64,000 nucleotides of DNA from a virus (taxonomy: Duplodnaviria; Heunggongvirae; Uroviricota; Caudoviricetes), in IMG/VR virus record IMGVR_UViG_3300035156_000038, positions 21,726 to 85,725 of that record; one strand, 5' to 3'. A program made the translations under genes and the position numbers. Shown here one piece after another: positions 1 through 64,000 of this stretch (positions are counted from its first letter, which is position 1; each line of letters begins with the position of its first letter). The notes under the pieces are model-generated. The model was not told where the DNA came from. It saw only the letters and a list, made by a program, of their open reading frames with translations, and made no database searches.

Positions 1-9
1 GAGGCAATA

Positions 10-861
10 ATGGATAAACAAAGACCCGTAACACGGTTGACATCTGAGCTATTTAATAAGCCGCATCTTATCTCCCAAACAGCTTTCACGGCAATTGCTG
101 CGTACCTAGATGTACGTAACACCGGGAAGCTGGATGTGGTTAAGCTGGGTGAAGAAGAAGGTTTCGAAGAAGCTGATGTTGCCGCCAACACGGTAGGCGA
201 CATTGGCATCATTAACATCCACGGCAGCTTGACTAACAAGCCTGTCGTTACGATGTGTGGTGTAGTCGGAGCCAGCTACGCAAGTATTAAAGGCCAGATG
301 TCGGCTCTTATCGAAGCAGGCTGCAAAACAGTCGTTCTCGACATTGATAGCGGTGGTGGAGAAGCGTTTAACTGCTTCCAAACCGCAGACGCTATCCGAA
401 AAATGGCCGACGACAACGGAGTATATCTAATCTCGTACGTTCAGTCAATGGCCGCTTCTGCTGCTTACGCCCTAGCGGTGTGTGCTGACGAAGTGGTTTG
501 CCACCCGCAAGGCCAAGTAGGTTCGGTTGGTGTGCTAGTCGCACTAATGAACAACACGAAGGCACTTGAAAAGGAAGGCTACCAACGTACGTTTGTCACC
601 GCAGGCGCAAACAAGATTCCGTTTGATGCTGACGGTGGTTTCCGTGACGAATTTCTAGCAGAGATTCAAGCTAACGTTGACGACCTTTACGGCCAATTTT
701 GTGAACACGTTTCGCATTATACCGGATTGTCTGTCGCTGATGTGAAAGCTACCGAAGCCTCTGTGTTCTCTGGCAATAAAGCCTTGGGGATGGGGATGAT
801 TAACACGGTTATGACGAATGAAGAATTCGCAGACTACCTAACGAAAAGGGAATACAAATGA
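10..861 (+). CDS. prohead (head-maturation) serine protease, S49/ClpP-like
   Basis: 283-aa ORF directly upstream of the scaffold gene; Ser-protease-like fold motifs; 3' end overlaps next gene (ATGA). May start upstream of window. Confidence 0.55.
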   Translation: MDKQRPVTRLTSELFNKPHLISQTAFTAIAAYLDVRNTGKLDVVKLGEEEGFEEADVAANTVGDIGIINIHGSLTNKPVVTMCGVVGASYASIKGQMSALIEAGCKTVVLDIDSGGGEAFNCFQTADAIRKMADDNGVYLISYVQSMAASAAYALAVCADEVVCHPQGQVGSVGVLVALMNNTKALEKEGYQRTFVTAGANKIPFDADGGFRDEFLAEIQANVDDLYGQFCEHVSHYTGLSVADVKATEASVFSGNKALGMGMINTVMTNEEFADYLTKREYK

Positions 862-1505
862 AAGACGCTCTTAAGCGTGCAGCACAGGCGGTAGGGCTTA
901 TTCCAACCCCTGTTCAAATGGACACAGAAATTCAAGCAGGCGTAACTGATGCAGCTTTGGCAGTAGCCGAAGCACTGGAAGCAGACGAAGCGGCAGCAGC
1001 CGCAGAAGCGGCCCTAGCAGTCGTTGCACCGGAAGCGGTGGTAGAAGCCAACGTAGAAGCCGTAACAGCTTCACTGGCTGAACTGCAAACCAAGTTTGAC
1101 GCACAAGCTACTGAACTGACTACTGCACTAGCTGCACTGGCAGATTCCAAAGCCGCAATGGACAGCCTAACCGCTGAACTGACAGCAATCAAAGATGCAA
1201 ACGCGAAAGCCGCAGCAGACGCCCTGACAGCTAAGCTGGCAGCACGTGAAGCAGCGATTACCGCAGAACTGGGTTCGGATCGTGCAGCAGCCTTTATGGA
1301 TGCTACCCGTGATATGCCGGATGCACAGTTTAACACGATCATGGCTGCGATGAAGGCAAGCACTACCGCTGAAGCCAATCAAGCCGAATTCACTGAAGTT
1401 GGTGTAGATGCACAAGCTGATGTGAATGCTTTGCAAGCGGAAGCAGCAAGCAATGGTACGGCAGCTATTCTAGCAGCTAAGTACCAAAAGACCGCAACTA
1501 AATAA
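858..1505 (+). CDS. capsid scaffolding protein (Ala-rich coiled coil)
   Basis: 215 aa, extremely Ala/Glu/Leu-rich predicted coiled coil; sits between protease and capsid genes. Confidence 0.6.
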   Translation: MKDALKRAAQAVGLIPTPVQMDTEIQAGVTDAALAVAEALEADEAAAAAEAALAVVAPEAVVEANVEAVTASLAELQTKFDAQATELTTALAALADSKAAMDSLTAELTAIKDANAKAAADALTAKLAAREAAITAELGSDRAAAFMDATRDMPDAQFNTIMAAMKASTTAEANQAEFTEVGVDAQADVNALQAEAASNGTAAILAAKYQKTATK

Positions 1506-1523
1506 TCTTTTTAAGGAAATAAC

Positions 1524-1955
1524 ATGACTGTAATTGCAACTGAAGGCCAATTCAGCCGCTTCTCATCACTGGTTAAAGGTAGCGATACCCCAGAGAATAT
1601 GAAGTTCTTCGTAGACCTAGTTACCGTTTCGGACGCAGCAGGTACTACCCTTGCACCAGCAACGGTTCTGGGCAAAGTTACCGCAACTGGTAACTACGTG
1701 GTGTCGAAGCAAAACGCTGCTGACGGCTCGCAAGTCCCGGCTGCTATCTACGTTGGAACCGGAAGCCTTGGTGAATACAAGGATACCGTTCTGGCTGCTG
1801 GAACCCCTGCAAAAGTGCTGGTACTGGCACGCGGCAAAATTGTCGTAGCTAAGGAAGCTCTGAAGCTGGACGCCACATTCAACGACGCTGCTAAGAAAGA
1901 CGCTGCTTACGCCGCTCTGAAAGCAGTTGGCATTCTGGTTGAAGCATCGTTCTAA
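1524..1955 (+). CDS. head decoration protein-like
   Basis: 143-aa protein between scaffold and major capsid (lambda C-Nu3-D-E order); RBS AAGGAAATAACATG. Confidence 0.4.
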   Translation: MTVIATEGQFSRFSSLVKGSDTPENMKFFVDLVTVSDAAGTTLAPATVLGKVTATGNYVVSKQNAADGSQVPAAIYVGTGSLGEYKDTVLAAGTPAKVLVLARGKIVVAKEALKLDATFNDAAKKDAAYAALKAVGILVEASF

Positions 1956-1993
1956 TAGCTGCTTAGCCTCTAACAAGTAAAAGGAAATAAATA

Positions 1994-3028
1994 ATGATCG
2001 TACGTTCATTTGGTAGTCACTTCGAAGTTCAGGATTGGACTCAGGAGCTTAACACCATCCCTAATCAATGGGGAACCATCAACGAGCTAGGTATCTTCAC
2101 TACCGAATCCGTTGCTGAACACGTTGTAGTGTTCGAAGAAATCATCAAAGACGGCAACATCATTGTTGACCGTGTGCGTGGTGAGCGTAGTAACGTGGGC
2201 CGCGATGCTCAGCGTAAGATTCACACCTTCGCTGTGCCGCACTTCCCGCTTGATGACGCTATCTACCCACAAGACATCCAAGGCAAACGCGCCTACGGAT
2301 CGGCTTCGGAAGTAGAAACGTTTGACGCAGTTCGTGCACGTAAGATGGAACGTATTCGCCAGAACCACGCTTGGACTCTAGAGTTCGCCCGTGCACAGGC
2401 GCTTACCCAAGGTACTGTGTACGCTCCAAACGGAACCGTATCGCAAGACTGGTACATGACCATGACTGGTTCGGCTCGCCCAGCTTCGGTTGACTTCGTG
2501 CTTGGTACTTCGACTACCGAAATTCTGGCTAAGCTGGAAGTGGTAATCTCGTCAATCCAAGACGCGTACAGCAACGTTGCTTACAGCGGCATCGTCTGCC
2601 TGTGCAGCAGCCAGTTCTTCAGCAAGCTTATCGCGCACGCTAGCGTTAAAGCAGCTTACCAGTTCTACGTTGCTACCGCAGGTCAAGACCCGCTGCGTGG
2701 CCGTATGGCTGCTGGTGGTTCGGCCCGTCCGATTCGCCGTGAGTTCTTCTACGGTGGTGTGACCTTCGTGGAAATGCGCGATGCCTACAACGGCGTTAAG
2801 CTGATTCCAGACGGTGAAGCATACTTCGTTCCAACCGGAACCGACTGCTTCAAGACTTACTTCAGCCCAGCTAACCGCTTCGGCTTGGTAAACACGCTTG
2901 GCGAAGAAAGCTACTACTTCGAAACTGCTGCACCTGACGGTACAGCATACAACATTCAGACGGAATCGAACTTCGTGAACGCGATGTTCAAGCCGCTGCT
3001 GGTTGTGAAAGCTATTAGCTCTAACTAA
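1994..3028 (+). CDS. major capsid protein
   Basis: 344 aa; follows decoration gene; strong RBS AAAGGAAATAAATAATG; followed by hairpin. Confidence 0.6.
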   Translation: MIVRSFGSHFEVQDWTQELNTIPNQWGTINELGIFTTESVAEHVVVFEEIIKDGNIIVDRVRGERSNVGRDAQRKIHTFAVPHFPLDDAIYPQDIQGKRAYGSASEVETFDAVRARKMERIRQNHAWTLEFARAQALTQGTVYAPNGTVSQDWYMTMTGSARPASVDFVLGTSTTEILAKLEVVISSIQDAYSNVAYSGIVCLCSSQFFSKLIAHASVKAAYQFYVATAGQDPLRGRMAAGGSARPIRREFFYGGVTFVEMRDAYNGVKLIPDGEAYFVPTGTDCFKTYFSPANRFGLVNTLGEESYYFETAAPDGTAYNIQTESNFVNAMFKPLLVVKAISSN

Positions 3029-3039
3029 TCTTTAGTTAG

Positions 3040-3066
3040 TGAAGCAGGCCCTTAAGTGGGCCTGTT
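3040..3066 (+). terminator. hairpin after capsid gene (CAGGCCC-TTAAGT-GGGCCTG)
   Basis: 7-bp stem right after the stop of the capsid gene; no clean U tract, possibly an attenuator. Confidence 0.3.
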
Positions 3067-3148
3067 AATAATGTAGGTTGCGTCCCATCGGCGGCAATCA
3101 GAGCGACCCTTTCGTGTAGCCTACATTATTAACATAAAGGAGCAATCA

Positions 3149-3589
3149 ATGACAATTCTTGACCCAGCATCAAACATCGGCAAGATGCGACTGCGTTGCG
3201 GAGACTTTAGCGATCTACCCCTTATGCCCGACGAAGTATATATGTCGGCACTGGAAGATTGCAACGGCAATTTGCCGCAAGCTTGTATCTTGGTTTGCCG
3301 CTACATTCTGGCTTCCCTTACCGGGCAGACCCACCAGAAGCTAGCACAGGTTGAAGTGTATGGCCGTGAATGGTTCTTGAACTATAAAGAATTCATCCTG
3401 CTTACCATTAGCAACCCGAACTTCATGGCTTACGTGGCAATGCCTTACGCACCGTCGCTTAAAGATGAATGTGGTAATGACGTGCTACTGCCACTAGATC
3501 AGTTCCAACGGGACTGGAACGCGCTGTACGGCGTTACAGAGGCTAGGCAGAACCATGTGACGGCTACAGCTATCCACCCTTACTTTTAA
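3149..3589 (+). CDS. head-tail connector / head completion protein
   Basis: 146 aa; first gene after capsid; RBS AAAGGAGCAATCAATG. Confidence 0.35.
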   Translation: MTILDPASNIGKMRLRCGDFSDLPLMPDEVYMSALEDCNGNLPQACILVCRYILASLTGQTHQKLAQVEVYGREWFLNYKEFILLTISNPNFMAYVAMPYAPSLKDECGNDVLLPLDQFQRDWNALYGVTEARQNHVTATAIHPYF

Positions 3590-3595
3590 AGGAAC

Positions 3596-3964
3596 ATGAT
3601 GCAGAAAATTGATCCAATCGTAAGGGCTGTACTGAATCTGCTAAAGACCCGTGGTGGCCCTGTCAGCATGGTAGTTAATAAGGCAGGAGTCTACAACCCT
3701 GAAACATCTTCAACGGACGTGGTAGTTAAGACTTTCACGCCGCTAGCTCTTGTGCAGGATGCCAAGGTAACTCTTGCATCACAGGCGCTAGTTAAAGAAG
3801 GTGACAAGCAGATTTTCATTCGCCCGGATGAAGGAACACCGAAGCCGACCCCCGGCGAAACAGAGTTCAAGATTCAAGGTGAATACCTACGCGTCTATCT
3901 GGTACGCGAAGTCAACCCTAGCGGCACGGACGTAATCTATTACGAAGTGTTTGCGAGAAAATAA
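3596..3964 (+). CDS. head-tail adaptor protein
   Basis: 122 aa; synteny in neck module; overlaps next gene (ATAATGA). Confidence 0.35.
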   Translation: MMQKIDPIVRAVLNLLKTRGGPVSMVVNKAGVYNPETSSTDVVVKTFTPLALVQDAKVTLASQALVKEGDKQIFIRPDEGTPKPTPGETEFKIQGEYLRVYLVREVNPSGTDVIYYEVFARK

Positions 3965-4422
3965 TGAGCTTCGCACAGCAGGTAGAAGCGGCAGTTAAAA
4001 GACGCCAGCTTGAGATTAACAACAAGATTGTTAGCATGGCTGCTGAGCTTTTCACCGCCGTAGTGGACTATTCGCCTAAGCAGCCAGCCGCCCAGTTTTC
4101 AAAGGGCGAGTTTATCAACAACTGGCGTGCAGCAGTAGGCCGTACCGACACAAGTACAACCAAGGCACGGAATAGCTCTGGACTGGAAAGCAGGGCCAGC
4201 ATCGCCAAGATGACGGCTAGCTCAGCGTTCTACGCATTCATGGGCAAGGACGGCCACGTGACGCTTTCTAACAGCGTTAGCTACGCCGAACTGGTTGAAT
4301 ACAAAGGTTGGCCTAAGCCGGAATTCTCTGGCACGCAAGGTGGAGATAAAAAGGGTGGCCCATACGCCCCGGTTAGAAATGCTTTCATTGCCGTGGTTCC
4401 AAAGTTTAAGGTGAAACCATGA
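3964..4422 (+). CDS. neck/tail completion protein
   Basis: 152 aa; translationally coupled into the next gene. Confidence 0.35.
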   Translation: MSFAQQVEAAVKRRQLEINNKIVSMAAELFTAVVDYSPKQPAAQFSKGEFINNWRAAVGRTDTSTTKARNSSGLESRASIAKMTASSAFYAFMGKDGHVTLSNSVSYAELVEYKGWPKPEFSGTQGGDKKGGPYAPVRNAFIAVVPKFKVKP

Positions 4423-4799
4423 CAGTAAGAAAAGAAATTGAAATGAGGCTAGCGGACTTCGCAGCCACTAACAAGCTACCGCTTGCATACGAGAACGCTA
4501 ACTTTACAAAGCCTGCTGGTGAATGGCTTGAGATTATCTTTCTTACCCCGAACAAGCTGCATCGTAGTGTTGCGGCAGGCGTACGGGAAGAAGGCATGTT
4601 TCAGGTAAATGTATTCACTAGGCTAGGAATTGGATCGGGACGTTCCAGTGAGCTAGTAGAGCAAGTATCGGCACTATTCCCAGTGCTTCCAAAAGTAGGC
4701 TTGGTAAGTATCGAACAACCGCCTAACGCTGCGAGAGGGTTCCCCGATGAAAACCATTGGTGCGTCCCAATCACAGTGCGCTACCGCGCAGAACATTAA
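4419..4799 (+). CDS. tail terminator-like protein
   Basis: 126 aa; immediately precedes major tail gene. Confidence 0.35.
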   Translation: MTVRKEIEMRLADFAATNKLPLAYENANFTKPAGEWLEIIFLTPNKLHRSVAAGVREEGMFQVNVFTRLGIGSGRSSELVEQVSALFPVLPKVGLVSIEQPPNAARGFPDENHWCVPITVRYRAEH

Positions 4800-4831
4800 C
4801 GCCGCAAGGCACATTCTAAAGGAAATACAAA

Positions 4832-5293
4832 ATGGCAGTTTCAAAAGCACGCACCAGTGCAGGTACTAAGTTGCACGTGTCTACAGCAGCCCCAGCAACC
4901 TACGACAAAGCAGGCTTCATCGCCGTTGTCGCCGGTTCATGGAAAGAAGTTGGTGAGATTACCGACCTTGGTAGCTTTGGTAAGAAGTACAACCTTGTTT
5001 CGCACAACCCGCTAGGCGACCGTAAGACAATTAAGCGCCGTGGCTCGTACAACAACGGTACTCTATCACTGAAGTATGCAGCAGTTCCAACCGACGAAGG
5101 CCAAGTTATCCTTGACGCCGCTGGTGACGCATCGCTGTACTTTAAGGTAACAACCCAGTCGGGAAGCAAATACTACTTCTCGGGTCAAGTTATGGGTACG
5201 ACTCTGGAAATCGGTTCGGTCGATCAGATTATGGCCGGATCGTGCGACATCGAAATTGATGACGACATCATCCCTGACACGCTGGTAGCTTAA
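4832..5293 (+). CDS. major tail (tube) protein
   Basis: 153 aa; strong RBS AAAGGAAATACAAAATG; followed by strong intrinsic terminator; position before chaperones and tape measure. Confidence 0.45.
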   Translation: MAVSKARTSAGTKLHVSTAAPATYDKAGFIAVVAGSWKEVGEITDLGSFGKKYNLVSHNPLGDRKTIKRRGSYNNGTLSLKYAAVPTDEGQVILDAAGDASLYFKVTTQSGSKYYFSGQVMGTTLEIGSVDQIMAGSCDIEIDDDIIPDTLVA

Positions 5294-5300
5294 TACCAAT

Positions 5301-5330
5301 GGCCCCGCTTCGGCGGGGCTTTTTCGTTTC
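5301..5330 (+). terminator. rho-independent terminator
   Basis: GGCCCCGC-TTCG-GCGGGGC followed by TTTTTCGTTTC. Confidence 0.7.
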
Positions 5331-5353
5331 TAGCTTCTTTGCTTCCTAGCTAC

Positions 5354-5382
5354 TTGACAGGATAGCGAATCTGTGTTAAAAT
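5354..5382 (+). promoter_or_regulatory. sigma70-type promoter
   Basis: TTGACA - 17 nt - TAAAAT upstream of chaperone gene. Confidence 0.6.
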
Positions 5383-5436
5383 TCGTCCACAAGCGCCAAT
5401 ACAGGCGTACCTAAAACATTTTGTAAAGGAACTACC

Positions 5437-5877
5437 ATGTCATTTGATATTTCGTCGCTGTCGGTTACTGAAAGCACCGAACTGCACCTGAAGCACCCTA
5501 CCGAACACACTCCACTGTTCGACGGTGACGCTTCGAAGCCAATCACCATCACCGTTGCTTCGCAAAGCTCGCGTGAATACCGTGAAGTGGTAAACACCAT
5601 TTCGAATCGTCGTCTGCGCCGTGAGCAAGCAGCCGCACGTAACGGCGGTAAGAATGCCCAAGCCTTCACCGTGGAAGTCGCACAAGAAGAAAGCCTTGAA
5701 ATGCTGTCGGCCCTGTGCCTTGGTTCTAGCAACCTAGTGTACAACGGTAAAGCGGTTAAGTCAAACGCTGACTTCCGTGAACTGCTGTCTGACGGCAAAA
5801 TGCTGTGGGTTCGTTCGCAGGTTGACGCAGCCGTAGGCGACCTTGAGCTTTTCATCAAGGGGTCATCGACTCGCTAA
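5437..5877 (+). CDS. tail assembly chaperone (G-like)
   Basis: 146 aa acidic protein directly upstream of the tape measure gene; downstream frame is open from ~5847 in the −1 frame. Confidence 0.45.
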   Translation: MSFDISSLSVTESTELHLKHPTEHTPLFDGDASKPITITVASQSSREYREVVNTISNRRLRREQAAARNGGKNAQAFTVEVAQEESLEMLSALCLGSSNLVYNGKAVKSNADFRELLSDGKMLWVRSQVDAAVGDLELFIKGSSTR

Positions 5878-6398
5878 TCCTGTACGTTCGCCAAGAGGCG
5901 TACTACAACGCTACGCCTGAAGGTGGAACCAAGAGCCGTCGAGAACAGATTCTAGGCGGTGTACAGCAGGAAGTCAAGAAGAAAAGTAGCGAAGACGGTG
6001 ACTCCGAAGAAATTACGGTAGAAGCCATCCCCGTTACTGTGCTAGAGCGACAAGAGATTCCAATGCCCGATTTGGTTCCGGGGTCGGAGTATCTTGTCGC
6101 TTTTTTGCATTCGGCAGGCACAGCAACCGCAACAGGGATGGGCTTAGTAGGTTTGTCGTGGCAGGAAATTGAAGCATGGCTAAGGTGTGCCGGATACGCT
6201 GGTATCGCAACATCAAGAGATTTGAAAGCTATCTACATGCTTAGCAAGGTGTACGCAGGGGAATACGCACAAGCTTCGAAGAAGGGTGCAAAACCGCCGT
6301 ACGAGCCTAAAGTAGAAGTGGATGAAGATGTACGCGAAATGGTGTCGGAAGCAGCAGACAATATGTTCGCGGGGTTGATCGCCTCGCAAGAGAGGTAA
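5847..6398 (+). CDS. putative frameshift extension of tail assembly chaperone (GT-like)
   Basis: −1 frame relative to 5437..5877 is open (no stops) from ~5847 to 6398 and overlaps the 3' end of G. Listed ORF 6039..6398 is its M-anchored part. Confidence 0.35.
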   Translation, partial: AFHQGVIDSLILYVRQEAYYNATPEGGTKSRREQILGGVQQEVKKKSSEDGDSEEITVEAIPVTVLERQEIPMPDLVPGSEYLVAFLHSAGTATATGMGLVGLSWQEIEAWLRCAGYAGIATSRDLKAIYMLSKVYAGEYAQASKKGAKPPYEPKVEVDEDVREMVSEAADNMFAGLIASQER

Positions 6399-6416
6399 TT
6401 TTATAAGAGGACAAGC

Positions 6417-9400
6417 ATGACTACAGATATTAGCACATTGCAGGTAAAAGTTACCAGCACTGGTGTGACTGATACTACCAAGGAGCTTAACAGTCTAACC
6501 AAAGCCGCTACTAATGCGGAGAATGCCGTTAAGAAGCTAGGTACGCAAGTCCTATCATCTAACGCGAGCATGGCCGCGTCTGCTGGTGCATCTATTGCGC
6601 TTACTAACGCTATCGTCACGCTGAATACTACCCTTGTTTCAATGGGTGGGCATTTGGGTGGCAACACGCAGCAAATCCGCAATAACACGCGAGCTATGCG
6701 TGACGCACACGATGCGGCTCGCGGCTTGGCCGGGTCATTGGGTGCGCTATGGGTGACGTACGGTAATCTAGCCCCTATGGCCGCTGGCCTTGCTATTGGT
6801 GCATCCCTGAAGGGTATTGTATCCGTTGGCAAGGACGTAGAACACGCTCTGGAAGCCATGCGCGTGAAAGGCGGGGAAACCGTAGAAACCGCTGACAAGC
6901 TGCGTGAGTCTATCTTCTCAATTGGTCAAGGTATCTACGGGCCACGTGAAGTAGCTGGTGCACTGGATGCGCTTATCTTGGCAGGTTTGAATGCTGAAGA
7001 CGCAATTAAAGGTGTGAAGGCCGCGTTGAACCTAGCTACCGCTGGTGGTGGTTCAATTGAGAAGGCAGCAGAGTCGCTAGTTACCATCGGTACAGCCGTT
7101 GGTGCATCGTCCAAGCAATACGACTACCTAGCAGACGGTATTGCCAAAGCGGCTAACACGTCGCTGGCTTCGGTTGAATCTATCGCTGAAACCATGAAGC
7201 GTGGTTCGGTGGTTAACAAGCTGTACGGGGCTTCTTTCGAAGACATCCTGATTCAAGCCTCGGCGCTGTCGCAGTTGGGTATTAAGAATAGTGCCGCTGG
7301 TACTGCGATTACCAACTTCTACGCTGACGCTATGGGTAAGACGGAGAAAGCCAAGAAAGCCTTGGCAGATTTGAAATTCTCATTCTTTGATGCTACCGGG
7401 GCCGCAAAGCCGCTGGTTGCCGCTATGACTGAATTTGACCAAGCGTTGAAGAAGTTTAGCGAAAAAGATCAAGGCAAGCTGATTCAAGACATCTTCGGGG
7501 AACGTGGCCTGCGTGACGTAGTTGCATTGCAACGTGGTCTTATCAACCAAGCAGCAGACGACACTACGAAGTACAACAACAAGCTTGAAGAATTGCAAGC
7601 TAACATTCAGAACATGGCGGGTACTTCGGCACTGGCAGCAGCACAGCTAGCCATGACTACTGAAAACCAATTCAAGTCCGTTGGTAATACGCTGGAAGTG
7701 ACATTCGCTAAAATCTTCAAAGAGCTAGAGCCACAAATGAACGTGGTTGCTATGAAGCTCAAACAAGCATTCGCCTCGCCGGAATTCGCTATCGCAGTTA
7801 CCAACATCGCTAAGGTGTTTAGCAGCCTAGCCGTGGCAGTCGCAGAGAACATCGGGCCGCTGTTTGCAGCCGTAGAAGGTTTGCTAGCGTTTAAGCTTAT
7901 CGCTATGGCAGTCGCAACAGCTACATCTGTTACAACGTGGCTGACCTCATTCGGCGTAGGTATGGGCGCTATCTCTGTAGCTGCTGGTGGTGCAACTACC
8001 GCCGTTACAGCTTTCGGTGTGGCACTGCGTTTTGCTATTGCAGCTATTCCGGTTGTAGGTTTGTTGATTGGTGTTGTTTCGGCTGCACTGGCTGTCTACA
8101 ACATCCACAGCGCACAAGCTAAGGATAACACAAACGACATCGCAACAGCGTACAACACAAACTACCTGCAAGCTCTAACGGAAGAAGCAGAGCGTTTGGA
8201 GAAGACAAACGGGTTGATGCGTGAAGGTGCAACGGCGGCACAAGCTAACGCTGCTGCTACCCGCGAATTGGCTCTAGCTAAAGCACAGTCGAACAACCAA
8301 GACGCTATCGACGCAGCACGTACGCGTATGACGACTGCTGACCAGAACTACACCAACCTTGGCCCTAACGGTAATCCGTTTGCTCGCCAGAAGGCAGCGG
8401 AAGCAAGAGAAGCAGCCCGTACCGAAATGAATGGGCTGATTGATTCGGCAGCGCAGTTCGATATGCAAGCCAGAGAAACCGCTAACCGTGTCATTGCGGC
8501 GAGCGAAGCACAACGGCAGTTGTATAAGGACGAACAAGACCGTGCTAAGAAGGACTTGGCTGCACAGGCAGGAACGCAGACACGCCCTGAAGTAGATAAA
8601 GAATACAACAAGCGCATGAACTTCTATGAAGGTGAACGCGGCGAACTTGAACGCTTGATGGCTACTTACAAAGCACGTACGGAAGCCGTTCTGGAAGGTG
8701 CAGCAGCGGAAATGCGCGTTATGGCTGAAGTGGAGAAAGCTCGCGTCCGTGCCAACGGTGCAGCTAAGTACCCAAGTCAAAAGGCGTACGAAGAACAAAT
8801 GGCGTTGGCCGTTTCGGTTGACCGTGCTAAGTTCGAACAGCAGAATGCTAACGCTATTGCTGAGCAGCGTAACAAAATCACGGCCATTATTGAACGCGAG
8901 CGTGCTTACCAGAAAGAACTTGCAGAAGGCGACCAAGCCCGTGTAGGTCTACTGGAAAAGCAAACTGCCTCTATTTTCAAGTTTAACCATGCTTCGGAAG
9001 GAGCTTTGGTAATTGAAAAGCAGCGTGCAGCTATGGCAGACGAGATTCTACGAATCGAGGAAGCCCGTAAGAAGCTTGATTCAGCAACCGGCGCTATCTC
9101 CCAGCGTGCAGCTAGCCTAATGGACGAAGCTATGGCTATCGACTTTTACGGTAAAAGCGCAAAGCAGTCAGCGGTGGAAGCTGCAAGACTTCTGGTTATC
9201 AAGCTGGGGTTGGATGCCAGCAACGCGGGTGCGCAGATTAATGCGCTTAACCTTGCCGCAGCTAATGAAGACCTTGCCCGTTCGTATAACGAAGTTACTA
9301 AGCAGTTGGCAGTTATGGGGGAAGAAGAAGCCCTTCGTAACGCGGTAGACGTAGCTGGCGTAATCGGGGCAGAAACTGCCAAGGTTGAAGCCAAGCGTCA

Positions 9401-12400
9401 AGCCCTAGACAAGCAGTTGGAGTTTGACGAAGCCCGTGCACAGTCGGCTTATAACACAGCTATGGCTAGTGCCAATGGCGATGCCAAGGCAATGTCTGAC
9501 GCGTGGATTACGCTAGAGGCTTTCAAGTCCAAGTCAGATAAGCTGCGTAGTGCTTTGGCTAAGAACTTTAAGATTGACTTTAAAGTGGCTGGCCTGAAAG
9601 ACGTTTCTAACGCGTTCAACCAATTGTCGAAGTCCGCTACGGCATTTGGAGACACGTTCGCACACGTGGGCCAAGCTCTTAGTGGGCTAGGCGAGGGTCT
9701 TGCCAACCTTGCAGATATTGAAAGCAAGGAAGGTATTAGCCGTCAAGAACGCACAGCACAGCAGATTGGTGCGTACGGCCAAATGGCCGGGGCAGCAGCA
9801 GGGTTCTTCCAAGAAGGATCGAAGGGTTACAAAACCTTGATGGGCGTGTCGAAAATCTTCCACGCAGCCGAAATGGCGATGACCATGTGGCGTCTGGGTA
9901 AGCTGGCTATCGAAGCAGTTATGACACAGGCTAAAGGCGATCCTTACACCGCATGGGGCCGTATGGCAGCGATGGCCGCTGTAGTTGGTGCACTTGGATT
10001 CGCGGTAGGTGGCGGATTCAATAAAGCCGGTGAAGGTGGCGGCATGAAGGCAGCAGACGTACAGAAGAAGCAAGGCACTGGCGGTGTGTTTGGTGACGCG
10101 GAAGCGAAGTCAGATAGCATTCGCAAGTCAATGGAACTGCTGAAAAGCAATTCGGAATTCATGATTCCTTTGACGCAGGCTATGGCTAACTCGCTGGCAA
10201 ACATTGAAGCGAGCATGACTGGACTTACAAACCTGATTGCACGCACGGATGGTATCACGGGCGGAACCAACATGGGAATCACCACAGGCACTATCGCCAC
10301 ATCGAAAGGTGCAGGGGTTCTTGGGGTAGGTTCGGGAGCGGCGCTGGGTATGTACCTAGGTGGCCCACTCGGAGCAGCCCTAGGGGCTGTAGCAGGCTTC
10401 GTAGCCTCTATGTGGGGGAAGACTAAAGCTGAGATTGTTGATGCGGGTATCTCGATTAAGGGTACAGGTTCGGCTCTGCAATCCGGTAATGGTTACAACC
10501 AATACGCGAGTGTGGATACAACCAAGTCTAGCTTCTTCGGCCTTAAGAAGAAGACAAGCAACAGTGTTCAAACCCAAGGTTTGAGCGATGAACTGTCGTC
10601 GCAATTCGCTCTTGTGTTTACGCAGTTGGAAGACACAATGAAGATTGCCGCTGGTACGCTTGGTAAGACTTCCGGTGACGTTTCGTCAGCAATTGATAAC
10701 CTAGTTATCGACGCTTCTGTTTCGTTGAAAGACCTGAAAGGGGATGCCCTTACCGATGCACTTAACGGTGTGTTGTCTAAGGCAATGGATCAGATGGCAG
10801 AGGCTGCATTCCCAGCAATGGGAGCGTTCCGCCAAGTCGGTGAAGGTTACGCACAAACGGTTATTCGTGTTGCTACCGGAATCGAACAAGCCAACGTAGC
10901 TTTGGACGCATTTGGTATTACTGCAATTGCGTTCACCGACATTACTACAAAGTCTGGGGATGTGGCAGCACAAATCTTCAAGCAAAGCGTAATGCTGCGT
11001 GAGGCTGGAACTGGCGTAGGAAACTTGATTGATACCCTAACAGGTTCGGTTGACGATCTTGCTAAAGCTTACCAGACTCTATTCGACATTCGTAAGACGA
11101 TGACGGAAATTGGCCTAGGCGGTGGACTGAATCAAGACACTATCAAAGGTGCTGGCGGGGCTGGAAAGCTTGGTAGCGCACTTGAAACGTTCTATTCAGA
11201 ATTCTTCTCTGAAGGTGAGCGCATCGCTATCGAAACAACGAAGTTGACCGGGCAATTCAAAGCTCTAGGTGTTGCTCTGCCTGAGTCACGGGATCAGCTA
11301 CGTTCGTGGATTGAAGCAGCGGCAAACGCTGGCGACCAAACTACGGTCGGTAAGCTACTAGCGTTGGCAGGCGGGTTTGATGAGTTGCTAGACTCTATCG
11401 AATCTGGCGGGGATAACGTGCTCAAGAACGCAGAAGACGCTTTCGATGCTGCAATGGACATCGCTGATAAAGCGTACGCCCAGTTGGAAAAAGTTGTTGA
11501 GAAAGAGAAGGACAGACTTAATAAAGTTATCGACGCAGCTAAAGAAACTATTAGCGGCCTAGCTGGCATTATGAGTTCTCTGGACGAAGCTATCAAGTCA
11601 ACTACCACTGTGTCGCAAGTCAAGACGTTCGCAGACTCTATGAGCCTCGTACGCGGTGCGCTTTCACAGGTTAATGGTGGAGCCAAGATGCAAGACATCA
11701 AGGGCTTGGAAGACGCGTTTACCGCTCTGGGATCGGATGACAATTCGGCCTACGCTTCAGCTTTCGAATACGAACGTGCACAGGCTTACGCTAACACGCT
11801 GCTGAACGATCTGAAGGTTGCTGGCGAAGGCCAGATGACCGAAGCGGAGAAGGCTCTTAAACTGGCCGAAAGCCAGCTAGAAGCCCTTGACGCCCAGCTT
11901 GAGTACGCACAGGCACAGCTTGACGCCTTGCGTGGTATCGACAATAGCGTGCTAACGTTGGCAGTAGCAATGGCTAACTTCAAGAGCGCCATTCCCGGTG
12001 CAGCAGGCGCAGCAGCAAATCTGGATGCAGTGAAGAACGGTGGGGGTGCTTCTGCCCAAATCGAATCGCTGTACAAGAGTTTGCTAGGGCGTGATTCAGA
12101 CGCAGCAGGCAAGGCGTACTGGATGAATGCATTGGGCAATGGCTTCTCTCTGTCGTCAATCGCCAGTATGATGATGGATGGTGACGAATACAAGTCGAAG
12201 CTACCTTCATTCGCAGTGGGTATTAACGATGTGCCAGAGGATATGCTAGCGAACCTGCACAAAGGTGAACGTGTTATGCCAGCGGCGGATAACGCAGAAC
12301 TAATGCGCAGACTAGATAGCGACTCCAGTGGAGATAATGGCGACGTAGTAGCAGCCATTAACGACCTGAAGGAAATTATCCGTACGGGTGACATTGCCAA

Positions 12401-12488
12401 CGTCCAAAAGACAGCGGAACTGTTCAAGTTGATTCGTGGATGGGATACAAACGGTATGCCGCAAGAGCGTGCTGAAGACGATGAGTAA
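6417..12488 (+). CDS. tail tape measure protein
   Basis: 2023 aa; long coiled-coil-rich regions plus central hydrophobic segments; follows chaperones; RBS AAGAGGACAAGCATG. Confidence 0.85.
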   Translation: MTTDISTLQVKVTSTGVTDTTKELNSLTKAATNAENAVKKLGTQVLSSNASMAASAGASIALTNAIVTLNTTLVSMGGHLGGNTQQIRNNTRAMRDAHDAARGLAGSLGALWVTYGNLAPMAAGLAIGASLKGIVSVGKDVEHALEAMRVKGGETVETADKLRESIFSIGQGIYGPREVAGALDALILAGLNAEDAIKGVKAALNLATAGGGSIEKAAESLVTIGTAVGASSKQYDYLADGIAKAANTSLASVESIAETMKRGSVVNKLYGASFEDILIQASALSQLGIKNSAAGTAITNFYADAMGKTEKAKKALADLKFSFFDATGAAKPLVAAMTEFDQALKKFSEKDQGKLIQDIFGERGLRDVVALQRGLINQAADDTTKYNNKLEELQANIQNMAGTSALAAAQLAMTTENQFKSVGNTLEVTFAKIFKELEPQMNVVAMKLKQAFASPEFAIAVTNIAKVFSSLAVAVAENIGPLFAAVEGLLAFKLIAMAVATATSVTTWLTSFGVGMGAISVAAGGATTAVTAFGVALRFAIAAIPVVGLLIGVVSAALAVYNIHSAQAKDNTNDIATAYNTNYLQALTEEAERLEKTNGLMREGATAAQANAAATRELALAKAQSNNQDAIDAARTRMTTADQNYTNLGPNGNPFARQKAAEAREAARTEMNGLIDSAAQFDMQARETANRVIAASEAQRQLYKDEQDRAKKDLAAQAGTQTRPEVDKEYNKRMNFYEGERGELERLMATYKARTEAVLEGAAAEMRVMAEVEKARVRANGAAKYPSQKAYEEQMALAVSVDRAKFEQQNANAIAEQRNKITAIIERERAYQKELAEGDQARVGLLEKQTASIFKFNHASEGALVIEKQRAAMADEILRIEEARKKLDSATGAISQRAASLMDEAMAIDFYGKSAKQSAVEAARLLVIKLGLDASNAGAQINALNLAAANEDLARSYNEVTKQLAVMGEEEALRNAVDVAGVIGAETAKVEAKRQALDKQLEFDEARAQSAYNTAMASANGDAKAMSDAWITLEAFKSKSDKLRSALAKNFKIDFKVAGLKDVSNAFNQLSKSATAFGDTFAHVGQALSGLGEGLANLADIESKEGISRQERTAQQIGAYGQMAGAAAGFFQEGSKGYKTLMGVSKIFHAAEMAMTMWRLGKLAIEAVMTQAKGDPYTAWGRMAAMAAVVGALGFAVGGGFNKAGEGGGMKAADVQKKQGTGGVFGDAEAKSDSIRKSMELLKSNSEFMIPLTQAMANSLANIEASMTGLTNLIARTDGITGGTNMGITTGTIATSKGAGVLGVGSGAALGMYLGGPLGAALGAVAGFVASMWGKTKAEIVDAGISIKGTGSALQSGNGYNQYASVDTTKSSFFGLKKKTSNSVQTQGLSDELSSQFALVFTQLEDTMKIAAGTLGKTSGDVSSAIDNLVIDASVSLKDLKGDALTDALNGVLSKAMDQMAEAAFPAMGAFRQVGEGYAQTVIRVATGIEQANVALDAFGITAIAFTDITTKSGDVAAQIFKQSVMLREAGTGVGNLIDTLTGSVDDLAKAYQTLFDIRKTMTEIGLGGGLNQDTIKGAGGAGKLGSALETFYSEFFSEGERIAIETTKLTGQFKALGVALPESRDQLRSWIEAAANAGDQTTVGKLLALAGGFDELLDSIESGGDNVLKNAEDAFDAAMDIADKAYAQLEKVVEKEKDRLNKVIDAAKETISGLAGIMSSLDEAIKSTTTVSQVKTFADSMSLVRGALSQVNGGAKMQDIKGLEDAFTALGSDDNSAYASAFEYERAQAYANTLLNDLKVAGEGQMTEAEKALKLAESQLEALDAQLEYAQAQLDALRGIDNSVLTLAVAMANFKSAIPGAAGAAANLDAVKNGGGASAQIESLYKSLLGRDSDAAGKAYWMNALGNGFSLSSIASMMMDGDEYKSKLPSFAVGINDVPEDMLANLHKGERVMPAADNAELMRRLDSDSSGDNGDVVAAINDLKEIIRTGDIANVQKTAELFKLIRGWDTNGMPQERAEDDE

Positions 12489-12493
12489 TTAAC

Positions 12494-12527
12494 AGGGGCG
12501 TGCCGAAAGGTGCGCCCTTTTTCTTTA
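12494..12527 (+). terminator. rho-independent terminator
   Basis: GGGGCGTGC-CGAAAGG-TGCGCCC followed by TTTTTCTTT. Confidence 0.65.
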
Positions 12528-12548
12528 CTACTTAGCTAACTTCTTAGC

Positions 12549-12577
12549 TTGACAGCTACCTACATCCGTGGTAGAAT
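12549..12577 (+). promoter_or_regulatory. sigma70-type promoter
   Basis: TTGACA - 17 nt - TAGAAT. Confidence 0.65.
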
Positions 12578-12623
12578 GCTGACTATGACGCGCAGCGTCT
12601 AGAGATATATAAAGGGCAATAAA

Positions 12624-13781
12624 ATGAAAATTATCAGACCCGTGCAAATCGGGTTGCAATCGTCTAGCATCCCCGAGAACGATTACGCTGCGTGGAACTC
12701 TGCCACAGCTTATGTGCAGGGCGACCGTGTTCTGGACGCAGTTAACCACAAGATTTACGAGTCAATTACAGGGCTAAGGAATGCAGCCGCAATTACAATT
12801 GGCACTACTTTTTGGACGATGGTTGACGCAGACCAAAACCCAATTATTCCAGCGGTAGGAACCCCAGTTAAGTTTACAACTACAGGGGCGCTACCTACCG
12901 GGTTTGTAGCAGGGACGGTGTACTACGTAGCTGCGACAACGCCGACAACGTTCACACTCTCAGCAACGGTCGGCGGTGCTGCAATCAGTGCCTCTGGGAG
13001 TCAAAGTGGAGTACACGCGCTGACTACTCAGGTAAATATTAATAAGCCGCTTAGCAACAAGCTTAACTGGCTAGACGCCGGATCAAGCAACAGGTGGAAG
13101 CCTTTTGATAGCTCTGTGCAGTCACAGGCAACGGCTACTACGCAAATGACGTTCACCGTCACAGCTTCAGCTTATGTGGACACAGTTGTTCTGCTAAACG
13201 TAAAAGCCACAAAAGCTACGGTTTCAATGTCGCAAGGTTCTAATGGTGTTGTATTTAACAAAGTTATTCCTTTGTCAGAAAACGATGGCGTTGTAGCAAC
13301 TTGGCTTGATTACTTCTTTGCCGGGTTCAGGACAAAGAAAGACCTTCTAATTGAAGGCTTGCCATTGTATCGCAATACAACTATCACAGTGACACTAGAT
13401 AACGCGGTGGGGCAGCAAGTGGCGTTGGGTGCTTCCATCTTCGGCTTTTCTAAGGACATTTCTTCTGAGAAGAAGGGTGCAGAACACGGTGCTAAAGTCG
13501 GCATCCAAGCTTATGATGTTAAGAAGCGGGATGACTTTGGTAACTACACAATTGTCCCACGAGCTTTCGCAAAACGTGCGGACTTCACGGTGCACATTAG
13601 AAGCGACGAAGTGGACAGCATCCAAGACTTGCTAGCTGAAATTCGCTCAACTCCAATCGTCTATGTCGGCTCCGGTAAGTACGCAGCTACGATGGTTTAT
13701 GGGTATTACAAATCCTTCGATATTGATATTGCGTATTACGACTACAGTGTATGCTCGATTCAACTTGAAGGTCTAACATAA
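12624..13781 (+). CDS. tail tip / distal tail protein (Thr/Ala-rich beta protein)
   Basis: 385 aa; own promoter and RBS AAAGGGCAATAAAATG just after the tape-measure terminator. Confidence 0.35.
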   Translation: MKIIRPVQIGLQSSSIPENDYAAWNSATAYVQGDRVLDAVNHKIYESITGLRNAAAITIGTTFWTMVDADQNPIIPAVGTPVKFTTTGALPTGFVAGTVYYVAATTPTTFTLSATVGGAAISASGSQSGVHALTTQVNINKPLSNKLNWLDAGSSNRWKPFDSSVQSQATATTQMTFTVTASAYVDTVVLLNVKATKATVSMSQGSNGVVFNKVIPLSENDGVVATWLDYFFAGFRTKKDLLIEGLPLYRNTTITVTLDNAVGQQVALGASIFGFSKDISSEKKGAEHGAKVGIQAYDVKKRDDFGNYTIVPRAFAKRADFTVHIRSDEVDSIQDLLAEIRSTPIVYVGSGKYAATMVYGYYKSFDIDIAYYDYSVCSIQLEGLT

Positions 13782-13793
13782 CAGGAAATAGAT

Positions 13794-14468
13794 ATGCCAA
13801 TTTCACAAGTAACGGCACTACCGTCTGCGCCACAAAGGACTGACCCGGATACCTTTAGTACAAAGGCCGATGCTCTTATGTCGGCGCTCCCGCCCTTGGT
13901 GACGGAGGTAAATGCAGTCGTAGTGGGAATGAATGACGGGCTAGCACAACTAGCTAACGCCAATATCCAGACAGCGGCGGCAACCGCAGCAGCGAATACA
14001 GCACAAGCTACGGCGGGTGCAACAGCTTGGCTAGCTGCTACAAACTACGCTAAGAACCAATGCGCCATCAGTCAGATTAACTTCCAGACTTATCGCCGCA
14101 GGGTGGCCGGGACTACGGCTACCGACCCGATGAATGATTCTACTAACTGGGCCTTGCTCGTTGGGCAGGGTTCGTTTATTCCAGTGGCGCAGGCTTCAGC
14201 TACCTTCGACCTGTCAACAGGGAATTATTTTAAGCGCACCATTAGTGGAAGCGAAACGTGGGTATTCAATAACATCCCGCAAGACGGCTTTAGCTGGACA
14301 GTTGAAGCAGAATTGGTGGCTGGTGCACTCACCCTACCTTCTTCGGTAAAGACTCCGGGCAATCAAGTTTATACGATGTCAACAGGTAAGTCACACTTGC
14401 TAATGTTCGTTACCAGTAACAAGGGTACTCGCATTCGCATGGTAGTGGCTCCCAATTACGATACGTAA
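13794..14468 (+). CDS. minor tail protein
   Basis: 224 aa; RBS CAGGAAATAGATATG; tail module synteny. Confidence 0.3.
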   Translation: MPISQVTALPSAPQRTDPDTFSTKADALMSALPPLVTEVNAVVVGMNDGLAQLANANIQTAAATAAANTAQATAGATAWLAATNYAKNQCAISQINFQTYRRRVAGTTATDPMNDSTNWALLVGQGSFIPVAQASATFDLSTGNYFKRTISGSETWVFNNIPQDGFSWTVEAELVAGALTLPSSVKTPGNQVYTMSTGKSHLLMFVTSNKGTRIRMVVAPNYDT

Positions 14469-14476
14469 GGGTAATC

Positions 14477-15382
14477 ATGGATGATACAACATTCCGTATG
14501 GCGATGGCTTCCGCAGTCTCGCCTACAGGGCAAGAAGCAAGAACGACGCCCGGTACTTATAGCTTCACAGTTCCGGCAGGCGTAACGACGATTAGTGCTG
14601 TCTGCGTAGGTGGCGGTGCAGCAGGCGGCGCGTTCGGCCAGAATCAAAACGGTCGGGGTGGCGGCGGCGGTGCCCTTCGTTGGATCGCAGGATTGCCTGT
14701 GACGCCGGGGGAAACTCTTACACTTGAAGTGGGGGCAGGCGGAACTGGCCGGGTAGGAGACAATACAACAGGGGATAACGGCGGTAATCCGGGCGGTCAC
14801 ACTTTTCTAAAACGTGGTGCCAGTATTTTGCTGGCGGCATACGGGGGAACCCACGTAGCTGGTGGTCTAGGCACAAACGTAGGTGCTGGCCCATTCGGCG
14901 GCACTGTGGGCGGCGGCAATGGTGGAAATGGCGGCGATAACGGTGGCCCTAGCAACCTAGCGGGTGGCGGTGGTGGTGCAGGTGCTGGCGGCTATTCAGG
15001 TGACGGCGGGCAAGGTGAGTCTCCCAACACAGGGAAAGTAGCCACGGCAGGGTCAGGCGGGGGTGGCGGTGGTGGGCAAACTAGCACAAACTCCGTACAC
15101 GCAGGCGGTGGCGGCGGTGGAGTAGGAGTCTTCGGACAAGGCGGCAACGGTATCGCAGCAACAGCAGACGGTTTTGGTGGGGGTGGTGGATCGCTAGGGC
15201 AGGATGCGGCAGGCAAGTCGGCAGAACCTAACTCTGAAGGTGGGGCAGGCGGCGCAGCGGGTGGCGGCGGCGGTGGAGCCGGATACACCTTTGCAAAAGG
15301 TGGTAGTGGTGGTCATGGTGCAATCCGCATCATCTGGGGTGCTGGCCGAGCTTATCCATCTACCCGCACAGGTAATGAATAA
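14477..15382 (+). CDS. glycine-rich tail fibre protein
   Basis: 301 aa with long poly-Gly tracts (GGGGGxG repeats); typical of phage tail fibres. Confidence 0.45.
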   Translation: MDDTTFRMAMASAVSPTGQEARTTPGTYSFTVPAGVTTISAVCVGGGAAGGAFGQNQNGRGGGGGALRWIAGLPVTPGETLTLEVGAGGTGRVGDNTTGDNGGNPGGHTFLKRGASILLAAYGGTHVAGGLGTNVGAGPFGGTVGGGNGGNGGDNGGPSNLAGGGGGAGAGGYSGDGGQGESPNTGKVATAGSGGGGGGGQTSTNSVHAGGGGGGVGVFGQGGNGIAATADGFGGGGGSLGQDAAGKSAEPNSEGGAGGAAGGGGGGAGYTFAKGGSGGHGAIRIIWGAGRAYPSTRTGNE

Positions 15383-15396
15383 TAAAGGAGGTAGTA

Positions 15397-15900
15397 ATGT
15401 ACTACAAACCAGAAACAAACCAAACGTTCAAAACCCATAGTGATGTTCGCAGTGGGCTACGAAACGTTATCTTCTCAGATGTTATCACAGACGAAGACCT
15501 AGCGTACAACAACGTGTTCCCGCTTGCGTATGATAAGCCTATTGTTGATGCTGGCAAAGTGGCAGTACCACTTACCGTGGAAAACATCGACGGCGAATGG
15601 ACTCAGCTTTGGGACGTACGTGATATGACGGAAGCCGAAGTAGAAGCGGCTAAGCCAGAAGTGCCAGCTTCGGTAACACGCAGGCAAGCACGACAAGCTT
15701 TGTTCCTACGTGGCTTGCTAGACCAGATTCCAGTCAAGCTAGCAGCACTGCCGGATGGTCAGAAGCAAATGGCCCAGATTGAATGGGAAGACTCGCTAGA
15801 GTTTAAGCGAGATAGGCCGCTGGTAATCCAAATCGGATTGGCTTTGGGCCTTAACTCTGCTGGATTGGATGAACTGTTCATCTTCGCAGCAACGCTGTAA
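15397..15900 (+). CDS. hypothetical tail-associated protein
   Basis: 167 aa; RBS AAAGGAGGTAGTAATG. Confidence 0.35.
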   Translation: MYYKPETNQTFKTHSDVRSGLRNVIFSDVITDEDLAYNNVFPLAYDKPIVDAGKVAVPLTVENIDGEWTQLWDVRDMTEAEVEAAKPEVPASVTRRQARQALFLRGLLDQIPVKLAALPDGQKQMAQIEWEDSLEFKRDRPLVIQIGLALGLNSAGLDELFIFAATL

Positions 15901-15920
15901 TAATAAGAAGGAATAATAGC

Positions 15921-16373
15921 ATGGGACAAATTACCGTCATCTACACAAAGCGTAATTGGAACCCGGTTAGTTTTCTAATCCGGTTCTGCATTCCGCGTAG
16001 TCGGTTTGCAATGGCCCTGTCATCGCATTGCCTGATTCTTGACGGTGACTATCTCATTGAAGCTAGCATGACGAAAGGTACGCGACGTGTGCCTTTCGCA
16101 GAAGCTATGAAAGGTCTTACGGAAGTGGCCCGTGTGTCCTACGAAGTTCTTGACTCGGAAGCCGGGTTGGAGTGGGCTAGGACGCAGGTTGGCTCCAAGT
16201 ACGATTTTAAAGGCGCATTCGGCCTTGCCCTATCTCCGTACCGTGATTGGTCGGAAGAAGGATCGTGGTTCTGTTACGAACTGGCAGCAGCAACACTGGC
16301 AAAGGCCGGGAAAGACTGCTTCCGTGTTACAGGGCATATTACAGAGAACGTACTACTGGCAATTAAGCCATGA
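15921..16373 (+). CDS. hypothetical protein (possible Cys/His peptidase-like)
   Basis: 150 aa; RBS AAGAAGGAATAATAGCATG; conserved Cys/His residues noted but no confident family call. Confidence 0.3.
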   Translation: MGQITVIYTKRNWNPVSFLIRFCIPRSRFAMALSSHCLILDGDYLIEASMTKGTRRVPFAEAMKGLTEVARVSYEVLDSEAGLEWARTQVGSKYDFKGAFGLALSPYRDWSEEGSWFCYELAAATLAKAGKDCFRVTGHITENVLLAIKP

Positions 16374-16681
16374 CAATAAAGGAAACAAACTTGGACTCTC
16401 CTAACATTCTGAACTACGCATTTGGCCTAGTTCAAGCACTCGGCGGGGCTTGGTGCTGGCACTTGTACAACCGCCAAGGGAAGGCGGAAGACACTGTGAC
16501 ACAACTTACTAAAGAACTGGCTGACCATAAGCTTCATACTTCGGAGACTTACATGACTAAGACCGAAATGACACGTGCGTTCGATGCCATTCACCGTTCA
16601 TTGGAATCCCTTAACACATCAATGACACAGCGATTCGACAAGGTGGATGAAAAGCTCGACCGTAAGGCAGATAAAACATGA
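16370..16681 (+). CDS. membrane-anchored coiled-coil protein (spanin-/holin-like)
   Basis: 103 aa; one N-terminal TM helix then a charged coiled coil; next to the lysis genes. Confidence 0.3.
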   Translation: MTIKETNLDSPNILNYAFGLVQALGGAWCWHLYNRQGKAEDTVTQLTKELADHKLHTSETYMTKTEMTRAFDAIHRSLESLNTSMTQRFDKVDEKLDRKADKT

Positions 16682-17202
16682 TCGAAGCGGAGTTGAGGTT
16701 AGCTATCGAAACTGCCTTGTCAGCGCAAGTAGCAGCTTCAACGTCGCTATATTCGCCTGTAATTAACTCCCGTGAATACCCATGCGACGTTGCGGGTTGT
16801 ACGCGGCAAGGTTACTCAGGGGGTTATTGCAACGCCCACTATATTAGGATGCGCAAGGGTGCAGATATGTCTGTGCCACTACGCGCTAGGAAGCGTGACG
16901 ACTTGTGCGCTGAGTGTGGGGAAGCTACAGGCGCTAAAGGCGGCTGGGGGCTATGTTCTAAGCACTACAAGCGGAAGCGCATCAACATTATTAAGTCGGC
17001 CCTTGTGGGCGCTATGGGCGGGAAATGCCTGAAGTGTAATGGGGTGTATCCCAACAAGGTTTTTGACTTCCACCACGTAGAGGCGAAGGACGACTCCGCT
17101 TCGTACTTAATTAGCACAGCGTCACCTAGACGGATTGCAGCAGAGGTTTCAAAATGCGTCCTGTTGTGTGCGAACTGTCACCGAATGGAACATTTTGAAT
17201 GA
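16678..17202 (+). CDS. HNH endonuclease
   Basis: Multiple CxxC pairs and HNH signature (…HHV…, CANCHRMEH) in 174 aa. Confidence 0.6.
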   Translation: MIEAELRLAIETALSAQVAASTSLYSPVINSREYPCDVAGCTRQGYSGGYCNAHYIRMRKGADMSVPLRARKRDDLCAECGEATGAKGGWGLCSKHYKRKRINIIKSALVGAMGGKCLKCNGVYPNKVFDFHHVEAKDDSASYLISTASPRRIAAEVSKCVLLCANCHRMEHFE

Positions 17203-17747
17203 CTATTGAAAAAGTAGTAGACGAGATTATTGCCGCCGAAGGCGGCTACGTAAACGATGCCTCAGACCTCGGAGGCCCTACCCGCTACGGTATTACCCAA
17301 GTAGTAGCCAGAGCCAACGGCTACTACGGAGAAATGCGCGATCTTCCGCTTAGCGTGGCACGCCAGATTTACAAGAACAAGTATTGGTTCGAACCGAAGT
17401 TTGACCAGCTTGAAGTATTATCCCCGGCTGTAGCAGCGGAGCTATGTGACACGGGCGTTAATTGTGGTGTGAACTTCGCCAAGCCACTTATTCAGGAAGC
17501 CCTGAACCTGCTTAACCGCGACCAGAAAGACTACGCAGACATCAAAGTAGATGGAGCCATTGGGAAGAACACCCTAGGCGCTCTGGCTAGCTTCCTCGGC
17601 AAGCGTGGTAAGGAAGGTGAAGCAGTCTTGGTCAAGACTCTCAACATCATGCAGGGTGCACGGTATATCGAAATTACAAAGACACGGCCAGCCAACGAAA
17701 ACTTCTTCTACGGATGGGTAAAGAACCGCGTCACACTAAAGGATTAA
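17199..17747 (+). CDS. endolysin, GH108 lysozyme-like N-domain + peptidoglycan-binding domain
   Basis: N-terminus EGGYVNDASDLGGPTRYGIT matches the GH108 signature (EGGYxNDPxDxGGxTxYGIT). Confidence 0.75.
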   Translation: MTIEKVVDEIIAAEGGYVNDASDLGGPTRYGITQVVARANGYYGEMRDLPLSVARQIYKNKYWFEPKFDQLEVLSPAVAAELCDTGVNCGVNFAKPLIQEALNLLNRDQKDYADIKVDGAIGKNTLGALASFLGKRGKEGEAVLVKTLNIMQGARYIEITKTRPANENFFYGWVKNRVTLKD

Positions 17748-17749
17748 AC

Positions 17750-18277
17750 ATGGACTGGAAAGCAGTAGTTGGAACGGTAGCCCCTTGGATTGCTACGGCC
17801 CTAGGGGGGCCTCTAGGCGGTGCAGCGGTGTCGGCAGTAGCAGACGCCCTTGGACTCTCAGAACGCACTGAAGGGGCCATTAAAGCCGCCCTGGCGGGTG
17901 TCACACCCGAACAGATGCTAGCAATGAAGACAGCGGATCAAGCGTTCGCGTTGGAAATGCAGAAGTTGGGATTTGATAACCTGAAAGCAATGGAACTGAT
18001 TGCTTCGGAAGATCGGGACTCAGCGCGTAAGCGTGAAATGGAAGTGAAGGACAACACACCAAAGATTCTAGCCTATGCGATTACACTGGGCTTCTTCGGA
18101 GTGCTTGTCTTTATGATGCTGGCAGAAGTGCCGCAAGGAAGCCGCGATGTGTTGAACATCATGCTAGGTAGCCTAGCAACGGCATGGATTTCGATTACTG
18201 GATACTACTTCGGTAGCACTTCCGGGTCGGCCCAGAAGACGGCACTACTGGCGAAAGCCCCAGCTATCAAAGAATAA
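17750..18277 (+). CDS. membrane protein, putative holin
   Basis: Start moved to MDWKAVVG (RBS AAGGATTAAACATG). Two hydrophobic helices flank an amphipathic segment; directly downstream of the endolysin. Confidence 0.4.
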   Translation: MDWKAVVGTVAPWIATALGGPLGGAAVSAVADALGLSERTEGAIKAALAGVTPEQMLAMKTADQAFALEMQKLGFDNLKAMELIASEDRDSARKREMEVKDNTPKILAYAITLGFFGVLVFMMLAEVPQGSRDVLNIMLGSLATAWISITGYYFGSTSGSAQKTALLAKAPAIKE

Positions 18278-18300
18278 ATTATTGTCGTGGTAGGCAATTT

Positions 18301-18340
18301 GCCCCGGATTCTTCCTAACGGAAGGCCGGGGCTTTTTTCA
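18301..18340 (+). terminator. rho-independent terminator ending the rightward late operon
   Basis: GCCCCGG…(inner hairpin CTTCC-TAACG-GAAGG)…CCGGGGC followed by TTTTTTC. Confidence 0.7.
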
Positions 18341-18470
18341 TTTCCGCATACCGTGAAGGATGTCTTCGATGATAAGCACGATGAAGATGATAAGCATTAG
18401 CAGTCAGACATCATAGCGATAAGCACTAGCAGCAGCATACCACACAGCATACCTACAATGAAGGTGAGCA

Positions 18471-18668
18471 TTATTCCGCCTTCTTTGCAGCACGCTTCGG
18501 CTTTGGGGTAATGCTAGCCACGCCCGGTGGAAGTTCGTCTACCTCAACGCCTTCCTCCTGTGCTTCGATTGCCGACTTGAACAGGAAGTTAATCACTTCC
18601 ACGCTAAGCATGTTCGGCCCGTACAGTTCGTATGTGGCTTTCGCTTCCAACAGTTCTTGCAGCTTCAT
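18471..18668 (-). CDS. hypothetical protein
   Basis: 65 aa acidic protein; last gene of the leftward region. Confidence 0.35.
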   Translation of the reverse strand: MKLQELLEAKATYELYGPNMLSVEVINFLFKSAIEAQEEGVEVDELPPGVASITPKPKRAAKKAE

Positions 18669-18670
18669 GA

Positions 18671-19012
18671 TTAGCCTTCCAGCGAATCGTTCAGGATGGT
18701 GTACAGATTGCCACGTTCGATGGTGACTTCCGTACCAGACAGCTTATCGTCTTCTTCCTTCGGTTGGATGTCGTCCCAACGGGCCTTCAGGTACTTCGCC
18801 AATTCCGGCTTAGGCAGTTTGAACGTAATCGCCATACCTTCCACGGTTTCTTTGAAGTTGGTAGCAGATTCCTTAGCAGCCTTCTTAGCTTTGTCTTCCG
18901 CATCCAGTTCACCCATAGCCCACTTCACACGGGCTTGGAACAGTTCTTTGTCAATCGTCGCGGTGTGTTTGCCGAACGACACGCTTACTACTTCTTTTAC
19001 AGCTTCAGTCAT
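18671..19012 (-). CDS. hypothetical protein
   Basis: 113 aa; RBS AAGGAAGTAAGATG. Confidence 0.45.
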   Translation of the reverse strand: MTEAVKEVVSVSFGKHTATIDKELFQARVKWAMGELDAEDKAKKAAKESATNFKETVEGMAITFKLPKPELAKYLKARWDDIQPKEEDDKLSGTEVTIERGNLYTILNDSLEG

Positions 19013-19029
19013 CTTACTTCCTTTTCAAT

Positions 19030-19206
19030 TAAACAAACAAGCCCAGAACCACGCCCAGTGGTGCGAAGATTACGCCGATAGCACGGGCCAGTTCCAGAAT
19101 ACCCCAAACGTCAGCCCCTACGAGCTTGACAATGTTAGCGATCCAGCCGCCAACGGTGACGACGATCATAAACAACCAAATGCCAATTGCTACGAGTCCG
19201 TACATT
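19030..19206 (-). CDS. small membrane protein (~58 aa)
   Basis: Sub-threshold ORF MYGLVAIGIWLFMIVVTVGGW… with RBS AAAGGAGAAATAAAATG. Coordinates approximate. Confidence 0.35.
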
Positions 19207-19217
19207 TTATTTCTCCT

Positions 19218-19649
19218 TTAATTATTAACCAACACCATAAACTTCTCACGATCAGCGACCAGTTGGAGTTGCCGTTGACGTTCTTCTTCAGCTTCTACTC
19301 GCTCTTTGTACTTCAAGTAGCAGCTAACCATGTAAGACTTCTCATCTGGTGTCATCCAGCCTGCTTGACAGGTGTAGACGGTTTCAAAGTCCCAGCCAGT
19401 GTAGACGGTGAAGACCACTTGCAAAGCCTTAGCTTTGTGTGTGAAGACTTCAATACCCACGTGGCTACGCGGTCTACTGCGATCTTCCAAGACCCATTCA
19501 CCAGTCTCCAAGATGGATTTAGCAAGGCTGATAACAGGTTCACCGACTACGGGGTTCTTTGCTTGAAGGCTTTCGGCAACCATATCCGAAATACTTTCCG
19601 TAGGCTTCTTATCTTCACCGAAGAAGTTCTTCAGCCATTTAAGTATCAT
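19218..19649 (-). CDS. hypothetical protein
   Basis: 143 aa; overlaps the upstream macro gene start (coupled). Confidence 0.45.
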   Translation of the reverse strand: MILKWLKNFFGEDKKPTESISDMVAESLQAKNPVVGEPVISLAKSILETGEWVLEDRSRPRSHVGIEVFTHKAKALQVVFTVYTGWDFETVYTCQAGWMTPDEKSYMVSCYLKYKERVEAEEERQRQLQLVADREKFMVLVNN

Positions 19650-20122
19650 TGTTCATCCTCTTTGATCCACAGGGTAGCGTTGTGAGCATGGAAGACAGCT
19701 TCGAAGATAGCGATAAGACGCTTCCTGTCACCGTTTGCCAGCCCACCGCCAATCAGCGGAAGGTGGATCGGGATTGCTGGCATGTATTGATCTACATACT
19801 TCAGCACGTTTTGCAGGCCACAGATAACCGCATCGTAGTCCACGTACACCTTGTAGGGATTACGTCCGTACTCTGCTTGGGTAATCACGTTAGCAATGCA
19901 GCGATCAGCGTAGGGGTTTTCCCAGATGATAGCTTGGCCCAGCTTCAGACCGTAGCGACGTTCAGCCTGCTTGTACACAAGGTACGCTTCCGGGTGAAGG
20001 TCTTTGATGATCTTCGCCACGCCACTACCCATCACGCCCTTGGCGTTACAGCCGTGGAGAACCAACGTACGCTTACCAGCCGTGGCGTTGAACAGGTCGC
20101 CAATTTGAATGTCAAGTGCCAT
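19646..20122 (-). CDS. macrodomain protein (ADP-ribose binding/processing)
   Basis: 158 aa; LVLHGCNAKGVMGSGVAKII… matches the macro-domain Gly-rich ADP-ribose-binding loop (NAAN…GGGV). Confidence 0.7.
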   Translation of the reverse strand: MALDIQIGDLFNATAGKRTLVLHGCNAKGVMGSGVAKIIKDLHPEAYLVYKQAERRYGLKLGQAIIWENPYADRCIANVITQAEYGRNPYKVYVDYDAVICGLQNVLKYVDQYMPAIPIHLPLIGGGLANGDRKRLIAIFEAVFHAHNATLWIKEDEQ

Positions 20123-20204
20123 TCTTCTTTCCTTTCTTCTTAACGTTGCCCATAGATACGCAGTGGGAACATTTGCAAGAACACTTCTTAGCCATGCTTG
20201 CTCC

Positions 20205-20468
20205 TTAGTTTACAATTGAATCCTTGTAGCATTCTGCCATATCGAAAAGCGCCCGTTCGCGTCCAATCACGGCCATACGCTTAACGGGGCTGGTAAGGTA
20301 GAACGAATTACCAGCATACTTTCCGTTAAGTTGAACAGCAGTGATTACGTCCGGTTCTTCCAATTCAAGAATCTTAAATAGTGCTAGCTCCGGGCCTTCA
20401 TCGCCTGTGTCAGAGTATAACACAAACTGCCCAGTAGCTAGCGGAATGCCGAACATATCCACTAGCAT
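20205..20468 (-). CDS. hypothetical protein
   Basis: 87 aa. Confidence 0.4.
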   Translation of the reverse strand: MLVDMFGIPLATGQFVLYSDTGDEGPELALFKILELEEPDVITAVQLNGKYAGNSFYLTSPVKRMAVIGRERALFDMAECYKDSIVN

Positions 20469-20484
20469 ACTACACTCCTAGCTA

Positions 20485-21870
20485 TTACACAATGTAGAAA
20501 CGCTTGCCGTATGCAGCGGTAGGGCCTGCATCGTACTGCTTCTTACCTTGCACGGTAGCTTGTGCACGGGCCATATCGCGGGTGTCGTAGAACGCAGCAT
20601 TCAGGGGTGCAACGTGGTAGCGAACACGGCCACCATCGGTAGGCAGGATCGGGCGTGGTGCACCGAAGAAGCCAGCAGGAGCAGCAGTTTTAGCAATCAC
20701 TTGCGCTTGGGTCGGGACAGCTTTCTTAGCAACCTTTTGTGGGTGCGGGGTAGGCTTGTTCGACACAGGCACGGCAGGCAGTTCGATTTCAGCAGGCTTC
20801 TTCGGTTGCAGGTACGCCAGATCAGCTTCGGTAAATGGCACGCCGATAGCTTCCCAGTAAACCACACCAGTGTCGCCCACCAGATGACGATTCACCGACG
20901 ACGACTGGATAAAGATGTCGAAGTTGCCGTGGTCGCCCGGATGCAGACGAACGTTGCTATCGGTAGGCAGGCCCAGCATTTGACGCGGGATGTCCTTACC
21001 TTGCTTGTCCTTACCGCCGTAAATCTTCTTGGTAGTACGGTCACGAACCAGAATCATCTTCGAAGGCTGCACACGTGCTTCCGTCTTGGTAAGCTGGTAG
21101 AAAGCAGCGCCCTTCAGGTATTGCATACGCTTAGTCAGGATGAAGTCACGGATTTCCAGCTTTTCACCAACAGCCAACGAAGGCACAACGTACAGCGAAA
21201 CGTCTTTGGTAACGTCAACCAGCGACGAAGTATCCACTGCACCAGCTTGAGCGTAGAACACGGTAGACGACTTCTGACCAGTTGCACGGGCAGCGTAGAA
21301 GTTGTTGAACGCCGCTTCGGTAGCCTGAGTCGAGTTAGCGAAGCCTGCTGCGGTTTGATCCCATGCTTGGATGTTACCCCGTGGGATGCCGATGCCAGCC
21401 AGCGTATCAACTTCGTTAGCAGGAACGCGGAACACGAAAGTCCAACGACCGTCACGCTGCGTCAGTTCGCGGATAGCTGCTGCTACGTCCGCACCACCGC
21501 CCTGAGTGTCACCGCCGTCAGTGGTCATCAGTACGACGAACGACACGTTAGGATCGGCGTAGTCAGGCATCGACTTAGCGAGCTTGATGATTTCCAGCAC
21601 GGTACGGAACAGCGGAGTGCCGCCCTGTGCAGGCCAGTTAGCCATAGGTTGCAGAACGTGCGGGTTCGAATTCACGATTTGACGGGTGATGCCACCGGGG
21701 CCGATACCGAAGCCGAACACCGAAACGATGGTGTCTTGCATTTGCTTGGTAGAAGCTTCCTTGACTGCCTTGATGTTTGCATTGAAGTCACGCTTCGCTG
21801 CGCTGGTCAGGCCGTGCATCGAACCCGAGTGATCGTTACCGAAAAAGATGTAATTCTTGATATGCGACAT
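20485..21870 (-). CDS. von Willebrand factor A (vWA) domain protein
   Basis: N-terminal IFFGNDHSGSM…T…TDGGD resembles a MIDAS motif (DxSxS…T…D); 461 aa; RBS AAAGGAGAAATACAATATG. Confidence 0.6.
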   Translation of the reverse strand: MSHIKNYIFFGNDHSGSMHGLTSAAKRDFNANIKAVKEASTKQMQDTIVSVFGFGIGPGGITRQIVNSNPHVLQPMANWPAQGGTPLFRTVLEIIKLAKSMPDYADPNVSFVVLMTTDGGDTQGGGADVAAAIRELTQRDGRWTFVFRVPANEVDTLAGIGIPRGNIQAWDQTAAGFANSTQATEAAFNNFYAARATGQKSSTVFYAQAGAVDTSSLVDVTKDVSLYVVPSLAVGEKLEIRDFILTKRMQYLKGAAFYQLTKTEARVQPSKMILVRDRTTKKIYGGKDKQGKDIPRQMLGLPTDSNVRLHPGDHGNFDIFIQSSSVNRHLVGDTGVVYWEAIGVPFTEADLAYLQPKKPAEIELPAVPVSNKPTPHPQKVAKKAVPTQAQVIAKTAAPAGFFGAPRPILPTDGGRVRYHVAPLNAAFYDTRDMARAQATVQGKKQYDAGPTAAYGKRFYIV

Positions 21871-21970
21871 ATTGTATTTCTCCTTTTAGTTTACCCTTTC
21901 GGGCTGAAATGGACTCGCTATCTTTAAAGCGAGCCGCTAGTTTACTACGTTCCTACCTAACTTGCAAGCT

Positions 21971-23602
21971 TTATCCGTGAAGACGTTGCTTGATTTCTGC
22001 GAAGGTTTGGAAGTTAACAACCTTACCATCACGGAACACTTCTTTAAGCTGACCGCTTTCTTCTTGGAACGGACGCTGGCAATCGTACAGCACGAAGTTG
22101 TCACCTTCCTTTTCCACACGCAGCAGGCCCTTAGCGGACTTCTTCGAACCCGAGTCGGTAGCCGGGTCTTTCTGGATGTCGCGTTCTTCGCCGTTGACGA
22201 TGCCCCACGTAGCCTTGACGGCCATGCCGAACGTGTCACGGGTGATGTACTGGTAGGTGTAGCTACCAATGCCGAACACTACGTTGCCAGCCGAGAAGCC
22301 TTTATCCATCAAGCGTTGCAGGATGGTTTCACAGCGTTCCAGCGTAATGCTATCGCCGTAGATCAGGCCCACGTGACGGTCGATGGTCTTGAAACCCTTG
22401 TCGGTCACAGTGCCGCCGAACTCATCCCAGAGGCATTCGACAGCGCCCTTGACTACGTGTTCTGGAATCTCTTTGCCTAGACGCAGCGTATCGCTAGAGC
22501 TAGCATCGAATTCGTAGAACTTACCTTCGTACTTAACTGCATCGTAGTCATCTTCGAATTCCCATGCAACACACTCGCCCACGTGCAGGTCAGTGATTTC
22601 TTTGACCTTCAGACCAGTAAGAATCTTGACAGGATCGCCCGAGTCAGGACGGAACACAACCTTGGCGTTACCAAACGCGTCTTCCTTACGGGCCAGAATT
22701 TCGGCCTTAAGCAGCTTGGTAAAGCGGGTGATGACAGCCCAGAAGTCCCACGTATCCGACACGATGGACACGATACCCGATGGGTAGGTTTCGGTAATCA
22801 GACGGCGGAAAGTACCCACTTCGTCTTCCTTACCACCCATGCACATTACTGAGTGTTCTGTTGCCGGGACGCTACCAGCTACAAGTTCCTTCGTAACGTC
22901 AGCACCGTAGTAGTCTTCCAGATAGTCGATTGCCAACAGGGCATCGGTTCCCGAACCAGCGCACATCAGGTGGGCTGCACCGCACTTAGCGGAGTCAGCA
23001 CGCCCCGACATACCACGCATCGAGAAGTCATGCGCTTGCCAGTTGACGAACATTGGGTCGCTACCAGTCAGCGTAGCATACTTGTTAATCAGGCGGCGGT
23101 ATTCGAACGCGATGGTGCCAACGGTGATCGGCTTCCACAGTTCGCACGAAAGAACCGTTTCCAGATAGTTAGTAAGCCAGAAGAAGGCCGGGTGCGTGTT
23201 ACGGATCGTCAGGAACGGAACCTTGATGTCCACACGCGAACCTTCATCCAGAGCCTTGATGACGATAGGCAGGTAGCCAAGATCGTGCAGGGCTGCGATG
23301 TGGTCAACTCGTACCGAGTCTGGGCCAAGGAAGGCGTCACAACGGCGCTTGTATTCTGCCACTACTTCAGCTTTAGGACGCTGGAAGAAGCCTTCGTTCC
23401 ATTCTTCGATCAGGAATTCCATCGTGAAGCCTTGCAGGCCAGTGAACACGACTTTACCATCAAAGGTAGAAGGCATACGGGCGTGGGTCAGGCTACGAGC
23501 CGTGAAGTTCGAATAGACGTACTCCGTACCTTTCGGGTATTGGTCGATGTGGCCGAGCTTGTAGCTATCGAGGGCCAGATGTGGGCGACGTTTCATTATC
23601 AC
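21971..23602 (-). CDS. nicotinamide phosphoribosyltransferase-family protein (NadV/Namat-like)
   Basis: 543 aa; N-terminal 'LDSYKLGH…YPKGTEYVYSNFTAR' is the NAMPT signature (DSYK); length fits. Confidence 0.8.
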   Translation of the reverse strand: MIMKRRPHLALDSYKLGHIDQYPKGTEYVYSNFTARSLTHARMPSTFDGKVVFTGLQGFTMEFLIEEWNEGFFQRPKAEVVAEYKRRCDAFLGPDSVRVDHIAALHDLGYLPIVIKALDEGSRVDIKVPFLTIRNTHPAFFWLTNYLETVLSCELWKPITVGTIAFEYRRLINKYATLTGSDPMFVNWQAHDFSMRGMSGRADSAKCGAAHLMCAGSGTDALLAIDYLEDYYGADVTKELVAGSVPATEHSVMCMGGKEDEVGTFRRLITETYPSGIVSIVSDTWDFWAVITRFTKLLKAEILARKEDAFGNAKVVFRPDSGDPVKILTGLKVKEITDLHVGECVAWEFEDDYDAVKYEGKFYEFDASSSDTLRLGKEIPEHVVKGAVECLWDEFGGTVTDKGFKTIDRHVGLIYGDSITLERCETILQRLMDKGFSAGNVVFGIGSYTYQYITRDTFGMAVKATWGIVNGEERDIQKDPATDSGSKKSAKGLLRVEKEGDNFVLYDCQRPFQEESGQLKEVFRDGKVVNFQTFAEIKQRLHG

Positions 23603-24015
23603 TCTCCTTGTTCAACTGCTGCGATTTGTGCTTGGATACGGGCGATAGCTAACGCCTTATCCGTCATGGCGCGGCCACTTCCGTAGGAGCCTGAACCGAG
23701 ACTTTCATCGCGGCGACCGTCTGCGTAGGTTGCAAAGAGGCTGTACCACGCGTCAGGCCCGAACATTTTATCGGTGTCGGCTTCACGTACGTCAATGTCC
23801 AGACCGTTTATTTCAACCATGAAGGTATTTGTGCTCCACGGAATCAGCGCCATACCTTGTGATTGGAAGTGTGGCAAGGAAGCGGCAAGGCCAGCCGTGC
23901 AGAACAACGTGCCGCACGGTTCCTTCCGGGCATACGAAGACAGGTCAAAGTTCGCTTCCGGCTGGGCTTGCACAGCGCCCAGCAGGGTAAACAGATTTTT
24001 CAAAACTTGGTTCAT
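23599..24015 (-). CDS. small protein, paralog A (PCGTLFCxAGLAA motif), coupled to the NAMPT-like gene
   Basis: 138 aa; RBS AAGGAGAAGAAAATG; stop overlaps the Namat start; paralog of 25299..25694. Confidence 0.55.
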   Translation of the reverse strand: MNQVLKNLFTLLGAVQAQPEANFDLSSYARKEPCGTLFCTAGLAASLPHFQSQGMALIPWSTNTFMVEINGLDIDVREADTDKMFGPDAWYSLFATYADGRRDESLGSGSYGSGRAMTDKALAIARIQAQIAAVEQGE

Positions 24016-24041
24016 TTTCTTCTCCTTATATGTGTCGTTAA

Positions 24042-24437
24042 TTAACGGCGGCGCTTCGACAGGCTCACGCGGCTGCTGGATTTGCTGCTGCTAGCGAAGC
24101 GGCTGGTGAAGGTTGCTGGACGGCTACGGTTGATAACCGTCTTCTGAACCACCGTCTTGTTGATGATGGTTTGACGCACTGGTGCACGGCCATAGCCACG
24201 GTCGTAGTCGGAACCACGCGAGCCACCACCGCTAAGTGCCATGCCAGCCATAGCGCCCAGAGCCATGCTACCCGCGTCGATGCCGCCGCTTTCTTGCTGG
24301 ACAACGACAGGCTGTGCCGGGGCTTGTTGAGCCGGGGCGGCGATAACTTGTGGCTGTTGGATTGGTTGGGGTGCAGGGCCGCAAGCCGACAGGGCAGCAG
24401 CGAACAGGGTAGCGATAGCGATTTTCGATTTGAACAT
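24042..24437 (-). CDS. lipoprotein (Gly/Ala/Pro-rich, basic C-terminus)
   Basis: Signal peptide plus lipobox LSAC; 131 aa; RBS AAGGAGAATCAAAATG. Confidence 0.55.
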   Translation of the reverse strand: MFKSKIAIATLFAAALSACGPAPQPIQQPQVIAAPAQQAPAQPVVVQQESGGIDAGSMALGAMAGMALSGGGSRGSDYDRGYGRAPVRQTIINKTVVQKTVINRSRPATFTSRFASSSKSSSRVSLSKRRR

Positions 24438-24465
24438 TTTGATTCTCCTTGGTTAAGTTGGTTGG

Positions 24466-25293
24466 TTAAACTACTACTACTTTGCCGCTTGCTACGGCTG
24501 CTTTGCCAGTAGCGCCGACAGGATTAGAAGTATATAAGCTATCTACCAATCCGTCAAACACTTTTTCACCAGCCGAGAAGATGCCGTGGGTTACATACAA
24601 CATAACTTTGCCAGTGGTCAGCTTGCGTAGCTCCTTAGCTAACTCCGTGAAGGTACGGCCACCGTCGCAGATGTCGTCCACGATCAGGAAGTCCTTATCT
24701 CCTACAGGCTCGCTGTACACTACGGTTCCCGTAATCTTACCCGACAGTACATCACGGGTCTTATCTGCACGAACAACGTTAGCATAACCGTACTCTTTGG
24801 CTATTGCAAGCACTTTCTTGTTAGCGCCTGCGTCTGGGCTAACTAGGATAGTTTGCCTGTTAGCGTGGTGGCTCATACCGAGGAAGTCGAACTTCGAATC
24901 CACGTGCATCAGGTTATCCAGTAGTGCAACGCCGACATCCGAGTGGATATTAAAGCACTGAACGGCACTGAACTTAAGGCCGTTGATGAAGTCGCAAGCA
25001 ACCTTCACAGACAGGCTTTCACCACGGGCGCACACACGGTCTTGGCGAGCGTATGGAAGGTACGGCATCTGCAATTCAATCAGGATGTCGTGCCCGAGTT
25101 CCCGGCGTACTGCGTCCACCAGCAGTGCCAGATTAAACAGGTCGTCGTTACCTTCAAATTCCAGCGTGATTTCTGCGAATGACGGCTGGTGTTCCACGGC
25201 TTCGGCGTCGATTTTGATAAACGTTTCCCCGGCAGGGAAGCGGCGAATCACGATAGATACATCCTTGTTGTCTACGGACAGTTGCAGGCTCAT
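24466..25293 (-). CDS. ribose-phosphate pyrophosphokinase-family protein (PRPP synthetase / Adps-like)
   Basis: PYLPYARQDR and LIVDDICDGGRTF are the PRS catalytic-flag and PRPP-binding motifs; 275 aa. Confidence 0.8.
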   Translation of the reverse strand: MSLQLSVDNKDVSIVIRRFPAGETFIKIDAEAVEHQPSFAEITLEFEGNDDLFNLALLVDAVRRELGHDILIELQMPYLPYARQDRVCARGESLSVKVACDFINGLKFSAVQCFNIHSDVGVALLDNLMHVDSKFDFLGMSHHANRQTILVSPDAGANKKVLAIAKEYGYANVVRADKTRDVLSGKITGTVVYSEPVGDKDFLIVDDICDGGRTFTELAKELRKLTTGKVMLYVTHGIFSAGEKVFDGLVDSLYTSNPVGATGKAAVASGKVVVV

Positions 25294-25298
25294 GTTTA

Positions 25299-25694
25299 TT
25301 ACTCCTTGGTTGTTTGTTCATTGGCTTTGTATTCCGCGATACGGTACTTCAGACGGGCGATAGCAAGCTGCTTATGGGTCAGTTTATCCCAGCCCAAATC
25401 TTCATCCAACCCGCCGCCACCCGCGTACTGGAACAGTTCGCTCATGGAGTTGGGGCCGAACAGGGGATCGCCACCACCGTCCCACACGGAAGTGCCGTTA
25501 AGGCTTGGGTCGCCGTCCCAGACCATGCCTAGTGCTTGGAATCGTGGCATGTTAGCAGCCAGCCCCGCTACACAGAATAGTGTACCGCAGGGCCTTTCCA
25601 TACGGAAGTTGTCAAGGTTGAACAGGCGTTCTGGCTGTGCTTCGACAGCAGCTAGCAGGGCTTCCAGATTTTCGATAATTGCTTGGTTACTCAT
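25299..25694 (-). CDS. small protein, paralog B (PCGTLFCxAGLAA motif), coupled to the PRS-like gene
   Basis: Start set at MSNQAI (RBS GAAGGAGAAGAACATG); 131 aa; shares LxAVEAQPE…PCGTLFCxAGLAA…P.FQ..GM with 23599..24015. Confidence 0.55.
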   Translation of the reverse strand: MSNQAIIENLEALLAAVEAQPERLFNLDNFRMERPCGTLFCVAGLAANMPRFQALGMVWDGDPSLNGTSVWDGGGDPLFGPNSMSELFQYAGGGGLDEDLGWDKLTHKQLAIARLKYRIAEYKANEQTTKE

Positions 25695-25821
25695 GTTCTT
25701 CTCCTTCGGGTTCGCCCGAGAACGGGCAGTTGGTTGGCCCCGGACAAGTGCCGGGCAGTTCATCGCCGCACACGCAGCGGGTTAGCTTCTTACGTGGGCG
25801 AACTTCGTAGTCGTTCGGGTC

Positions 25822-25995
25822 GTCAAGGGTGGGTGGCTGCGAGAACACCGAGCGCCCCTCCAAGCAACATGCAAATTGCACACATGGTACGTGCTTCTTG
25901 CGACCAGTATTGAATACTCATCGTCACATTGCCAAAAGAAAACAGCAGGAAGATAAGGGCTGCACCGCCGAAGAAGCCAATCAGGTTCTTAGTCA
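25822..25995 (-). CDS. small membrane protein (~57 aa)
   Basis: Sub-threshold ORF MTKNLIGFFGGAALIFLLF… with RBS AAGGAGTAACGAATG, downstream of the 26028–26056 promoter. Approximate. Confidence 0.3.
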
Positions 25996-26027
25996 TTCGT
26001 TACTCCTTAGTTACTTAAGATAAAGCT

Positions 26028-26056
26028 AGTATGCCTGCTTCCTACTTAGCTGTCAA
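26028..26056 (-). promoter_or_regulatory. sigma70-type promoter (leftward)
   Basis: Minus strand: TTGACA - 17 - CATACT. Confidence 0.5.
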
Positions 26057-26524
26057 GCTGTTTGGCAAAATAATTTCAATGCCAAGACGTTCCAGTTTGT
26101 CGTATAGGTCAACGCTAATCTTCCGCACAGGGAACACGATACTGCGCTTGCCGAGGCTTGCCATGTAGGTAGCCATATCCAAGCTACCCGTGCTTACTCC
26201 GTCCCACACAACAAGGGCTGCATCTGCGAAGTCGCCCATATCGTGATTACGTTGGATGCCAGCCATGACGTTGTACTTACCCCGGCTGTTCTTCTTAACA
26301 ACAGCGCCCGGAGCCTTGATGTTGTCCCAGTCAGCCGGGAAGTCGTGAATCTTCAAGCCAGCTTTCTTGGCAATCTCTTCGCCCAGCGTATCTACGCCCT
26401 TGGCCTTGCCGCTGACAACTTCGATAGCCTTGCCGTGTTCGGCCCAGAGGCCCGATTCAATAAGCGCACGCTTAACGGTGTCGTAGCTAGTGATGCTGCG
26501 GCTACCCGCGATGATAAGTTTCAT
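26042..26524 (-). CDS. SLOG-fold protein, DUF2493-like (predicted nucleotide/ligand binding)
   Basis: Start set at MKLIIAGSR (GGAG RBS); MKLIIAGSRS…VVSGKAKGVD…G pattern fits DUF2493/SLOG. Confidence 0.55.
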   Translation of the reverse strand: MKLIIAGSRSITSYDTVKRALIESGLWAEHGKAIEVVSGKAKGVDTLGEEIAKKAGLKIHDFPADWDNIKAPGAVVKKNSRGKYNVMAGIQRNHDMGDFADAALVVWDGVSTGSLDMATYMASLGKRSIVFPVRKISVDLYDKLERLGIEIILPNSLTAK

Positions 26525-26525
26525 G

Positions 26526-26765
26526 TTAGCTCCAAACGAAGTACAGTGCAACGAGTGCCACTACCAGAGTGATAGCACGATGCAGGGTTGATGTTTCTTT
26601 GTCATTGATGGGACAGAACGCGTACAGCATTCCGAAGCTGGTAATAAAGTAGGTAGCTACGATAGCCCCAGCGATTTTGAGTATTGCTTCCATTATTGTT
26701 CCTTTGCCCACTTGATAGCAGCCACAACGACATCGCCGTGGCAAGCCTTCGGATAGCAATAACAC
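26526..26765 (-). CDS. small membrane protein
   Basis: 79 aa, two hydrophobic helices. Confidence 0.4.
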   Translation of the reverse strand: MLLLSEGLPRRCRCGCYQVGKGTIMEAILKIAGAIVATYFITSFGMLYAFCPINDKETSTLHRAITLVVALVALYFVWS

Positions 26766-26986
26766 GCAAGCCGCTTCCCGTCCAGAGAACGTAAGTAGTC
26801 AAGCGTGATCTTGCCACGTTTTATTTCTCGCCATAGATACCTACGGTAGAGTTCGATAGCCACTTGCCGGGTAATCCCCGCCTCTTCGTTGATAGCGTAG
26901 ATATTCCCTAACGGCGATCCCCGGCCTATGTAGACATCATACTCTTGGTAGTGCTTGTTAACTACGGTTGCCACGAAGTTCCTCAC
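26693..26986 (-). CDS. DUF4326-like protein
   Basis: 97 aa; YIGRGS…GN…CYC.P..CHGD pattern as in DUF4326; overlaps neighbours. Confidence 0.45.
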   Translation of the reverse strand: MRNFVATVVNKHYQEYDVYIGRGSPLGNIYAINEEAGITRQVAIELYRRYLWREIKRGKITLDYLRSLDGKRLACYCYPKACHGDVVVAAIKWAKEQ

Positions 26987-27398
26987 GAATCTCCATTAGC
27001 AGCTTACCTAGCCAGTTCTGGCCCTCGCCGTAGCAAACACCCCAGAAGGTATCATACCACGTATTTTCTTCGATTAGCTCACGCTCTCCGGTAGCTAGCA
27101 AAGCAACGCGCAAGTAACCCCAGCTAAACTTCTCGCGTAGCAGGCCCCTCATAACATCCAGCTTGATAGCTTCCCAGTCAGGCCGTAGCGTGATTTGCTT
27201 GCCCATGCGTTTAGCTTGGCCGGGAGTTGTGCACAGCCGAATAGCTTCGCGGAATTCCTTCACCGTTGTTTTGGCAGCTTGGTAGGCATGTTCCACGGTG
27301 GGGTACATCACGCCTTCAAGCTCCACTTCGCAGAGCGTGAAGTTGGATAGCCAGCGGTAGTCACCGTGGAAGCCGCTGATAGGTAGCAGCTTGCTCAT
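26958..27398 (-). CDS. NADAR-domain protein (YbiA-like; ADP-ribose/NAD-related N-glycosidase family)
   Basis: FHGDYRWLSNF…YPTVEHAYQAAK matches the NADAR/DUF1768 core motif (Y..LSNF…EH.YQA.K). Confidence 0.7.
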   Translation of the reverse strand: MSKLLPISGFHGDYRWLSNFTLCEVELEGVMYPTVEHAYQAAKTTVKEFREAIRLCTTPGQAKRMGKQITLRPDWEAIKLDVMRGLLREKFSWGYLRVALLATGERELIEENTWYDTFWGVCYGEGQNWLGKLLMEIREELRGNRS

Positions 27399-27574
27399 AT
27401 TTTCTCCTTAGTCGATAAACTTCTTGTAGTGTGCTTCGAACATCTTGTCCATCTGAATCAGGATCAAGTCGTATTTGTCTGGCTTACCCTTGAACAGCTT
27501 ACGCCGTGCACGGATAGCTTCGTAGTCGGCTAGGACAAGTTTGTAGTGTTCCTCGCCCAGTGTGTCACGGTTCT

Positions 27575-27760
27575 TCAACGGTCGCCCCGGTTATCCCAGA
27601 AGTAATCACAGGTTTGCACTTCCTTGCCGTCTTCTTCCGCTACGTTAAGCGGCACAACAGCGAAGAACGACTGCCTGTAGGGATGGGCGTTAGCCGTGTA
27701 GCGGTAGCACTTCGATTTCTTCTTGCAAGCGTCGCCACAGCACATGGTAATGTCAGCCAT
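27575..27760 (-). CDS. small Cys-rich protein
   Basis: 61 aa with a CC…C…C cluster; RBS AAGGAGAAAACAAATG. Confidence 0.4.
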   Translation of the reverse strand: MADITMCCGDACKKKSKCYRYTANAHPYRQSFFAVVPLNVAEEDGKEVQTCDYFWDNRGDR

Positions 27761-27771
27761 TTGTTTTCTCC

Positions 27772-28110
27772 TTAAAAGTTCATTTCATGGAAGTATTGTT
27801 CTTCCGCTTCTACGTTCATAGCACACAACAGCGAACCATCCGGCAAAGGAATGTCGTTGATCCTGCGTGCGCAATCGGTGCAGTACCACGCACGCGAACC
27901 CTTGTTCCACCAGTAAGCGCCGGGACGCTGGCAGCGGGTAACGTTGCAGGAACCGAGCCGTTGGCCTTTGTCGGCCTTATTAGGGCCTTCCCAGCCATAA
28001 CGCCCGTAGTGGCCCTCTTGCGGCACTTCCACGGTCGCAGGCTGGGGTGGGTTGTGGCGAGTATTGAAGTTGCCTTGGTTGACCCGCTTGTGCATTCTGG
28101 ATAGCTTCAT
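27772..28110 (-). CDS. Cys-rich putative zinc-binding protein
   Basis: Start moved to MKLSRMHK; two C…C pairs (CNVTRC, CTDC). Confidence 0.4.
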   Translation of the reverse strand: MKLSRMHKRVNQGNFNTRHNPPQPATVEVPQEGHYGRYGWEGPNKADKGQRLGSCNVTRCQRPGAYWWNKGSRAWYCTDCARRINDIPLPDGSLLCAMNVEAEEQYFHEMNF

Positions 28111-28180
28111 AAAACCCCCGTTGAAATAGAATAGGGCCATTCTACCGAGGTAGAACAGCCCTGTCTACTACTTTCGTAGC

Positions 28181-28438
28181 TTACTGCTTAAAAATGTCCA
28201 GCGTGCCTTTAGGCAGCTTCAGTATGTCCATCAGGCTACCGCCAAGGTATTCCAGATCAGGCGTGTACACCTGTGGCACGGTACGATGCCCGAGCGTCTT
28301 AAACGCGTGCATACCACTTTCGTCTTCGTCAATCTTTACTACCTTGTGGGCGATGCCCAGTCGTTCGAAGTGCTGGATAACTGCAACGCAACCAGCGCAG
28401 CCATTACCCGAGAACACCGTCAAGTGGTTCGTTACCAT
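28181..28438 (-). CDS. nrdH: glutaredoxin-like protein (NrdH-like)
   Basis: 85 aa; redox CAGC near N-term, …RTVPQVY…YLGG pattern; adjacent to RNR. Confidence 0.6.
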   Translation of the reverse strand: MVTNHLTVFSGNGCAGCVAVIQHFERLGIAHKVVKIDEDESGMHAFKTLGHRTVPQVYTPDLEYLGGSLMDILKLPKGTLDIFKQ

Positions 28439-28592
28439 TATTGTTTACTCCGTATAAAATTGTTCGTTTGATGTGGTCTGGTACAGCCACAACGCCTAGC
28501 TTCACCGCTTCTGCCCATACGTCCACCACACCGTAGCTAGGATGGTTGTAAAGGTTAAGAGGCGGGAACTTGTCATTCCACGCCTCGCCCAT
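28404..28592 (-). CDS. hypothetical small protein
   Basis: 62 aa; bridges RNR and glutaredoxin genes. Confidence 0.3.
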   Translation of the reverse strand: MGEAWNDKFPPLNLYNHPSYGVVDVWAEAVKLGVVAVPDHIKRTILYGVNNNGNEPLDGVLG

Positions 28593-30472
28593 TACTGGGT
28601 CACTTCACATTGACCGCCAGCACACGCAGCTTCCATCGTGTGTGCCGTGTTGTCGTCTTCTTCGTTGACCAACGTAAGGTCGAAGTTACCTTGTGCTTCA
28701 ATGTAGGCCATTAGACCTTCGTACAGGTCTTCAGAGCAGTCTTCAAACGGAGCCTGAACGTAGGTGCCACCGTCATACGGAAGCACGCTAATACCGTTGT
28801 ATTCGTCGCGGTACTTCCACATCCAATCGCCGCAAGCTTCCCACTCATCGCCCTTCAGGCTAATAGTGCAGGAAATGTTGTGACGTTGCACGCCACGGTT
28901 GTGTCCCGGCTTAATCCACTCTTGGTTAAAGCGGCGAACACGCTCTAGCAAGTCCATGAAGCTTTCCGTACGAAGAATACTACCTTCCGGGGCTTTCTGG
29001 GGGAACGACATCACAGCTTCAAGGTGCGGCTTAAACTTGCAGTCTTCCACCAGCAGCGGGAAGTTCTTCAGCATGTAGAAGTACAGTGCTTCGTTCTTAC
29101 CAACGCGCATACGGCGAATGTAGAAGTCATTGTGCCAAGCGTGCACACCCGACGAACTACCAACCACAATCGAAGCAGTACCTTCCGGCTTCATCAACGA
29201 AGTACGGGCAGCAGTGTTGACGCCAATGATAGCAGCTACACGGGCGTTCTCATCAACCACGTGGCTAGCGGCTTCTTCCCAGTCCAGCGGCAGAGCCTTA
29301 CCCGAGCCAATACCAGTGCACGACACACCAATCAACGAGTCGTCTTCAGTCACTTCACGCCAGATGCTACGCAGGTAGTGGAAGTTCGTGAAGCCAGCTT
29401 GCAACGTACCAATGAAGGTAGCAGCACGCGCACGCAGGTTCAATTCCTTTTGCGTACCAACATCGTCGCCGTTGATCGTCGTTAGGTTACAGAACGAGTA
29501 CATTTGCAGCGTAGCTTCCACGCATGGATTCGACAGGATGTTACGGTCGTTAGTCCAGTACACGCCCGGCTCACCCGCGTTCGAATCTTCTACACGCTTC
29601 CAGATAGCTTTAAACATCGCTTCGTCAATCGTACCACGCAGCAGCACAACTGAGTTGTTAGCACGGCCACGTTGAGGGTTCAGTTCCCACCACGCACCGC
29701 TCTTGCAGGTAATCATATCCAGATCGTCAGGGCTGAAGAACGCGATCATAGCAGCACGGCGAATACCACCCGACAAGACAGCATCGGCAATGTGGCATTG
29801 AATGTCGTGACACTCAAGCGGGGTCAGCTTACGTCCAATAGCACCGTTAAGCACCGTACGGATGTTCTCGATACAGATACGCAGCGGTTCTGGCCCCGGA
29901 GCTTTACCGCCAGCGGTAATCAGGCGTGCACCCTTCGGGCGAATATCGCCGTAGTCCATATCAGGATCAGCACGGCCTTCGAAGTAGGCACGTACAACCA
30001 CCTTAACTGCGTCTGCCCAGCCTTCGATACTGTCACCGACAACGAAGCGACGGCGACGGCTTGTAGGCCCCTTAACGGCTGGCAGTTGTTCCACGTGATG
30101 CTGCTGCACGCTGTAACCTACGCCCGAGCCACCCAGCAGCAGGAACATGGTTTCAGAGAACGAATGCAGGCTGTCTACTGGCAAGCAGCAGCAGTTGAAC
30201 ATACGCGTGTTGTTCATTTCGATTGGCTTACCGCCAAACTGCATCGAACGCATGGAAGGCAGCACCTTCTTGGTCTTCACGTACGTGTTAAATACGTAGG
30301 CAATTTCTTCGGCCAGCATCGGGTACTTAGCCATGTGCATACGCATGTTGCGCTCACAGATTTCTTCCCATGTTTCCCGGCGTCCTAGCTCTGGGATGTA
30401 CTTAGCATACTTGTTAAAGACCACAACATCGCTGAGAATCTTCTGCGATTTGTTCATCGGGGATTTACTCAT
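28592..30472 (-). CDS. nrdJ: ribonucleotide reductase catalytic subunit, monomeric class II-like (no NrdB in window)
   Basis: 626 aa; FNCCCLPVDSLHSFSETMFLLLGGSGVGYS aligns with the RNR Cys225/finger-loop region (…SCVL.ECGDSL…GIGIN); no beta-subunit gene nearby. Confidence 0.65.
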   Translation of the reverse strand: MSKSPMNKSQKILSDVVVFNKYAKYIPELGRRETWEEICERNMRMHMAKYPMLAEEIAYVFNTYVKTKKVLPSMRSMQFGGKPIEMNNTRMFNCCCLPVDSLHSFSETMFLLLGGSGVGYSVQQHHVEQLPAVKGPTSRRRRFVVGDSIEGWADAVKVVVRAYFEGRADPDMDYGDIRPKGARLITAGGKAPGPEPLRICIENIRTVLNGAIGRKLTPLECHDIQCHIADAVLSGGIRRAAMIAFFSPDDLDMITCKSGAWWELNPQRGRANNSVVLLRGTIDEAMFKAIWKRVEDSNAGEPGVYWTNDRNILSNPCVEATLQMYSFCNLTTINGDDVGTQKELNLRARAATFIGTLQAGFTNFHYLRSIWREVTEDDSLIGVSCTGIGSGKALPLDWEEAASHVVDENARVAAIIGVNTAARTSLMKPEGTASIVVGSSSGVHAWHNDFYIRRMRVGKNEALYFYMLKNFPLLVEDCKFKPHLEAVMSFPQKAPEGSILRTESFMDLLERVRRFNQEWIKPGHNRGVQRHNISCTISLKGDEWEACGDWMWKYRDEYNGISVLPYDGGTYVQAPFEDCSEDLYEGLMAYIEAQGNFDLTLVNEEDDNTAHTMEAACAGGQCEVTQ

Positions 30473-30488
30473 TATTACAATTATTCCT

Positions 30489-30518
30489 TCTGAAAATGAA
30501 AACGGGGCCGAAGCCCCG
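30489..30518 (-). terminator. hairpin + U-tract in RNR leader (terminator/attenuator)
   Basis: ACGGGGCCGAAGCCCCGT followed on the minus strand by UUUCAUUUUC; lies between the promoter and the RNR RBS. Confidence 0.5.
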
Positions 30519-30537
30519 TGAAAATGTGTTAGGCGCA

Positions 30538-30566
30538 GATTATACCACGCTAGCTACCACTTTGCA
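30538..30566 (-). promoter_or_regulatory. sigma70-type promoter (leftward) upstream of RNR
   Basis: Minus strand: TTGCAA - 17 - TATAAT. Confidence 0.6.
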
Positions 30567-30580
30567 AGGCTGTTAGCTTG

Positions 30581-31117
30581 TTAAGCTGGAAGCCAGCCTT
30601 CGTGGTAGTCATAAATTGTCTTGCGGCTTCCGTCTGGGTTGTACGGATCACCACGAACCTGTAGCAGCAAATCTTTCAGCACTTCTACCTGCATACGAAT
30701 CAGGTGTTCGTTCTCCATCGTCAGTTCGGGCGGGAAGCCTTTCTCACTTTGGCCTTCTTCACCGCCGTAGTCCCGGCCCGAAGTCATCTGCTTAGCCATA
30801 TCGTTAGCTAGGCCGAGGTCGCTGTAGCCACGAACAATCATACGATCTTCCGAAGTGGCGAAGGCGCTTGACAAGAACGCCTCGTTGCATTCCACTTCAC
30901 CGATAATGCGGTAGGCTACTACCACTTTTCCTTGCATGTTGCGATGTTGCGACGGGATGTATTCAATCGGAAAATCCAGATCGAAGCCTAGCACTTTAAG
31001 GAACGGTGCAATCAGCTTGTCATTCGTAGGATTGATAAAGTCAATCATGCGAAGGTGGGCCAGTTCAGGGACAATGCCGCCCATCAGGTCTGTTACCGAG
31101 ATACTTTTCATCATCAT
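30581..31117 (-). CDS. hypothetical protein
   Basis: 178 aa. Confidence 0.45.
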   Translation of the reverse strand: MMMKSISVTDLMGGIVPELAHLRMIDFINPTNDKLIAPFLKVLGFDLDFPIEYIPSQHRNMQGKVVVAYRIIGEVECNEAFLSSAFATSEDRMIVRGYSDLGLANDMAKQMTSGRDYGGEEGQSEKGFPPELTMENEHLIRMQVEVLKDLLLQVRGDPYNPDGSRKTIYDYHEGWLPA

Positions 31118-31581
31118 TCCTTTGGAACCAGATCGCTAACGTCTGCCTTGACATAGTTAGACGGCTTGCGGAATTTACCTACCGCATCTTTAATAACTTG
31201 ACGCTTGTACTTGGCGTTGTGATGCAGCGTGAATGCTGGATCGTACGCAAAGAGTTCACCGTCAGCAGGGAACTTCGACAGGTTGTTAGCGTTGACGCGG
31301 CCCAGAGCCTTAGCCACATCGTAGCCAGCCACTTCCAGCTTTTGCAGCAGGCCGACCGACACAACGAACAGGTCACATGCTTCCTTCAGTAGTTCAGCCT
31401 TGTTGCCGCTTTCGAACGCGTCAATCACTTCAGCAGTTTCTTCGAAACAGAAGCTAATCTGCGCGTCAATACTGGCATCGTCAACCGTAGTCAGGTTCCC
31501 GGCGATGTCATTCATTTCACGGATTTCGTCGTACGCTACCCGGACTACCTTACCAATGTTACTCATTTTATTTCCTTTCAA
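31114..31581 (-). CDS. MazG-like nucleotide pyrophosphohydrolase
   Basis: 155 aa; acidic ExxE…EE…D spacing (FEETAEVIDAFE…EACD) typical of the all-alpha NTP-PPase fold. Confidence 0.45.
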   Translation of the reverse strand: MKGNKMSNIGKVVRVAYDEIREMNDIAGNLTTVDDASIDAQISFCFEETAEVIDAFESGNKAELLKEACDLFVVSVGLLQKLEVAGYDVAKALGRVNANNLSKFPADGELFAYDPAFTLHHNAKYKRQVIKDAVGKFRKPSNYVKADVSDLVPKE

Positions 31582-31881
31582 TCAACCTAGTGGGTTGATA
31601 AGATTCTGTTGCACTAGCCATGCTTTAAGCACTGGCATTGTCTTGTAGTCGTACTCTACGTGGTAGAAGTAGTCCTGAAAATCATCCGGGTCACGTCCCG
31701 GTTCCAACAGCGAAAACCCTTCGCTATCGAATATGGCAGCTACGCCGCCCGGTGTCTGGTCAAACAGCGCAGTGAAGTCGTACAACGGGGTAAGCCTCAC
31801 TTTACCGTTTGACAAGCAAACCAACGTAACGGGGAAGCTGTCAGCAATGATAACTTCCATCATACGCATCAGATGTTCCAC
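31582..31881 (-). CDS. hypothetical protein
   Basis: 99 aa. Confidence 0.4.
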   Translation of the reverse strand: MEHLMRMMEVIIADSFPVTLVCLSNGKVRLTPLYDFTALFDQTPGGVAAIFDSEGFSLLEPGRDPDDFQDYFYHVEYDYKTMPVLKAWLVQQNLINPLG

Positions 31882-32093
31882 CCCAGTTCACGGGCCTTAG
31901 CACGGGCCAGAATGAAGTTGTCTACATCTGTCAGTTTAAGCGGCCAATCGTCGCCGTCCCTGTCTTCATCTTCCGTCACAACAACGCCGCTATCTTTCCG
32001 TGTGATGAAGCACGCCTTACCGTACTGGTCGTTTGCAAAGCGGATACGGCTGATAGGCTTAGGTGCCTCAATATTACGAATATCAATTTCCAT
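31869..32093 (-). CDS. hypothetical protein
   Basis: 74 aa acidic. Confidence 0.4.
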   Translation of the reverse strand: MEIDIRNIEAPKPISRIRFANDQYGKACFITRKDSGVVVTEDEDRDGDDWPLKLTDVDNFILARAKARELGWNI

Positions 32094-32128
32094 ATATTTC
32101 TCCTTAGTTATCCCTAACGGGAGTTGTC

Positions 32129-32998
32129 TTACAACGGCATCAGTTCAAGAACTGGAATCCCGTCGATAATCAACCCGCAACCGATGATCGGGCGCTTCAG
32201 GTTGGTATTGTTGTAGCTAAACGCGTAGCTATCGTCGTGAATCAGGCAACCTACCTGCATACTAAAATACGCACCCAGCGGGTTAGCCCAGTAGTTCACG
32301 CCGAATTTCTCATGGTAGTGGCCTTGGACGACAGACATTCCCATCGCTTGCGACAGCTTCATACCGTCAGCCGACTTGCCGTGGTGGAAGTACACCTTCT
32401 GGCCGTCAGGCAGTTCGATAGTCATATCCATGTGCCACTTCCAGCCGCTACCTACGCCTAGCACATCATTGTAGCTCTTGATGTACTGCCGTGGAACGCC
32501 GTGATGCTTGGCTTTGCGCCATACCAAGCTACCATGATTGCTGTCTAGGATGTCCATGTTAGGGAACATCGTTTCGACTTCCTTAATGATGGGCAGGGAA
32601 GCACGAAGCTCGTCACCAGCACTCATCAGGTCAGGGTCGCTATCATGGAAGGAAAGCGCGTGCTTGTCAAGCTCATCGCCAATGCTAATAATCCGGGTAG
32701 GATCGTAGCGAAGCTTCAAGCCAGCAAGGAAAGGCAGCATCTTCGGATGATGGTAGGGGATGTGCATATCCGAGATAATCAGGACACGTGAGTTGTCCTT
32801 ACCGTCTTCGTAGTCAACACGCCCCGGCTCGCAGTACATATCGTCAATGCGCGCTTGTGCCTTCATTTCCCGGTAGCCACGCAGGTAGTCGTTCACGGTA
32901 GTCTTGCCTTTGCCTACGGCTTTAGCAATGTCCCGGTCGGACGTTCCGGCTTCGGCTAGCTTAACAGCTAGGTTCTGCCAGTGTTGGTTCGTATCCAT
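32129..32998 (-). CDS. calcineurin-like metallophosphoesterase with N-terminal HTH
   Basis: ISDMHIPYHH (D.H), GDELDKH (GDxxD), DSNHGS (GNH[DE]) motifs; N-terminal 40 aa helix-turn-helix-like. Confidence 0.6.
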   Translation of the reverse strand: MDTNQHWQNLAVKLAEAGTSDRDIAKAVGKGKTTVNDYLRGYREMKAQARIDDMYCEPGRVDYEDGKDNSRVLIISDMHIPYHHPKMLPFLAGLKLRYDPTRIISIGDELDKHALSFHDSDPDLMSAGDELRASLPIIKEVETMFPNMDILDSNHGSLVWRKAKHHGVPRQYIKSYNDVLGVGSGWKWHMDMTIELPDGQKVYFHHGKSADGMKLSQAMGMSVVQGHYHEKFGVNYWANPLGAYFSMQVGCLIHDDSYAFSYNNTNLKRPIIGCGLIIDGIPVLELMPL

Positions 32999-33004
32999 AC
33001 TACT

Positions 33005-33030
33005 CCTGTTAAAAGCCCCGCCGAAGCGGG
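33005..33030 (-). terminator. rho-independent terminator (leftward)
   Basis: CCCCGC-CGAA-GCGGGG followed on the minus strand by CUUUUAAC. Confidence 0.5.
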
Positions 33031-33037
33031 GTAGTTG

Positions 33038-33436
33038 TTAAACGGCTGCTACCAGAGCTTCAGCCGCAGCAATCATTTCTACCTTGGCTGTTTCGTACGC
33101 AGCTTTAGTCGCACGCACCTTGGCAGATGCCGCCTTGAAGGCCAGCATTTCCGAGGCTTCAGGGCCAGCAGCTTCCACAACACGCAGGCCACGGACGCCC
33201 ACGATGTATTGTTCGTTGCCGATTTCAATGCCAGCGACTTGCTCACTATTGGCATACGCGCCTTCAGATGGCGGGGTATGGTCAGCAACAGCGATCACCT
33301 TACCCACCGTACGTGGCACAGTGTTGTGCAGCTTGTAGTTACGGAGCCCGTTTCGATCAGCAAAGCGTTGGAACGTGCTGTAGTTCTGGCCGGGGTTGGT
33401 AACTTCAACGATGTCGCCTACTTTAATGGTAGTCAT
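33038..33436 (-). CDS. paralog-family protein 1 (IKVGD barrel motif + coiled-coil tail)
   Basis: MTTIKVGDIVEV… N-term; Ala/Lys-rich helical C-term; RBS AAGGAGATAACATG. Confidence 0.5.
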   Translation of the reverse strand: MTTIKVGDIVEVTNPGQNYSTFQRFADRNGLRNYKLHNTVPRTVGKVIAVADHTPPSEGAYANSEQVAGIEIGNEQYIVGVRGLRVVEAAGPEASEMLAFKAASAKVRATKAAYETAKVEMIAAAEALVAAV

Positions 33437-33448
33437 GTTATCTCCTTA

Positions 33449-34201
33449 TTATTTAAGAAGTTCAGCAGCAGTTGCTTCGAACTTGTTCACGGCGATGGTG
33501 TAAGCGATGCTAGCGTTACGAAGTTCGTCACGGGCTGCTTGCAGTTGTTCGGCTTTGGTAGGTTCCACGGTTGGTGGCAGCACAACCCAAGTGCCTTTGC
33601 TTACGTAATCTTTGACGGAGCTAACATCGTACGTGGTGTTACCACCGTCCCATTTTACCGTAGCACGGTCACTGCCTTTCAGGCCCGTGATGTCCACCGT
33701 GTAGATTGTGGTTGCATCGTCTACATGGCGGAAGCGGAAGCTATTAGGCTCTGCTGGTTTAGCAGGCTTCACTTCTTCAATGTACTGCCACACACAACCG
33801 AACTTGGCACAGCCGTTCAGGTTGGTAACAAGCGCGCTTTCTTCCCAGAACGCTTTATGTTCGGGGGTAGCCACTTCGTCAGCGGTAGTGCACACAAACT
33901 TGGTGCCGTCAACGCGCGTCATGCGGAAGTTACCGCCCGGAGTGGTGAACTTGAACACATCCGGCAGGGTAGTGAACACGGGTTCGAAGCACGCCAGCGG
34001 GTATGAGAAGCCGCAATCTGCGATGGCGTAGCCTGTATTGTTGATGCAGACGCCCGTGATGGTAGTGGTCTTGCCCACCATTTTATCCATTTCTCCAACC
34101 CACGAATTCTGCCACTCGACGCCCTCACCCATGCCGTTCTTGTCGTCGGTTGCTACCGCACGGACCACACGGACTTTATCACCAATCTTCAGTTCCTTCA
34201 T
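33449..34201 (-). CDS. paralog-family protein 2
   Basis: MKELKIGDKVRVV…; C-terminal coiled coil; 250 aa. Confidence 0.5.
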   Translation of the reverse strand: MKELKIGDKVRVVRAVATDDKNGMGEGVEWQNSWVGEMDKMVGKTTTITGVCINNTGYAIADCGFSYPLACFEPVFTTLPDVFKFTTPGGNFRMTRVDGTKFVCTTADEVATPEHKAFWEESALVTNLNGCAKFGCVWQYIEEVKPAKPAEPNSFRFRHVDDATTIYTVDITGLKGSDRATVKWDGGNTTYDVSSVKDYVSKGTWVVLPPTVEPTKAEQLQAARDELRNASIAYTIAVNKFEATAAELLK

Positions 34202-34237
34202 TTCATTCTCCTTGTTGAGTTAAGTTTGGTAGCTAGT

Positions 34238-34267
34238 GTTTTAAAATGATAGCTACCTAGCTGTCAA
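34238..34267 (-). promoter_or_regulatory. sigma70-like promoter (weak −10)
   Basis: Minus strand: TTGACA - 17 - TTAAAA. Confidence 0.35.
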
Positions 34268-34273
34268 GCTAAA

Positions 34274-34879
34274 TTACAGCGCAGCGCGTTCGGCCTTGGC
34301 TTTAGCCAGTGCTTTTTCTGCGTCTGCAATCGCTTTGTCCGCTGCTTCCTGCTTACGCTTCAGTTCGGTGAAGTCTTGGGCTTCCCACACCAGCGAACCA
34401 CGTGCGGTAAAGTCTAGAGCATGGTAAGCCGCTGGCGGGTTGTACACCTTAACGATGTCGTAGCCGCTGTTTGCGCCGTGGATGCCTTCCGTCACGCCAT
34501 TTAGACGGGCTTTCAGGGTAGCACCGCCCATTGCGTCCACGATGCGCAGGTAGCCGCTTTCTTCGTAGCCAACCATGCCCCCGCCGCCGTCACGGAATTC
34601 GACACGTTGGAACGGCTTCAGGTCAGCCGTAGCGAACTTAATGCGCTTGCCGTTTTCATCAACGCCGTTGGTGTCGTCGGCTACCAGTTCGAAGCGGTAG
34701 CCGTGGTAGCTAAAGCCTTCATGGTCAGAGCCTTCCAAGCCCAGCGAGCCGTCATAGCATAGTTCGCGGACGGTGTGTACCGAGCCTTCCAGTAGCCTGC
34801 CCGACGAGTAGCGACTAGCGGTGTTACGGCCTTGGCCGACTTTGACGATTACTTTACTACCGATTTTGATTGCGCTCAT
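34274..34879 (-). CDS. paralog-family protein 3
   Basis: MSAIKIGSKVIV…; C-terminal KQEAADKAIADAEKALAKAKAE coiled coil; 201 aa. Confidence 0.5.
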   Translation of the reverse strand: MSAIKIGSKVIVKVGQGRNTASRYSSGRLLEGSVHTVRELCYDGSLGLEGSDHEGFSYHGYRFELVADDTNGVDENGKRIKFATADLKPFQRVEFRDGGGGMVGYEESGYLRIVDAMGGATLKARLNGVTEGIHGANSGYDIVKVYNPPAAYHALDFTARGSLVWEAQDFTELKRKQEAADKAIADAEKALAKAKAERAAL

Positions 34880-34931
34880 GATTATTTCTCCTTGAGTTAG
34901 TTTACCCTATAGGGCAGTTAAGTAAGCAGCT

Positions 34932-34961
34932 AGTATAGTAGCTAGCTGCCTTGGTTGTCAA
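34932..34961 (-). promoter_or_regulatory. sigma70-type promoter
   Basis: Minus strand: TTGACA - 18 - TATACT. Confidence 0.5.
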
Positions 34962-34964
34962 GCC

Positions 34965-35531
34965 TTATTTCAGGGCTGCTTCAGCGGCTTCGACTTCTGC
35001 TTGCGCAGCAGCCAGCTTAGCTTTAGCGGCTTCCAATGCTTCACGCTTGGCTGCGTCTACTGCCGACCAGAGCAGTTCACCACGGGCTGATACGTTCAGG
35101 TAGCTAGCAGCGTGCTTCGGGGCTGCGTACACTTCCTTGATGTGGCAGCGATAGCCGTCAGTGCTAAGGAAGGCGCGATCCCAGCAACTTTCGCCAGCGT
35201 AGACGATAGCAGCGACGCTATGTTCAGCTTCTTCCACGAAGATAGCAGCACGGCCATCGTTGGTAATGACACGCATCCCGGTAGTCAGGTCAGCGATGGT
35301 AGTGATCGTGTCGGCCTTCACCAGTTGGAAACGGTGTGGATGTTGGCCGCTACCGCCAATGCCCACGCACTTGATAAGATCACAACCTCCGTCGCTTTCG
35401 TACATGACGATTTCCGACACAGTAAGAACCTTGCCCACCGACTCACTGAAGGAGCGGGAACCTTCCGAGGACAGAACAAGAACTTGGCTACCAACTTCGA
35501 TGCCATGCGAACGATTGAGTTTACGGGTCAT
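34965..35531 (-). CDS. paralog-family protein 4
   Basis: Start set at MTRKLNRSHGIEVGSQV (RBS AAGGAGAAATAACATG); coiled-coil C-term closely similar to protein 3. Confidence 0.5.
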   Translation of the reverse strand: MTRKLNRSHGIEVGSQVLVLSSEGSRSFSESVGKVLTVSEIVMYESDGGCDLIKCVGIGGSGQHPHRFQLVKADTITTIADLTTGMRVITNDGRAAIFVEEAEHSVAAIVYAGESCWDRAFLSTDGYRCHIKEVYAAPKHAASYLNVSARGELLWSAVDAAKREALEAAKAKLAAAQAEVEAAEAALK

Positions 35532-35532
35532 G

Positions 35533-36072
35533 TTATTTCTCCTTAAGTAGTTTGGTAAGAAGCGCCTTACGCTTCGTTGCATTTGACACAGAAACGCCAG
35601 TATACCCGTTCTTAGCTAGCAGTGCAAGTGATTTCGACTTATTTTTCAAAATCTCTGTTACCTGCTTTTCTAGCTTGGCTTCTTCGAAGCTAATGCCTTT
35701 CGACTGGGACAGAGTATAGCACTTGTGGCAAGGCTTGCACAAGACCCGCAGGTTCGTAACTTCGCAGAACAAGCGGCCCACGAATGGGCCGATGTCATCC
35801 GTAGACAGGATGCTACCAGCGTCGTGCGGGAAGTGGTCAACTTCGATTTCCTTCTGCTTAAACCACTCCTTACAGATAGCACACATCACTTCGTACTTCT
35901 GAAGCTTGTTAGGGCCTTTGTAGGGCCTTCTGGCAGCTTGAATAGCCTCACCCCTGCACGGCCAGCGCAACCACTTGCTACGCAGCGCAGAACGAACCCA
36001 AGCTAGGTACTGGGATTCTGTCATCGTGCCACTACACCGGGTTAGCTGGCCTTTTGGCTTCTTAGTTGCCAT
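35533..36072 (-). CDS. HNH endonuclease
   Basis: EVDHF…NLRVLCKPCH HNH signature; 179 aa; inserted between paralog cluster and exonuclease. Confidence 0.6.
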   Translation of the reverse strand: MATKKPKGQLTRCSGTMTESQYLAWVRSALRSKWLRWPCRGEAIQAARRPYKGPNKLQKYEVMCAICKEWFKQKEIEVDHFPHDAGSILSTDDIGPFVGRLFCEVTNLRVLCKPCHKCYTLSQSKGISFEEAKLEKQVTEILKNKSKSLALLAKNGYTGVSVSNATKRKALLTKLLKEK

Positions 36073-37187
36073 TAGTGTTCCACTCCCAGCTTAGTTAGCA
36101 CAGCCTTAACGTCGATCTTGTCACCTTCGTGGCGTAGCATCATAGCTAGCGAGAACATTTCCTGCATCACGTGCAACCAGTCAATCTCAACCGGGCCTTT
36201 GCAGCCTTCCACAGTTTTCTTCTCGGGGTAAAGCATTTTGAACACATCCACCAAGGCTGTGAAAGCTTCCTTGTCTGTGGTGCAGTCCTTGAGTGCGTTG
36301 TACGCCCCTTTCTCTGCCCACTTCTTGTCACTGAAGCAGTTAGCTTTGTAGTTGTCAGCCGCATCGCCGTTAGCTACTTGGAAGTACAACCACATCCGGC
36401 CCTTGCCATCAACCTTGCCCTTGTCGTTCAACCACAGCCCACCGAAGCCTTCAATCAGCCGGGGTTCAACATCATTGTTCGGGTCGAAGTGCCAGCCTTC
36501 CGTACCCTTGCTATCCTTGTCCACAGCTACGCCGATGACACGGGGGCCAGTACGCCCAGCAGCCTTCCACGCCTTGTAGCCAGCTAGTACGTCGATACAG
36601 AACGCATCATCCGTTTCAATGCCGTAGATCATCTTACTATTGTGGCGTTCGCATACGTAAGCTTTCATTTCGTCCAGCAGCAACGGGCGTAGCAGGTCTT
36701 CACGGTTGCCCTTGTATGGTAGCAAGGTAGCTAGCTTGTGGCGGAACACATCCCCCGAGCCTGTATAACCCCGGTAGTTGTGGCAGTTCAGCTTAGCACA
36801 GATGGACTTGATCTTTTCGTCAATAATCATCTTAGCACCATCGCTAGGACTCATGAACGTATCCGGCCCACGTACTTCATTACCGTTTTCGTCAATGCCC
36901 GTCAGTTTACCCTTCTGCCTGAACGGTCGTGGGCGATGCCCCGGTACAACTTCGAAGTCTTCAGCCTTGTAGTAGTCCGTGCCTGCTACCGAGTTCTTAA
37001 GCCCGATCCAGCCGCCTACCTTTTTACGCCAGTCACCCCATAGGGCCGTTACGTTGTCAAGCTCTAGCACTTGCCCTGTAGGCTTGTGCGTGGCTGTAAT
37101 GAACTTTTCTTCGCTAACGCTCACAGCGTCGAATATTACAAAATCCATATCAAACACCAGTACGTCTTCTTGACCAATCGGTTTCAT
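36072..37187 (-). CDS. 5'-3' exonuclease, T7 gp6-like
   Basis: N-terminus VLVFDMDFVIFDAVSVSEE resembles T7 gp6 ILVMDGDWLVFQAMSAAE; conserved DKD…G[YG]SG blocks; 371 aa. Confidence 0.5.
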   Translation of the reverse strand: MKPIGQEDVLVFDMDFVIFDAVSVSEEKFITATHKPTGQVLELDNVTALWGDWRKKVGGWIGLKNSVAGTDYYKAEDFEVVPGHRPRPFRQKGKLTGIDENGNEVRGPDTFMSPSDGAKMIIDEKIKSICAKLNCHNYRGYTGSGDVFRHKLATLLPYKGNREDLLRPLLLDEMKAYVCERHNSKMIYGIETDDAFCIDVLAGYKAWKAAGRTGPRVIGVAVDKDSKGTEGWHFDPNNDVEPRLIEGFGGLWLNDKGKVDGKGRMWLYFQVANGDAADNYKANCFSDKKWAEKGAYNALKDCTTDKEAFTALVDVFKMLYPEKKTVEGCKGPVEIDWLHVMQEMFSLAMMLRHEGDKIDVKAVLTKLGVEH

Positions 37188-37744
37188 GTTCCATGCCTTT
37201 CTGTGTATCCGGCCCCGGCCTTATTTAAAGCCTCGATAGCTTCAGCACGGCACTTTACTGCCAATCTGAAAGCTTCTTCTTCGCCGTACTTGTTAATGGT
37301 AAAAGTCTTGTTGCGTTTAACGCCCTGCAAATCCACCCACTGCGCAGTCCACACCGGGTACTCCATGCCCTTATGCTTCGGTATTCTTAGGTGTACGCCC
37401 GTCACTCCCGTTGTGTTGGACTTATGCTTAGGGACGTTGCGCCTGTTCACCACCTTCAACACTCTGCGTAGGTTGCTTGCTGCGTTGTTACCTTTATCGC
37501 CGTCTACGTGGTCAATTTCAAATCCGGTACAATCACCGTACACAAGCTCACACACGATTCGATGACAAGCATAATTCTTATCTTCGTGCTTGACCTTCCA
37601 GTAACCTTCGGCGTTCTTGCCCCCCACACACGCGTCTGCTGGTGCGAACATCACCTTATGCCCAGTACCACCCATGAGAGGGTGTACACGGCGTAGGCCG
37701 CTAGGGCTGCTTTCACTGTAGTAGAAAACATCACTCCAATCCAT
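37184..37744 (-). CDS. HNH homing endonuclease with AP2 DNA-binding domain
   Basis: HRIVCELVYG…IDHVDGDKGNNAASNLR (HNH_3) then TGVTGV…W.AQW (AP2-like). Confidence 0.6.
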   Translation of the reverse strand: MDWSDVFYYSESSPSGLRRVHPLMGGTGHKVMFAPADACVGGKNAEGYWKVKHEDKNYACHRIVCELVYGDCTGFEIDHVDGDKGNNAASNLRRVLKVVNRRNVPKHKSNTTGVTGVHLRIPKHKGMEYPVWTAQWVDLQGVKRNKTFTINKYGEEEAFRLAVKCRAEAIEALNKAGAGYTERHGT

Positions 37745-37751
37745 AAATCCT

Positions 37752-37790
37752 CCAACGAAAAAGCCCCTACAACCGCAAAGTCGTAGGGGC
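37752..37790 (-). terminator. rho-independent terminator (leftward) after SSB gene
   Basis: GCCCCTAC-gactttgcggtt-GTAGGGGC followed by UUUUUCGUU on the minus strand. Confidence 0.6.
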
Positions 37791-37815
37791 TGTTACTTAC
37801 TTAGTTGCCACAATA

Positions 37816-38715
37816 CTAAAACGGCACATCGTCGTCTTCCACCGGGGCAAGAGCAGGCTTAGCCTTCGGTGCAGGCTTAGCAGGAGCTTCCTTTGCAGGG
37901 GCAACTTTGTCAGCAGCCGGGGCTGGAGTGCTACCACCGTCTTCAGCTTCGAACGCTTCAATTGCTTTCTGCATGTTCGAACCAGCGTAGTTCTTCGCCA
38001 GCTTGATAATGCCGCGAATGTTCTTGCGGATAAGCTGTACATCTTCCTTCTTAGCGTTTTCGAAGGTAATGCACTTCGGCTCAACTTTCAGGGCTGCGAA
38101 CACTGGCACTTCTTCTACTTCGTTGCCTTCAGCGTCTTCCTTGATAACTGCTGCAACCGGGTTAGGCTGCTTGAAGTTAACGTTGGTGTAGACGATTTCG
38201 TTGCCGTCTGCGTCTTGCTTGCCCGATGGAGTCTTGCGCACTTCAACCTGAGCCATGAACTGACCGTTCAGCAGTTGCGAAATGTCCATGTGTTCCTGAA
38301 CATCAGGCATACCGACTGCTTTAGCCAGCTTGCTAATCATGTTGTTATCGTGCAGCATCCACTTGCCACCCTTGATAGTCTGCTTGGTAACAGGGTCTTT
38401 TGGCGGGGTAGCGAAGAAGCCAATACCTTTGAACTTACCTTTGAAGGTGCCGTTCAGTGCGAGGCGGTAGTGGGCCATGCCGATTTCACCACCGTAGTCA
38501 ACGGTATCGTTCACCAGATCAGCGAAGATCGCCACGTGTTGCTTCGGGGTCTTTTCCGAACCATCGTCACCCGGCTCACGGTCTTGCACACCAAGATCAA
38601 CAATCAGGGAAACACGTGCACGGCGCAGGCCAGCTTTTGGTTCCGGGTAGTTGCGTTGAACGTAATCGCCACCACCAGTGCTGTCATCACGGGAACCCAT
38701 TGGTTTGAAACTCAT
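37816..38715 (-). CDS. single-stranded DNA-binding protein (T7 gp2.5-like, acidic C-tail)
   Basis: 299 aa ending …PVEDDDVPF (canonical SSB acidic tail); sits in the replication module. Confidence 0.55.
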   Translation of the reverse strand: MSFKPMGSRDDSTGGGDYVQRNYPEPKAGLRRARVSLIVDLGVQDREPGDDGSEKTPKQHVAIFADLVNDTVDYGGEIGMAHYRLALNGTFKGKFKGIGFFATPPKDPVTKQTIKGGKWMLHDNNMISKLAKAVGMPDVQEHMDISQLLNGQFMAQVEVRKTPSGKQDADGNEIVYTNVNFKQPNPVAAVIKEDAEGNEVEEVPVFAALKVEPKCITFENAKKEDVQLIRKNIRGIIKLAKNYAGSNMQKAIEAFEAEDGGSTPAPAADKVAPAKEAPAKPAPKAKPALAPVEDDDVPF

Positions 38716-38816
38716 ATCTACTTCCTTTTCACTTTGTTTAAATAAGCGTAGCCTGTTAGGGTCTTACGCGGGTTGCATAGCACAGCTATGTCTTGGAAGG
38801 GCCGAAGCCCTAATTC

Positions 38817-38985
38817 TTACTTGCCGCCCGAAGGACGCCAGCCGTTCTTGACTGGATCGCCACCCGGCCAACCTTCTGCTGGTGGGTATGCGAAGTAGGT
38901 GCGACCCAGCTTGGAGAACGTACGCGAAGCACGTGCTTGGTTCGACTTTTGAATCTTGTGGTTGTTAGCGATACGGCGTGCCATA
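38817..38985 (-). CDS. small basic protein (~55 aa)
   Basis: Sub-threshold ORF MARRIANNHKIQKSNQARAS… with RBS GGAGATTTAAATTATG. Approximate. Confidence 0.3.
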
Positions 38986-39009
38986 ATTTAAATCTCCTTG
39001 TTTGGTAGG

Positions 39010-39273
39010 TTATTCCGCCAGTTCGTAGCGGGTGTTCAGGGTTTCGAAGCTAGTACCGTCCACCGACTGAACCGGGGAAGTGGATACGACTTGACCGTTC
39101 AGGTATTCGGCTGGATGATCCACGGCGATGACGCTATGACGGTAGCCTACGGTCGGTTCACGGCTGGAAGCCACGTGGTACTTGACCACAGGTTTTTCTT
39201 CGGTGCGCGTTGCTTGCTGCGCTGCCACGTGTTTGAAATACTCACCCACACTGGCAAACTTAGACATACTCAT
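39010..39273 (-). CDS. hypothetical protein
   Basis: 87 aa; RBS AAGGAGAAAGTAATGAGTATG; downstream of consensus promoter. Confidence 0.45.
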   Translation of the reverse strand: MSMSKFASVGEYFKHVAAQQATRTEEKPVVKYHVASSREPTVGYRHSVIAVDHPAEYLNGQVVSTSPVQSVDGTSFETLNTRYELAE

Positions 39274-39337
39274 TACTTTCTCCTTGGATTAGCCTTAACA
39301 GGCTTGGTTACAAGCTAGCCCGTTTGGGCTAGACCTG

Positions 39338-39366
39338 AATTCTACACTAGCTAGCTAACTCTGTCA
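39338..39366 (-). promoter_or_regulatory. sigma70 consensus promoter
   Basis: Minus strand: TTGACA - 17 - TAGAAT. Confidence 0.65.
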
Positions 39367-39374
39367 AGCCCCTG

Positions 39375-39563
39375 TTACTTACCGTACTTGCGGTACAGGA
39401 TGTAAGCAATGTCAGCAGCACACACCACGGCGATCAGCACGTTCAGGTATGGCACAAGCGACAGGATAGCTACGATCAGGGCAACACCGAAGCCCACACG
39501 GGCGGTGTACAGGTCGGTGATGGCTAGCATAGCTAGCACAAAACACACAATAGTCATTAACAT
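39375..39563 (-). CDS. small membrane protein
   Basis: 62 aa, two TM helices; RBS AAGGAGAAGTAAATG. Confidence 0.4.
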   Translation of the reverse strand: MLMTIVCFVLAMLAITDLYTARVGFGVALIVAILSLVPYLNVLIAVVCAADIAYILYRKYGK

Positions 39564-39577
39564 TTACTTCTCCTTAG

Positions 39578-39949
39578 TTATTCGAACAGGCGTTCGACTT
39601 CATTGTTAAGATACTCATACTGCTTCGTTTCCTGTACTAGCTTGGAAGCGTTGTAGGTAGAGTATCCATTTTCATGCAACCAGTTTAGCAGCTTCACTGC
39701 GTTAACTTTATGCACATTCGTTGATAGCGTCTTCGCTACTATGTGTCCTTTAGGAAACCCTCTAGTGAACGTCACCCAGAACGGGAATTCCATCAGCACC
39801 GACACGGGTTCACCGCTACGGTATTCCATGCCACGGTTGCGCATCACAACTTCGGTAGCAGCAAGGCGCATCTGTTCGTAAATGGCCTTGCTTGCCTTCC
39901 TTGTTGCTTTCTTCTGCGCTCTAGTGGCCTTTACACGCCGCTCAGCCAT
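39578..39949 (-). CDS. hypothetical basic protein
   Basis: Start set at MAERRVKA (TAATG overlap with the upstream membrane-protein gene). Confidence 0.4.
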   Translation of the reverse strand: MAERRVKATRAQKKATRKASKAIYEQMRLAATEVVMRNRGMEYRSGEPVSVLMEFPFWVTFTRGFPKGHIVAKTLSTNVHKVNAVKLLNWLHENGYSTYNASKLVQETKQYEYLNNEVERLFE

Positions 39950-40140
39950 TACGACCAGAGTTGGATCATGCCACAGGTGAAGATGATAGCCGTGGAAGCC
40001 GCTAGAAGCGCCCCGCCAACCCACACGACCTTAGCCCAGTTAGAACCGTAACCTTTGGCCGTGTCTACCGTGATACCTGTAAACACAAAGATTGCTGCCA
40101 GTGCCAGAAGCGTAACGCCCACCTTCATTGCCAGTTCCAT
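39949..40140 (-). CDS. small membrane protein
   Basis: 63 aa, two TM helices; RBS AAGGGGAGTAAACATG. Confidence 0.4.
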   Translation of the reverse strand: MELAMKVGVTLLALAAIFVFTGITVDTAKGYGSNWAKVVWVGGALLAASTAIIFTCGMIQLWS

Positions 40141-40142
40141 GT

Positions 40143-40385
40143 TTACTCCCCTTTAAGTTCAGCCGGGGTAGCCCCGGCGTGTAGGATGCGGTCAAAGAAC
40201 TGCGTCCGTGTGGTGTAGACCGAAATAAGCTTCATCGCTGATTCACGCTCTTTGACAGTAAGCTTTTCAAGATGCTGCCTGATTGCTTCACGGTCTTCTT
40301 CGCTAAGCGGCTTCTCATCGGCTGCTTGCTTGATTGCGGCTTCCTTACGTTCTTCGTAAGTGCCACGCCTGTTTGCTGCACCCAT
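40143..40385 (-). CDS. hypothetical protein
   Basis: 80 aa charged helical. Confidence 0.4.
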   Translation of the reverse strand: MGAANRRGTYEERKEAAIKQAADEKPLSEEDREAIRQHLEKLTVKERESAMKLISVYTTRTQFFDRILHAGATPAELKGE

Positions 40386-40562
40386 TAGCGTACCGCCTTT
40401 TGCAGTTGAGCCAGTGCGTTTGCCAGAGCGTCAGCGGTATAGGGCTGGCTCTTGTCGGTAGTTGCACCGCCCAGCGTCACAACGTCAGCGACGAGTGCAA
40501 CAGGGGTTTCGACAACAGCACCAACAACGGCTTTGGTAAGACCAGTGATAAGACCAAACATT
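40386..40562 (-). CDS. small protein (~58 aa)
   Basis: Sub-threshold ORF MFGLITGLTKAVVGAVVETP… with RBS CAAGGAGAAATAAAATG, downstream of the 40593–40621 promoter. Approximate. Confidence 0.3.
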
Positions 40563-40592
40563 TTATTTCTCCTTGTGAGTTAAGAAGACAGC

Positions 40593-40621
40593 AGTGTAGC
40601 TCATAACTACCTTGCTGTCAA
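40593..40621 (-). promoter_or_regulatory. sigma70-type promoter
   Basis: Minus strand: TTGACA - 17 - TACACT. Confidence 0.5.
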
Positions 40622-40634
40622 GCTTCTTTCGTGC

Positions 40635-41426
40635 TTACTTACCTGCGTTGACGATGCCTTTGAAGTCAGCCGGAACAACGATGGTGTGAACCTTACCTTC
40701 ACGGATGCCGTAAGCGATTTCCAGACGGGCTTGAGCGTCCATGTATTCGATAGCGCCCTTGTTGCGGCTCAGTGCTTCGACACGTTCTGCTTCCTTAACT
40801 GCGGTCTGCACTTCGACATCCTTAGCGGCGTTCTCTGCCTTAGCAGCCACCAGACGGATTGCAGCAGCTTTCACGGCTTCAGGCGGTTCGATGCTCTTAA
40901 CCTGAACTTGGCCGATGGTGATGGAACCGTCCAGCTTTTCAGCAGCCAGCGTGTGACGCACTTGTTCAGCGATCTTCTTTTCGATTTCGTCACGGCTGTT
41001 GTTCATGGTGATCGAGTCGTAGTCACGGGCCACTTTGTAGACGGCGTTACGAACGGTAGTTTGCAGGTACGAATACATCAACAGCGTATCGCCTTCCTTA
41101 TCTTCGGCGTGGAAACCCCGGCTCTTGTTGATGTAGAGGTCGCTAACAGCTTTCGGGTTGATGCTGTAAACCACGTTCACATCAAAGTCGCCCATTGGGC
41201 TGTTGTCGGCTGCGGGTGGACGCATATCAGCCACCGACAGCGCGATTTCACGCACGGGGAAGTCTTCCACGCCGCCGATGAAGGTTTGGTTGAACGAACC
41301 TGCAACGCGCTCAGTTGCTTCCACGGTCTTGTCGAAGTTGGTACGCAGACCCACGTTACCTTCCGGTACAACGTGGCAGGCGGTCAGGGTCAGGGCCATT
41401 GCGATAGCAGCAAAAATCTTTTTCAT
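40635..41426 (-). CDS. lipoprotein with SPFH/band-7 (prohibitin-like) domain
   Basis: Signal peptide plus lipobox LTLTAC; 263 aa with the alpha/beta SPFH core followed by a long Ala/Glu/Lys helix (HflC/K-like architecture). Confidence 0.55.
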   Translation of the reverse strand: MKKIFAAIAMALTLTACHVVPEGNVGLRTNFDKTVEATERVAGSFNQTFIGGVEDFPVREIALSVADMRPPAADNSPMGDFDVNVVYSINPKAVSDLYINKSRGFHAEDKEGDTLLMYSYLQTTVRNAVYKVARDYDSITMNNSRDEIEKKIAEQVRHTLAAEKLDGSITIGQVQVKSIEPPEAVKAAAIRLVAAKAENAAKDVEVQTAVKEAERVEALSRNKGAIEYMDAQARLEIAYGIREGKVHTIVVPADFKGIVNAGK

Positions 41427-41469
41427 GGGTAGTTCTCCTTAGTATGTGTCGTTAATTGATTGATTCCGA

Positions 41470-41691
41470 TTAGGAAACGATTGCTTCCATTTTGGAAGCA
41501 GCCGACAGGGCGCGGGTTGCTTCCAAGTCGGCGTCACGTGCAGCTTTGGTAGCAGCAGCGGCCTTGGCATCTTGGCGTGCAGCTTCAGTACGCTGAAGGT
41601 CAGCAGCCTTGCGCAGACGCAGGATAGCCTTGTTGAATGCCGACAGTGCGCCGTCAACGGTGTAGAACTTCATAAGCAGTTTGGTAAACAT
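41470..41691 (-). CDS. hypothetical helical protein
   Basis: 73 aa; RBS AAAGGAGAATTACAATG. Confidence 0.4.
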   Translation of the reverse strand: MFTKLLMKFYTVDGALSAFNKAILRLRKAADLQRTEAARQDAKAAAATKAARDADLEATRALSAASKMEAIVS

Positions 41692-41751
41692 TGTAATTCT
41701 CCTTTTGGGTTAGTGTGTAAATCGCTTGCTTGTTTGGTAGCGACAGAGATA

Positions 41752-41780
41752 AGCATGAAGCATCTTACCTACCCTGTCAA
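41752..41780 (-). promoter_or_regulatory. sigma70-like promoter (weak −10)
   Basis: Minus strand: TTGACA - 17 - CATGCT. Confidence 0.3.
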
Positions 41781-41787
41781 CTACTTT

Positions 41788-42534
41788 TTACTCTTTTTCG
41801 TGCAGCTTCAGACGCTTAATGTCGGCGTGTGCAACTGCGGTTATGTTGTGGCGTTCGATTTCGTAATCCTCACGGACGTACTCTTTCACGTACCACCCCG
41901 TACCGCCTTCCTTACGTGTGTGGACAGGAACCATACGGGTGTGTTGCTCCTTCCACTTCACCACCTTGTACCAAACCTTGTGCTTAGCAGGTTCGGTTTG
42001 TCCAGCCCCGGCCTTGCGGTCGGTGATGGTACGATGCCAGTATTCTACACCGTCAATCGTAAGGTGCTTGTCAGGAGCCGGGTAGCGGGACGGCTTAGGT
42101 TCCACCTTCAGGCCCTTAGCCAAGCGAACAATCTTGGTGGCCGGGTCTACATAAAGCGAACCCTTGCTAAGCGGGTAGAACTCTTGGCTGCTACGCCGCC
42201 AGTTAGCAATCTCATGTGGGTAGCCGTCGATCATTACGGTATTCTGCTCAATGGCAGACCACCTGTTAAGGCGTTCACGCAACCAATCTTCGGTGTAGGC
42301 CCCTTGCTGCCTTGCTACGTGGCAGTAGTCCGAGAACACGGTGTCCCAGTTCTGGCCGACCTTGGAACGAAGGAACCGTTTGGTTTTGTTATCCCAGCGA
42401 TCCCACATTTTGTTGTGACGCCAGCGGTCTTGCCCGTGACGGCGAGAACTGCCCGTGAATTGATCCATCACTTCGTAGTCGTCGTCAAGCTTAAAGTGCT
42501 TGGCACGGCGGCAGTAGTTGTGCATCTTAGTCAT
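41788..42534 (-). CDS. hypothetical Trp/Arg-rich protein
   Basis: Start set at MTKMHNYC (RBS GAAGGAGACTTGATG), ~23 nt downstream of the predicted TSS. Confidence 0.45.
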   Translation of the reverse strand: MTKMHNYCRRAKHFKLDDDYEVMDQFTGSSRRHGQDRWRHNKMWDRWDNKTKRFLRSKVGQNWDTVFSDYCHVARQQGAYTEDWLRERLNRWSAIEQNTVMIDGYPHEIANWRRSSQEFYPLSKGSLYVDPATKIVRLAKGLKVEPKPSRYPAPDKHLTIDGVEYWHRTITDRKAGAGQTEPAKHKVWYKVVKWKEQHTRMVPVHTRKEGGTGWYVKEYVREDYEIERHNITAVAHADIKRLKLHEKE

Positions 42535-42563
42535 CAAGTCTCCTTCTTCGTTACGACACAAAC

Positions 42564-42592
42564 ATCCTAACAAGGGCCGGAACCCTTGTCAA
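42564..42592 (-). promoter_or_regulatory. sigma70-type promoter
   Basis: Minus strand: TTGACA - 17 - TAGGAT. Confidence 0.6.
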
Positions 42593-42605
42593 GCTTCTTT
42601 GCTAG

Positions 42606-42797
42606 CTAGCTAAAACAAACAGCGGTAAATTCTACCCGCTCCGTACCTTCCACGTACTTGCCCACCAGCGGCAAGCCACTCAAGGAAAATACTGCGTAGC
42701 TTCCCCTTGTTAGCTTGCCTGCTAGGTAGTGCAACAGCACAACGTCAAAGGTGTCTGAAGTCCAGTTTCTTGTTAGCATTAATGACATTCCGCCCAA
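42606..42797 (-). CDS. hypothetical small protein
   Basis: 63 aa; start overlaps the 3' end of the polymerase gene. Confidence 0.3.
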   Translation of the reverse strand: MGGMSLMLTRNWTSDTFDVVLLHYLAGKLTRGSYAVFSLSGLPLVGKYVEGTERVEFTAVCFS

Positions 42798-45307
42798 TTC
42801 CTTCCTAGGATGTAGTCAGCCGAGAGCGTCACGTTCAGTTTAAAGTGTTCGCTTGTCTCCCGTACGGCTTCAACAACCAGTTCGCCAGCACGGCAATAGC
42901 CAAGGTAGAAACCCTTGTCAGACTGCGCAATCTCGCTCCACGGCTTATCCTGTGCCTTCTTGAACTCCTTAGCTGCCTTCTTAGCTGCTTCGGCTTCCGG
43001 CGTAGGAACCTTCTCCAACTTCTCGTTAGTCATTTCGAAGTCACCAGAGACAGGGAACAGCTTCCACTGAATCATGCTCTTGTGCATTTCAAGCTGGCCT
43101 TCATCGTGGTAAGCGATAAGCTGCTGTACAAACTTCTTAGCTTTCCAATCGTCCGTCCAGAAGTCCACGGTAAGCCCTTCCGCACGCATCTTACGGTCGT
43201 GCAGAACCATAGCTAGCTTAGCACAAATAACGCCTGCACTCTGGAACAACGAGTTAATAAGAGCCGAAGCCGAACGCGTAGGGATTTTACGTCCGTCCAC
43301 GCCAAGAATGAACTTCTTACAACCACCCTTGTCATCCATACGTTCCCAGAACGCTTTAAGCTTCTCTGCCAGCAACAACAGCGGCCTTGCAGCGTCCCAG
43401 TAGGCTTCGTAAATCAGCTTGCCAGTGGCAATGTCACAACCAATGGTCTTAGCTACACGGGCTGGTTGCCCACCGTAAGCACAGCAATACTTCACCGTCT
43501 TAGCCGGGGTACGTCCAAACGCCTTGCCAATAGCAGCCGAAATCTTGGTAGCAGTTAATGTGTGCACATCGTTTGGCTTTTCACCAACCAACGAACGACA
43601 GTAGCTTTTATCTTCATCATCGTAACGCCAGCAGTAGTGCGACTCAATCATAGCTTCCAAGGAAGCGAAGTCGTAGCCCATCTGCATAAACCCGGCCAGC
43701 ACATCCACGCCGAACAACTCACGCAGTTCTTCCCCGAACAGCGAAGTCACACGCGGGATGTTAGCCACCAGACGGTGTTTAAACCGCGTTGTAGCAGCCC
43801 CGCACGTGTCGGCTGGGGTTGGGATACGATGATCGTGATTGATGCGATCTACGGCCAACCAACCCTTCTCCATGTCAGCTTCTTCGTCATCAGGGTCAAC
43901 GTTACCACCCAAGATGCTGTTACGGCGGTGCGAGAACGTCAGGTATTCGCTAACTTCCTTGGCGTACTTGAACTTCGCCTGCATAGCTTCACCTAGCAAA
44001 GCGGGGTCAATCTCCTTTTCCACGCCAACGGTCAGGGTTGGGTTTGTGTAAACCTTCAGTGGCCGCTTCATGTGGTCATGCTCTTTCAACCGATGTTTGA
44101 CCATTTCCCGGCTGTGGTAGAGCGTGATACCGAGGCCGCGAACGTCTGCTAGCTCCGTCATCCGGTCTTCCTTGAATGGGCCGTCAAACGTCTGGTCAAC
44201 CCACTTGTCAATCGCTGCGTCAAACTTCTCTTTTGTCTGCTTCTTTTTCTTACTGTCTACCGTCAGGTCACGTTCCTTAAACGCCGTAGGGTTCCATCCC
44301 ATTTCGACTAGCCAGCCCTTGATGTGGGTTGTGTCCTTGATCGTAGCAGGCATGTGCGTGAAGATGGGCGCGGGCGGTAGTGGCAACGTGTGCATGACGC
44401 CGTAAAGCTCAACCCTATACACGCCGTCCACTTCCTCAATCTTACCACCGTGCTTCTCTGCGAAGTTGGTAATGTGGGCGTTCGGTGTTGTATCCTTCTT
44501 AAACTGCTTCGCCGGGGGCGTGTAGTCCTTCATGGCCGTCTTGGTAAGAGGCTTAGCAGGAATCAACGGCTCCACAATAGCACGCAGCTTTTCCATCTTG
44601 TCGTCCAGCACTTTTACATGCTCTACCGCCTTGTCCCGGTTAAACCAGAACCCGCGATGCTCCTGCCGGGTGATAAGCTCTTTAACAAGCTTCTCAAGCT
44701 GGTACGGACGTTCCCAAGCCCACGTTCCCCACTCACGGAGCAGGAAGTCATGTACCCTGTCGTTAACGTCCAAGTCTCGTTCCATGTACGGGACCATGCG
44801 GGGATGGAACACGCGGAACTCCGCCCCCTTCGGGTCTGCTACCGTGATAAGTCCTAGCTCGATAGCCTCTGCTCGCCAGTCGATCTTTTCCAACCCCAGC
44901 AGGCCACCGAAGTAGTCAATACTGTGCTGTGGACGATCCGGGTTAAGCGTCTTCGACATAACCAGCGTATCGGTGATGATGATTGGTTGTCCACAAATTG
45001 TGTCAGGCTCATCGAAGTAGCCAATCGTGTAGTCAAGCCCGATAGCAGACTTCATAACCAGATGGTCGAAGTTGATTGTGTTATGGCCGATTAGTTCCTC
45101 TGCCGTGTCAAGGATGAATTCTTTCACGCGACCGTTGTAAATGTCGTCGGTCAGGAAGACTGTCTTTTCCTTCGTCTTCTTGTCCTTGAAGCCTACGCAA
45201 TGCACGAAACGGTCATCCTTCAGCTTGTACGGGGAAGCATTGTAATCCACCCAATCCGAGTTAAGGAGTGACTTAGATTCAATGTCCCAGATATACTTCT
45301 TCTTCAC
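42779..45307 (-). CDS. DNA polymerase, family A (T7 gp5-like, with 3'-5' exonuclease domain)
   Basis: 842 aa; N-terminal exo motif YIWDIES…; overall Pol I palm/fingers architecture; in the replication module. Confidence 0.8.
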   Translation of the reverse strand: MKKKYIWDIESKSLLNSDWVDYNASPYKLKDDRFVHCVGFKDKKTKEKTVFLTDDIYNGRVKEFILDTAEELIGHNTINFDHLVMKSAIGLDYTIGYFDEPDTICGQPIIITDTLVMSKTLNPDRPQHSIDYFGGLLGLEKIDWRAEAIELGLITVADPKGAEFRVFHPRMVPYMERDLDVNDRVHDFLLREWGTWAWERPYQLEKLVKELITRQEHRGFWFNRDKAVEHVKVLDDKMEKLRAIVEPLIPAKPLTKTAMKDYTPPAKQFKKDTTPNAHITNFAEKHGGKIEEVDGVYRVELYGVMHTLPLPPAPIFTHMPATIKDTTHIKGWLVEMGWNPTAFKERDLTVDSKKKKQTKEKFDAAIDKWVDQTFDGPFKEDRMTELADVRGLGITLYHSREMVKHRLKEHDHMKRPLKVYTNPTLTVGVEKEIDPALLGEAMQAKFKYAKEVSEYLTFSHRRNSILGGNVDPDDEEADMEKGWLAVDRINHDHRIPTPADTCGAATTRFKHRLVANIPRVTSLFGEELRELFGVDVLAGFMQMGYDFASLEAMIESHYCWRYDDEDKSYCRSLVGEKPNDVHTLTATKISAAIGKAFGRTPAKTVKYCCAYGGQPARVAKTIGCDIATGKLIYEAYWDAARPLLLLAEKLKAFWERMDDKGGCKKFILGVDGRKIPTRSASALINSLFQSAGVICAKLAMVLHDRKMRAEGLTVDFWTDDWKAKKFVQQLIAYHDEGQLEMHKSMIQWKLFPVSGDFEMTNEKLEKVPTPEAEAAKKAAKEFKKAQDKPWSEIAQSDKGFYLGYCRAGELVVEAVRETSEHFKLNVTLSADYILGRNWAECH

Positions 45308-45321
45308 TTCCTTTCTCCTTA

Positions 45322-45477
45322 GTCGTAACCTTCAGGTAGCAGTTCAACCTTGTCACTGCCCCCGTAAATCATCCCGCCAACCGGGGCCATTTCCTCTGCG
45401 TCACCGTCATAAATAAGCACGGTTGCTCCCGGGTCCGCTTTAGCCAGCATGGCTATCAGTTCTCTCACTTGCATATT
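45322..45477 (-). CDS. small protein (~51 aa)
   Basis: Sub-threshold ORF MQVRELIAMLAKADPGATVLIYDGD… with RBS TTAGGAGCCAATATG. Approximate. Confidence 0.3.
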
Positions 45478-45482
45478 GGCTC

Positions 45483-45686
45483 CTAATTAAGTTCCAGAAT
45501 GGCGTATTCTTCGTTTGGGAACTCTCGTTGCATGTAGTCGCGGTTTTTGATCGCAATGAGCTTGTCGTCGGTAACGGCACGGGGAACCTTCCGGCCTTCG
45601 TAGTCGCTCATGCCACAGGTACGCCAGTTGGTTCCTTCAGCCTTCCGCATCAGCTTGTACCGGGCCTTCGTGTCTCTTGGTTTCAT
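45483..45686 (-). CDS. hypothetical protein
   Basis: Start set at MKPRDTKARY (RBS AAGGAGTAAGTATG), just downstream of the 45715–45743 promoter. Confidence 0.45.
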   Translation of the reverse strand: MKPRDTKARYKLMRKAEGTNWRTCGMSDYEGRKVPRAVTDDKLIAIKNRDYMQREFPNEEYAILELN

Positions 45687-45714
45687 ACTTACTCCTTGGG
45701 TAAAATAAAGGGCC

Positions 45715-45743
45715 ATGATACCGTAGTATCACAGCCCTGTCAA
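45715..45743 (-). promoter_or_regulatory. sigma70-type promoter
   Basis: Minus strand: TTGACA - 17 - TATCAT. Confidence 0.55.
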
Positions 45744-45869
45744 GCTAGCTTGGTAGCTAGTTAGCGGTTTGCCTTTGCATCCAGCAACAGGCAGATGAAT
45801 CCTGCCAGCCACCAAATCAGGTCAGCGTCGAACGCAATACAGGCTACCAGTCCGAAAAGTGCAAGCATG

Positions 45870-46130
45870 TTACTTCCCCTTGTTAAAATACTTCGTATGT
45901 AAGAAGGTAGACGTAATGCTGCCCAGTCCACCACCGAGGCCGATAGCTAGCACCACCCAGCCCAAGCCGTTGTGCACCACCTTCAGTAAAATCACGGCTT
46001 CACACACGGCCATGAGCATACTGACGGGCAGGATGCAAGCGTACTTCCTGTGCATCACATTAAGCTGCTGGAACGAACGCAGCCCAATGTTCAGGAAGCT
46101 AGCAAAGAAAGCCGCTAGATAAAGCATCAA
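45870..46130 (-). CDS. membrane protein
   Basis: 86 aa, 2–3 TM helices. Confidence 0.4.
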   Translation of the reverse strand: MMLYLAAFFASFLNIGLRSFQQLNVMHRKYACILPVSMLMAVCEAVILLKVVHNGLGWVVLAIGLGGGLGSITSTFLHTKYFNKGK

Positions 46131-46372
46131 CCATTCTCCCGCACCCGGACGCTACCCAGCTTACATTTCAGTAGTTTTTCAGCTTGACGCAGGCTGGTAG
46201 CGAATGCTTGCGCTTCGTCGTGGGACGGGAACGCTTCGAACTGTGGCTTACTGTTGTAGTAATCACTAACGTAGTGATAAACCGAAGTCCATTCCACAAT
46301 CCACAACTGCGCTACGGTAACTTCCCGTGTGTTGTTCGTTTCCGGTACTTGCTTCTTCTTCCAGAACCACAT
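46127..46372 (-). CDS. hypothetical protein
   Basis: 81 aa; coupled to neighbours. Confidence 0.4.
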   Translation of the reverse strand: MWFWKKKQVPETNNTREVTVAQLWIVEWTSVYHYVSDYYNSKPQFEAFPSHDEAQAFATSLRQAEKLLKCKLGSVRVRENG

Positions 46373-46373
46373 A

Positions 46374-47645
46374 TCAACCGCCTACCGTGTAGTGTTTCGG
46401 GTTCTTACCTTCGTGGACGGCTGCAATCTGCGGCACAAGTGCCTTCAGTGCATCACGCTCTTTCAGGTAGCCAGCCATTTTCAGGCGGTCGTCAATCAGC
46501 ATTCCAGCAGCACGCGCTTCCACAAGGATAGCCACGTTGGCAAGAACACCGCCAAGGTGCGGCACACCGTCAGCCGGGTCAAATTCTTCGCCTGCTTCCC
46601 ACGAAGCAAGGTGGCGTTTGATAGCCGCGATGTAGATGCTAGCTTCCACCGGAGTGTTAGCGAAGTTAGCCTTGCCGTACTTCAGCGAACCGTTGTACAG
46701 GGCCAGTGAACCGTAAGCCGAAGCAAGGTTGCTCCACATATTCAGCGGAATCGAAGCCAGCCCGTATTGCTTCTTCGGGTTGGTGTCGGGCGGCGAATCT
46801 TCGTCGTGGTGGACGAACCCACGGTCAGGGTATGCCTCCTTCGCTGGCGTAACAACCGGGCAAACACGGTAGGCAACGATGTCATTTTGTGCACCGTCAT
46901 GCTGCCAGAATTGGCTAGAAGCATCACGTGCGCTTGCCTCAAACTCGTTAGCACGCACATTGAAAGCTGGACGTTCGCCGTCACGATAGCGAACATCCAC
47001 ACGGGTGCCGTCTGGTACAGGGCATTCACCGCCGTTCCAGCTAATGAAGCCGTCCTTACCCACTTGCACAGTTTCAGTGCCGCCAGCAGCTTCCACCACA
47101 TCAGCCACCATAGCTTGCAGGGTGACAGGCTCTTGCACAGGGCGGTAGTAGGCGATGCAGCCAAGGCTCGCACCAACGCCCCACCACCAAGTATCGGCTT
47201 CATGTCTTGCGTTGGTCTGTCCCCGGTTAAACATCACTTCAACCTTACCTTCGATGGTAGGTTGCACGCCAGTATTCTTGATCCAGCCTTCAGCGAGCAT
47301 GACCGCTTCGGCACGCTTAGCAACAGCACGCTTGCGTTGATCCTTCTTACGTGCCTTGCGGATTGCCTTGACAGCATTGACGGCTTCACGCAAACCGAAG
47401 AACGTAAATTCGCCAGTCTTAGGCTCCCACCGCTGTTCTTGTGGGCAGTTGGTGATGCGGCAATCTTCGTCAACCATCAGGAAAGAGTTACCGTTGCTGT
47501 AGTCAAACTTGGTGCGGCAACCCGAAGCCCATTTGAACCCGAGCTTGAACATCAGTTCTTGTGCACGATGGGATTGTTCAAGGTTTTTAGTACGAATAAA
47601 TCCACCCTTGAACTTGTCGGTGATGTGGTTTGTTGCAAAACTCAT
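46374..47645 (-). CDS. hypothetical protein (C-terminal domain possibly dNTP-pyrophosphohydrolase-like)
   Basis: 423 aa; conserved-looking C-terminal block NPKKQYGL…; not recognised with confidence. Confidence 0.4.
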   Translation of the reverse strand: MSFATNHITDKFKGGFIRTKNLEQSHRAQELMFKLGFKWASGCRTKFDYSNGNSFLMVDEDCRITNCPQEQRWEPKTGEFTFFGLREAVNAVKAIRKARKKDQRKRAVAKRAEAVMLAEGWIKNTGVQPTIEGKVEVMFNRGQTNARHEADTWWWGVGASLGCIAYYRPVQEPVTLQAMVADVVEAAGGTETVQVGKDGFISWNGGECPVPDGTRVDVRYRDGERPAFNVRANEFEASARDASSQFWQHDGAQNDIVAYRVCPVVTPAKEAYPDRGFVHHDEDSPPDTNPKKQYGLASIPLNMWSNLASAYGSLALYNGSLKYGKANFANTPVEASIYIAAIKRHLASWEAGEEFDPADGVPHLGGVLANVAILVEARAAGMLIDDRLKMAGYLKERDALKALVPQIAAVHEGKNPKHYTVGG

Positions 47646-47660
47646 GTGTTACTCCTTTAG

Positions 47661-48164
47661 TTAGTTAATAATTCCTGCTGCTACGGCTTCTCTTTTAATT
47701 TCAAGCTTTTTACGGTCTTCGTTAAACTTGTCCATCGAATAGGGATTATCCGGGCCGTAGGAAAACAAAAGCTTTAGTAGTTCTCTTGTGTCGTCCCAGC
47801 CAGCAGCTTCCAGCCTGTCGTTTGCTTCTTGCCGCTCCCGTGCCTTAATGGCAGATTGTACTCGGGCTTCGCGGCATTCTGCTTGGTATTGCTCTGGAGT
47901 CTTACCCTTAGCCGGGTGATTGTCCATGTGATGCTTAACTCTTGCTAACAAGTGTTCGCAGTCGTTTAGCAACCAGCCTTCCGGCATAACCCCGGACGGC
48001 TGAACGTCAGAGTGTTCGTGGACTACGAAGCCGTTGCGCGTCATGAATTCCAACCACTTACCAGCCTCGCAGTCTTTGTGGAAGATGCGTAATGAAACGC
48101 CCCTAGCCGTTGCCGAGTAACTTCCGTAAGCAGTCTTCCTTATACGTGCTTTAGCCACTTTCAT
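47661..48164 (-). CDS. hypothetical protein
   Basis: 167 aa. Confidence 0.45.
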   Translation of the reverse strand: MKVAKARIRKTAYGSYSATARGVSLRIFHKDCEAGKWLEFMTRNGFVVHEHSDVQPSGVMPEGWLLNDCEHLLARVKHHMDNHPAKGKTPEQYQAECREARVQSAIKARERQEANDRLEAAGWDDTRELLKLLFSYGPDNPYSMDKFNEDRKKLEIKREAVAAGIIN

Positions 48165-48199
48165 ACTGCGTCCTTAATGTTTGAGTTAGTAGAGTAGGC

Positions 48200-48229
48200 A
48201 GTGTACTAGGCCACTACCTACCCTGTCAA
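48200..48229 (-). promoter_or_regulatory. sigma70-type promoter
   Basis: Minus strand: TTGACA - 18 - TACACT. Confidence 0.45.
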
Positions 48230-48234
48230 GCACT

Positions 48235-49878
48235 TTAGTAGCCTGAACCTTCAGTTTGCGCAAGAATCACTTCCCAGGTGTCGTCATCCACCGAAAACGC
48301 ATCGGCAACGCCTAGGTAGCTCCACGGGCGATTCTTCAGCACGGTAAGCCGCACGTTACCCCGGCTACGGTCTGGAAGAATCTCAGGTTCCAAGCCAAGG
48401 ATGATGAACGAAAGCTGTTCAAGCGCAGCCGAACCACGCATCATTTCCTTGTTCACCGTAACCCAGAACGGCTCATCTTCCTTACCCTTCGGGGCCTTGT
48501 AGTCAGCCGTACGGTTGATGTGGCTAACCGCGATGATGCAGACGTCGTTAGCAGCACAGAAGGCCGCTAGCTCCGTCATAACCATATCCAGTTCCTTACG
48601 CTCGTTCGCAATATCGCTACCCGAGATAACAACCGACAGGTGATCCAGAATGATGTACTTGCACTTCTCTACAAGGTGCATGTGCTTGATCTTGCTCATC
48701 AGTTCCGTAATCGGCAGGCTACCGAAGTGGCCCAGCATGATAAGCTTGTCGTCATTCTTGATACTATCGTATGCTTCTTGGATAGCTTCACGGCTAGCAC
48801 ACTGAAGCGGGTTGTTCTTGAACTTGTTATAGTTCACCTTCAGCTTCGCAGCAACCATACGTTGCAGCGTTTCTTTGTTGGTTTCTTCCAAATAGATCAT
48901 GCCAACGCGTTCACCAGCTTCAATGAACCCGCTAGCGAAAATGGAAGTAACCGTGGACTTACCAACACCAGACGGCGACGTAAGTAGCACAAGCTCACGC
49001 GTACGGAAGCCGTGAATCTTGCGCATCAACTCTGGGAAGCAGTTGATGTAGATGCCTTCCGGGCGTGGTGCAATCAGTTCGTCAAACGAAATGTCAGACG
49101 CACGCGTAATCTTCTCAGCCGAGTAAGCACGCTTGCCGAAAGCCACCAGACGGGCAAGCTCCATAGATTCCCCGGCTTGCATCATATCTGAGGCGTCTTT
49201 ATGGCCGCTAGGCGTCGTTGTAACGAACAGGCTGACAGCAGACCCTACCAGTGCGCTAGCAACAGCTTCACGGGCTTCGTGGCCCCGCATAATGCCCTTC
49301 AGCTTTTCAGCCGGGGTAGAGTAGTCGTCATCGAAGAAGATGTTCAGCGAATCGAAGCTTTGTACAAAATCTTCGTTCTTCAACACGGCTTCCACCGCGT
49401 TAGCTGTACCCATCGGGATAGATACAATGAACGGTTCAAGTCCATCGTACTTACCACCCTTGACGCTATCAACTGAAGCTTGGTAGCAGCTTAGCGCATC
49501 CCATTCGCCTTCCGTCATGGTAAGCAGGTTACGCTTACGGCCCACGTTTTCAGCTTGGGTTTGGCCGAACAGCTTGTTACCAATGTTGACAGAGCCTACC
49601 GCCGTCCAATGAAATTTTTCACTCTTGTCTTTTGTCAGGTCTTGCTTCTTGTAGCCTGTGATCTTGCCTTTCTGGTCGTACGAGGGGAAGTAGACAGCTT
49701 CAATGGTGGAGCCGTCAGTTTCACTAATACCGACCTTCACACCGAACTTCTGACACGTTGCTTTGCTAATCCCGCGTTCTGGGATGTCACGGTACACGTA
49801 GCCTTCCACGTCCTTAACTGTCTCTTTCGGGACGTACTCTGGTTTTTCACTCATATAACTCTTTCCTTGTTCGTACAT
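48235..49878 (-). CDS. bifunctional primase-helicase (T7 gp4-like: TOPRIM + DnaB-family helicase)
   Basis: 547 aa; Walker A TSPSGVGKST, DnaB-like H2/H3 (ILDHLS…); N-terminal primase-like region. Confidence 0.75.
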   Translation of the reverse strand: MYEQGKSYMSEKPEYVPKETVKDVEGYVYRDIPERGISKATCQKFGVKVGISETDGSTIEAVYFPSYDQKGKITGYKKQDLTKDKSEKFHWTAVGSVNIGNKLFGQTQAENVGRKRNLLTMTEGEWDALSCYQASVDSVKGGKYDGLEPFIVSIPMGTANAVEAVLKNEDFVQSFDSLNIFFDDDYSTPAEKLKGIMRGHEAREAVASALVGSAVSLFVTTTPSGHKDASDMMQAGESMELARLVAFGKRAYSAEKITRASDISFDELIAPRPEGIYINCFPELMRKIHGFRTRELVLLTSPSGVGKSTVTSIFASGFIEAGERVGMIYLEETNKETLQRMVAAKLKVNYNKFKNNPLQCASREAIQEAYDSIKNDDKLIMLGHFGSLPITELMSKIKHMHLVEKCKYIILDHLSVVISGSDIANERKELDMVMTELAAFCAANDVCIIAVSHINRTADYKAPKGKEDEPFWVTVNKEMMRGSAALEQLSFIILGLEPEILPDRSRGNVRLTVLKNRPWSYLGVADAFSVDDDTWEVILAQTEGSGY

Positions 49879-49895
49879 CTTACTTCCTTAGTTGA

Positions 49896-49913
49896 AACGG
49901 GGCCGAAGCCCCG
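49896..49913 (-). terminator. hairpin (same 18-mer as at 30501) between ThyX and primase genes
   Basis: ACGGGGCCGAAGCCCCGT; weak U tract on minus strand. Confidence 0.35.
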
Positions 49914-49918
49914 TGTTG

Positions 49919-50914
49919 TTACGCTTCGTAGTTCTCGCCCGGAATCAGCTTGCGGTATTGAATCCAGCCCTTCAGGTTGCCCGACCACAGTTGGTAGTCA
50001 CGATCCATGTGCGTGATGCCCGGTTGCCACGTGCTAGGTTGCCACGGGATGTTGCGGTACTTCACTTCACGGTTGATCGCTTCAACCTTGTCTTGCATAG
50101 GCGTAGCGCAGTGTTCAAACGCACTTGCGTGCTTCTTATCACTACCTACCAGACGGTCGTACACTTCGATGCTCTTAGCAATGCCGTAGCCTTCGTTGCG
50201 ATACGAGACAGCAGCGCAGCGTGCACACGAAATTTTGATTGCTTCGTCCAGCGTGACTTCAACGATTTGGTCTTGCTCGTCGTAGATGCCATACCACACG
50301 CCTTCACGCCCATCAGCGTACACGTAGGTATCAATGTAAGGCAAGTGCCATTCACCCGGCTTCAGGTATTGTGGCGTAGCTGCTTCCATAGCTTCACGCA
50401 TCACACGGGCAAGCTCACGAATCGTAGGGTCAGCAGCATCGTCGTCACGCAGCCACCAGAAGTTTTCCAGTTCGGTTGCGCTAAGAACCGTCTTCATCAT
50501 CTGGAACGGCTCAAGCAGGCGGTTGTACACTTGCTTGTGGTAGCCAGCTTCCTTAAAGTTCCTTGCCATGCCAATAGCTAGCTGCTTAGCATCTTCCCAA
50601 GCTTCTTCGGGTGACACGGGGGCTGCACCCCACGAGCCTTTAACTTTGGCATCAAAGTCTTCGCCCTTATCTTGCATACCAGCTTGGTTAGCCCCGAAGC
50701 GTACAGGACGCCCGTTAAGCTGCAACAGCATCTTGTCGAACGGCACAGCACGCGAGCTAAAGCTATTACGCGACAGCATACGGTGCGTGTTCAGTTCGGC
50801 CAAGATCAGACGCGGATACTCGATTTCGAACGTAATCATTGGTACGCCGAACGGGCTTACCGAGTAGCACAGCACCGTTACTTTGATGCCGCATTTTCCT
50901 TCAAATGTTTTCAA
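49919..50914 (-). CDS. thyX: flavin-dependent thymidylate synthase (ThyX-like)
   Basis: ELNTHRMLSRNSFSSRAV resembles the ThyX RHR-x7-S motif; 331 aa; starts at TTG with RBS GGAGAAGAAGA. Confidence 0.5.
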   Translation of the reverse strand: MKTFEGKCGIKVTVLCYSVSPFGVPMITFEIEYPRLILAELNTHRMLSRNSFSSRAVPFDKMLLQLNGRPVRFGANQAGMQDKGEDFDAKVKGSWGAAPVSPEEAWEDAKQLAIGMARNFKEAGYHKQVYNRLLEPFQMMKTVLSATELENFWWLRDDDAADPTIRELARVMREAMEAATPQYLKPGEWHLPYIDTYVYADGREGVWYGIYDEQDQIVEVTLDEAIKISCARCAAVSYRNEGYGIAKSIEVYDRLVGSDKKHASAFEHCATPMQDKVEAINREVKYRNIPWQPSTWQPGITHMDRDYQLWSGNLKGWIQYRKLIPGENYEA

Positions 50915-50917
50915 TCT

Positions 50918-51077
50918 TCTTCTCCTTGCGACTCCCGGTACTCTTGCATGGCATCATCCCAGCCACACCAGTTGTCAACGCCGTGGTTGCGAAGCGCGTT
51001 GTACTTCCAAGCGTCTGCTTGCATGGCGTTGAACTCTGTTTCCGTAAGCGTCACGGTTCCGTCACTGTGGAAAACCA
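50918..51077 (-). CDS. small protein (~55 aa)
   Basis: Sub-threshold ORF MVFHSDGTVTLTETEFNAMQADAWKYNALRNHG… between tandem paralogs and thyX. Approximate. Confidence 0.3.
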
Positions 51078-51416
51078 TTACACCACCCCCGCTGCTTCCA
51101 ACACCTTAGCTACTTCAGCAGCCGTCAGTTGCTTGTTAATACGGATAAGCGTGACATCGCTCACTTCCACCATGAACTTAGTGACTTCGCCACCCGATGC
51201 GACAGCCGGGGCTGGAATCGTGATGTAATCCAGATTCAGGTAGGCCCAGCCGTCGCTATCTACCGTTTTAGGCACGTGGAACGCTGGCAAGTCGGTGCCG
51301 TCATCGTTACGGAACGTAACCAACGTTCCGTCCAGATCGTCGTAACCCTTACCGTTGCTTTGATACAGGTAGGATTGGCCGACAACAAGGCCCATTTTCT
51401 CTGCTGGCGTAGTCAT
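51078..51416 (-). CDS. tandem paralog a (hypothetical)
   Basis: 112 aa; shares M..A.E.GL(V/I)VG..Y…F… with 51416..51739. Confidence 0.45.
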   Translation of the reverse strand: MTTPAEKMGLVVGQSYLYQSNGKGYDDLDGTLVTFRNDDGTDLPAFHVPKTVDSDGWAYLNLDYITIPAPAVASGGEVTKFMVEVSDVTLIRINKQLTAAEVAKVLEAAGVV

Positions 51417-51739
51417 TATTTATTTCCTTTCACGATGATTGCTGCGATTTGTGCTTGTTCGGCTGGGGTCAGCTTACGGTCAACCTTAATCACGGTCGTT
51501 TCGACGGTGCGGGTTGCTGCTTCAAAGGTAACACCCTTAGCCGGGGCAACCATCACTTGAGCGTAGGCGTAACCTTCATAGCTAGTGGCGAGGTTTCGGA
51601 ACAGTGGGCAGCTTGAGCCGTCATCACGGACGAAACGCACCTTAGCACCCACGGGGAACTTGCTAACGTGGCCCGAGTCACCTTCCACGGTGTATTCATT
51701 ACCAACGATTAGGCCCAGTTCAGTTGCTTTCGTACTCAT
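51416..51739 (-). CDS. tandem paralog b (hypothetical)
   Basis: 107 aa; RBS AAAGGAGAAACAAAAATG. Confidence 0.45.
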   Translation of the reverse strand: MSTKATELGLIVGNEYTVEGDSGHVSKFPVGAKVRFVRDDGSSCPLFRNLATSYEGYAYAQVMVAPAKGVTFEAATRTVETTVIKVDRKLTPAEQAQIAAIIVKGNK

Positions 51740-52203
51740 TTTTGTTTCTCCTTTGGGTTGTTACGGTAGAACACGTGTCCACCGATTGAAAAAATTCGTT
51801 TCATCTTAGAAGCCCATGTGGGCTTCACTTGTTTGCTATGAAAGTAGCTAGCGTTCGGCACGACAGGCTTTACCTTCCTCACTTCGCCCAACCGTTCCAA
51901 CATCGCATCATCGGCCTTCAGCCGCATACCACGGCGGTAGCCTGAGAATTGATGCTTTTGCTTCACTACTTCACAAGCTGTTAGGTTACGAGTCGTCATG
52001 CGATGCTTTACAACATCATACACGGCCCGTTGGCCCGTTAGGGGTTCGCCCCTTGCTTCGTCATGGATAACCCACGCAAAGCAAATGTCGTCACTACTGA
52101 TAACCTTCGCTATTGGCGCATCAGGTGCCTTGGGCGGGACTGCCAGCGTAGTTGTTACACAAGATAGCAACAACACAAGCAGCCCCCTTACGGCCCAGCG
52201 CAT
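51736..52203 (-). CDS. secreted cell-wall hydrolase, SleB/CwlJ (Hydrolase_2)-like
   Basis: Signal peptide MRWAVRGLLVLLLSCVTTTLA; …WVIHDEARGEP…AVYDVVKHRM… matches the Hydrolase_2 motif (EARGE…AV..VV.NR). Confidence 0.55.
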   Translation of the reverse strand: MRWAVRGLLVLLLSCVTTTLAVPPKAPDAPIAKVISSDDICFAWVIHDEARGEPLTGQRAVYDVVKHRMTTRNLTACEVVKQKHQFSGYRRGMRLKADDAMLERLGEVRKVKPVVPNASYFHSKQVKPTWASKMKRIFSIGGHVFYRNNPKEKQK

Positions 52204-53378
52204 CAGCCCTTGTGCAACAGGTATTCGTTCGAAATTGCCTTGAACGAAAAGTCGCGGCCATACGCCTTGAATACAATACCTTCACGCATCACGCCTTCAT
52301 TGTCACCCTTGCCGGATGCGAACGTAAGGGCCTTCTGCACAACGTCATCGCCATCCTTCAGGCCGAGAATTTCACGCAGCGTGCCTTCAGCTACAACCGT
52401 AGCGTGATTGATTTCGCTAATACCTGCAAACAGGCGGCGTTCACCCGGTAGGTAGTATTTCTGTTCGTCAATGTCAAAGATGTCAAACAGGTGGAATTCC
52501 ACACCGCTAACCTTCTCGTAGTTACCCTGAATATCCGGGGCAACAACTTCGCCTTGCAGGGCAATGCTACCGTCCGTCATCTTGCTAGCACCGCTACACA
52601 GGTAGGCAAGCAGTGGAGCAGCGGCCTTGTGGAAGTTGCTGTTGCCTTCCAGCGGCAGTAGGACGTTACGCGAGCAGATGCCAAACACAGGCTCTTGCTT
52701 GCCGCCGAAGAAGCGAATCTTCAGGCGAGTCCACAGCGAATCCTTGATGCCGAGAAGCTTCTTAGCGTCAGCGTAGTATTCGCTATCCGGGTTCACACGG
52801 AACACCGTCATGCTGCTACCATCCTTCTTCATCGAAGCTTCGAACACGGTATCCAGTTCACGCACAACCAAGTGGCCGTAGTTCTGCACACGCTCTTGAT
52901 CCGTCTTCTTGATGAAGTACGGGAACTCACGCGTCTTGCTAGGCATCAAGCTAGTGTTGGCGTTCTTTTCTTCAGGGGCTTCCCACTTCTGGATGCCCAG
53001 TGCTTCGGTAACGTCCGTGCCTTCAGCCAGACCCGATTTCAGGAATTCAGGGCTGTTACCAAATTTGGTCATCATCGACCCGGCCAGCGGCAGCAGCAGA
53101 CCTTGGGAGATTTGCTTTTTAAGCTTGATCGTCTTCAGACGTTCGCCTTGGACGCCGCCGTATTCCTTCGGTGCGTAGCCTTCTTTGGTCAGGAACGGTG
53201 CAATCGTGTTTGGAATCCACGAATCAATTTCGAAGTACACGGCTTGGTCGCCTACAGCGAATTCACCCTTCTTCACCACGACTTGCCAGCCCTTGATAAG
53301 AGCCAGTTCGATACGGTCAGCGCCGGGGATGGGCAGCAAGGCTTTCACCACTTCGATAGTTGCCAGTTTGCGAGTCAT
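52203..53378 (-). CDS. ATP-dependent RNA ligase (DraRnl/Rnl5-like)
   Basis: N-term MTRKLATIEVVKALLPIPGADRIELALIKGWQVVVKKGEF typical of this RNA ligase family; nucleotidyltransferase motif I KKDGSS (KxDG). Confidence 0.65.
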   Translation of the reverse strand: MTRKLATIEVVKALLPIPGADRIELALIKGWQVVVKKGEFAVGDQAVYFEIDSWIPNTIAPFLTKEGYAPKEYGGVQGERLKTIKLKKQISQGLLLPLAGSMMTKFGNSPEFLKSGLAEGTDVTEALGIQKWEAPEEKNANTSLMPSKTREFPYFIKKTDQERVQNYGHLVVRELDTVFEASMKKDGSSMTVFRVNPDSEYYADAKKLLGIKDSLWTRLKIRFFGGKQEPVFGICSRNVLLPLEGNSNFHKAAAPLLAYLCSGASKMTDGSIALQGEVVAPDIQGNYEKVSGVEFHLFDIFDIDEQKYYLPGERRLFAGISEINHATVVAEGTLREILGLKDGDDVVQKALTFASGKGDNEGVMREGIVFKAYGRDFSFKAISNEYLLHKG

Positions 53379-53399
53379 AATTTCTCCTTAGTTAGTTTG

Positions 53400-53729
53400 T
53401 TAGCTACGAAGCCAGCCAAAGGATAGCACGTAGCGGGTACTACCTACAACCTTTGTTACGCTATGTTCGCACTCGTCAGGCCGGAACAGCTTTATCCGCT
53501 TAGTCTGGAAGATAGGAGTCTTGCAAACAAACTCACCACCTTCCTTGGACGCCTTCAGAACCACGTTCAGCCTGTAATGCTTGCCGCTTTGCACAGGGTC
53601 AGTGTGCGGCGGGATTTCCGAACCTTCCGGGTAGCGAAGGATGTAAAGGTCGAAAGGGAACGGCCATTTCCCGCTTAGCAGCAGCTTCTTTTGGTAGCCA
53701 GTGCCTTGCCTGCCCTGTTCCCACTTCAT
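53400..53729 (-). CDS. 2OG-Fe(II) oxygenase-like small protein
   Basis: Start set at MKWEQGRQ; PPHTD…(~50 aa)…EHSV resembles the HxD…H iron triad. Confidence 0.35.
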   Translation of the reverse strand: MKWEQGRQGTGYQKKLLLSGKWPFPFDLYILRYPEGSEIPPHTDPVQSGKHYRLNVVLKASKEGGEFVCKTPIFQTKRIKLFRPDECEHSVTKVVGSTRYVLSFGWLRS

Positions 53730-53730
53730 G

Positions 53731-53961
53731 TTAAGCCTTTTCAGCCAGCAGCGTACGGATTTGTGCGACAGGCAGGCCGAAGGTTTCATGTGCACGCAGG
53801 ATGATCGTAGCACCCACCTTCAGCGAGCCAGCACGAATCTTGCTAACCACTGGCGGCTTCACATTCAGTGCGATAGCCAAAGCACGGTCGCTAGCTACGC
53901 CCTTGTCAGCACGCAGGTAGTTGAACAGGTTGCCCGAGGCGTCATTTTCGTAAGTTTTCAT
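53731..53961 (-). CDS. HTH DNA-binding protein (Cro/CI-type)
   Basis: 76 aa; SDRALAIALNVKPPVVSKIRAG helix-turn-helix; RBS AAAGGAGCTACAAATG. Confidence 0.5.
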   Translation of the reverse strand: MKTYENDASGNLFNYLRADKGVASDRALAIALNVKPPVVSKIRAGSLKVGATIILRAHETFGLPVAQIRTLLAEKA

Positions 53962-53979
53962 TTGTAGCTCCTTTGTTTG

Positions 53980-54549
53980 TTAGTCGTCAAACTGGCCTTC
54001 AACCAGTGCGATTTTCATGCAAGCGACACGGCCCGAAGCTTGTACCGCGTCAGCTTTAGCACGTGTTTCGTGGTTGTTCCCTGCAACCAGCTTACCATCG
54101 CGGTTGTGGACGTTGACGTAAATAAAGCCTTCGGCTGGTTTCGGTTGCACGTTTTGCAGGTCACGGGGGCTTGGCGAGCCGATGTAGTACGAACCGTCTT
54201 TAGTCCAGCTAATCAGATCAGCACTCTCCCCGATGTAGCCCTTTACTGGGTAATTACCGCGCCCATTTGTTACAAGGATGGTTACAGCCTTGCCTTCCTT
54301 GGTTTCCAGTGGCTTCGTGAAGTCCAGTTCAGCCTTAATTGCTACGAAGTGGCGTGGGCGAATGAACTGCGTGTCCACATAAGCGGATTGATCGCCGTAG
54401 TAGCACATCCCGCGAGCAAGAATGCTATCCCCCGCAGCATTTCGTTCGATAGTGACAATATCACCGTGTTTGAAATTGTGGTAGTTGTCACCTTCCTTGC
54501 CACCCGCGATGATACGAACTTTGTCACCAGCTTTAAGCGTTGATTCCAT
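53980..54549 (-). CDS. paralog-family protein 5
   Basis: Start set at MESTLKAGDKVRII (RBS AAGGAGAATCAAAATG); shares DFTKPLET..G with protein 6. Confidence 0.5.
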   Translation of the reverse strand: MESTLKAGDKVRIIAGGKEGDNYHNFKHGDIVTIERNAAGDSILARGMCYYGDQSAYVDTQFIRPRHFVAIKAELDFTKPLETKEGKAVTILVTNGRGNYPVKGYIGESADLISWTKDGSYYIGSPSPRDLQNVQPKPAEGFIYVNVHNRDGKLVAGNNHETRAKADAVQASGRVACMKIALVEGQFDD

Positions 54550-54583
54550 TTTGATTCTCCTTGAGTTAGTTAATAAAGCAGCT

Positions 54584-54612
54584 AGTATATTAGCTAGCTG
54601 CTTGGCTGTCAA
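54584..54612 (-). promoter_or_regulatory. sigma70-type promoter
   Basis: Minus strand: TTGACA - 17 - TATACT; overlaps the ORF-finder start, supporting the internal start. Confidence 0.55.
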
Positions 54613-54615
54613 GCC

Positions 54616-55431
54616 TTATTTCGGCCAACGGCCCGACACCAGCGTGACTTTGGCGATGCCGATAGGGCCACCAGCCAACAGGCTACGTGCGCTAGCTCCC
54701 GAACCGCGACGGGCTGCATCTGCGGTAGGGTACAGCTTGGTAGCGACTTGCTGGCCTTCACGGTTGCCTTTCGGGTCGAGCAGGGCGACGAACATTTCCG
54801 TCACGACTGGTTCCACCTTCGGAACTTCGTTGGTCAGGAAGCGGCGAGCTTCACGGTTCTTAGCAACACCGTTTACGGTGTATTTGGTAGGCAGTGAAGC
54901 TGAGCCTTCATACACCAGAACAGGGAACTTGGCATCACGCGGGTTCGTGGTCGTAACCAGAGCAACCGGGGTGCCTTCGGCAGTGAACAGCGGCTTGGTG
55001 AAGTCTAGCAGATGCTCCGCCAGTTCGAACGCCAAAGTTGCAGCCGTGTAGCGATGACTGCGGCCAGCAAGCTCGTCAATTTCAAGCCCGGTAGTGTCAT
55101 ACTCGATTCCTTCGTGGCTGCTGTAAGTAGTACCAGCTTTAGTGACGGTAACGATCTTACCGATGTCTTTTGGATGGGTGCCGTAGCCGCTTATAGCGAT
55201 GCGTACGCGGTCGCCCACTTTGAATCCGACAGCTTTCATCTGGTCTTCCCCGATGATTTGGCTCTTGGTTTCGCCACGGTCGCCAACGCCTTGCACGTTG
55301 TAACGCTGCGCACCCATGCTGTTCGAATGCAGGGAAGTGATGGTGGCAACCGAGCCTTCACGCAGGTAGTGGCCAATACTGCCACGGCGGGTAACTTGGA
55401 CTTTTTGACCGATTTTGAATTTGGTTTGCAT
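54616..55431 (-). CDS. paralog-family protein 6
   Basis: Start set at MQTKFKIGQKVQV (RBS AGGAGAAACAAACATG); two KOW-like repeats (KIGQKV…, KVGDRVRI). Confidence 0.5.
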   Translation of the reverse strand: MQTKFKIGQKVQVTRRGSIGHYLREGSVATITSLHSNSMGAQRYNVQGVGDRGETKSQIIGEDQMKAVGFKVGDRVRIAISGYGTHPKDIGKIVTVTKAGTTYSSHEGIEYDTTGLEIDELAGRSHRYTAATLAFELAEHLLDFTKPLFTAEGTPVALVTTTNPRDAKFPVLVYEGSASLPTKYTVNGVAKNREARRFLTNEVPKVEPVVTEMFVALLDPKGNREGQQVATKLYPTADAARRGSGASARSLLAGGPIGIAKVTLVSGRWPK

Positions 55432-55497
55432 GTTTGTTTCTCCTATTTGGTTAGCCCACATGGGCAATAAATAAACTACTTTTGCTGCGAGGACTGA

Positions 55498-55526
55498 ATC
55501 TTAACCCAGCCTACGCGTCTTGTCAA
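55498..55526 (-). promoter_or_regulatory. sigma70-type promoter
   Basis: Minus strand: TTGACA - 17 - TAAGAT. Confidence 0.55.
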
Positions 55527-55540
55527 GCGTTGCTAGCAAA

Positions 55541-56908
55541 TTACTCTGCTAGCTTCTTTCCTAGCTTCGCCGCTTCGAACTGTGCCAACACGCGTTCCAG
55601 CGTATCTGCAATGGTGCGATCATGGCGAATCTCGATGAACACGGGCAGTGACAAGCTGTAGGTATTCTTGCCACGTGCCGTGCTAATGTCGTTAGCTTCG
55701 CAGGTAACAACCTTCCCCGGTAGTTGGTCACGAATGGCCCAGAGGTCTTCGCGTTGCTTGTCGCTGAAGCCCGTACCGACATCGTTGGTAAGTTTCTCAC
55801 ATTCGGTAGCGATGGTCAAGCCACCCAGCTTACCTTTTGCTTTACCCTTACCTTCGAAGCTACCTACGATGACGTATTCGGCTTCGAAAACAACCTTCAC
55901 CTTCACGTTGTCTTTACTTCCCGAAGAAGTATCCTTCCAGACTCCGCTAGCGGTCTTCCACACAGAGCCTTCCAGCCCAGCAGCAGTGAGGCTGGTGTGT
56001 CGAGCCTTAGCCATAGCCACACTGGTGACTTTCCAGCACTGCACAACGTTGATGCTAGCGTTGTAGCGGTGAGATGCTACGGCAGTGCGTAGACCGTCCC
56101 AGCGATCTTCGTACGGACGCCCGGAGTAGCCAGTTTCGAACTCGCCCAGACTCAGCAAGTCCCATGCAATGTAACGGAACTCGTAGTCTTCGAACTCGCT
56201 TTCTTCAGCGCCTTGCAAGATGCTGTTAAGTACGCCGTTACCTTCCTTACGGGATAGCAACGTAGCAAAGCCAGCGTCCGTGGCAGCATGGCGATACACT
56301 TCCATTTCGCCTACCAGCACTTCGTTTTCATCCACGCCAGCCGACATACGGCCAACGAACCAGTCAGGATAGCAGCTACCTTGGCGGGTGCAGATGCGGC
56401 CCGGATTCAGGTAGGCAAACGAGCCGTCACGCTTCTCCTGCACGTAGAAGTATTCTTCCTTGTCGAAGCGTTCACGGGCTTTCTCATCCATGCTGGCGCA
56501 ACGCATGTACGGTGGGATGAAGTACAGCCCCGGCCACGTGGTAAGCACCATCGTATCGCCCACGTTCGCACCAATTTTGCGGTCAATGATGTAGCCGAAC
56601 AGTTCTTGCCCTTGTGCGTCAAAGGTAGCCAGTGTAACTTTCAGCAAGGACTTGCCAGCTTTCCCAACGAACTTGCGTTCCTTAACAGACTTTGCCAGCC
56701 AGTTTAGGTATTCTTGATCCAGCCTTGCCATGTTGCCCGGTGCAACTCCGGTAGGAAGCTTGGTGACGTAGTAGTTCACGGCAGGATCGTACACGGCCTG
56801 CATGTAAGCTTTGAACAGGTCGTTATCCTTGTTAGCTTCCAAGATAGCAAGCTTCTCGTTGTTACCGCTGGCGTCTTGCAACGCCTTCACGATTTGGTAG
56901 ATGGCCAT
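55541..56908 (-). CDS. ATP-dependent DNA ligase (T7-like)
   Basis: 455 aa; motif I QEKRDGSFAY (KxDG) plus the downstream nucleotidyltransferase/OB organisation. Confidence 0.75.
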   Translation of the reverse strand: MAIYQIVKALQDASGNNEKLAILEANKDNDLFKAYMQAVYDPAVNYYVTKLPTGVAPGNMARLDQEYLNWLAKSVKERKFVGKAGKSLLKVTLATFDAQGQELFGYIIDRKIGANVGDTMVLTTWPGLYFIPPYMRCASMDEKARERFDKEEYFYVQEKRDGSFAYLNPGRICTRQGSCYPDWFVGRMSAGVDENEVLVGEMEVYRHAATDAGFATLLSRKEGNGVLNSILQGAEESEFEDYEFRYIAWDLLSLGEFETGYSGRPYEDRWDGLRTAVASHRYNASINVVQCWKVTSVAMAKARHTSLTAAGLEGSVWKTASGVWKDTSSGSKDNVKVKVVFEAEYVIVGSFEGKGKAKGKLGGLTIATECEKLTNDVGTGFSDKQREDLWAIRDQLPGKVVTCEANDISTARGKNTYSLSLPVFIEIRHDRTIADTLERVLAQFEAAKLGKKLAE

Positions 56909-57291
56909 TTTCCGATTCTTTCTTCCTTGATAATTTTAATCATGTTGTCAAGCATCAGGAAGCGCCAGCCCTGAACTTGCTCTGACGTTCCTTTGTCAGT
57001 AATACGCGCCCCGAACTTCTTACGAAGAAAGTCTTCCATGTAAGCGTGCCTTCCGATGTGACGCCTAACAAGGTCGTTAAGCTCTTGTGGTCGGCTCACG
57101 CCGTACAAGATACGTGATGCGCTGGATAGTGCGAAACACGCTGGCCGCTGCTTGTGGGTCAAGTGGTATTCGCCCTTCCCGTTCCAAAGGTGATCTTTCT
57201 TGGCCTTCTGGATAATGGCGATAAGCTGCTTCTGCGATCCGTTGTAGAGTTCGCGCATATTATCTCCCTTCACGTTCGAATTGCTTAGCAA
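56887..57291 (-). CDS. hypothetical protein
   Basis: 134 aa; overlaps ligase start (coupled). Confidence 0.45.
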   Translation of the reverse strand: MLSNSNVKGDNMRELYNGSQKQLIAIIQKAKKDHLWNGKGEYHLTHKQRPACFALSSASRILYGVSRPQELNDLVRRHIGRHAYMEDFLRKKFGARITDKGTSEQVQGWRFLMLDNMIKIIKEERIGKWPSTKS

Positions 57292-57964
57292 TGCGGTTCA
57301 GCATATCCTTACGGCGTTCCTGCACCCACATTTCGCCCTGCTGCGTCACATATTCAGCGCCCAGAACATCCATCAACGTAACTTCGAAAGCACGGCTACC
57401 AAGCTGGCGTACGTCAACACCCATGATCTTAGCAATCTCGACTTTAACAGCATCAACGGCTTCGTGCAGGCCGGGACGCGAAGCGTATTCAGCACGGCGA
57501 GCGGCGAAGGTAAGAGCGGAGCAAGTGTAGGTGCGACCTCGCAGGTTTTCGTTGCTCAGCAGTTCGGTAACAGCCGCACGGGCAAGCTCCGAAGGCTTGA
57601 CGGCCACTGGTGCAGGCTTCACCGACAACAGACGGATGTACTTGTCTGCCAGCTTGGTGAGCATCTTGCGGCGGAACTCGTACGCAGCTTCGAAGGTGTT
57701 CACGTGACCTTGGCTTTCAAGGAACGAACCAACGGTGTACAGGCCGTTGATTTCTTGCTTGATGTCGGTCTGGATGAAGGCCACCTCTGGGGTGCGCTTC
57801 CAGTCATCCCAGCCGTTGATGGAATCCGATGCCTGCATGACAGCGTGGCATGAAAATTCGTTCTTGCCATAAGAAGTGGTCGGGCCAACTTCAAGGTGTT
57901 TGTCACGGGCAGTAACGACGATGGATGCCATCAGCTTCAGTTGTTCTACGGTAGCTTGGTTCAT
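57260..57964 (-). CDS. hypothetical protein (first gene of leftward middle region)
   Basis: 234 aa; RBS CTTAGGAGAATACCATG. Confidence 0.45.
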   Translation of the reverse strand: MNQATVEQLKLMASIVVTARDKHLEVGPTTSYGKNEFSCHAVMQASDSINGWDDWKRTPEVAFIQTDIKQEINGLYTVGSFLESQGHVNTFEAAYEFRRKMLTKLADKYIRLLSVKPAPVAVKPSELARAAVTELLSNENLRGRTYTCSALTFAARRAEYASRPGLHEAVDAVKVEIAKIMGVDVRQLGSRAFEVTLMDVLGAEYVTQQGEMWVQERRKDMLNRIAKQFEREGR

Positions 57965-57995
57965 GGTATTCTCCTAAGTGGTTGGTAAGAGCCGC

Positions 57996-58024
57996 TACTT
58001 TACTAGCTAAAAATCTGGCCGTCA
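57996..58024 (-). promoter_or_regulatory. sigma70-type promoter driving the leftward middle region
   Basis: Minus strand: TTGACG - 17 - TAAAGT. Confidence 0.45.
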
Positions 58025-58100
58025 AGAATTATTTTCAAAATTTTCCACTTACCCTACTTAGGTAGTTAACTACGTAGTATATAAGTAGTAAAGAAAGTAG

Positions 58101-58150
58101 TAGATACTAGATTTGAAAAACTGGATTTTTCTGGAAAATGTACCGAAAAT
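58101..58150. repeat. copy 1 of ~45-bp repeat (TTGAAAAACTGGATTTTTCTGGAAAATGTACCGAAAATTTTGG)
   Basis: ~80% identical to the copy at 63664–63710; the two copies bracket the early region. Confidence 0.5.
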
Positions 58151-58760
58151 TTTGGATGCTTCTTACGTGCGCGCGCCCCCGCACGCATACGTGTGCGTGA
58201 GAGGCGTGTTGCCTAGGCGTAATAAAGTTGTAGACAAGCAACAAAGGTTGCTGAAAAGATACGAAAGTTGCAAGAATGCAACAAACGCGGAGGCCGGGGA
58301 GAATTTCCGGCTAGAAAAGTCGTTCGGGAATAGAACCCCGCTACCGTCTGCACAGTATGGGTACGATATTACAGCCAACCCCGGCCAGAGTCAACCCCTG
58401 TTTTCAATTATTTTCGTGGTATTTGCGTAACACAAACACGATTTGCCATAGGTCGGCGCTCGCTGGACGCTTAGGGGATGCTGCTCGGGCTTGCTTCGTT
58501 GCCCGGTGCGGCTTTCTCTCTGCCAGTGGTGCTAGTATCGGTCAAAACTCTAGACGTGTCAACTACTTTCTTTGCTTCCTTGCTTCTTTCCTAGCTAACT
58601 TTCTGGCGTAGGATGGGCAATTGTTAATTTGTAGGACGCATCTGACGCAGCGTAAGACTAGGATTGCTTTTTCCTAGTAGGAGCTAAGTAGTTGATTCCA
58701 ATAGGAAACGCCGATTAGATCAAAAGTTTGGGGAAAGTCAAAAATTTATTTGTGTTTCGC

Positions 58761-58789
58761 TTGACTTAACATTTTTGCAGGTTTAAAGT
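58761..58789 (+). promoter_or_regulatory. sigma70-type promoter (early, rightward)
   Basis: TTGACT - 17 - TAAAGT. Confidence 0.5.
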
Positions 58790-58856
58790 TCATCCATACC
58801 AACCCCGCCGACAACGGCAAACCCGCCCCACGGGGCAACCTACTAGGAGAACTACC

Positions 58857-59825
58857 ATGATCGCAACCAACGCAACCAACGGCCCTACCGAAATCATCGC
58901 CCGTCTGGATCGCAACATGAACGCCCCTGTTGTCTTCCTTGCGCAAACGCTTGGCAACGGGCAGTTGCAGGCATGGCGGGGCGATGCTCAAAAACTGGAA
59001 TTCATCCCCGTACATGAATACAACCGTACGTTGCCACTTGCGAAGGCTGACGAAGAAATGATCGCCCAACGTTTCCAATCTTCGTTCCCCGGTTCGTCCG
59101 TGGTGCTGCGTCAACGCCTGCCCCGCCAACCACAGCAGCGCCCTACCCTGTTTGCTGGCAACGCCCCCCAGCTTCCGGCCCCGGCTGCTAACAATGTCGT
59201 CCCACTGGTGCAGCCGCAAGCGCCAGCAGCTACCCCAGCCCCGGCAGCAGCCGCACAGCCTGCCCCAGCAGCTACGCCAGCCCCTACGGCAGCAGCCCAG
59301 CCGCAAGCCGCCAACGTTCCCGCCTCTAATATGTCGTCGGCTGAATTGCTGGATCAAATCAAGGCTACCAACGACAAACGACTGACGCTTGCTACCTTGG
59401 TGGGCGACCTGACTACGCAACTCACGCAGGCAACCACGGAGAAGGAAGCGACGGAAACGGCCTACGCCACGCTGACGGCCCAGTATCACGAAGCCGTGAA
59501 CCGTGAAGCCGAAGAAGAAAAGCAACGCCGGGAAGCAGCCTTGCAAGCTGTATTAGGCGGAACTACCCAGCTTGCAGCAGCAGCCCAGCAGCTACACGAC
59601 ACGGCAACTCAGGAAGCGAAGACGCCAGCCCCAGCAGCCGCACCGGATACCCCGGCACAGCAGGCAGAAGCAGCAACCCAGAAAGGTAACGCCCCGGTAC
59701 GTGGTGCGGGTGGTAAATTCCAACGGGCGGGAGACAAGGCCCCCGGCATTGCCCGTAAAACCCCGGCGAAGGGTGCAGCACGAAACAAAGGCGGTTCCCG
59801 CAAGCCTACCGCTAAGCCTGTGTAA
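58857..59825 (+). CDS. Pro/Ala/Gln-rich disordered early protein with basic histone-like tail
   Basis: 322 aa; RBS AGGAGAACTACCATG; low-complexity PAPAA repeats, central coiled coil, C-term KTPAKGAARNKGGSRKPTAKPV. Confidence 0.5.
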   Translation: MIATNATNGPTEIIARLDRNMNAPVVFLAQTLGNGQLQAWRGDAQKLEFIPVHEYNRTLPLAKADEEMIAQRFQSSFPGSSVVLRQRLPRQPQQRPTLFAGNAPQLPAPAANNVVPLVQPQAPAATPAPAAAAQPAPAATPAPTAAAQPQAANVPASNMSSAELLDQIKATNDKRLTLATLVGDLTTQLTQATTEKEATETAYATLTAQYHEAVNREAEEEKQRREAALQAVLGGTTQLAAAAQQLHDTATQEAKTPAPAAAPDTPAQQAEAATQKGNAPVRGAGGKFQRAGDKAPGIARKTPAKGAARNKGGSRKPTAKPV

Positions 59826-59892
59826 TAATTTCCAACAGGAAGTAAATAGCCCTTGCGGGTAGATGGAAGGTATGTAAGAATGCTCTTACACC

Positions 59893-60150
59893 GTGACAAG
59901 CCGTTACGGTAAACCAACCCATCTACCCGAAAGTGTACCGATGAATCGCAATGTCTCCCCAGAGGCTACCACTATGGCCGCTCTAATTCTCTACAAGCTT
60001 CTTCCCCGCAAAGTAAACGGTTTTTGGACTGTGACGCTTAACTCTAACGAAAATTCTGTACAGTTCCGTTCCCAGACGAAGGCGAACGCGTTGGACTGGA
60101 TAGACGACAACCAGCCCAAACAGCCCCAGAACGCACCACAGGCGGCTTAA
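59893..60150 (+). CDS. hypothetical early protein
   Basis: 85 aa; true start may be internal (MAALILYKL with GAGG RBS). Confidence 0.3.
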   Translation: MTSRYGKPTHLPESVPMNRNVSPEATTMAALILYKLLPRKVNGFWTVTLNSNENSVQFRSQTKANALDWIDDNQPKQPQNAPQAA

Positions 60151-60274
60151 ATGCCCCGGCCCTACGTTCCCCGCGACTATGTAGCCGAACACGCCCAGCA
60201 GGCCGCTATGTGGGCTGCGTTCAAGGCGGCAAAGGCGGCAATCCTTAGCAGCGCAAGCAAATAAGAATAAACGC

Positions 60275-60303
60275 TTGCACTAACTAAAAAGTTTCGTTAG
60301 AAT
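60275..60303 (+). promoter_or_regulatory. early promoter cassette copy 1
   Basis: AATAAACGCTTGCACTAACTAAAAAG…TAGAAT (TTGCAC - 17 - TAGAAT). Confidence 0.55.
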
Positions 60304-60336
60304 AGCTTCACTCAACCAACAACTGAAGGTAACAAC

Positions 60337-60936
60337 ATGAACAACGCAATCGAATTCAAGGGCTTCAAGATCGAATTTATCAGCAACGGGCTTAACATCG
60401 ACTCGGGCCGCTACTTCGTTTCCCCGGCAAACGCCTACAACGGTATCAACCCGAACGGATACGCCACGATGGGCGGGGCTAAAGGGGCGATCACTAAATT
60501 CGTCAACCACGCAGCAACCCTGCCCCCAGCAGCTACCGAAGTCACGAACGCCGCAGGCGTCGAACTGAAGCAAGACGCAAGTGTGGTTGTCGTCAACGCA
60601 GGCCCGGACGCTGAAGCCGTCAAACCGTCGCCAATCGTGACGAAGTGCGCAAGCAAGGAAGACGCCGACCGTGCGACCGTGGAAGCCAAAGAAGCCGAAA
60701 GCAATCACCTTATGGCCCAGCTTCGTTACCACGGCTTTACCAAGCCTGTGCATAGCTTCAACCCGCGTTTGTGTGACTATCGCAGCCGCAACAAGCGCGA
60801 AGGCCATACGGCGGAACGCCTGAAGTGGGCAACAAAGCACATGAGTGCAGAAGCGAAGAATCGCAAGCAACGCAAGGCCGCAAAGCTGGCGTACAACGCC
60901 AAAGCTGGCCGCTTGTTGTCCAAGCTTGAATTTTAA
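60337..60936 (+). CDS. hypothetical early protein
   Basis: 199 aa; RBS GAAGGTAACAACATG. Confidence 0.5.
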   Translation: MNNAIEFKGFKIEFISNGLNIDSGRYFVSPANAYNGINPNGYATMGGAKGAITKFVNHAATLPPAATEVTNAAGVELKQDASVVVVNAGPDAEAVKPSPIVTKCASKEDADRATVEAKEAESNHLMAQLRYHGFTKPVHSFNPRLCDYRSRNKREGHTAERLKWATKHMSAEAKNRKQRKAAKLAYNAKAGRLLSKLEF

Positions 60937-60998
60937 ACAAAGGCGGCAACATAGCCGCCAACAATCCAACCAACCTAGAGAACTGAAAAGAGAATATC

Positions 60999-61166
60999 AT
61001 GCACGGCAACGAAGGCTTCCAGCCCCTTAACGCACGCACCAAGCAACGCAACGCACGCCCACCGGGCGGCACGCAGGCCGAACCCCTGAAGCAAGCCAAA
61101 CGCGGCAAGGGCTGGCAACGCGAGAACAACAAGCGCGACCAGTGGCAAGAAACGCCGGAATTCTGA
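60999..61166 (+). CDS. small basic protein (~55 aa)
   Basis: Sub-threshold ORF MHGNEGFQPLNARTKQRNARPPGG…; followed by terminator. Approximate. Confidence 0.3.
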   Translation: MHGNEGFQPLNARTKQRNARPPGGTQAEPLKQAKRGKGWQRENNKRDQWQETPEF

Positions 61167-61178
61167 CGCGTACGTAAG

Positions 61179-61207
61179 CCGCACCTAGCCCGTGCGGTTT
61201 TCTTTCG
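61179..61207 (+). terminator. rho-independent terminator
   Basis: CCGCAC-CTAGCC-CGTGCGG followed by TTTTCTTTC. Confidence 0.5.
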
Positions 61208-61227
61208 TCCTATTCAATAATAACCGC

Positions 61228-61256
61228 TTGCACAAACTAAAAAGCTTCTATACAAT
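61228..61256 (+). promoter_or_regulatory. early promoter cassette copy 2
   Basis: AATAATAACCGCTTGCACAAACTAAAAAG…TACAAT. Confidence 0.55.
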
Positions 61257-61281
61257 GCAAGGCATACCAACCAACCTAAGA

Positions 61282-61554
61282 GGTTCTAACGTGGCAAAAC
61301 TTACGGCAGCACAGCAACGCGCACTTGAAACCATCGCGTATCACTTGAACCGTGCGCAAGCTTTCTTAAGCAAGCCCGATGTTATAGTTGCAATGAAGAA
61401 AAGTCATCCAGTACCAACGACAACGCTAGATTTTATTCTTCCAGATGGTACGGTAGCATTTGCGATTGATAAGGAAATTGGAAGCGACCTAGCCGGGTTG
61501 GAAATGGGTATGCAATACCTTAAGAATTTTGTAGAGTTCAACAGCAAACAATAG
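61282..61554 (+). CDS. hypothetical early protein
   Basis: GTG start after RBS AAGAGG (the upstream ATG would overlap the −10); ~90 aa. Confidence 0.4.
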   Translation, partial: GSNVAKLTAAQQRALETIAYHLNRAQAFLSKPDVIVAMKKSHPVPTTTLDFILPDGTVAFAIDKEIGSDLAGLEMGMQYLKNFVEFNSKQ

Positions 61555-61595
61555 CCAACCGGGGCCACGGCCCCACTAACAAAGAGGGTAATATC

Positions 61596-62018
61596 ATGCA
61601 AGCTAATACAACCGAAGTTAAGAAGGCCGAACGCGTAGAAGCCCCGGCATTGGATCACGATAGAATGATGCTGGAAAAATACAAGATAGCAGTTATCCCG
61701 CGTGGCAAGATCGAACGCCGCGTGGTCGCTAACCTGCTGGCCCATTTGTGGGCTAACGGCTTCCAGCCTGTAGAACTGAATGACGGGGAAGAAGAAACGA
61801 AGGTAGAAGGCCCACAAAACACGATGGAACTTATGTTCAATCTGGACGAATGCCGGGTGTACTTCAGTCACGCGAGCGCCCCGGAACGTCTGCAATGGGT
61901 CTTCTTCGTGTTTGGCAATGACGGCTGGGACTGCATCTGTGACTACTCCGCCCCGGAAGACAACTACAACAACTGGAACGCGGTTATGGACGCCTTCAAC
62001 CCGGAAGACTACGCGTAA
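61596..62018 (+). CDS. hypothetical acidic early protein
   Basis: 140 aa; RBS AAAGAGGGTAATATCATG. Confidence 0.5.
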   Translation: MQANTTEVKKAERVEAPALDHDRMMLEKYKIAVIPRGKIERRVVANLLAHLWANGFQPVELNDGEEETKVEGPQNTMELMFNLDECRVYFSHASAPERLQWVFFVFGNDGWDCICDYSAPEDNYNNWNAVMDAFNPEDYA

Positions 62019-62026
62019 TAATAACA

Positions 62027-62055
62027 GTTGACACAAACTAAAAGCCCCTGCATAA
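62027..62055 (+). promoter_or_regulatory. early promoter cassette copy 3
   Basis: AATAATAACAGTTGACACAAACTAAAAG…CATAAT; the −10 lies in the loop of a GCCCC/GGGGC hairpin. Confidence 0.55.
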
Positions 62056-62089
62056 TGGGGCTTCCTTAACCAATTACACAGGTAGCAAC

Positions 62090-62725
62090 ATGAAGAACTT
62101 CACCGCACAAGTACGAATGATGGACGGCACTTTGGAAGCTGTAAAGCTGGACGCCGAAAGCCTTTTTTCAGTGGAAACGGCAGTAATGGAACAACTGTTC
62201 AAGGAAGGTAAGCATCCAAACCGTATTGAACACATGGGCCTCACTCCACCAATGAAAGATGCTTGTTTCGTGGTTAATCGTGCTGCTAACGACTTCGTTA
62301 TTCTGGACGATGCCCTGTGGAACAACGTGGAAGGCGTCTACCGGGGCCGGTTCGGCGCTAAGACGCTGGAACAGTACAAGCTTGACCCGGCCTACAACAT
62401 CGCGGAATTGATGGAATGGGACGATGCCCAAAAGCTCTACGATAAAGCCCAATCGGCTAAGTATTGCGGCCCCGTCAAAGAGATTGACGAAGACCGCTAT
62501 AATTACCTGCTGGAAGTTCTGCCCCCGGAAGATTGGGTATATGGCGGGGCCGAATCCAGCTTCAAGCTGTGCGAACGGCTCAGCGGCAACATTACCACGA
62601 TTGCAGCCCGGATCGGGGGCAAGCATTACGAATTCAACGACGATTACAAGATGCCACACGCGGCCATTGTTGCCAAGGTGGGGAAGGCTATCGAAGACGG
62701 TACGCTTATCAAGCTGGAAGCGTGA
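62090..62725 (+). CDS. hypothetical early protein
   Basis: 211 aa; RBS CAGGTAGCAACATG. Confidence 0.5.
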   Translation: MKNFTAQVRMMDGTLEAVKLDAESLFSVETAVMEQLFKEGKHPNRIEHMGLTPPMKDACFVVNRAANDFVILDDALWNNVEGVYRGRFGAKTLEQYKLDPAYNIAELMEWDDAQKLYDKAQSAKYCGPVKEIDEDRYNYLLEVLPPEDWVYGGAESSFKLCERLSGNITTIAARIGGKHYEFNDDYKMPHAAIVAKVGKAIEDGTLIKLEA

Positions 62726-62727
62726 AC

Positions 62728-62755
62728 AAGCCCCGAAAGGGGCTTTTCTTTTTGT
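62728..62755 (+). terminator. rho-independent terminator
   Basis: AAGCCCC-GAAA-GGGGCTT followed by TTCTTTTTG. Confidence 0.65.
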
Positions 62756-62764
62756 AATAACCGC

Positions 62765-62794
62765 TTGCACAAGAATGCTTTTCTGTTGTATTAT
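62765..62794 (+). promoter_or_regulatory. early promoter cassette copy 4
   Basis: GTAATAACCGCTTGCACAAGAATG…TATTAT (18-nt spacer). Confidence 0.5.
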
Positions 62795-62827
62795 GTTTGT
62801 ATTCCAACAAAAACGTATTCCTAGAAC

Positions 62828-63046
62828 ATGGCAAAGCGCAACGTTTTAATGTCAGTCAACGGCGTGGTAACGCTGGAAGTCCCACGGTATAATAAACCCG
62901 TGGTTGTTTCGCTACCATGCCGTATCGTAGGTAATCGCCTGTACACGATGACGCGCACGTTTTGCCTTGTCACCCTCCAAAAGATCGCCGGGGCTGCTGG
63001 GGATGCTGATTGCAAACTAATTTCTTATACCACAGTGAACGGATAA
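62828..63046 (+). CDS. hypothetical small early protein
   Basis: 72 aa. Confidence 0.4.
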   Translation: MAKRNVLMSVNGVVTLEVPRYNKPVVVSLPCRIVGNRLYTMTRTFCLVTLQKIAGAAGDADCKLISYTTVNG

Positions 63047-63050
63047 TTCT

Positions 63051-63425
63051 ATGCCACGTCAACCAGTTAGCAACCTTCCCACGCTGGAAGAACGCATTTT
63101 TCACTCAGACGGCAAAGGCTTACGCGGGATCACCCTGTTAGCTGCTAGCGGCAGGCGTGGCGATGCCTTAAGCGTGGCCGTGCATGACTCCGAAGGCAAG
63201 CGTAAGAACATCACTACGCTATCCCTGAAGGGGCAGGACTTTAACAGCCAATGGGTAAAGGCTGTTGATGCTATCGCAGCCTACCACGGCGACAAGGTAG
63301 ACAACGGCCTACGCCGTACCATGTACGAAGCGTCCGGGGCCTTCCTGAAGCGTTACAGGCTCACGCTTACGCCTGTTGTAGTCGCCTATCACGAAGCCTC
63401 GACAGAGGCGGCAGAGCCGTGTTAA
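63051..63425 (+). CDS. hypothetical early protein
   Basis: 124 aa. Confidence 0.45.
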   Translation: MPRQPVSNLPTLEERIFHSDGKGLRGITLLAASGRRGDALSVAVHDSEGKRKNITTLSLKGQDFNSQWVKAVDAIAAYHGDKVDNGLRRTMYEASGAFLKRYRLTLTPVVVAYHEASTEAAEPC

Positions 63426-63664
63426 AGCCCATCCAGACGGAGATTAGAACGGCGGTTGTTGACGGCGTTCTGTGCCGCGTGTTGACTACGGCAGGCGGGG
63501 CTATGGCTGAGCCTATCGTCAAGGTTCAAAAGCGTATGAGTAAGATCAACGCTAAGCGCCCCGTCTGGGTATCCGTGCGGGAATTTGATAAATTTTTGCG
63601 TGCGCAAATTCTGGAAGCGGTAGAAGGCAAAGAGCCTGACGTAATACTACCCGGCCACGGCTGA
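63419..63664 (+). CDS. hypothetical early protein
   Basis: 81 aa; overlaps previous gene (coupled). Confidence 0.4.
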   Translation: MLKPIQTEIRTAVVDGVLCRVLTTAGGAMAEPIVKVQKRMSKINAKRPVWVSVREFDKFLRAQILEAVEGKEPDVILPGHG

Positions 63665-63710
63665 TTTTGAAAACTAGATTTTGCTGGGGAATGTACCGAA
63701 AAATTACGTT
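63664..63710. repeat. copy 2 of ~45-bp repeat (TTGAAAACTAGATTTTGCTGGGGAATGTACCGAAAAATTACG)
   Basis: See copy 1. Confidence 0.5.
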
Positions 63711-63771
63711 CCTTATTACAGGAAAATTCGGGTTCTTCCCCTTCCCTGTTTCGACTCCAAATGAGAATGAT

Positions 63772-63830
63772 TCGCATTTACAAAGCCAAATGAGAACCGT
63801 TCTCAACACTGAATGAGAATCATTCTCAGG
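63772..63830. promoter_or_regulatory. three tandem palindromic operator-like sites (TGAGAAnnnTTCTCA)
   Basis: TGAGAATGATTCGCA, TGAGAACCGTTCTCA and TGAGAATCATTCTCA spaced ~20 bp apart; the last two are perfect 15-bp palindromes. Confidence 0.5.
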
Positions 63831-64000
63831 TAGACCCCGGCCAGCCGGGGCAGGGGCAGCACGGCCCCAGAGAGGCCCCCGGCAGCTAGACGGCCAGCAG
63901 CTAGCGCCAGCCCTACGCCGTAGGGACGGCACAGAGCAGCGGCCCCGGCACAGGGGCCTAGTTGATTGTAAGTAACTTATGTTGCCGTTAAGTAAACCCT

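Follow-up and report, generated by a model that had tools for sequence, protein, structure and literature searches.

A split-gene NADAR-DUF4326 pair beside a candidate NARP1 NAD+ reconstitution cluster in a phage genome

Phage NADAR proteins have recently been established as a counter-defence against DNA ADP-ribosylation by DarT1, and NARP1 operons are known to recruit accessory enzymes. In the 64,000-nucleotide stretch of viral DNA analyzed here (the window), a NADAR gene and a DUF4326-like gene overlap close to several genes of NAD+ and ADP-ribose metabolism. This arrangement raises the question of whether the two genes constitute an anti-DarT module, as a preliminary description of the sequence had proposed, and whether they encode two partners or the halves of a single protein. 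Both reading frames proved to be real genes, located on the minus strand.

The first gene of the pair (26958..27398) encodes a protein of 146 amino acids, which consists of a YbiA-type core and lacks an N-terminal extension. It matched the Pfam profile PF08719 over positions 9-163 of 163 (94.3 bits, E 1.2e-26, cut-off 35.1) and the PHROGs family phrog_1017 (E 2e-42), exceeded the cut-off of TIGR02464 (88.5 versus 73.7 bits) and carries the FHGDYRWLSNF and EHAYQAAK motifs. An AF2 model (pLDDT 96.5), in which the first strand starts at residue 7, showed a YbiA-like alpha+beta fold, with Foldseek retrieving 2b3w (TMq 0.87, E 1e-10) and 8bau (TMq 0.82). Sequence searches of the PDB also returned YbiA (2b3w, E 7.5e-25) and 8bau (E 2.4e-6, with a residue-level alignment). 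Five predicted catalytic or ADPr-binding residues, E36, K43, E110, D116 and W119, aligned in HMMER comparisons with 8bau and 2b3w to E43, K50, E125, D130 and W133 of the P. nicotianae NADAR, whose roles have been described from its ADPr-bound structure (PMC11543638). The catalytic Glu/Lys/Glu set is thus kept, and all five residues were unchanged across 56 homologues. E110, found within LIEEN, places a Glu, and neither Asp nor His, at the E125 position, the feature that marks the YbiA subfamily. Profile, fold and active-site residues together come close to establishing this product as a predicted minimal ADP-ribosyl N-glycohydrolase of the YbiA clade.

The DUF4326 gene lies immediately downstream (26693..26974, minus strand). 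The longest reading frame, which the preliminary description had taken as the gene, runs from a first GTG at 26986 (26693..26986, 97 amino acids), but the start used by homologues is the second GTG at 26974, where relatives have an ATG and from which gene callers predict 93 amino acids on a 99%-identical contig. Its product matched PF14216 over positions 4-81 of 82 (75.6 bits, E 4.9e-21, cut-off 25, measured on the 97-residue form) and phrog_464 (E 5e-36). The scores of both proteins are far beyond chance level. The previously noted YIGRGS and CYCYPKACHGD motifs were confirmed, as were the wider YIGRG...GN and CxPxxCHGD patterns, and the protein keeps all 14 columns that are invariant in an alignment of 66 sequences, the residues listed being Y15, G17, R18, G23, N24, R36, C73, P75, C78, H79, G80 and D81. 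The family occurs in >2,000 phage records, T4-like phages among them. The AF2 model was of high confidence (pLDDT 96.7); a search of solved folds with it gave no convincing match, and the fold searches neither reproduced nor refuted the published prediction that DUF4326 belongs to a rhodanese-phosphatase clade that strips ribose-linked phosphates (PMC9503650).

How the two genes are joined is apparent from their junction. The overlap had been placed in the 5' region of the NADAR gene; it is the 3' end of this gene that overlaps the 5' end of DUF4326, at 26958..26974 on the minus strand, as read directly off the sequence. Because the homologous DUF4326 start is GTG 26974, the overlap is 17 nt and not 29. 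The NADAR TAA sits within the conserved Val-Val-Asn codons of DUF4326, and a putative Shine-Dalgarno-like GAGGAA (26979..26984, minus strand), itself part of the NADAR coding sequence, precedes GTG 26974 by 4-6 nt. The 17-nt overlap was repeated in two related loci (L001 and L002), with a 10-nt overlap in a third (L095). The preliminary description had also suggested ribosomal frameshifting, and a single fused product could arise either in this way (+1/-2) or if a sequencing or assembly error lay behind the split. In-frame NADAR-DUF4326 fusions with linkers of 3-15 amino acids are indeed known, and a 1-nt insertion or deletion shortly before GTG 26974 would be enough to join the two genes of the window. 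Yet a stop codon leaves the DUF4326 frame open for just 3 codons ahead of GTG 26986, neither a slippery heptamer nor a homopolymer was found in the permissible region of about 40 nt (26958..26998), DUF4326 has its own Shine-Dalgarno-like sequence and start where relatives have ATG, and the split form was seen again in contigs that were assembled independently and encode proteins of 70-77% identity. We therefore regard one fused product as extremely unlikely and rejected a programmed frameshift or fusion in the window on the strength of the junction itself: these are two separate genes without frameshifting, for which the sequence predicts translational coupling.

Downstream of the pair, the minus strand carries a co-directional cluster, so that NADAR, DUF4326, SLOG, Adps, Namat and a Macro 'phosphatase' lie on the same strand within 8 kb. 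The earlier statement that the pair sits immediately beside the SLOG and NARP genes needs correcting: a 55-codon hydrophobic ORF (26526..26693, minus strand), the start of which overlaps the DUF4326 stop (TAATG), precedes SLOG, and the NARP genes lie further downstream. This ORF was not kept in relatives and was therefore left out of the module. The SLOG gene (26042..26524, minus strand) encodes a YAcAr/YpsA-related protein of 160 amino acids (PF10686, 38.4 bits versus a cut-off of 28.2). It is followed on the same strand by a Prs-like gene (24466..25293; PF13793; phrog_619, E 2e-78; TIGR01251, 116.6 bits), a candidate for the NARP1 ADP-ribose pyrophosphate synthetase Adps, and a NAMPT-like gene (21971..23602; PF04095, 127.8 bits, plus NAMPT_N; NF006629, 553 bits), a candidate Namat. 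The occurrence of Prs-like and NAMPT-like genes together in one phage locus is what characterizes NARP1, and Namat accompanied Adps in 78 of 80 related viral loci. The Macro gene (19646..20122, minus strand; 158 amino acids; phrog_335, 111 bits) lies downstream of Namat at a distance of 1.8 kb, which includes a 461-codon gene. Its product scored 183 bits with a lineage HMM and just 17.8 bits, below the cut-off, with Pfam Macro; it is a candidate ADPR-1''P phosphatase (Adpp) or a DarG-like macrodomain, and its PDB matches included 5m3i (E 2.4e-5), those to DarG macrodomains being stronger than that to Poa1p (6lft, E 0.026). A scan of 19-31.5 kb for promoters and terminators yielded nothing above shuffled expectation and therefore provided no operon boundaries. 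Megablast of positions 24000-30500 against 50,697 phage records gave zero matches, and the class II RNR protein reaches no more than 61% identity with any from a cultured phage.

We then turned to the distribution of the pair in other phages. The suggestion that DUF4326 might be a separate partner or part of a split fusion was borne out by relatives, many of which carry the two domains fused in either order. NADAR and DUF4326 formed single polypeptides in 35 of the 120 best matches (20 NADAR-DUF4326, 13 DUF4326-NADAR and, in P0255 and P0259, two DUF4326-NADAR-SLOG triple fusions), and one of these fusions belongs to a syntenic relative (L092). DUF4326-SLOG fusions were found at four loci (L057, L060, L063 and L080). 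Among 14 distinct related phages of about 90 kb, six had both genes, six had neither and two had one alone (Fisher p 0.03). The evidence shows, or comes close to showing, that the pair is an optional cassette in this lineage, placed directly ahead of a constant SLOG-Adps-Namat-Macro cluster, and that this cluster, its gene functions being candidate ones, constitutes a NARP1 locus for NAD+ reconstitution that includes a phosphatase. A general adjacency of NADAR and DUF4326 was rejected, NADAR being located within 8 kb in 2 of 80 DUF4326 loci. Of 80 Adps loci, 6 had a NADAR, 3 a DUF4326 and 11 a SLOG gene at a distance of up to 10 kb. No annotated NARP1, NADAR or Macro gene lies within 12 kb of DUF4326 in the model phage for NARP1-AP, Vibrio phage Gary, where nearly all genes of this region are annotated as 'hypothetical protein'.

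Published work on NADAR chemistry narrows down what the pair may do. Every NADAR class tested, YbiA included, hydrolyzed guanosine-ADPr in vitro, while all were inactive on thymidine-ADPr (PMC11125620, the latter also PMC11543638). NADARs are active on RNA too but inactive on phosphate-end ADPr (PMC11833690), and cytidine-ADPr is a substrate of YbiA-types (PMC12945103). YbiA and the T4 NADAR cut G-ADPr in vitro, yet they did not rescue cells from DarT1 toxicity (PMC11125620); competence in vitro is therefore no guarantee of an antitoxin-like role. The association of NADAR with SLOG and DUF4326 has already been described (PMC9503650), and both Adpp (10.64898/2026.01.28.702374) and RyDEP (10.64898/2026.05.28.727677) supply ADP-ribose (ADPR) to NARP1.

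Our best reading is that the pair is an optional two-enzyme cassette for ADP-ribose deconjugation that feeds or accompanies NAD+ reconstitution. By homology, the NADAR would hydrolyze ADP-ribose from the exocyclic amine of guanine (and cytosine) in DNA or RNA, on which it could have been placed by DarT1-type or pierisin-type ADP-ribosyltransferases. Such hydrolysis would guard phage nucleic acid against base ADP-ribosylation and would free ADP-ribose, in turn a potential NARP1 substrate for conversion to NAD+. The evidence also comes close to showing that DUF4326 is a second, probably catalytic partner of NADAR, the two acting either on one ADPr-derived substrate or in consecutive steps; its own step may be phosphoester chemistry at a strand-Cx5H-helix loop, and an ADPR-1''P phosphatase role would be redundant since the locus already contains a Macro phosphatase. 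We give about an even chance to this full account, namely the split-gene form of an ADP-ribose-processing module common among phages, NADAR+DUF4326(+SLOG), which protects nucleic acid and passes ADPR to NARP1. Besides this redundancy and the failure of YbiA and the T4 NADAR to rescue cells, further points count against it: the NADAR of the window lacks the basic N-terminal extension which, in DarT1-linked NADARs, has been proposed to bind ssDNA (PMC11543638); NADAR and DUF4326 are seldom neighbours outside the lineage; and Iyer et al. considered phage NADARs to be aimed mainly at soluble ADPr derivatives (PMC9503650).

That last view leads to the foremost alternative, in which the targets of the cassette are soluble derivatives of ADP-ribose and not DNA adducts, and it thereby destroys a signal, supplies ADPR to NARP1, or both. 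Candidate substrates are signals of immune systems and toxic metabolites, for instance cADPR isomers, ADPR-phosphates and 2'-phospho-ADPR derived from NADP; NADAR and SLOG would cleave their N-glycosidic bonds, and a phosphate attached to ribose would be taken off by DUF4326. In favour of this alternative are the function already predicted for NADAR, SLOG and DUF4326 of phages (PMC9503650), the feeders Adpp and RyDEP as precedents, SLOG, Adps, Namat and Macro as neighbours of the pair, the DUF4326-SLOG and triple fusions, and a NADAR score above the cut-off of TIGR02464, which models a small-molecule N-glycosidase. A soluble ADPr substrate has so far been demonstrated for no NADAR, however, the experimentally supported phenotypes of phage NADARs are to date all anti-DarTG1 (PMC11257639), and known Thoeris signals contain O-glycosidic ribose-ribose bonds, which are the domain of RyDEP and not of N-glycosidases. 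We hold this alternative to be possible but rather unlikely.

The same TIGR02464 match, to a 'riboflavin biosynthesis intermediates N-glycosidase', together with 42% identity to E. coli YbiA and similar annotations of homologues in many phage records, could indicate a metabolic YbiA orthologue, that is, an auxiliary metabolic gene for damage control in the riboflavin pathway with no link to defence. We judge this highly improbable: no riboflavin genes lie in the vicinity, which encodes NAD+/ADPr enzymes, the domains to which NADAR is fused elsewhere are DUF4326 and SLOG, YbiA itself cuts guanosine-ADPr (PMC11125620), and the gene comes and goes within the lineage in the manner of accessory counter-defence genes. 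Another use of the cassette would be to clean up by-products of RNA repair or NAD-dependent RNA-end processing of the Tpt1/KptA type (Appr>p, ADPR-1''P), or to serve as the immunity partner of a phage ADP-ribosyltransferase (ART). An RNA ligase domain is encoded within the window, links between NADAR and RNA repair have been proposed (PMC9503650), and a myxobacterial YbiA-YarT toxin-antitoxin pair is known (PMC11125620). Against this, neither Tpt1/KptA nor ART is among the 25 Pfam families listed of the 33 matching the 63 ORFs of the window, a KptA_kDCL match at 39578..40024 scored 20 bits, below its cut-off and with no PDB or PHROG support, the ORFs adjoining NADAR (56-122 amino acids) carry no ART signature, and phosphate-end ADPr is not a NADAR substrate (PMC11833690). 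We consider such a role very improbable.

As for the anti-DarT label, the earlier interpretation was partly supported. An anti-DarT1 role of the NADAR is plausible from its sequence because the protein is of the YbiA type and 46% identical to the Bas32 NADAR, which is experimentally anti-DarTG1; activity against DarT2, which had also been suggested, is not expected, given the inactivity of all tested NADARs on thymidine-ADPr. Nothing ties the DUF4326 family specifically to DarT, and the label is narrower than the evidence, as the pair belongs to a NAD+/ADP-ribose cluster of NADAR, DUF4326, SLOG and Macro with NARP1. The two families, the way they are paired and the action of phage NADARs against DarT1 were already known from comparative genomics in 2022 and phage NADAR work in 2023-24, and the locus is a fresh, clean example of a known counter-defence toolkit that leaves current concepts unchanged. 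It unites a YbiA-type NADAR, DUF4326, SLOG and a Macro phosphatase with Adps and Namat on one strand, and the module exists in natural variants that are split, fused in either order, triple-fused or absent. Locus and variants offer a handy system for assigning a reaction to DUF4326, and the locus could be used to probe the coupling of base de-ADP-ribosylation to NAD+ recycling.

Among characterized proteins, the NADAR of Bas32-type, T5-like phages resembles that of the window in being a stand-alone, phage-borne minimal core (~146-149 amino acids), in its Glu-type LIE-x-NTW-x-DT-x-WG active-site segment and in its location among nucleotide-metabolism genes. The two proteins share 46% identity over 142 residues (E 2e-40), the T5-like gene compared being 99.6% identical in nucleotide sequence to that of IrisVonRoten (Bas32). 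The Bas32 NADAR neutralizes DarT1 and rescues phages from DarTG1 defence (PMC11257639), a function demonstrated for Bas32 and inferred for the NADAR of the window. In contrast to the window, the Bas32-type gene in EC105 is not followed by DUF4326 and has no adjoining NARP1 or SLOG gene. E. coli YbiA (2B3W), a riboflavin-intermediate N-glycosidase, is similarly close (42% identity, TM 0.87), has Glu at the subfamily-defining position and passes TIGR02464, but it is encoded on the chromosome, where it shares an operon under LexA control with dinG, rhlE and ybiB (PMC11125620), whereas the gene of the window is phage-borne and coupled to DUF4326. T4 gp30.3 AdfN and the DarT1-linked NADARs (DarG1, BC4488) have in common with the NADAR of the window the superfamily and presumed guanine de-ADP-ribosylation. 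AdfN is 21% identical and of the His type, whereas the NADAR of the window has Glu and no aligned His in this segment, which places it outside the AdfN clade. DarT1-linked NADARs have Asp, a basic N-terminal extension and a darT neighbour (PMC11543638); with its Glu, no extension, and small ORFs and DUF4326 as neighbours, the window NADAR does not belong to this antitoxin class.

The three domains NADAR, DUF4326 and SLOG are those of the viral fusions described by Iyer, Burroughs, Anantharaman & Aravind (2022; Viruses 14:1977), but here they are encoded by separate genes, in the order NADAR, DUF4326, (55-codon ORF), SLOG, the first two joined by the 17-nt overlap. A search of the text of two NARP1 papers for NADAR, DUF4326 and SLOG found none of the three named. 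Extended NARP1 operons, namely NARP1-AP with Adpp and those with RyDEP in mycobacteriophages, have accessory ADPr genes beside Adps and Namat, as does the window, where a candidate Macro 'phosphatase' also lies downstream of Namat.

Both open reading frames (ORFs) named in the preliminary description exist, on the minus strand. The 146-aa product of 26958..27398 (-) matched Pfam NADAR across the entire domain (94.3 bits, cut-off 35.1) as well as PHROG 1017 and NCBIfam TIGR02464 (above its cut-off), and the product of 26693..26986 (-) matched Pfam DUF4326 (75.6 bits, cut-off 25) and PHROG 464. Judged by sequence comparison, these scores cannot be explained by chance. Copies of both proteins (99–100% identity) are carried by a 91,295-bp metagenomic contig, and no nucleotide-level relatives of the region were found among 50,697 deposited phage genomes. 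The window, which encodes capsid, tail, DnaB, PolA and ribonucleotide reductase (RNR) genes, is a portion of an uncultured tailed phage of ~91 kb.

Read 5' to 3' on the minus strand, the NADAR frame ends ...ATG GAG ATT CGT GAG GAA CTT CGT GGC AAC CGT AGT TAA, and the DUF4326 frame starts within this end as GTG GCA ACC GTA GTT AAC. The second DUF4326 GTG (26974) is preceded by GAGGAA and occupies the position of an ATG in relatives (M-C-x-V-V-N); gene callers on related contigs pick the equivalent start, giving 93 aa (26693..26974 (-)). Because DUF4326 starts at GTG 26974, the overlap amounts to 17 nt. It recurs in relatives with 70–77% identical proteins, and another relative has a 10-nt overlap. 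We conclude that NADAR and DUF4326 are two genes, apparently translationally coupled. A frameshift site or assembly artefact was rejected, since an in-frame TAA closes the DUF4326 frame just three codons 5' of its first GTG (26986), the gene has its own start, the 17-nt overlap contains no slippery heptamer or homopolymer, and the overlap recurs in relatives. The frameshifting suggested initially was thus not borne out; the overlap was real but lies at the 3' end of NADAR, so that strand logic and extent needed correction, and 'split fusion' proved apt in the evolutionary sense, as fused relatives were found. A one-nucleotide change would give an in-frame NADAR-DUF4326 fusion in the window.

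Three independent lines of sequence evidence, namely fusions, joint presence or absence and conserved coupling, indicate that NADAR and DUF4326 are functionally linked. In a search seeded with P0128, a fusion protein from a syntenic relative (locus L092), two- or three-domain proteins made up 35 of the best 120 matches: 20 NADAR-DUF4326 fusions with 3–15-aa linkers, 13 DUF4326-NADAR fusions and two proteins, of 361 and 398 aa, that combine all three domains as DUF4326-NADAR-SLOG. DUF4326-SLOG fusions were found too. Natural fusions include the DUF4326-NADAR gene at 7001-7708 of L092 (P0128) and the proteins P0255, P0259 and P0272. We defined the lineage by SLOG lying a short way upstream of Adps, which makes both genes invariant across its 14 distinct members. 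NADAR and DUF4326 occurred together in six, were both missing from six and occurred singly in two (Fisher p 0.03, not phylogeny-corrected); Namat was present in all, and Macro in all whose fetched locus extends far enough. The coupled arrangement is kept in relatives. The linkage is real yet facultative, because beyond the lineage NADAR neighbours DUF4326 at just 2 of 80 DUF4326 loci. Association of NADAR, DUF4326 and SLOG was previously described by comparative genomics (PMC9503650). Some related loci (L004, 5604-6016, and L096) retain DUF4326, with unrelated 98-aa and 39-aa ORFs in the NADAR slot, and in one lineage relative (L103, 7937-8853) NADAR abuts SLOG without DUF4326. Gene content in the slot upstream of SLOG varies in the manner of an accessory region.

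The pair belongs to a same-strand cluster with short gaps, comprising class II RNR, glutaredoxin, three small ORFs, NADAR, DUF4326, a 55-aa ORF, SLOG/YAcAr (26042..26524 (-)), a 154-aa ORF, Adps, two ORFs, Namat, a 461-aa ORF and a Macro 'phosphatase'. Adps (Prs-like candidate, 24466..25293 (-)) and Namat (NAMPT-like candidate, 21971..23602 (-)) constitute the NAD+ reconstitution pathway NARP1. Recent work shows recruitment to NARP1 operons of two enzymes turning other ADPr species into ADPR: Adpp, a Macro phosphatase, counters aRES (10.64898/2026.01.28.702374), and RyDEP, a glycosidase, counters Thoeris signals (10.64898/2026.05.28.727677). Within 10 kb, 80 Adps-centred viral loci contained Macro in 25 cases, SLOG in 11, NADAR in six and DUF4326 in three. 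The window's 158-aa Macro protein (19646-20122 (-), ~1.8 kb downstream of Namat; phrog_335 'phosphatase', 111 bits) matched DarG macrodomains in the PDB (5m3i, E 2e-5; 5m31, E 3e-4) and, more weakly, yeast Poa1p (E 0.03). It may be either an ADPR-1''P phosphatase of the Adpp type, in which case the locus would count as NARP1-AP, or a DarG-like thymidine de-ADP-ribosylase. Adps and Namat each have one of two paralogues directly upstream, 154 and 138 aa long respectively (25299-25763 and 23599-24015, both (-); 40% identity, E 2e-26); these ORFs have no Pfam or PHROG matches, and their positional counterparts in relatives are labelled DUF6197 or DUF8296. The hydrophobic 55-aa ORF (26526-26693 (-)), between DUF4326 and SLOG, overlaps the DUF4326 stop as TAATG; unrelated ORFs of 49–99 aa fill this slot in relatives, and its sequence is not conserved.

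Elsewhere in the window, a 423-aa protein (46374-47645 (-)) has an N-terminal dATP/dGTP diphosphohydrolase domain (PF18909, 61 bits), the domain family to which MazZ/DatZ-type enzymes belong; the top Pfam matches listed for the window included nothing PurZ-like. ThyX and a 2OG-Fe(II) oxygenase are likewise encoded, so this phage may possess some chemistry directed at nucleotide pools or base modification. The window also encodes an RNA ligase (PF09414 plus PHA02142 OB domain). A sub-threshold KptA_kDCL match (20 bits) in a 148-aa ORF (39578-40024 (-)) is probably due to chance, as PDB and PHROG searches gave no support.

The DUF4326 alignment (66 sequences) is invariant at Y15, G17, R18, G23, N24, R36, L64, L69, C73, P75, C78, H79, G80 and D81. 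In a very confident model (pLDDT 96.7), the C73-x5-H79 loop joins beta-strand 68-71 to the C-terminal helix, a predicted geometry that recalls Cys-phosphatase/rhodanese P-loops with His replacing their Arg. Iyer et al. placed DUF4326 in the rhodanese-phosphatase superfamily and predicted removal of ribose-linked phosphate from ADPr (PMC9503650). DUF4326 is present in 2,128 deposited phage records (for example, NC_014662, 138954-139184), many of them T4-like, where copies are labelled nrdA.1 or adjoin RNR genes; in locus L077 it overlaps the end of an RNR gene, a recurrent neighbourhood.

We regard as established, or nearly so, the two coupled genes, a competent-looking YbiA-type NADAR, its functional link to DUF4326, a looser one to SLOG, and the NAD+/ADPr cluster context. 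Mechanistically, NADAR would remove ADP-ribose from exocyclic-amine N-glycosides, releasing ADPR, its main target presumably being guanine-ADPr put on phage DNA by DarT1-like transferases; DUF4326 would work on NADAR's substrate or product, and Adps and Namat could rebuild released ADPR into NAD+. We give this composite of de-ADP-ribosylation (above all of guanine-ADPr), a DUF4326 step and conversion of ADPR to NAD+ about an even chance. Against its anti-DarT1 element, a proposed ssDNA-binding extension is missing from the window NADAR, and in one study YbiA and T4 NADAR did not relieve DarT1 toxicity (PMC11125620). Soluble ADPr derivatives, as opposed to nucleic-acid adducts, are possible if rather doubtful physiological substrates; small weight goes to a riboflavin-type metabolic role, an RNA-repair by-product or ART-immunity role, and a frameshift fusion of NADAR and DUF4326. 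The locus offers a compact natural system for assigning DUF4326 a first biochemical function and suits testing whether de-ADP-ribosylation supplies NAD+ reconstitution.

The closest solved structure to the NADAR protein is E. coli YbiA (E 7.5e-25), followed by P. nicotianae NADAR, and its AlphaFold model (pLDDT 96.5) superimposes on these with TM 0.87 and 0.82, respectively. In HMMER alignments E36, K43, E110, D116 and W119, invariant across 56 homologues, correspond in the ADPr-bound structure to E43, K50, E125, D130 and W133, residues that contact the distal ribose and pyrophosphate and whose equivalents are required for guanine de-ADP-ribosylation (PMC11543638). With Glu at the E125 position, the window protein falls within the YbiA subfamily, whereas DarT1-linked NADAR antitoxins have Asp there and an N-terminal extension absent from the window protein, and T4 AdfN, only 21% identical, has His. 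A T5-like phage NADAR is 46% identical (E 2e-40), and its gene shares 99.6% nucleotide identity with the copy in phage IrisVonRoten (Bas32). NADAR-Bas32 neutralises DarT1 and rescued phage growth on DarTG1, not on DarTG2 (PMC11257639); every NADAR class tested hydrolysed guanosine-ADPr and none thymidine-ADPr (PMC11125620). Of the anti-DarT module initially proposed, a DarT2 role is not expected, but an anti-DarT1 role of the window NADAR is plausible through its homology to this validated phage NADAR.

Follow-up and report, generated by a model that had tools for sequence, protein, structure and literature searches.

Four adjacent minus-strand genes of this phage, which we call A, B, C and D, encode proteins made of small modules in series followed by an amphipathic helix. 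At the same genomic slot, related phages carry such modules in one, two or four ORFs. We tentatively propose that the four products are putative acidic, non-enzymatic binding modules, tethered into oligomers by their tails and derived from a locus that repeatedly splits and fuses. This is our best explanation, and we give it a little less than an even chance. The window is the whole stretch of 64,000 nucleotides that was analysed. An initial annotation of it spoke of a ~64-kb phage, which is too small, as the source contig has 91,295 bp.

Module make-up of the encoded proteins

The initial annotation grouped A-D with two further genes, E and F, as one six-member family with a common N-terminal start and a C-terminal coiled coil, each copy having its own ribosome-binding site. 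All six ORFs are indeed present, and strong ribosome-binding sites are found at 6/6 of them:

Gene A, 33038..33436, minus strand: 132 aa; N1 SH3-like barrel (aa 1-90), C-terminal helix
Gene B, 33449..34201, minus strand: 250 aa; N2 SH3-like barrel (aa 1-76), M1 (aa 77-209), C-terminal helix
Gene C, 34274..34879, minus strand: 201 aa; N4 SH3-like barrel (aa 1-68), M2 (aa 71-172), helix (aa 170-200)
Gene D, 34965..35531, minus strand: 188 aa; N3 SH3-like barrel (aa 1-73), M2 (aa 78-161), C-terminal coiled-coil helix
Gene E, 53980..54549, minus strand: 189 aa; one SH3-like barrel, E/F-type C-terminal domain, no coiled coil
Gene F, 54616..55431, minus strand: 271 aa; SH3-like barrels (aa 1-65 and 66-135), E/F-type C-terminal domain, no coiled coil; pI 9.7

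The window architectures are therefore N1+CC for A, N2+M1+CC for B, N4+M2+CC for C and N3+M2+CC for D, where M1 of B has two internal units, each of ~62 aa. Two observations support the start of D at 35531: homologues begin with MTKLNRKHGIEVGS, and AAGGAG lies 8 nt upstream. A 323-aa plus-strand ORF (33035-34006) is antisense to A and B, and was taken as spurious for this reason.

The N-terminal barrel is common to all six proteins, but the remainder falls into two families that occupy two conserved slots. When the six are compared by BLASTP, only C with D (29% identity, E 3e-6) and E with F (30% identity, E 1e-9) are linked over their full length; similarity between B and E is marginal, and A matches none of the other five. 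The SH3/KOW-like starts noted initially are remote homologues, as hhalign links the N1-N4 and E/F barrels with probabilities of 80-96% for most pairs. The middle regions do diverge as described: M1, M2 and the E/F C-terminal domain differ, none of them is related to the barrels in profile-profile comparisons, and M1 shows no relation to M2 either. The profile of the E/F C-terminal domain matched no A-D-type protein in the fetched loci. E and F are thus a family distinct from A-D, with the barrel alone in common.

The barrel motif h-K-x-G-[DSQ]-x-V-x-[IV], a pattern composed after the ORFs had been seen, occurs seven times in the six-frame translation, 7/7 inside these six ORFs (two in F), compared with 0.07 occurrences in shuffled sequence. 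One could still argue that there is no true family here, and that the likeness goes no further than a widespread beta-strand motif and Ala-rich tails of low complexity. Most BLASTP pairs are non-significant, and within the window the module HMM of one N type matches no other N type. However, the profile-profile probabilities given above, a heptad periodicity of the tails far above that of shuffles, and the recombination of the same modules over seven phage loci and ~150 proteins have largely refuted this argument, and its remaining probability is minimal.

The coiled coil claimed for all six proteins holds for A-D and their wider family, but E and F lack one. The A-D tails are amphipathic and consist of 3-4 heptads. 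Across the family, 78% of the strong hydrophobic residues in the tails occupy a/d positions, versus 50% +/- 11% in shuffles. The median tail is 27 aa long, and in 132/151 M2 proteins it measures 21 aa or more. The terminal residues themselves differ widely, and the idea of a degron or docking motif conserved at the C-terminal extremity was rejected. The Cys pairs of the middle regions were likewise rejected as a zinc site, since the cysteines are not conserved among homologues.

C is the sole protein that was modelled. Its AlphaFold2 model, built on an M2-dominated alignment of 150 sequences, has a pLDDT of 87.6 and supersedes an earlier, poor model from 5 sequences (pLDDT 65.7). Two beta-sheet domains are predicted, followed by a long helix (aa 170-200, pLDDT 89-98). 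The predicted fold includes a small five-stranded beta-barrel that superposes on KOW/SH3 domains, as expected of the SH3-like/KOW barrel superfamily. The fold matches are SH3/KOW-type barrels only, with the RNA-binding KOW proteins L24, Spt5 and NusG at the top, and span just 50-65 residues of generic barrel. Foldseek against the PDB returned nothing at E <= 0.001, and structure matches in BFVD are to uncharacterised phage proteins only. A-D are acidic, as is most of their family (median pI 5.4, 87% of members below 6.5). Family members contain no long hydrophobic stretches and match no enzyme family in Pfam or NCBIfam.

We conclude that M1 and M2 are undescribed domains, and that M1 is a two-unit repeat. 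At E <= 1e-3 there are 387 metagenomic cluster representatives of M2 (115 at E <= 1e-10). The initial annotation did not recognise the family, and neither do Pfam, PHROGs, NCBIfam or the PDB, nor does it match anything in cultured phages. For the six proteins, every match in Pfam, PHROGs and NCBIfam is either below threshold or of unknown function. GenBank phages gave no match, either by megablast with 5-kb and 25-kb pieces of the window or by tblastn with A, B, C, F and P0022, a homologue closer to the consensus. No credible match came from sequence searches of the PDB, for which the C/D profile, the E/F profile and B served as queries; a word-indexed protein search with B returned B alone, and the C/D-family alignment, scanned against IMG/VR, yielded zero confirmed loci.

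The sub-threshold Pfam matches are as follows. KOW (PF00467) matches none of the six, and one E/F homologue reaches 15.7 bits where the cut-off is 22.3. For SH3_15 (PF18346, the Mind bomb SH3 repeat) B scores 15.2 bits, below the gathering score of 24, and 3/150 homologues match at E <= 1e-3. For Phage_ProQ_C_like (PF24203) aa 65-109 of F score 19.1 bits, below the gathering score of 27, and 1/150 homologues matches at E <= 1e-3. DUF4453 (PF14627) was considered for the E/F C-terminal domain and rejected, as E scores 22.3 bits against 26.1 and 0/6 E/F homologues match. Weak matches to phrog_14634 ('DNA binding protein') are seen in 5/150 members.

Conserved slot and transcription signals

A-D belong to the minus-strand arm of the genome that carries replication and nucleotide-metabolism genes, a long way from the structural block on the plus strand (1-18 kb). 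The genes on either side are:

Upstream flank, 35533..36072, minus strand: 179 aa, basic (pI 9.7) and Cys-rich, resembles HNH nuclease; 63-80% identical in relatives
Downstream flank, 32129..32998, minus strand: 289 aa, N-terminal HTH; family annotated as metallophosphoesterase in cultured phages; 67-81% identical in relatives

Genes of the A-D type sit between homologues of these two genes in 7 independent phage loci, and HNH, phosphoesterase, MazG and RNR genes are neighbours in every relative. The locus would thus be one that repeatedly splits and fuses domains at a fixed HNH-like/metallophosphoesterase slot, which lies within the DNA-metabolism module in a clade of uncultured phages of roughly 50-90 kb. 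The host is probably a gammaproteobacterium, as the closest polymerases are those of Aeromonas and Pseudomonas phages.

The number of ORFs at the slot depends on the phage. One relative (L002) has N3+N2+M2+CC and N1+M1+CC, another (L001) has N1+M2+CC and M1+CC, and a third (L023) has N3+M2+CC plus M2+CC behind an untyped N-terminal region. M1-like+N1+CC is found in L006 and L021. In L027 there is a single 348-aa ORF, in which N1 and M2 were assigned by profile and two M1-like units were read from the sequence. Altogether, more than 25 architectures occur among 159 family proteins. The four tandem copies, initially described as an expansion, are not a simple local one and look like a redistribution of modules that are found in 1-2 ORFs in relatives. 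The initial annotation also called for copy number and variability to be compared across related phages. In this comparison the modules are spread over one, two or four ORFs, and their identity between relatives is 24-51%, compared with 58-81% for the flanking genes.

Most of the divergent phages examined keep the slot and the order of genes, M2 then M1/N1, which would suit a conserved function of the clade better than a free accessory region. The modules are missing from more distant relatives whose flanking genes are the same (L007-L010 and L022), which suggests that the function is dispensable or replaceable.

The slot of E and F is conserved too, and lies between DNA ligase and RNA ligase. 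F-type members have a pI of 7.7-9.7, mostly ~9, and with this basic character E and F are predicted to be the more plausible nucleic acid binders.

Most copies were said to have their own TTGACA promoter. This stands for C, E and F, and for B with a poor -10, but A and D have none. The signals are:

Cassette upstream of C, 34916..34964, minus strand: promoter-like TTGACA-18-TATACT and a 10-bp stem (GCAGCTAGCT/AGCTAGCTGC) spanning the -10
Cassette upstream of E, 54570..54615, minus strand: promoter-like TTGACA-17-TATACT, a 10-bp stem and a T-rich tail
Promoter-like element upstream of B, 34225..34267, minus strand: GCTTGACA, weak -10, inverted repeat GGTAGCTA...TAGCTACC
Promoter-like site upstream of F, 55498..55526, minus strand: TTGACA-17-TAAGAT
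Terminator-like hairpin directly 3' of the A stop, 33011..33031, minus strand: CCCCGCTTCGGCGGGG then CTTTT

The C and E cassettes are nearly identical over ~55 bp, with hairpins of -15.7 and -20.2 kcal/mol (z -2.5 and -4.0), and the B copy is looser. The promoter-hairpin motif was not found in the related loci searched. In the window ~13 TTGACA-type promoters are spread out, so these are a genome-wide feature. The ATG of D is 1 nt past the stop of the upstream HNH-like gene, and A starts 12 nt past the stop of B. A-D would probably be transcribed alongside the DNA-metabolism genes from host-type sigma70 promoters: D by read-through from the upstream gene, C and B from their own promoters and A following B, with the hairpin after A potentially ending the transcript.

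Possible functions

The features of A-D are those that might be expected of cytoplasmic, non-enzymatic binding proteins. In our preferred explanation each protein would present predicted beta-rich modules (the N1-N4 barrels, M1 and M2), and the coiled-coil tails would bring A-D together as homo- or hetero-oligomers, in which several barrel modules could be shown jointly to one target. According to the Rosetta-stone principle, domains that form one protein in some genome but separate proteins in another tend to work together. The fusion seen in relatives therefore suggests joint action of the modules: what some relatives carry as a single, covalently joined polypeptide is here split into four ORFs, each fragment keeping its tail. 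A short Ala-rich tail could alternatively pack on its own domain or dock onto another partner. Judging by charge alone, a protein target is more probable than a nucleic-acid one, although SH3/KOW/Tudor-like barrels bind RNA and DNA too.

The initial annotation suggested diversifying selection, for example on a variable binder/inhibitor family aimed at host factors. Along these lines, A-D would be host-directed inhibitors or hijackers, and each module would neutralize its own host factor or defence protein; an analogy is provided by T7, where small proteins are interspersed with the DNA-metabolism genes. Low identity of the modules relative to their flanks, their absence from more distant syntenic relatives, the acidic proteins, the combinatorial architectures and the host-type promoters in a non-structural arm are all consistent with this suggestion. 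However, the slot and the M2-then-M1/N1 order are kept in most of the divergent phages examined, Pfam, PHROGs and NCBIfam give no anti-defence annotation, and the sequences are too diverged for dN/dS. We regard it as unlikely, if well worth keeping in mind. It overlaps with our preferred explanation, from which it differs solely in the target.

Nucleic-acid-binding regulators, with KOW, LSm or ProQ-Tudor-like barrels controlling phage transcripts or replication, are a quite unlikely alternative for A-D. A similar role has been proposed for T4 MotB (PMC7827196) and for the GoF/MotB.1/Frd.2 family (PMC12152347). The top fold matches (L24, Spt5 and NusG), the weak Phage_ProQ_C_like and phrog_14634 matches, the location among DNA-metabolism genes and the basic F-type members between DNA ligase and RNA ligase point in this direction. 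But A-D are acidic, as is 87% of the M2 family, all of the Pfam matches are under curated cut-offs, and the fold matches cover a generic barrel; such a role is more plausible for E and F than for A-D. Virion or assembly components (e.g. decoration, neck or scaffold proteins) come to mind too, as SH3-like domains and coiled coils are common in such proteins. Both the distance of A-D from the structural block and the HNH, phosphoesterase, MazG and RNR neighbours in every relative argue against it, and we find this highly improbable.

Returning to the tail-tethered binding modules that we prefer, a more speculative extension is that A-D form a 'split multidomain' complex. Binding domains spread over 1-4 polypeptides would be re-joined by the coiled-coil handle and could re-assort against a host target that evolves fast, for instance a factor of defence or DNA metabolism, while the assembly is kept; the promoter-hairpin cassettes would serve as recombination joints. 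We consider this a long shot.

If our explanation is true, there are two new domain families outside Pfam and PHROGs, i.e. M2, with several hundred metagenomic representatives, and the two-unit M1 repeat. The locus would be a case of natural gene fission and fusion in a fixed phage slot, with every fragment keeping its coiled-coil handle, and the four products would be expected to associate via their tails. It would also be a source of compact, naturally shuffled binding modules, and their target could reveal a new phage-host interaction. Should these prove to be ordinary accessory genes, the gain is mainly better annotation.

Comparison with known systems

T4 MotB is an early protein that combines a KOW-like domain at its N terminus with a C-terminal OB fold and binds DNA tightly, and its homologues in related phages keep one domain and have the N-terminal one swapped (PMC7827196). 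Like MotB, A-D are small, modular, non-structural phage proteins with an N-terminal KOW/SH3-like barrel and no recognized enzymatic function. Compared by description, they differ in being acidic, in having M1 or M2 in place of the OB fold, and in their coiled-coil end.

[quoted passage not shown] There, as here, a phage has several very dissimilar proteins whose shared small N-terminal barrel, SH3-like/LSm-like, is visible only by structure or profile. However, the T4 proteins have no coiled-coil tail, M1 or M2, and no reported fission or fusion in one slot.

Finally, the T4-type PeSL cassettes are composite elements, made of a promoter and a stem-loop, on the flanks of variable genes (PMC2839356, PMC4122927). 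The elements described here were seen in two or three copies, belong to another phage lineage and were not found in the related loci. Those of C and E resemble PeSL in that each unites a sigma70-type promoter and a 10-bp stem-loop and borders a variable gene.

The six ORFs and their domains

Six ORFs had been grouped by the initial annotation as one paralogous family. All are minus-strand genes, each with its own AAGGAG-type ribosome-binding site, but beyond a common N-terminal barrel the remainder of the proteins differs. In the list below, N1-N4 are N-terminal SH3/KOW-like barrels, M1 and M2 are undescribed domains and CC is a C-terminal coiled-coil helix.

ORFs of the window and their modules
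A: 33038-33436, minus strand, 132 aa; N1 (aa 1-90)+CC
B: 33449-34201, minus strand, 250 aa; N2 (aa 1-76)+M1 (aa 77-209)+CC
C: 34274-34879, minus strand, 201 aa; N4 (aa 1-68)+M2 (aa 71-172)+CC
D: 34965-35531, minus strand, 188 aa; N3 (aa 1-73)+M2 (aa 78-161)+CC
E: 53980-54549, minus strand, 189 aa
F: 54616-55431, minus strand, 271 aa

All-against-all BLASTP finds only two clear pairs, C with D (29% identity, E 3e-6) and E with F (30%, E 1e-9); the B match to E is marginal (E 0.005) and limited to the N-terminus, and A has no match among the other five. Comparing homologue-enriched profiles of the N-terminal domains, hhalign gives most pairs a probability of 80-96%, with several alignments spanning the whole domain, so the proposal that all six begin with SH3/KOW-like barrels, remotely homologous ones, is borne out. 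The pattern h-K-x-G-[DSQ]-x-V-x-[IV], which we composed once the ORFs had been seen, occurs seven times in the six-frame translation, each time inside the six ORFs, and no additional family members were found elsewhere in the window. Profile-profile comparison relates M1 (in B) and M2 (in C and D) neither to the barrels nor to each other; the reported divergence of the middle regions is thus real, although the cysteine pairs noted there are not conserved in homologues. M1 is a repeat of two units, each about 62 aa long (hhalign 97.9%, E 4.6e-13). The C-terminal coiled coil has a heptad signal in A-D but is absent from E and F. A 323-aa TTG-start ORF on the plus strand (33035-34006), antisense to A and B, has neither a ribosome-binding site nor homologue evidence and is most likely spurious.

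E and F belong to a separate family, for which a word-indexed search gave five further members. One to three barrels are followed by a conserved C-terminal domain (LDFTKPLxTxEGxPV ... ending TLVxGxF), whose profile, run on the fetched loci, picks out E/F-type proteins alone; the F-type proteins have basic pI values, mostly around 9. A weak DUF4453 match for E was rejected, as it is not common to homologues. Both in the window and in two other phages, the genes sit between those for DNA ligase and RNA ligase; one of the two other phages carries an F-like gene paired with an E-like one, which makes the duplication an old one. Two mutually overlapping ORFs separate E from the RNA ligase (53400-53961, minus strand), one of 76 aa (HTH-like by eye, no Pfam match) and one of 137 aa (2OG-Fe(II) oxygenase). 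These look like an insertion, because RNA ligase follows immediately on the E/F-type genes in the related metagenomic phage loci L025 and L026.

An exhaustive HMMER search with a C/D-type profile recovered 387 cluster representatives at E <= 1e-3, 115 of them at E <= 1e-10, with the conserved core NGVDxxGxPxxFTxxDLKPFxRV ... IxEVYxxP ... GxLxWK, then a helix. Module profiles distinguish more than 25 architectures among 159 proteins, in which N1, N2, N3, N4 and M1 units precede M2 in varying number and order. The family is, as first stated, an unrecognised one: among 150 members scanned, Pfam gives only a few weak matches (SH3_15, n=3; Phage_ProQ_C_like, n=1), and PHROGs solely families of unknown function, which where checked match the N-terminal barrels, with M1 and M2 covered by nothing. 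NCBIfam and PDB sequence searches returned no matches, nor did tblastn against 50,697 records of cultured phages, queried with a consensus-like member and with A, B, C and F.

AlphaFold2 modelled C poorly from a five-sequence alignment (pLDDT 65.7) and confidently from 150 sequences (pLDDT 87.6, pTM 0.72). The protein is predicted to comprise two beta-sheet domains (strands at aa 9-65 and 92-167) and a helix (aa 170-200). Foldseek found no PDB match at E <= 0.001, and BFVD matches were to uncharacterised phage proteins only; judged from the model, the matched folds are generic SH3/KOW barrels that point to no specific function. Family-wide, 78% of strong hydrophobic residues in the tails take a/d positions once the best register is chosen, compared with 50% +/- 11% in shuffles, and the tail has at least 21 residues in 132 of 151 M2 proteins (median 27), which argues for a real coiled-coil-type helix. 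The last residues vary, so a conserved terminal motif is ruled out. The tail is independent of M2, since proteins lacking M2 also end in it (A, B, and proteins of 176 aa in L001 and 263 aa in L002).

Module arrangements in one slot

The window comes from a phage contig of 91,295 bp, and its DNA matched no GenBank phage. Structural genes, including a tape-measure-sized ORF of 2,023 aa, occupy the plus strand over about 1-18 kb; replication and nucleotide metabolism are encoded on the minus strand, over about 19-58 kb (family A DNA polymerase, DnaB-type helicase-primase, ThyX, RNR, MazG, RNA ligase, DNA ligase and HNH endonucleases). At 46-51% identity, the polymerase matches those of Aeromonas phages and those of Pseudomonas phages that are about 88-95 kb long, e.g. 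vB_PaeM_G1. This arm also holds an HNH_3 and AP2 homing-endonuclease-type gene (37184-37744, minus strand), similar genes being present at other positions in L023 and L027; it adjoins a 371-aa gene, possibly the counterpart of an annotated 'exonuclease' gene of Nitrincola phage 1M3-16. In L002 (17167-20840) and L023 (9541-12378) the RNR genes are followed by genes for NADAR, a PRPP-synthetase-like protein (Pribosyltran_N) and NAMPT/NAPRTase, which form a phage NAD-salvage module.

A-D lie between two genes whose homologues flank module genes in every related locus listed here.

Slot flanks in the window
35533-36072, minus strand: Cys-rich HNH-like protein, 179 aa
32129-32998, minus strand: HTH-phosphoesterase, 289 aa

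Module genes in the same slot of related phages
L001: N1+M2+CC (216 aa); M1+CC (176 aa)
L002: N3+N2+M2+CC (279 aa); N1+M1+CC (263 aa)
L005: barrel+M2+CC; N1+M1+CC
L023: untyped N-terminal region then M2+CC; N3+M2+CC
L006/L021: M1-like+N1+CC
L027: single 348-aa ORF; N1 and M2 (by profile), two M1-like units (read from sequence), then CC

A-D, first described as a tandem expansion, are not a simple one; they are one layout of a module set that relatives place in one or two ORFs. The locus holds its position within a phage clade: flanking proteins are 63-81% identical between phages and the modules 24-51%. More distant phages with the same flanks (L007-L010, L022) have other genes in the slot or an empty one, likewise Nitrincola phage 1M3-16.

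With a pI of 9.7 and a net charge of +18, the 179-aa protein is very basic; by eye it has an HNH-like motif, CxxC...EVDH...LCKPCHK, with no matching Pfam family. In all relatives its gene is kept upstream of the slot. In the window it is translationally coupled to D, the D start codon (ATG) lying 1 nt past its stop; in L027 the equivalents of the two genes overlap. The three closest relatives carry an Ala-rich ORF of 72-80 aa between the HNH-like gene and the first module gene (L001 9748-9978, L002 9739-9981, L005 6303-6521), missing from the window and L023.

Promoters and composite cassettes

Individual promoters of the form TTGACA-17-TAnnnT had been ascribed to the family. Such sites, with 17- or 18-nt spacing, are present upstream of C (34961), E (54612) and F (55526), and B has TTGACA at 34267 with a weak -10, but D, 1 nt past the HNH-like stop, and A, 12 nt past the B stop, have none. 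A hairpin with a T-run lies directly 3' of A. Throughout the window, intergenic regions contain about 13 promoter sites whose -35 is of the GCTTGACA type, so they are a phage-wide property and not one of the family. Sigma70-type promoters with the extended GCTTGACA -35 and a 17-18-nt spacer stand ahead of many genes on both strands, e.g. at 5354(+), 12549(+), 26056(-), 39367(-), 40621(-), 42592(-), 45743(-) and 48229(-), which suggests that the phage relies on host RNA polymerase throughout.

Composite promoter-hairpin cassettes
34916-34964, minus strand: upstream of C, directly after the D stop
54570-54615, minus strand: upstream of E, directly after the F stop
34225-34267, minus strand: looser copy upstream of B

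The C and E cassettes are near-identical over about 55 nt, each combining GGCTTGACA-17/18-TATACT with a 10-bp palindrome (GCAGCTAGCT / AGCTAGCTGC) across the -10. Stem energies are -15.7 and -20.2 kcal/mol (z -2.5 and -4.0); a T-rich tail is present in the E copy, and neither cassette was found in related loci. Similar composite promoter and stem-loop cassettes (PeSLs) occur in T4-type phages (PMC2839356, PMC4122927), and by this analogy the present ones could serve simultaneously as terminator and promoter, and as recombination joints.

A possible role for the modules

By the Rosetta-stone principle, modules that some genomes fuse and others encode separately tend to act together. The split A-D modules would then do so too, and the coiled-coil tail, which every A-D fragment retains, would be an obvious means of keeping separate pieces joined. 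Because of this fusion and splitting between genomes, and because the tails could hold the pieces, we tentatively favour A-D being non-enzymatic binding proteins, whose tail-driven oligomers would display several barrels to a single target. For A-D, no enzymatic signature was detected. The proteins are acidic (pI 5.2-6.7) and soluble; the M2 family has a median pI of 5.4, with 87% of members below 6.5, and no long hydrophobic segments were found in it. Their acidic charge would point to a protein as the target. That A-D inhibit host factors, as the initial annotation proposed, is compatible with such binding and otherwise the same, yet it names the target, and in that specific form we regard it as doubtful. 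A nucleic-acid-binding role for A-D, E and F in the manner of T4 MotB or GoF (PMC7827196, PMC12152347) suits E and F better than A-D and seems unlikely overall, while the genomic position makes a role in the virion very improbable.

Phage proteins that are small, SH3-like in fold and of no assigned function are an already known kind. New here are the M1 and M2 domains, the rule of a coiled coil at the end of every fragment, and the documented fission and fusion inside one slot.

Follow-up and report, generated by a model that had tools for sequence, protein, structure and literature searches.

An array of probable FUR-family boxes in a non-coding early region of an uncultured siphovirus-like phage recurs in T5-like and phAPEC8-like phages

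Close to the end of the 64,000-nucleotide stretch of phage DNA analysed here, which will be referred to as the window, lies an array of three palindromic sites that most probably serve a metal-sensing repressor of the host's FUR family, in the first place Fur itself, and not a phage protein whose operators they would be. We put the probability of this reading at about 0.7. Binding of Fur to the array is what we infer from three sets of observations, namely the identity of the sites to FUR boxes, the contexts in which the motif occurs and its distribution across phages. The window corresponds to positions 21727-85726 of a metagenomic contig of 91,295 bp (ENA ERZ27253086 k141_393738), and contig-wide scans covered 79.5 kb of these 91.3 kb, that is, everything beyond the first 11.7 kb. 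Positions downstream of the window are given as window equivalents.

The phage is uncultured and siphovirus-like, with a lambda-type capsid module and a tape measure protein of 2023 aa encoded by the largest ORF, and belongs to a family of contigs of approximately 85-94 kb. It encodes PolA, DnaB, ThyX, a DNA ligase and an RNA ligase, and possibly a 2OG-Fe(II) oxygenase (weak Pfam match). The closest cultured capsid proteins, 46-52% identical, are those of Limnohabitans, Curvibacter and Pseudomonas phages, which points to a beta- or gamma-proteobacterium as the probable host. Two observations on gene content were made in passing. A 423-aa protein encoded on the minus strand (46374-47645) carries a dATP/dGTP diphosphohydrolase N-terminal domain (PF18909), and its gene adjoins the helicase gene across the phage family, which may hint at a non-canonical nucleotide metabolism. 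Upstream of both the window and the packaging module, genes for a TROVE (Ro60-like) protein and a PDDEXK_5 nuclease were found (L006 1-786; contig 11736-12521).

The array was first pointed out in an earlier note made from the sequence, which described three sites followed by a GC hairpin, and all four elements are present (none of them assigned to a strand). Site 1 (AAATGAGAATGATTCGCATTT, 63759-63779) contains the core TGAGAATGATTCGCA at 63762-63776, which departs from a palindrome at one position. The core of site 2 (AATGAGAACCGTTCTCAAC, 63789-63807), TGAGAACCGTTCTCA at 63791-63805, forms a perfect palindrome together with its outer arms and has the centre AAC-C-GTT. Site 3 (AATGAGAATCATTCTCAGG, 63812-63830) is a perfect 7-1-7 palindrome with the core TGAGAATCATTCTCA at 63814-63828, so that two of the three 15-bp sites are indeed perfect, as had been proposed. 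The start given in the earlier note, 63772, has to be moved, since it cuts into site 1, the core of which begins at 63762, 10 bp earlier, and the spacing is 29 bp and then 23 bp from centre to centre instead of about 20 bp. Located 3' of site 3 is the GC palindrome ACCCCGGCCAGCCGGGG (63834-63850), with which a GC-rich tract of about four short hairpins begins (63834-63958; 78% GC compared to 52% GC for the genome).

The array is real and goes beyond chance. Allowing at most one mismatch to the site motif yielded three matches compared to 0.17 expected, and three or more were obtained in none of 100 shuffles; the extended unit AATGAGAAnnnTTCkCA occurs exactly three times compared to 0.00 expected. 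All matches of the array are confined to 67 bp. When two mismatches were allowed over the whole window, four matches compared to 2.05 expected were found, which is not significant. The statement that the half-site pair is absent elsewhere held for the window and can be extended to the scanned 79.5 kb of the source contig.

The array is situated in a gap of 482 bp without a called gene (63665 to window-equivalent 64146), between small co-directional early genes. The possibility that the region might prove to be coding in the full genome was checked on the full contig; no gene was called from 63664 to window-equivalent 64147, and the array is non-coding. Two ORFs that overlap it (63552-63932 on the minus strand and 63667-63816 on the plus strand) look spurious. 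The last gene of the upstream early transcription unit (63419-63664, plus strand) encodes 81 aa without a Pfam match, and no match to a DNA-binding family was obtained with Pfam for the genes flanking the array. Between the end of this gene at 63664 and the next promoter, no intrinsic terminator is predicted on the plus strand; four other units of the early block end in the conserved terminator agccccgaaaggggcttttctttt. From 5' to 3', the gap consists of an AT-rich part (40% GC) with a repeated element, the array (38% GC), the 125-bp tract of 78% GC, a further AT-rich part and a promoter. The repeated element (TTGAAAACTAGATTTTGCTGGGGAATGTACCGAAAA, 63670-63702, plus strand) has a direct copy, 88% identical, at 58117-58149 within a divergent control region of 892 bp. 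This AT-rich element of about 35-45 bp (TTTGAAAAACTGGATTTTTCTGGAAAATGTACCGAAAA) opens a long non-coding region in both places.

The sole sigma70-like promoter of the gap was found at window-equivalent 64084-64111, followed by a GTG start at 64147, confirming the expectation that genes lie beyond the window end. It belongs to a set of seven near-identical sigma70-type promoters in the early block (aataaCCGCTTGCACaaactaaaaag-N-TAnAAT), which span 60265-62830 of the window and window-equivalents 64084, 67882 and 69094. A leader with ribosome-binding site is repeated exactly over 31 bp at 61263-61293 and 64119-64149. As small genes driven by promoters extend at least 5.5 kb further downstream, the array, contrary to what had been assumed, does not mark the end of the early region. 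Between two of the small early genes, a match to the type II hammerhead ribozyme (RF02276) was noticed at window-equivalent 64459-64520 (L003 11409-11470, plus strand); with 34.3 bits (E = 7.7e-5) it falls short of the gathering score, 37. The nearest -35 element is located approximately 255 bp downstream of site 3, and neither by scan nor by eye was a promoter overlapping the array detected.

The motif was identified by a literal string search of the literature. The 15-mer of site 3 is identical to the core of the published Fur box of Xanthomonas campestris, the consensus of which is AATGAgAATcATTctCATT. Operators of the Enterococcus faecalis Fur regulon read TGAGAATGATTCTCA and TGAGAACGATTCTCA, and GATAATGAGAATCATTATT is listed among the Gram-negative iron boxes of the enterobacterial type. 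Sites 1, 2 and 3 agree with the Xanthomonas Fur 19-mer at 17, 14 and 16 of the 18 specified positions, respectively, and with the canonical extended 7-1-7 sequence (TGAnAATnATTnTCA) at 15, 12 and 14 of 18. The array thus shows the 7-1-7 inverted repeat or 19-bp consensus by which a FUR operator is recognised.

Scoring with a Fur matrix gave a graded result. The matrix was built from just 10-11 independent Gram-negative Fur boxes, which themselves score between 15.6 and 30.5 bits. Site 1 reaches 17.6 bits and lies inside this training range, site 3 with 14.3 bits falls just under it, and site 2 with 9.8 bits is well under it, which speaks against the Fur reading. Among the approximately 128,000 positions of the window, site 1 ranks second, site 3 third and site 2 ninth. 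The top match (18383-18401, GAAGATGATAAGCATTAGC) is located in a short repetitive stretch with the look of minus-strand coding sequence, and is probably due to chance.

When 185,579 genomes of bacteria and archaea were scanned, more than 120 places with two perfect sites at a distance of 5-35 bp were found. The neighbouring genes include fur (L249, L276), feoA (L257) and a bfd-type ferredoxin gene (L285), as well as genes for ZnuA/SitA-type binding proteins (L251, L264, L283, L293), ZinT, and a COG0523 GTPase together with an L33 paralogue (L274). Some neighbours, for example LolA and porins, are not metal genes. Proximity to metal-homeostasis genes in bacterial genomes, a further mark of FUR operators, is thus a property of the motif. 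The AAC-C-GTT centre seen in site 2 also accompanies AAT-N-ATT boxes near fur and other metal genes in bacteria. Near the motif in Rhodobacterales, Actinomycetes and Clostridia, the genes look like targets of Zur or Mur, which counts against the Fur reading. Because the FUR paralogue that reads the box varies with lineage, FUR-family box is the safe label, Fur proper being the likely reader in beta- and gamma-proteobacteria.

Variation among viral copies of the motif is in agreement with this assignment. When the centre triplet was left free in the search, T-N-A was obtained in 64% of 218 sites from 65 distinct viral arrays, which corresponds to the AAT-N-ATT core of Fur boxes. At position 4, the base found most often in place of the usual one is T, resulting in the canonical half-site TGATAAT, and among variant sites 159 changes are one-sided compared to only 9 that are compensating. 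Both features argue that the half-sites are read by a protein and are not paired with each other. The contrary idea, that the palindromes act as hairpins in nucleic acid (terminators, RNA stability elements, cruciforms or N4-type hairpin promoters with 3-nt loops), is close to negligible: a 6-bp stem closed by a 3-nt loop is possible at each site and the stretch 63750-63970 folds as DNA at -49.6 kcal/mol (z = -4.9 compared to shuffled sequences), but set against this are the scarcity of compensatory changes, the many T5 units that keep just one half-site, the lack of a T-run on either strand at the GC hairpin 63834-63850, for which no intrinsic terminator is predicted on the plus strand, the absence of an Rfam family match over the array and the GC-rich tract, and the fact that no gene for a giant virion RNA polymerase was seen, as N4-type hairpin promoters would require.

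The array has counterparts in phages to which the window phage is essentially unrelated. The sole DNA matches among 50,697 phage records (BLAST) were stretches of 37-46 bp, 89-95% identical, in T5-like Salmonella phages, where they fall in the non-coding region of the terminal repeat. They span site 1, its spacer and part or all of site 2, and in these phages the unit is repeated many times beside DnaA boxes. The same unit, including the spacer, makes up Repeat Region 3 in the left terminal repeat of T5 (Heusterspreute 1987; Wang 2005; Davison, bioRxiv 10.1101/866236), the stated identity and length applying to Epseptimavirus. On the plus strand of T5 (NC_005859), the pre-early genes T5.011-017 are followed by a terminator, paired DnaA boxes (~9430-9520) and the array (~9540-9725); 3' of the array come the palindrome CAGGGCAATTGCCCTG, the annotated major nick (9748/9749) with its GCGC, and nine DRD repeats, and the terminal repeat ends at 10219. 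The annotated injection stop signal (iss) encloses this whole layout. The T5 array forms the densest Fur-matrix cluster of the T5 genome, and its region matches 559 phage records. Two further observations concern T5-type sequences. The two best canonical Fur-matrix matches near the T5 left terminus (GGAACTGATAATCATTATCATCCTC; L005 228-252) fall within the dmp coding sequence. The record of Klebsiella phage vB_Kpn_AM_K6 (PP355768, 261 kb, Straboviridae) contains a complete T5-type iss region with DnaA boxes, array and DRD repeats at 100.4-100.9 kb, and is probably a chimera assembled from two phages.

The window array shares with T5 the repeat unit of DRC/pal type (AAATGAGAATCATT...) and the order, on the same strand, of genes reading towards the array, the array itself and a GC palindrome. 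T5 differs in having more units, adjoining paired DnaA boxes, the DRD repeats, the nick site and a location in a 10-kb terminal repeat. Neither DRD repeats, in 79.5 kb of the contig, nor adjoining DnaA boxes were detected around the window array, the nearest cluster of DnaA boxes being 3 kb downstream. In T5, the setting is the inner part of a long terminal repeat, and the phage encodes A1 and A2. Searching the window phage with T5 proteins by tblastn revealed neither A1 nor A2; the sole matches were to an HNH endonuclease and a further weak one, and kinship with T5 was rejected at the protein level. Since the unit is common to phages without shared proteins, a host factor is indicated, and a conserved host protein would be the economical explanation for its presence in the window phage and in T5.

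In the T5 literature, the units have been named DRC repeats and palE-palJ and were described as extremely conserved and of unknown function (Davison, bioRxiv 10.1101/866236). The T5 literature searched assigned no function to the DRC/pal repeats and made no mention of Fur, a word that is also absent from the paper by Davison (bioRxiv 10.1101/866236). There, the shear point of first-step transfer was estimated at 9618 in AY587007 coordinates. Converted by means of the offset in terminal-repeat length, this estimate corresponds to approximately 9700 in NC_005859, in or beside the array.

These features of T5 favour the main rival to the Fur reading, according to which the array is a cis signal for genome handling, such as an injection pause, a terminal-repeat boundary or packaging site, or origin iterons, with Fur or another factor as an architectural cofactor only. 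It is compatible with Fur as cofactor, but on balance we consider it rather unlikely. The T5 array is located inside the injection stop signal, about 500 bp away from the terminal repeat's inner end, with the estimated shear point in or beside it, the major nick approximately 25 bp past the GC palindrome and DnaA boxes adjoining. In the window phage, the DnaA boxes downstream of the array lie in a non-coding region of 706 bp (L003 13621-14326; window-equivalent 66671-67376), which holds five of the eight consensus DnaA boxes of the 79.5 kb (TTATCCACA, TTATGCACA, TGTGGATAA twice and TGTGCAAAA) together with TGGGGATAA and short repeats. This region is a candidate origin of replication and recalls the DnaA boxes of the T5 iss region. 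The combination of dyad repeats with an AT-rich tract and a GC palindrome resembles lambda-type origins, and arrays in viral contigs repeatedly have terminase genes next to them. Against genome handling, the window array is approximately 24 kb away from the terminase gene and has no adjacent DnaA boxes, A1/A2 homologues and T5 DRD repeats are missing from the phage, the association with terminase genes is confounded by lineage sampling, and the spacing of sites is loose across arrays.

A third, unrelated lineage with the array is represented by the phAPEC8-like myoviruses (Stephanstirmvirinae), a region for which the literature search yielded no description. In Escherichia phage vB_EcoM-Ro121lw (137.1 kb), four AAATGAnAATnATTCnCATTT boxes at a spacing of about 23-30 bp are followed by a GC-rich segment (L345 2470-2640). 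They occupy an unannotated gap of 575 bp, surrounded by small genes that run in the same direction. A query consisting of the array, the AT-rich DNA upstream and the GC-rich segment matched 273 phage records, 79 of them over at least 80% of its length. The likeness to the window phage, a member of a different virus family, consists in the closely spaced boxes, their place in a gap between small co-directional genes and the GC-rich segment after them; a difference is a possible promoter, TTTACA-17-GAAAAT, seen by eye next to the first box. GC-rich sequence is found 3' of the arrays in all three lineages, as a palindrome in T5 and as a segment in Ro121lw.

Among uncultured viruses, 89 loci of IMG/VR contain two perfect sites 5-35 bp apart compared to an estimated ~0.006 expected. 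This two-perfect-palindrome scan replaced an earlier one with three AATGAGAA words, which was polluted by simple tandem repeats. The loci range in GC content from 0.26 to 0.67, carry up to 8 boxes and are mostly located outside long open frames. Arrays seem to be enriched at contig ends and beside terminase genes, although lineage sampling and assembly effects confound this picture. Looking for cultured relatives of array-bearing contigs by way of their terminases gave no information.

Within the family of the window phage, the array appears to come and go. Close relatives were sought in IMG/VR by way of the neighbouring genes, and none were found; distant ligase relatives from IMG/VR showed no arrays. 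From a large protein collection, eight relatives were obtained on the basis of the ligase. The array is present in one and absent in three of them, and the remaining four contigs end before the syntenic spot. The positive relative (L222, ligase 60% identical) has an array of 3-4 boxes in a divergent early control region. As three out of four informative relatives do not carry the array, it is dispensable within the family. Its presence in unrelated phages, together with its occurrence in just one of four informative relatives, identifies the element as sporadic and suggests that it probably spread horizontally. The contexts also differ between phages, with convergent genes in T5, divergent promoters in L222 and a possible overlapping promoter in Ro121lw, and no single transcriptional logic fits all of them. 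Both the three negative relatives and the varying contexts count against the Fur reading.

The earlier note had explained the array as operators for a dimeric HTH repressor of the phage, either the product of the ORF at 53731-53961 or another early protein, controlling downstream genes. Part of this description stands, as the dyad sites are of the type bound by dimeric repressors; the geometry of an operator, however, finds no support, as no promoter overlaps the sites. With centre spacings of 23-29 bp, the three dyad sites do resemble lambdoid OR and OL, where CI and Cro act and where spacings in the 20s of bp suit cooperative dimers. Unlike OR and OL, the array has neither an adjacent repressor gene nor interleaved promoters, and its motif is that of a host regulator common to unrelated lytic-type phages. 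The ORF encodes 76 aa with an HTH-like stretch and a weak Pfam match (E = 0.066), but the best Pfam score of 13.9 bits remains below the cut-off of 26, so that there is no significant family match, and the ORF lies 10 kb away on the other strand. Moreover, T5-like and phAPEC8-like phages carry the identical unit but have essentially no proteins, and no candidate repressor, in common with the window phage, and the motif of the unit is a FUR box found near metal-homeostasis genes in bacteria. Control by a phage HTH protein is hence quite unlikely. The scanned 79.5 kb of the contig revealed no gene for a Fur homologue. Of other E. coli regulators with similar half-sites, ArgR, PurR, Cra, KdgR, Zur and NrdR do not match the array in spacing or half-site.

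Another possibility is that the boxes act as a decoy, with replicating phage DNA titrating Fur and thereby derepressing host iron uptake for the benefit of iron-dependent phage enzymes. Multicopy Fur boxes do titrate Fur, which is the basis of the FURTA assay, some viral arrays reach 8 boxes, and the phage may encode the 2OG-Fe(II) oxygenase mentioned above. Nevertheless, the window phage has three boxes only, and a few hundred genome copies would face the thousands of Fur molecules present per cell. T5 degrades host DNA within minutes, which would render host derepression useless to it, and titration would not account for the way in which boxes are conserved together with a GC-rich palindrome or segment. 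We therefore regard a decoy function as highly unlikely.

If the sites belong to host Fur, as we favour, metal-loaded Fur dimers would fill the three 7-1-7 boxes, and a protein-DNA complex would form in the 482-bp untranslated spacer that separates two early transcription units. As a whole, the element represents a portable non-coding module composed of FUR boxes and a GC-rich palindrome or segment. In contrast to most Fur operators, the array does not overlap or abut a -35 or -10 element, which is a point against the Fur reading. With the nearest promoter approximately 255 bp away, classical repression is unlikely, and because promoter overlap is lacking and three sites are too few for titration of Fur, a local and iron-dependent output, speculative as it is, seems most likely. 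Speculatively, the complex might serve as a roadblock or insulator, the upstream unit being without a terminator, or it might modulate the next early promoter, about 255-320 bp downstream, from an upstream position. The latter would be comparable to ftnA of E. coli, where Fe-Fur acts by anti-silencing. A tentative and rather improbable extension is that host Fur serves as a structural or checkpoint cofactor which ties an early genome-level step to iron status in unrelated phages, from T5-like and phAPEC8-like ones to the family of the window phage and dozens of uncultured lineages. For T5, the step in question would be the pause that separates first-step from second-step DNA transfer, and the palindromes of the T5 iss region, unexplained since 1987, would then be Fur sites.

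The motif itself is not new, as Fur boxes are textbook elements. Like bacterial Fur boxes and box clusters (7-1-7 TGATAATnATTATCA; the Xanthomonas consensus; iucA; the upstream ftnA array), the array consists of several adjacent dyads of 15-19 bp, and the T/G variation at position 4 follows published logos. It differs in being carried on phage DNA, in its distance from any promoter and in the GC-rich hairpin tract on its 3' side. Sites for other host factors are known from phages, such as Pho boxes and NtcA sites in cyanophages, LexA boxes in temperate phages and DnaA boxes in T5. They have in common with the array that a host regulator is borrowed to read the state of the host; they are usually found at specific gene promoters, whereas the window array is promoter-less and its presumed regulator is metal-sensing.

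In the searchable literature, we found no report of promoter-less Fur-box arrays common to phage families, including the T5 injection-stop region. The placement of Fur-type arrays in non-coding early or terminal regions of lytic-type phages thus appears to be unreported. Should Fur not bind, the array would still be a conserved cross-family phage module in need of an explanation. If Fur does bind, the finding would bear on the long-standing question of two-step DNA transfer in T5 and on whether phages read the metal status of their host by means of a borrowed regulator.
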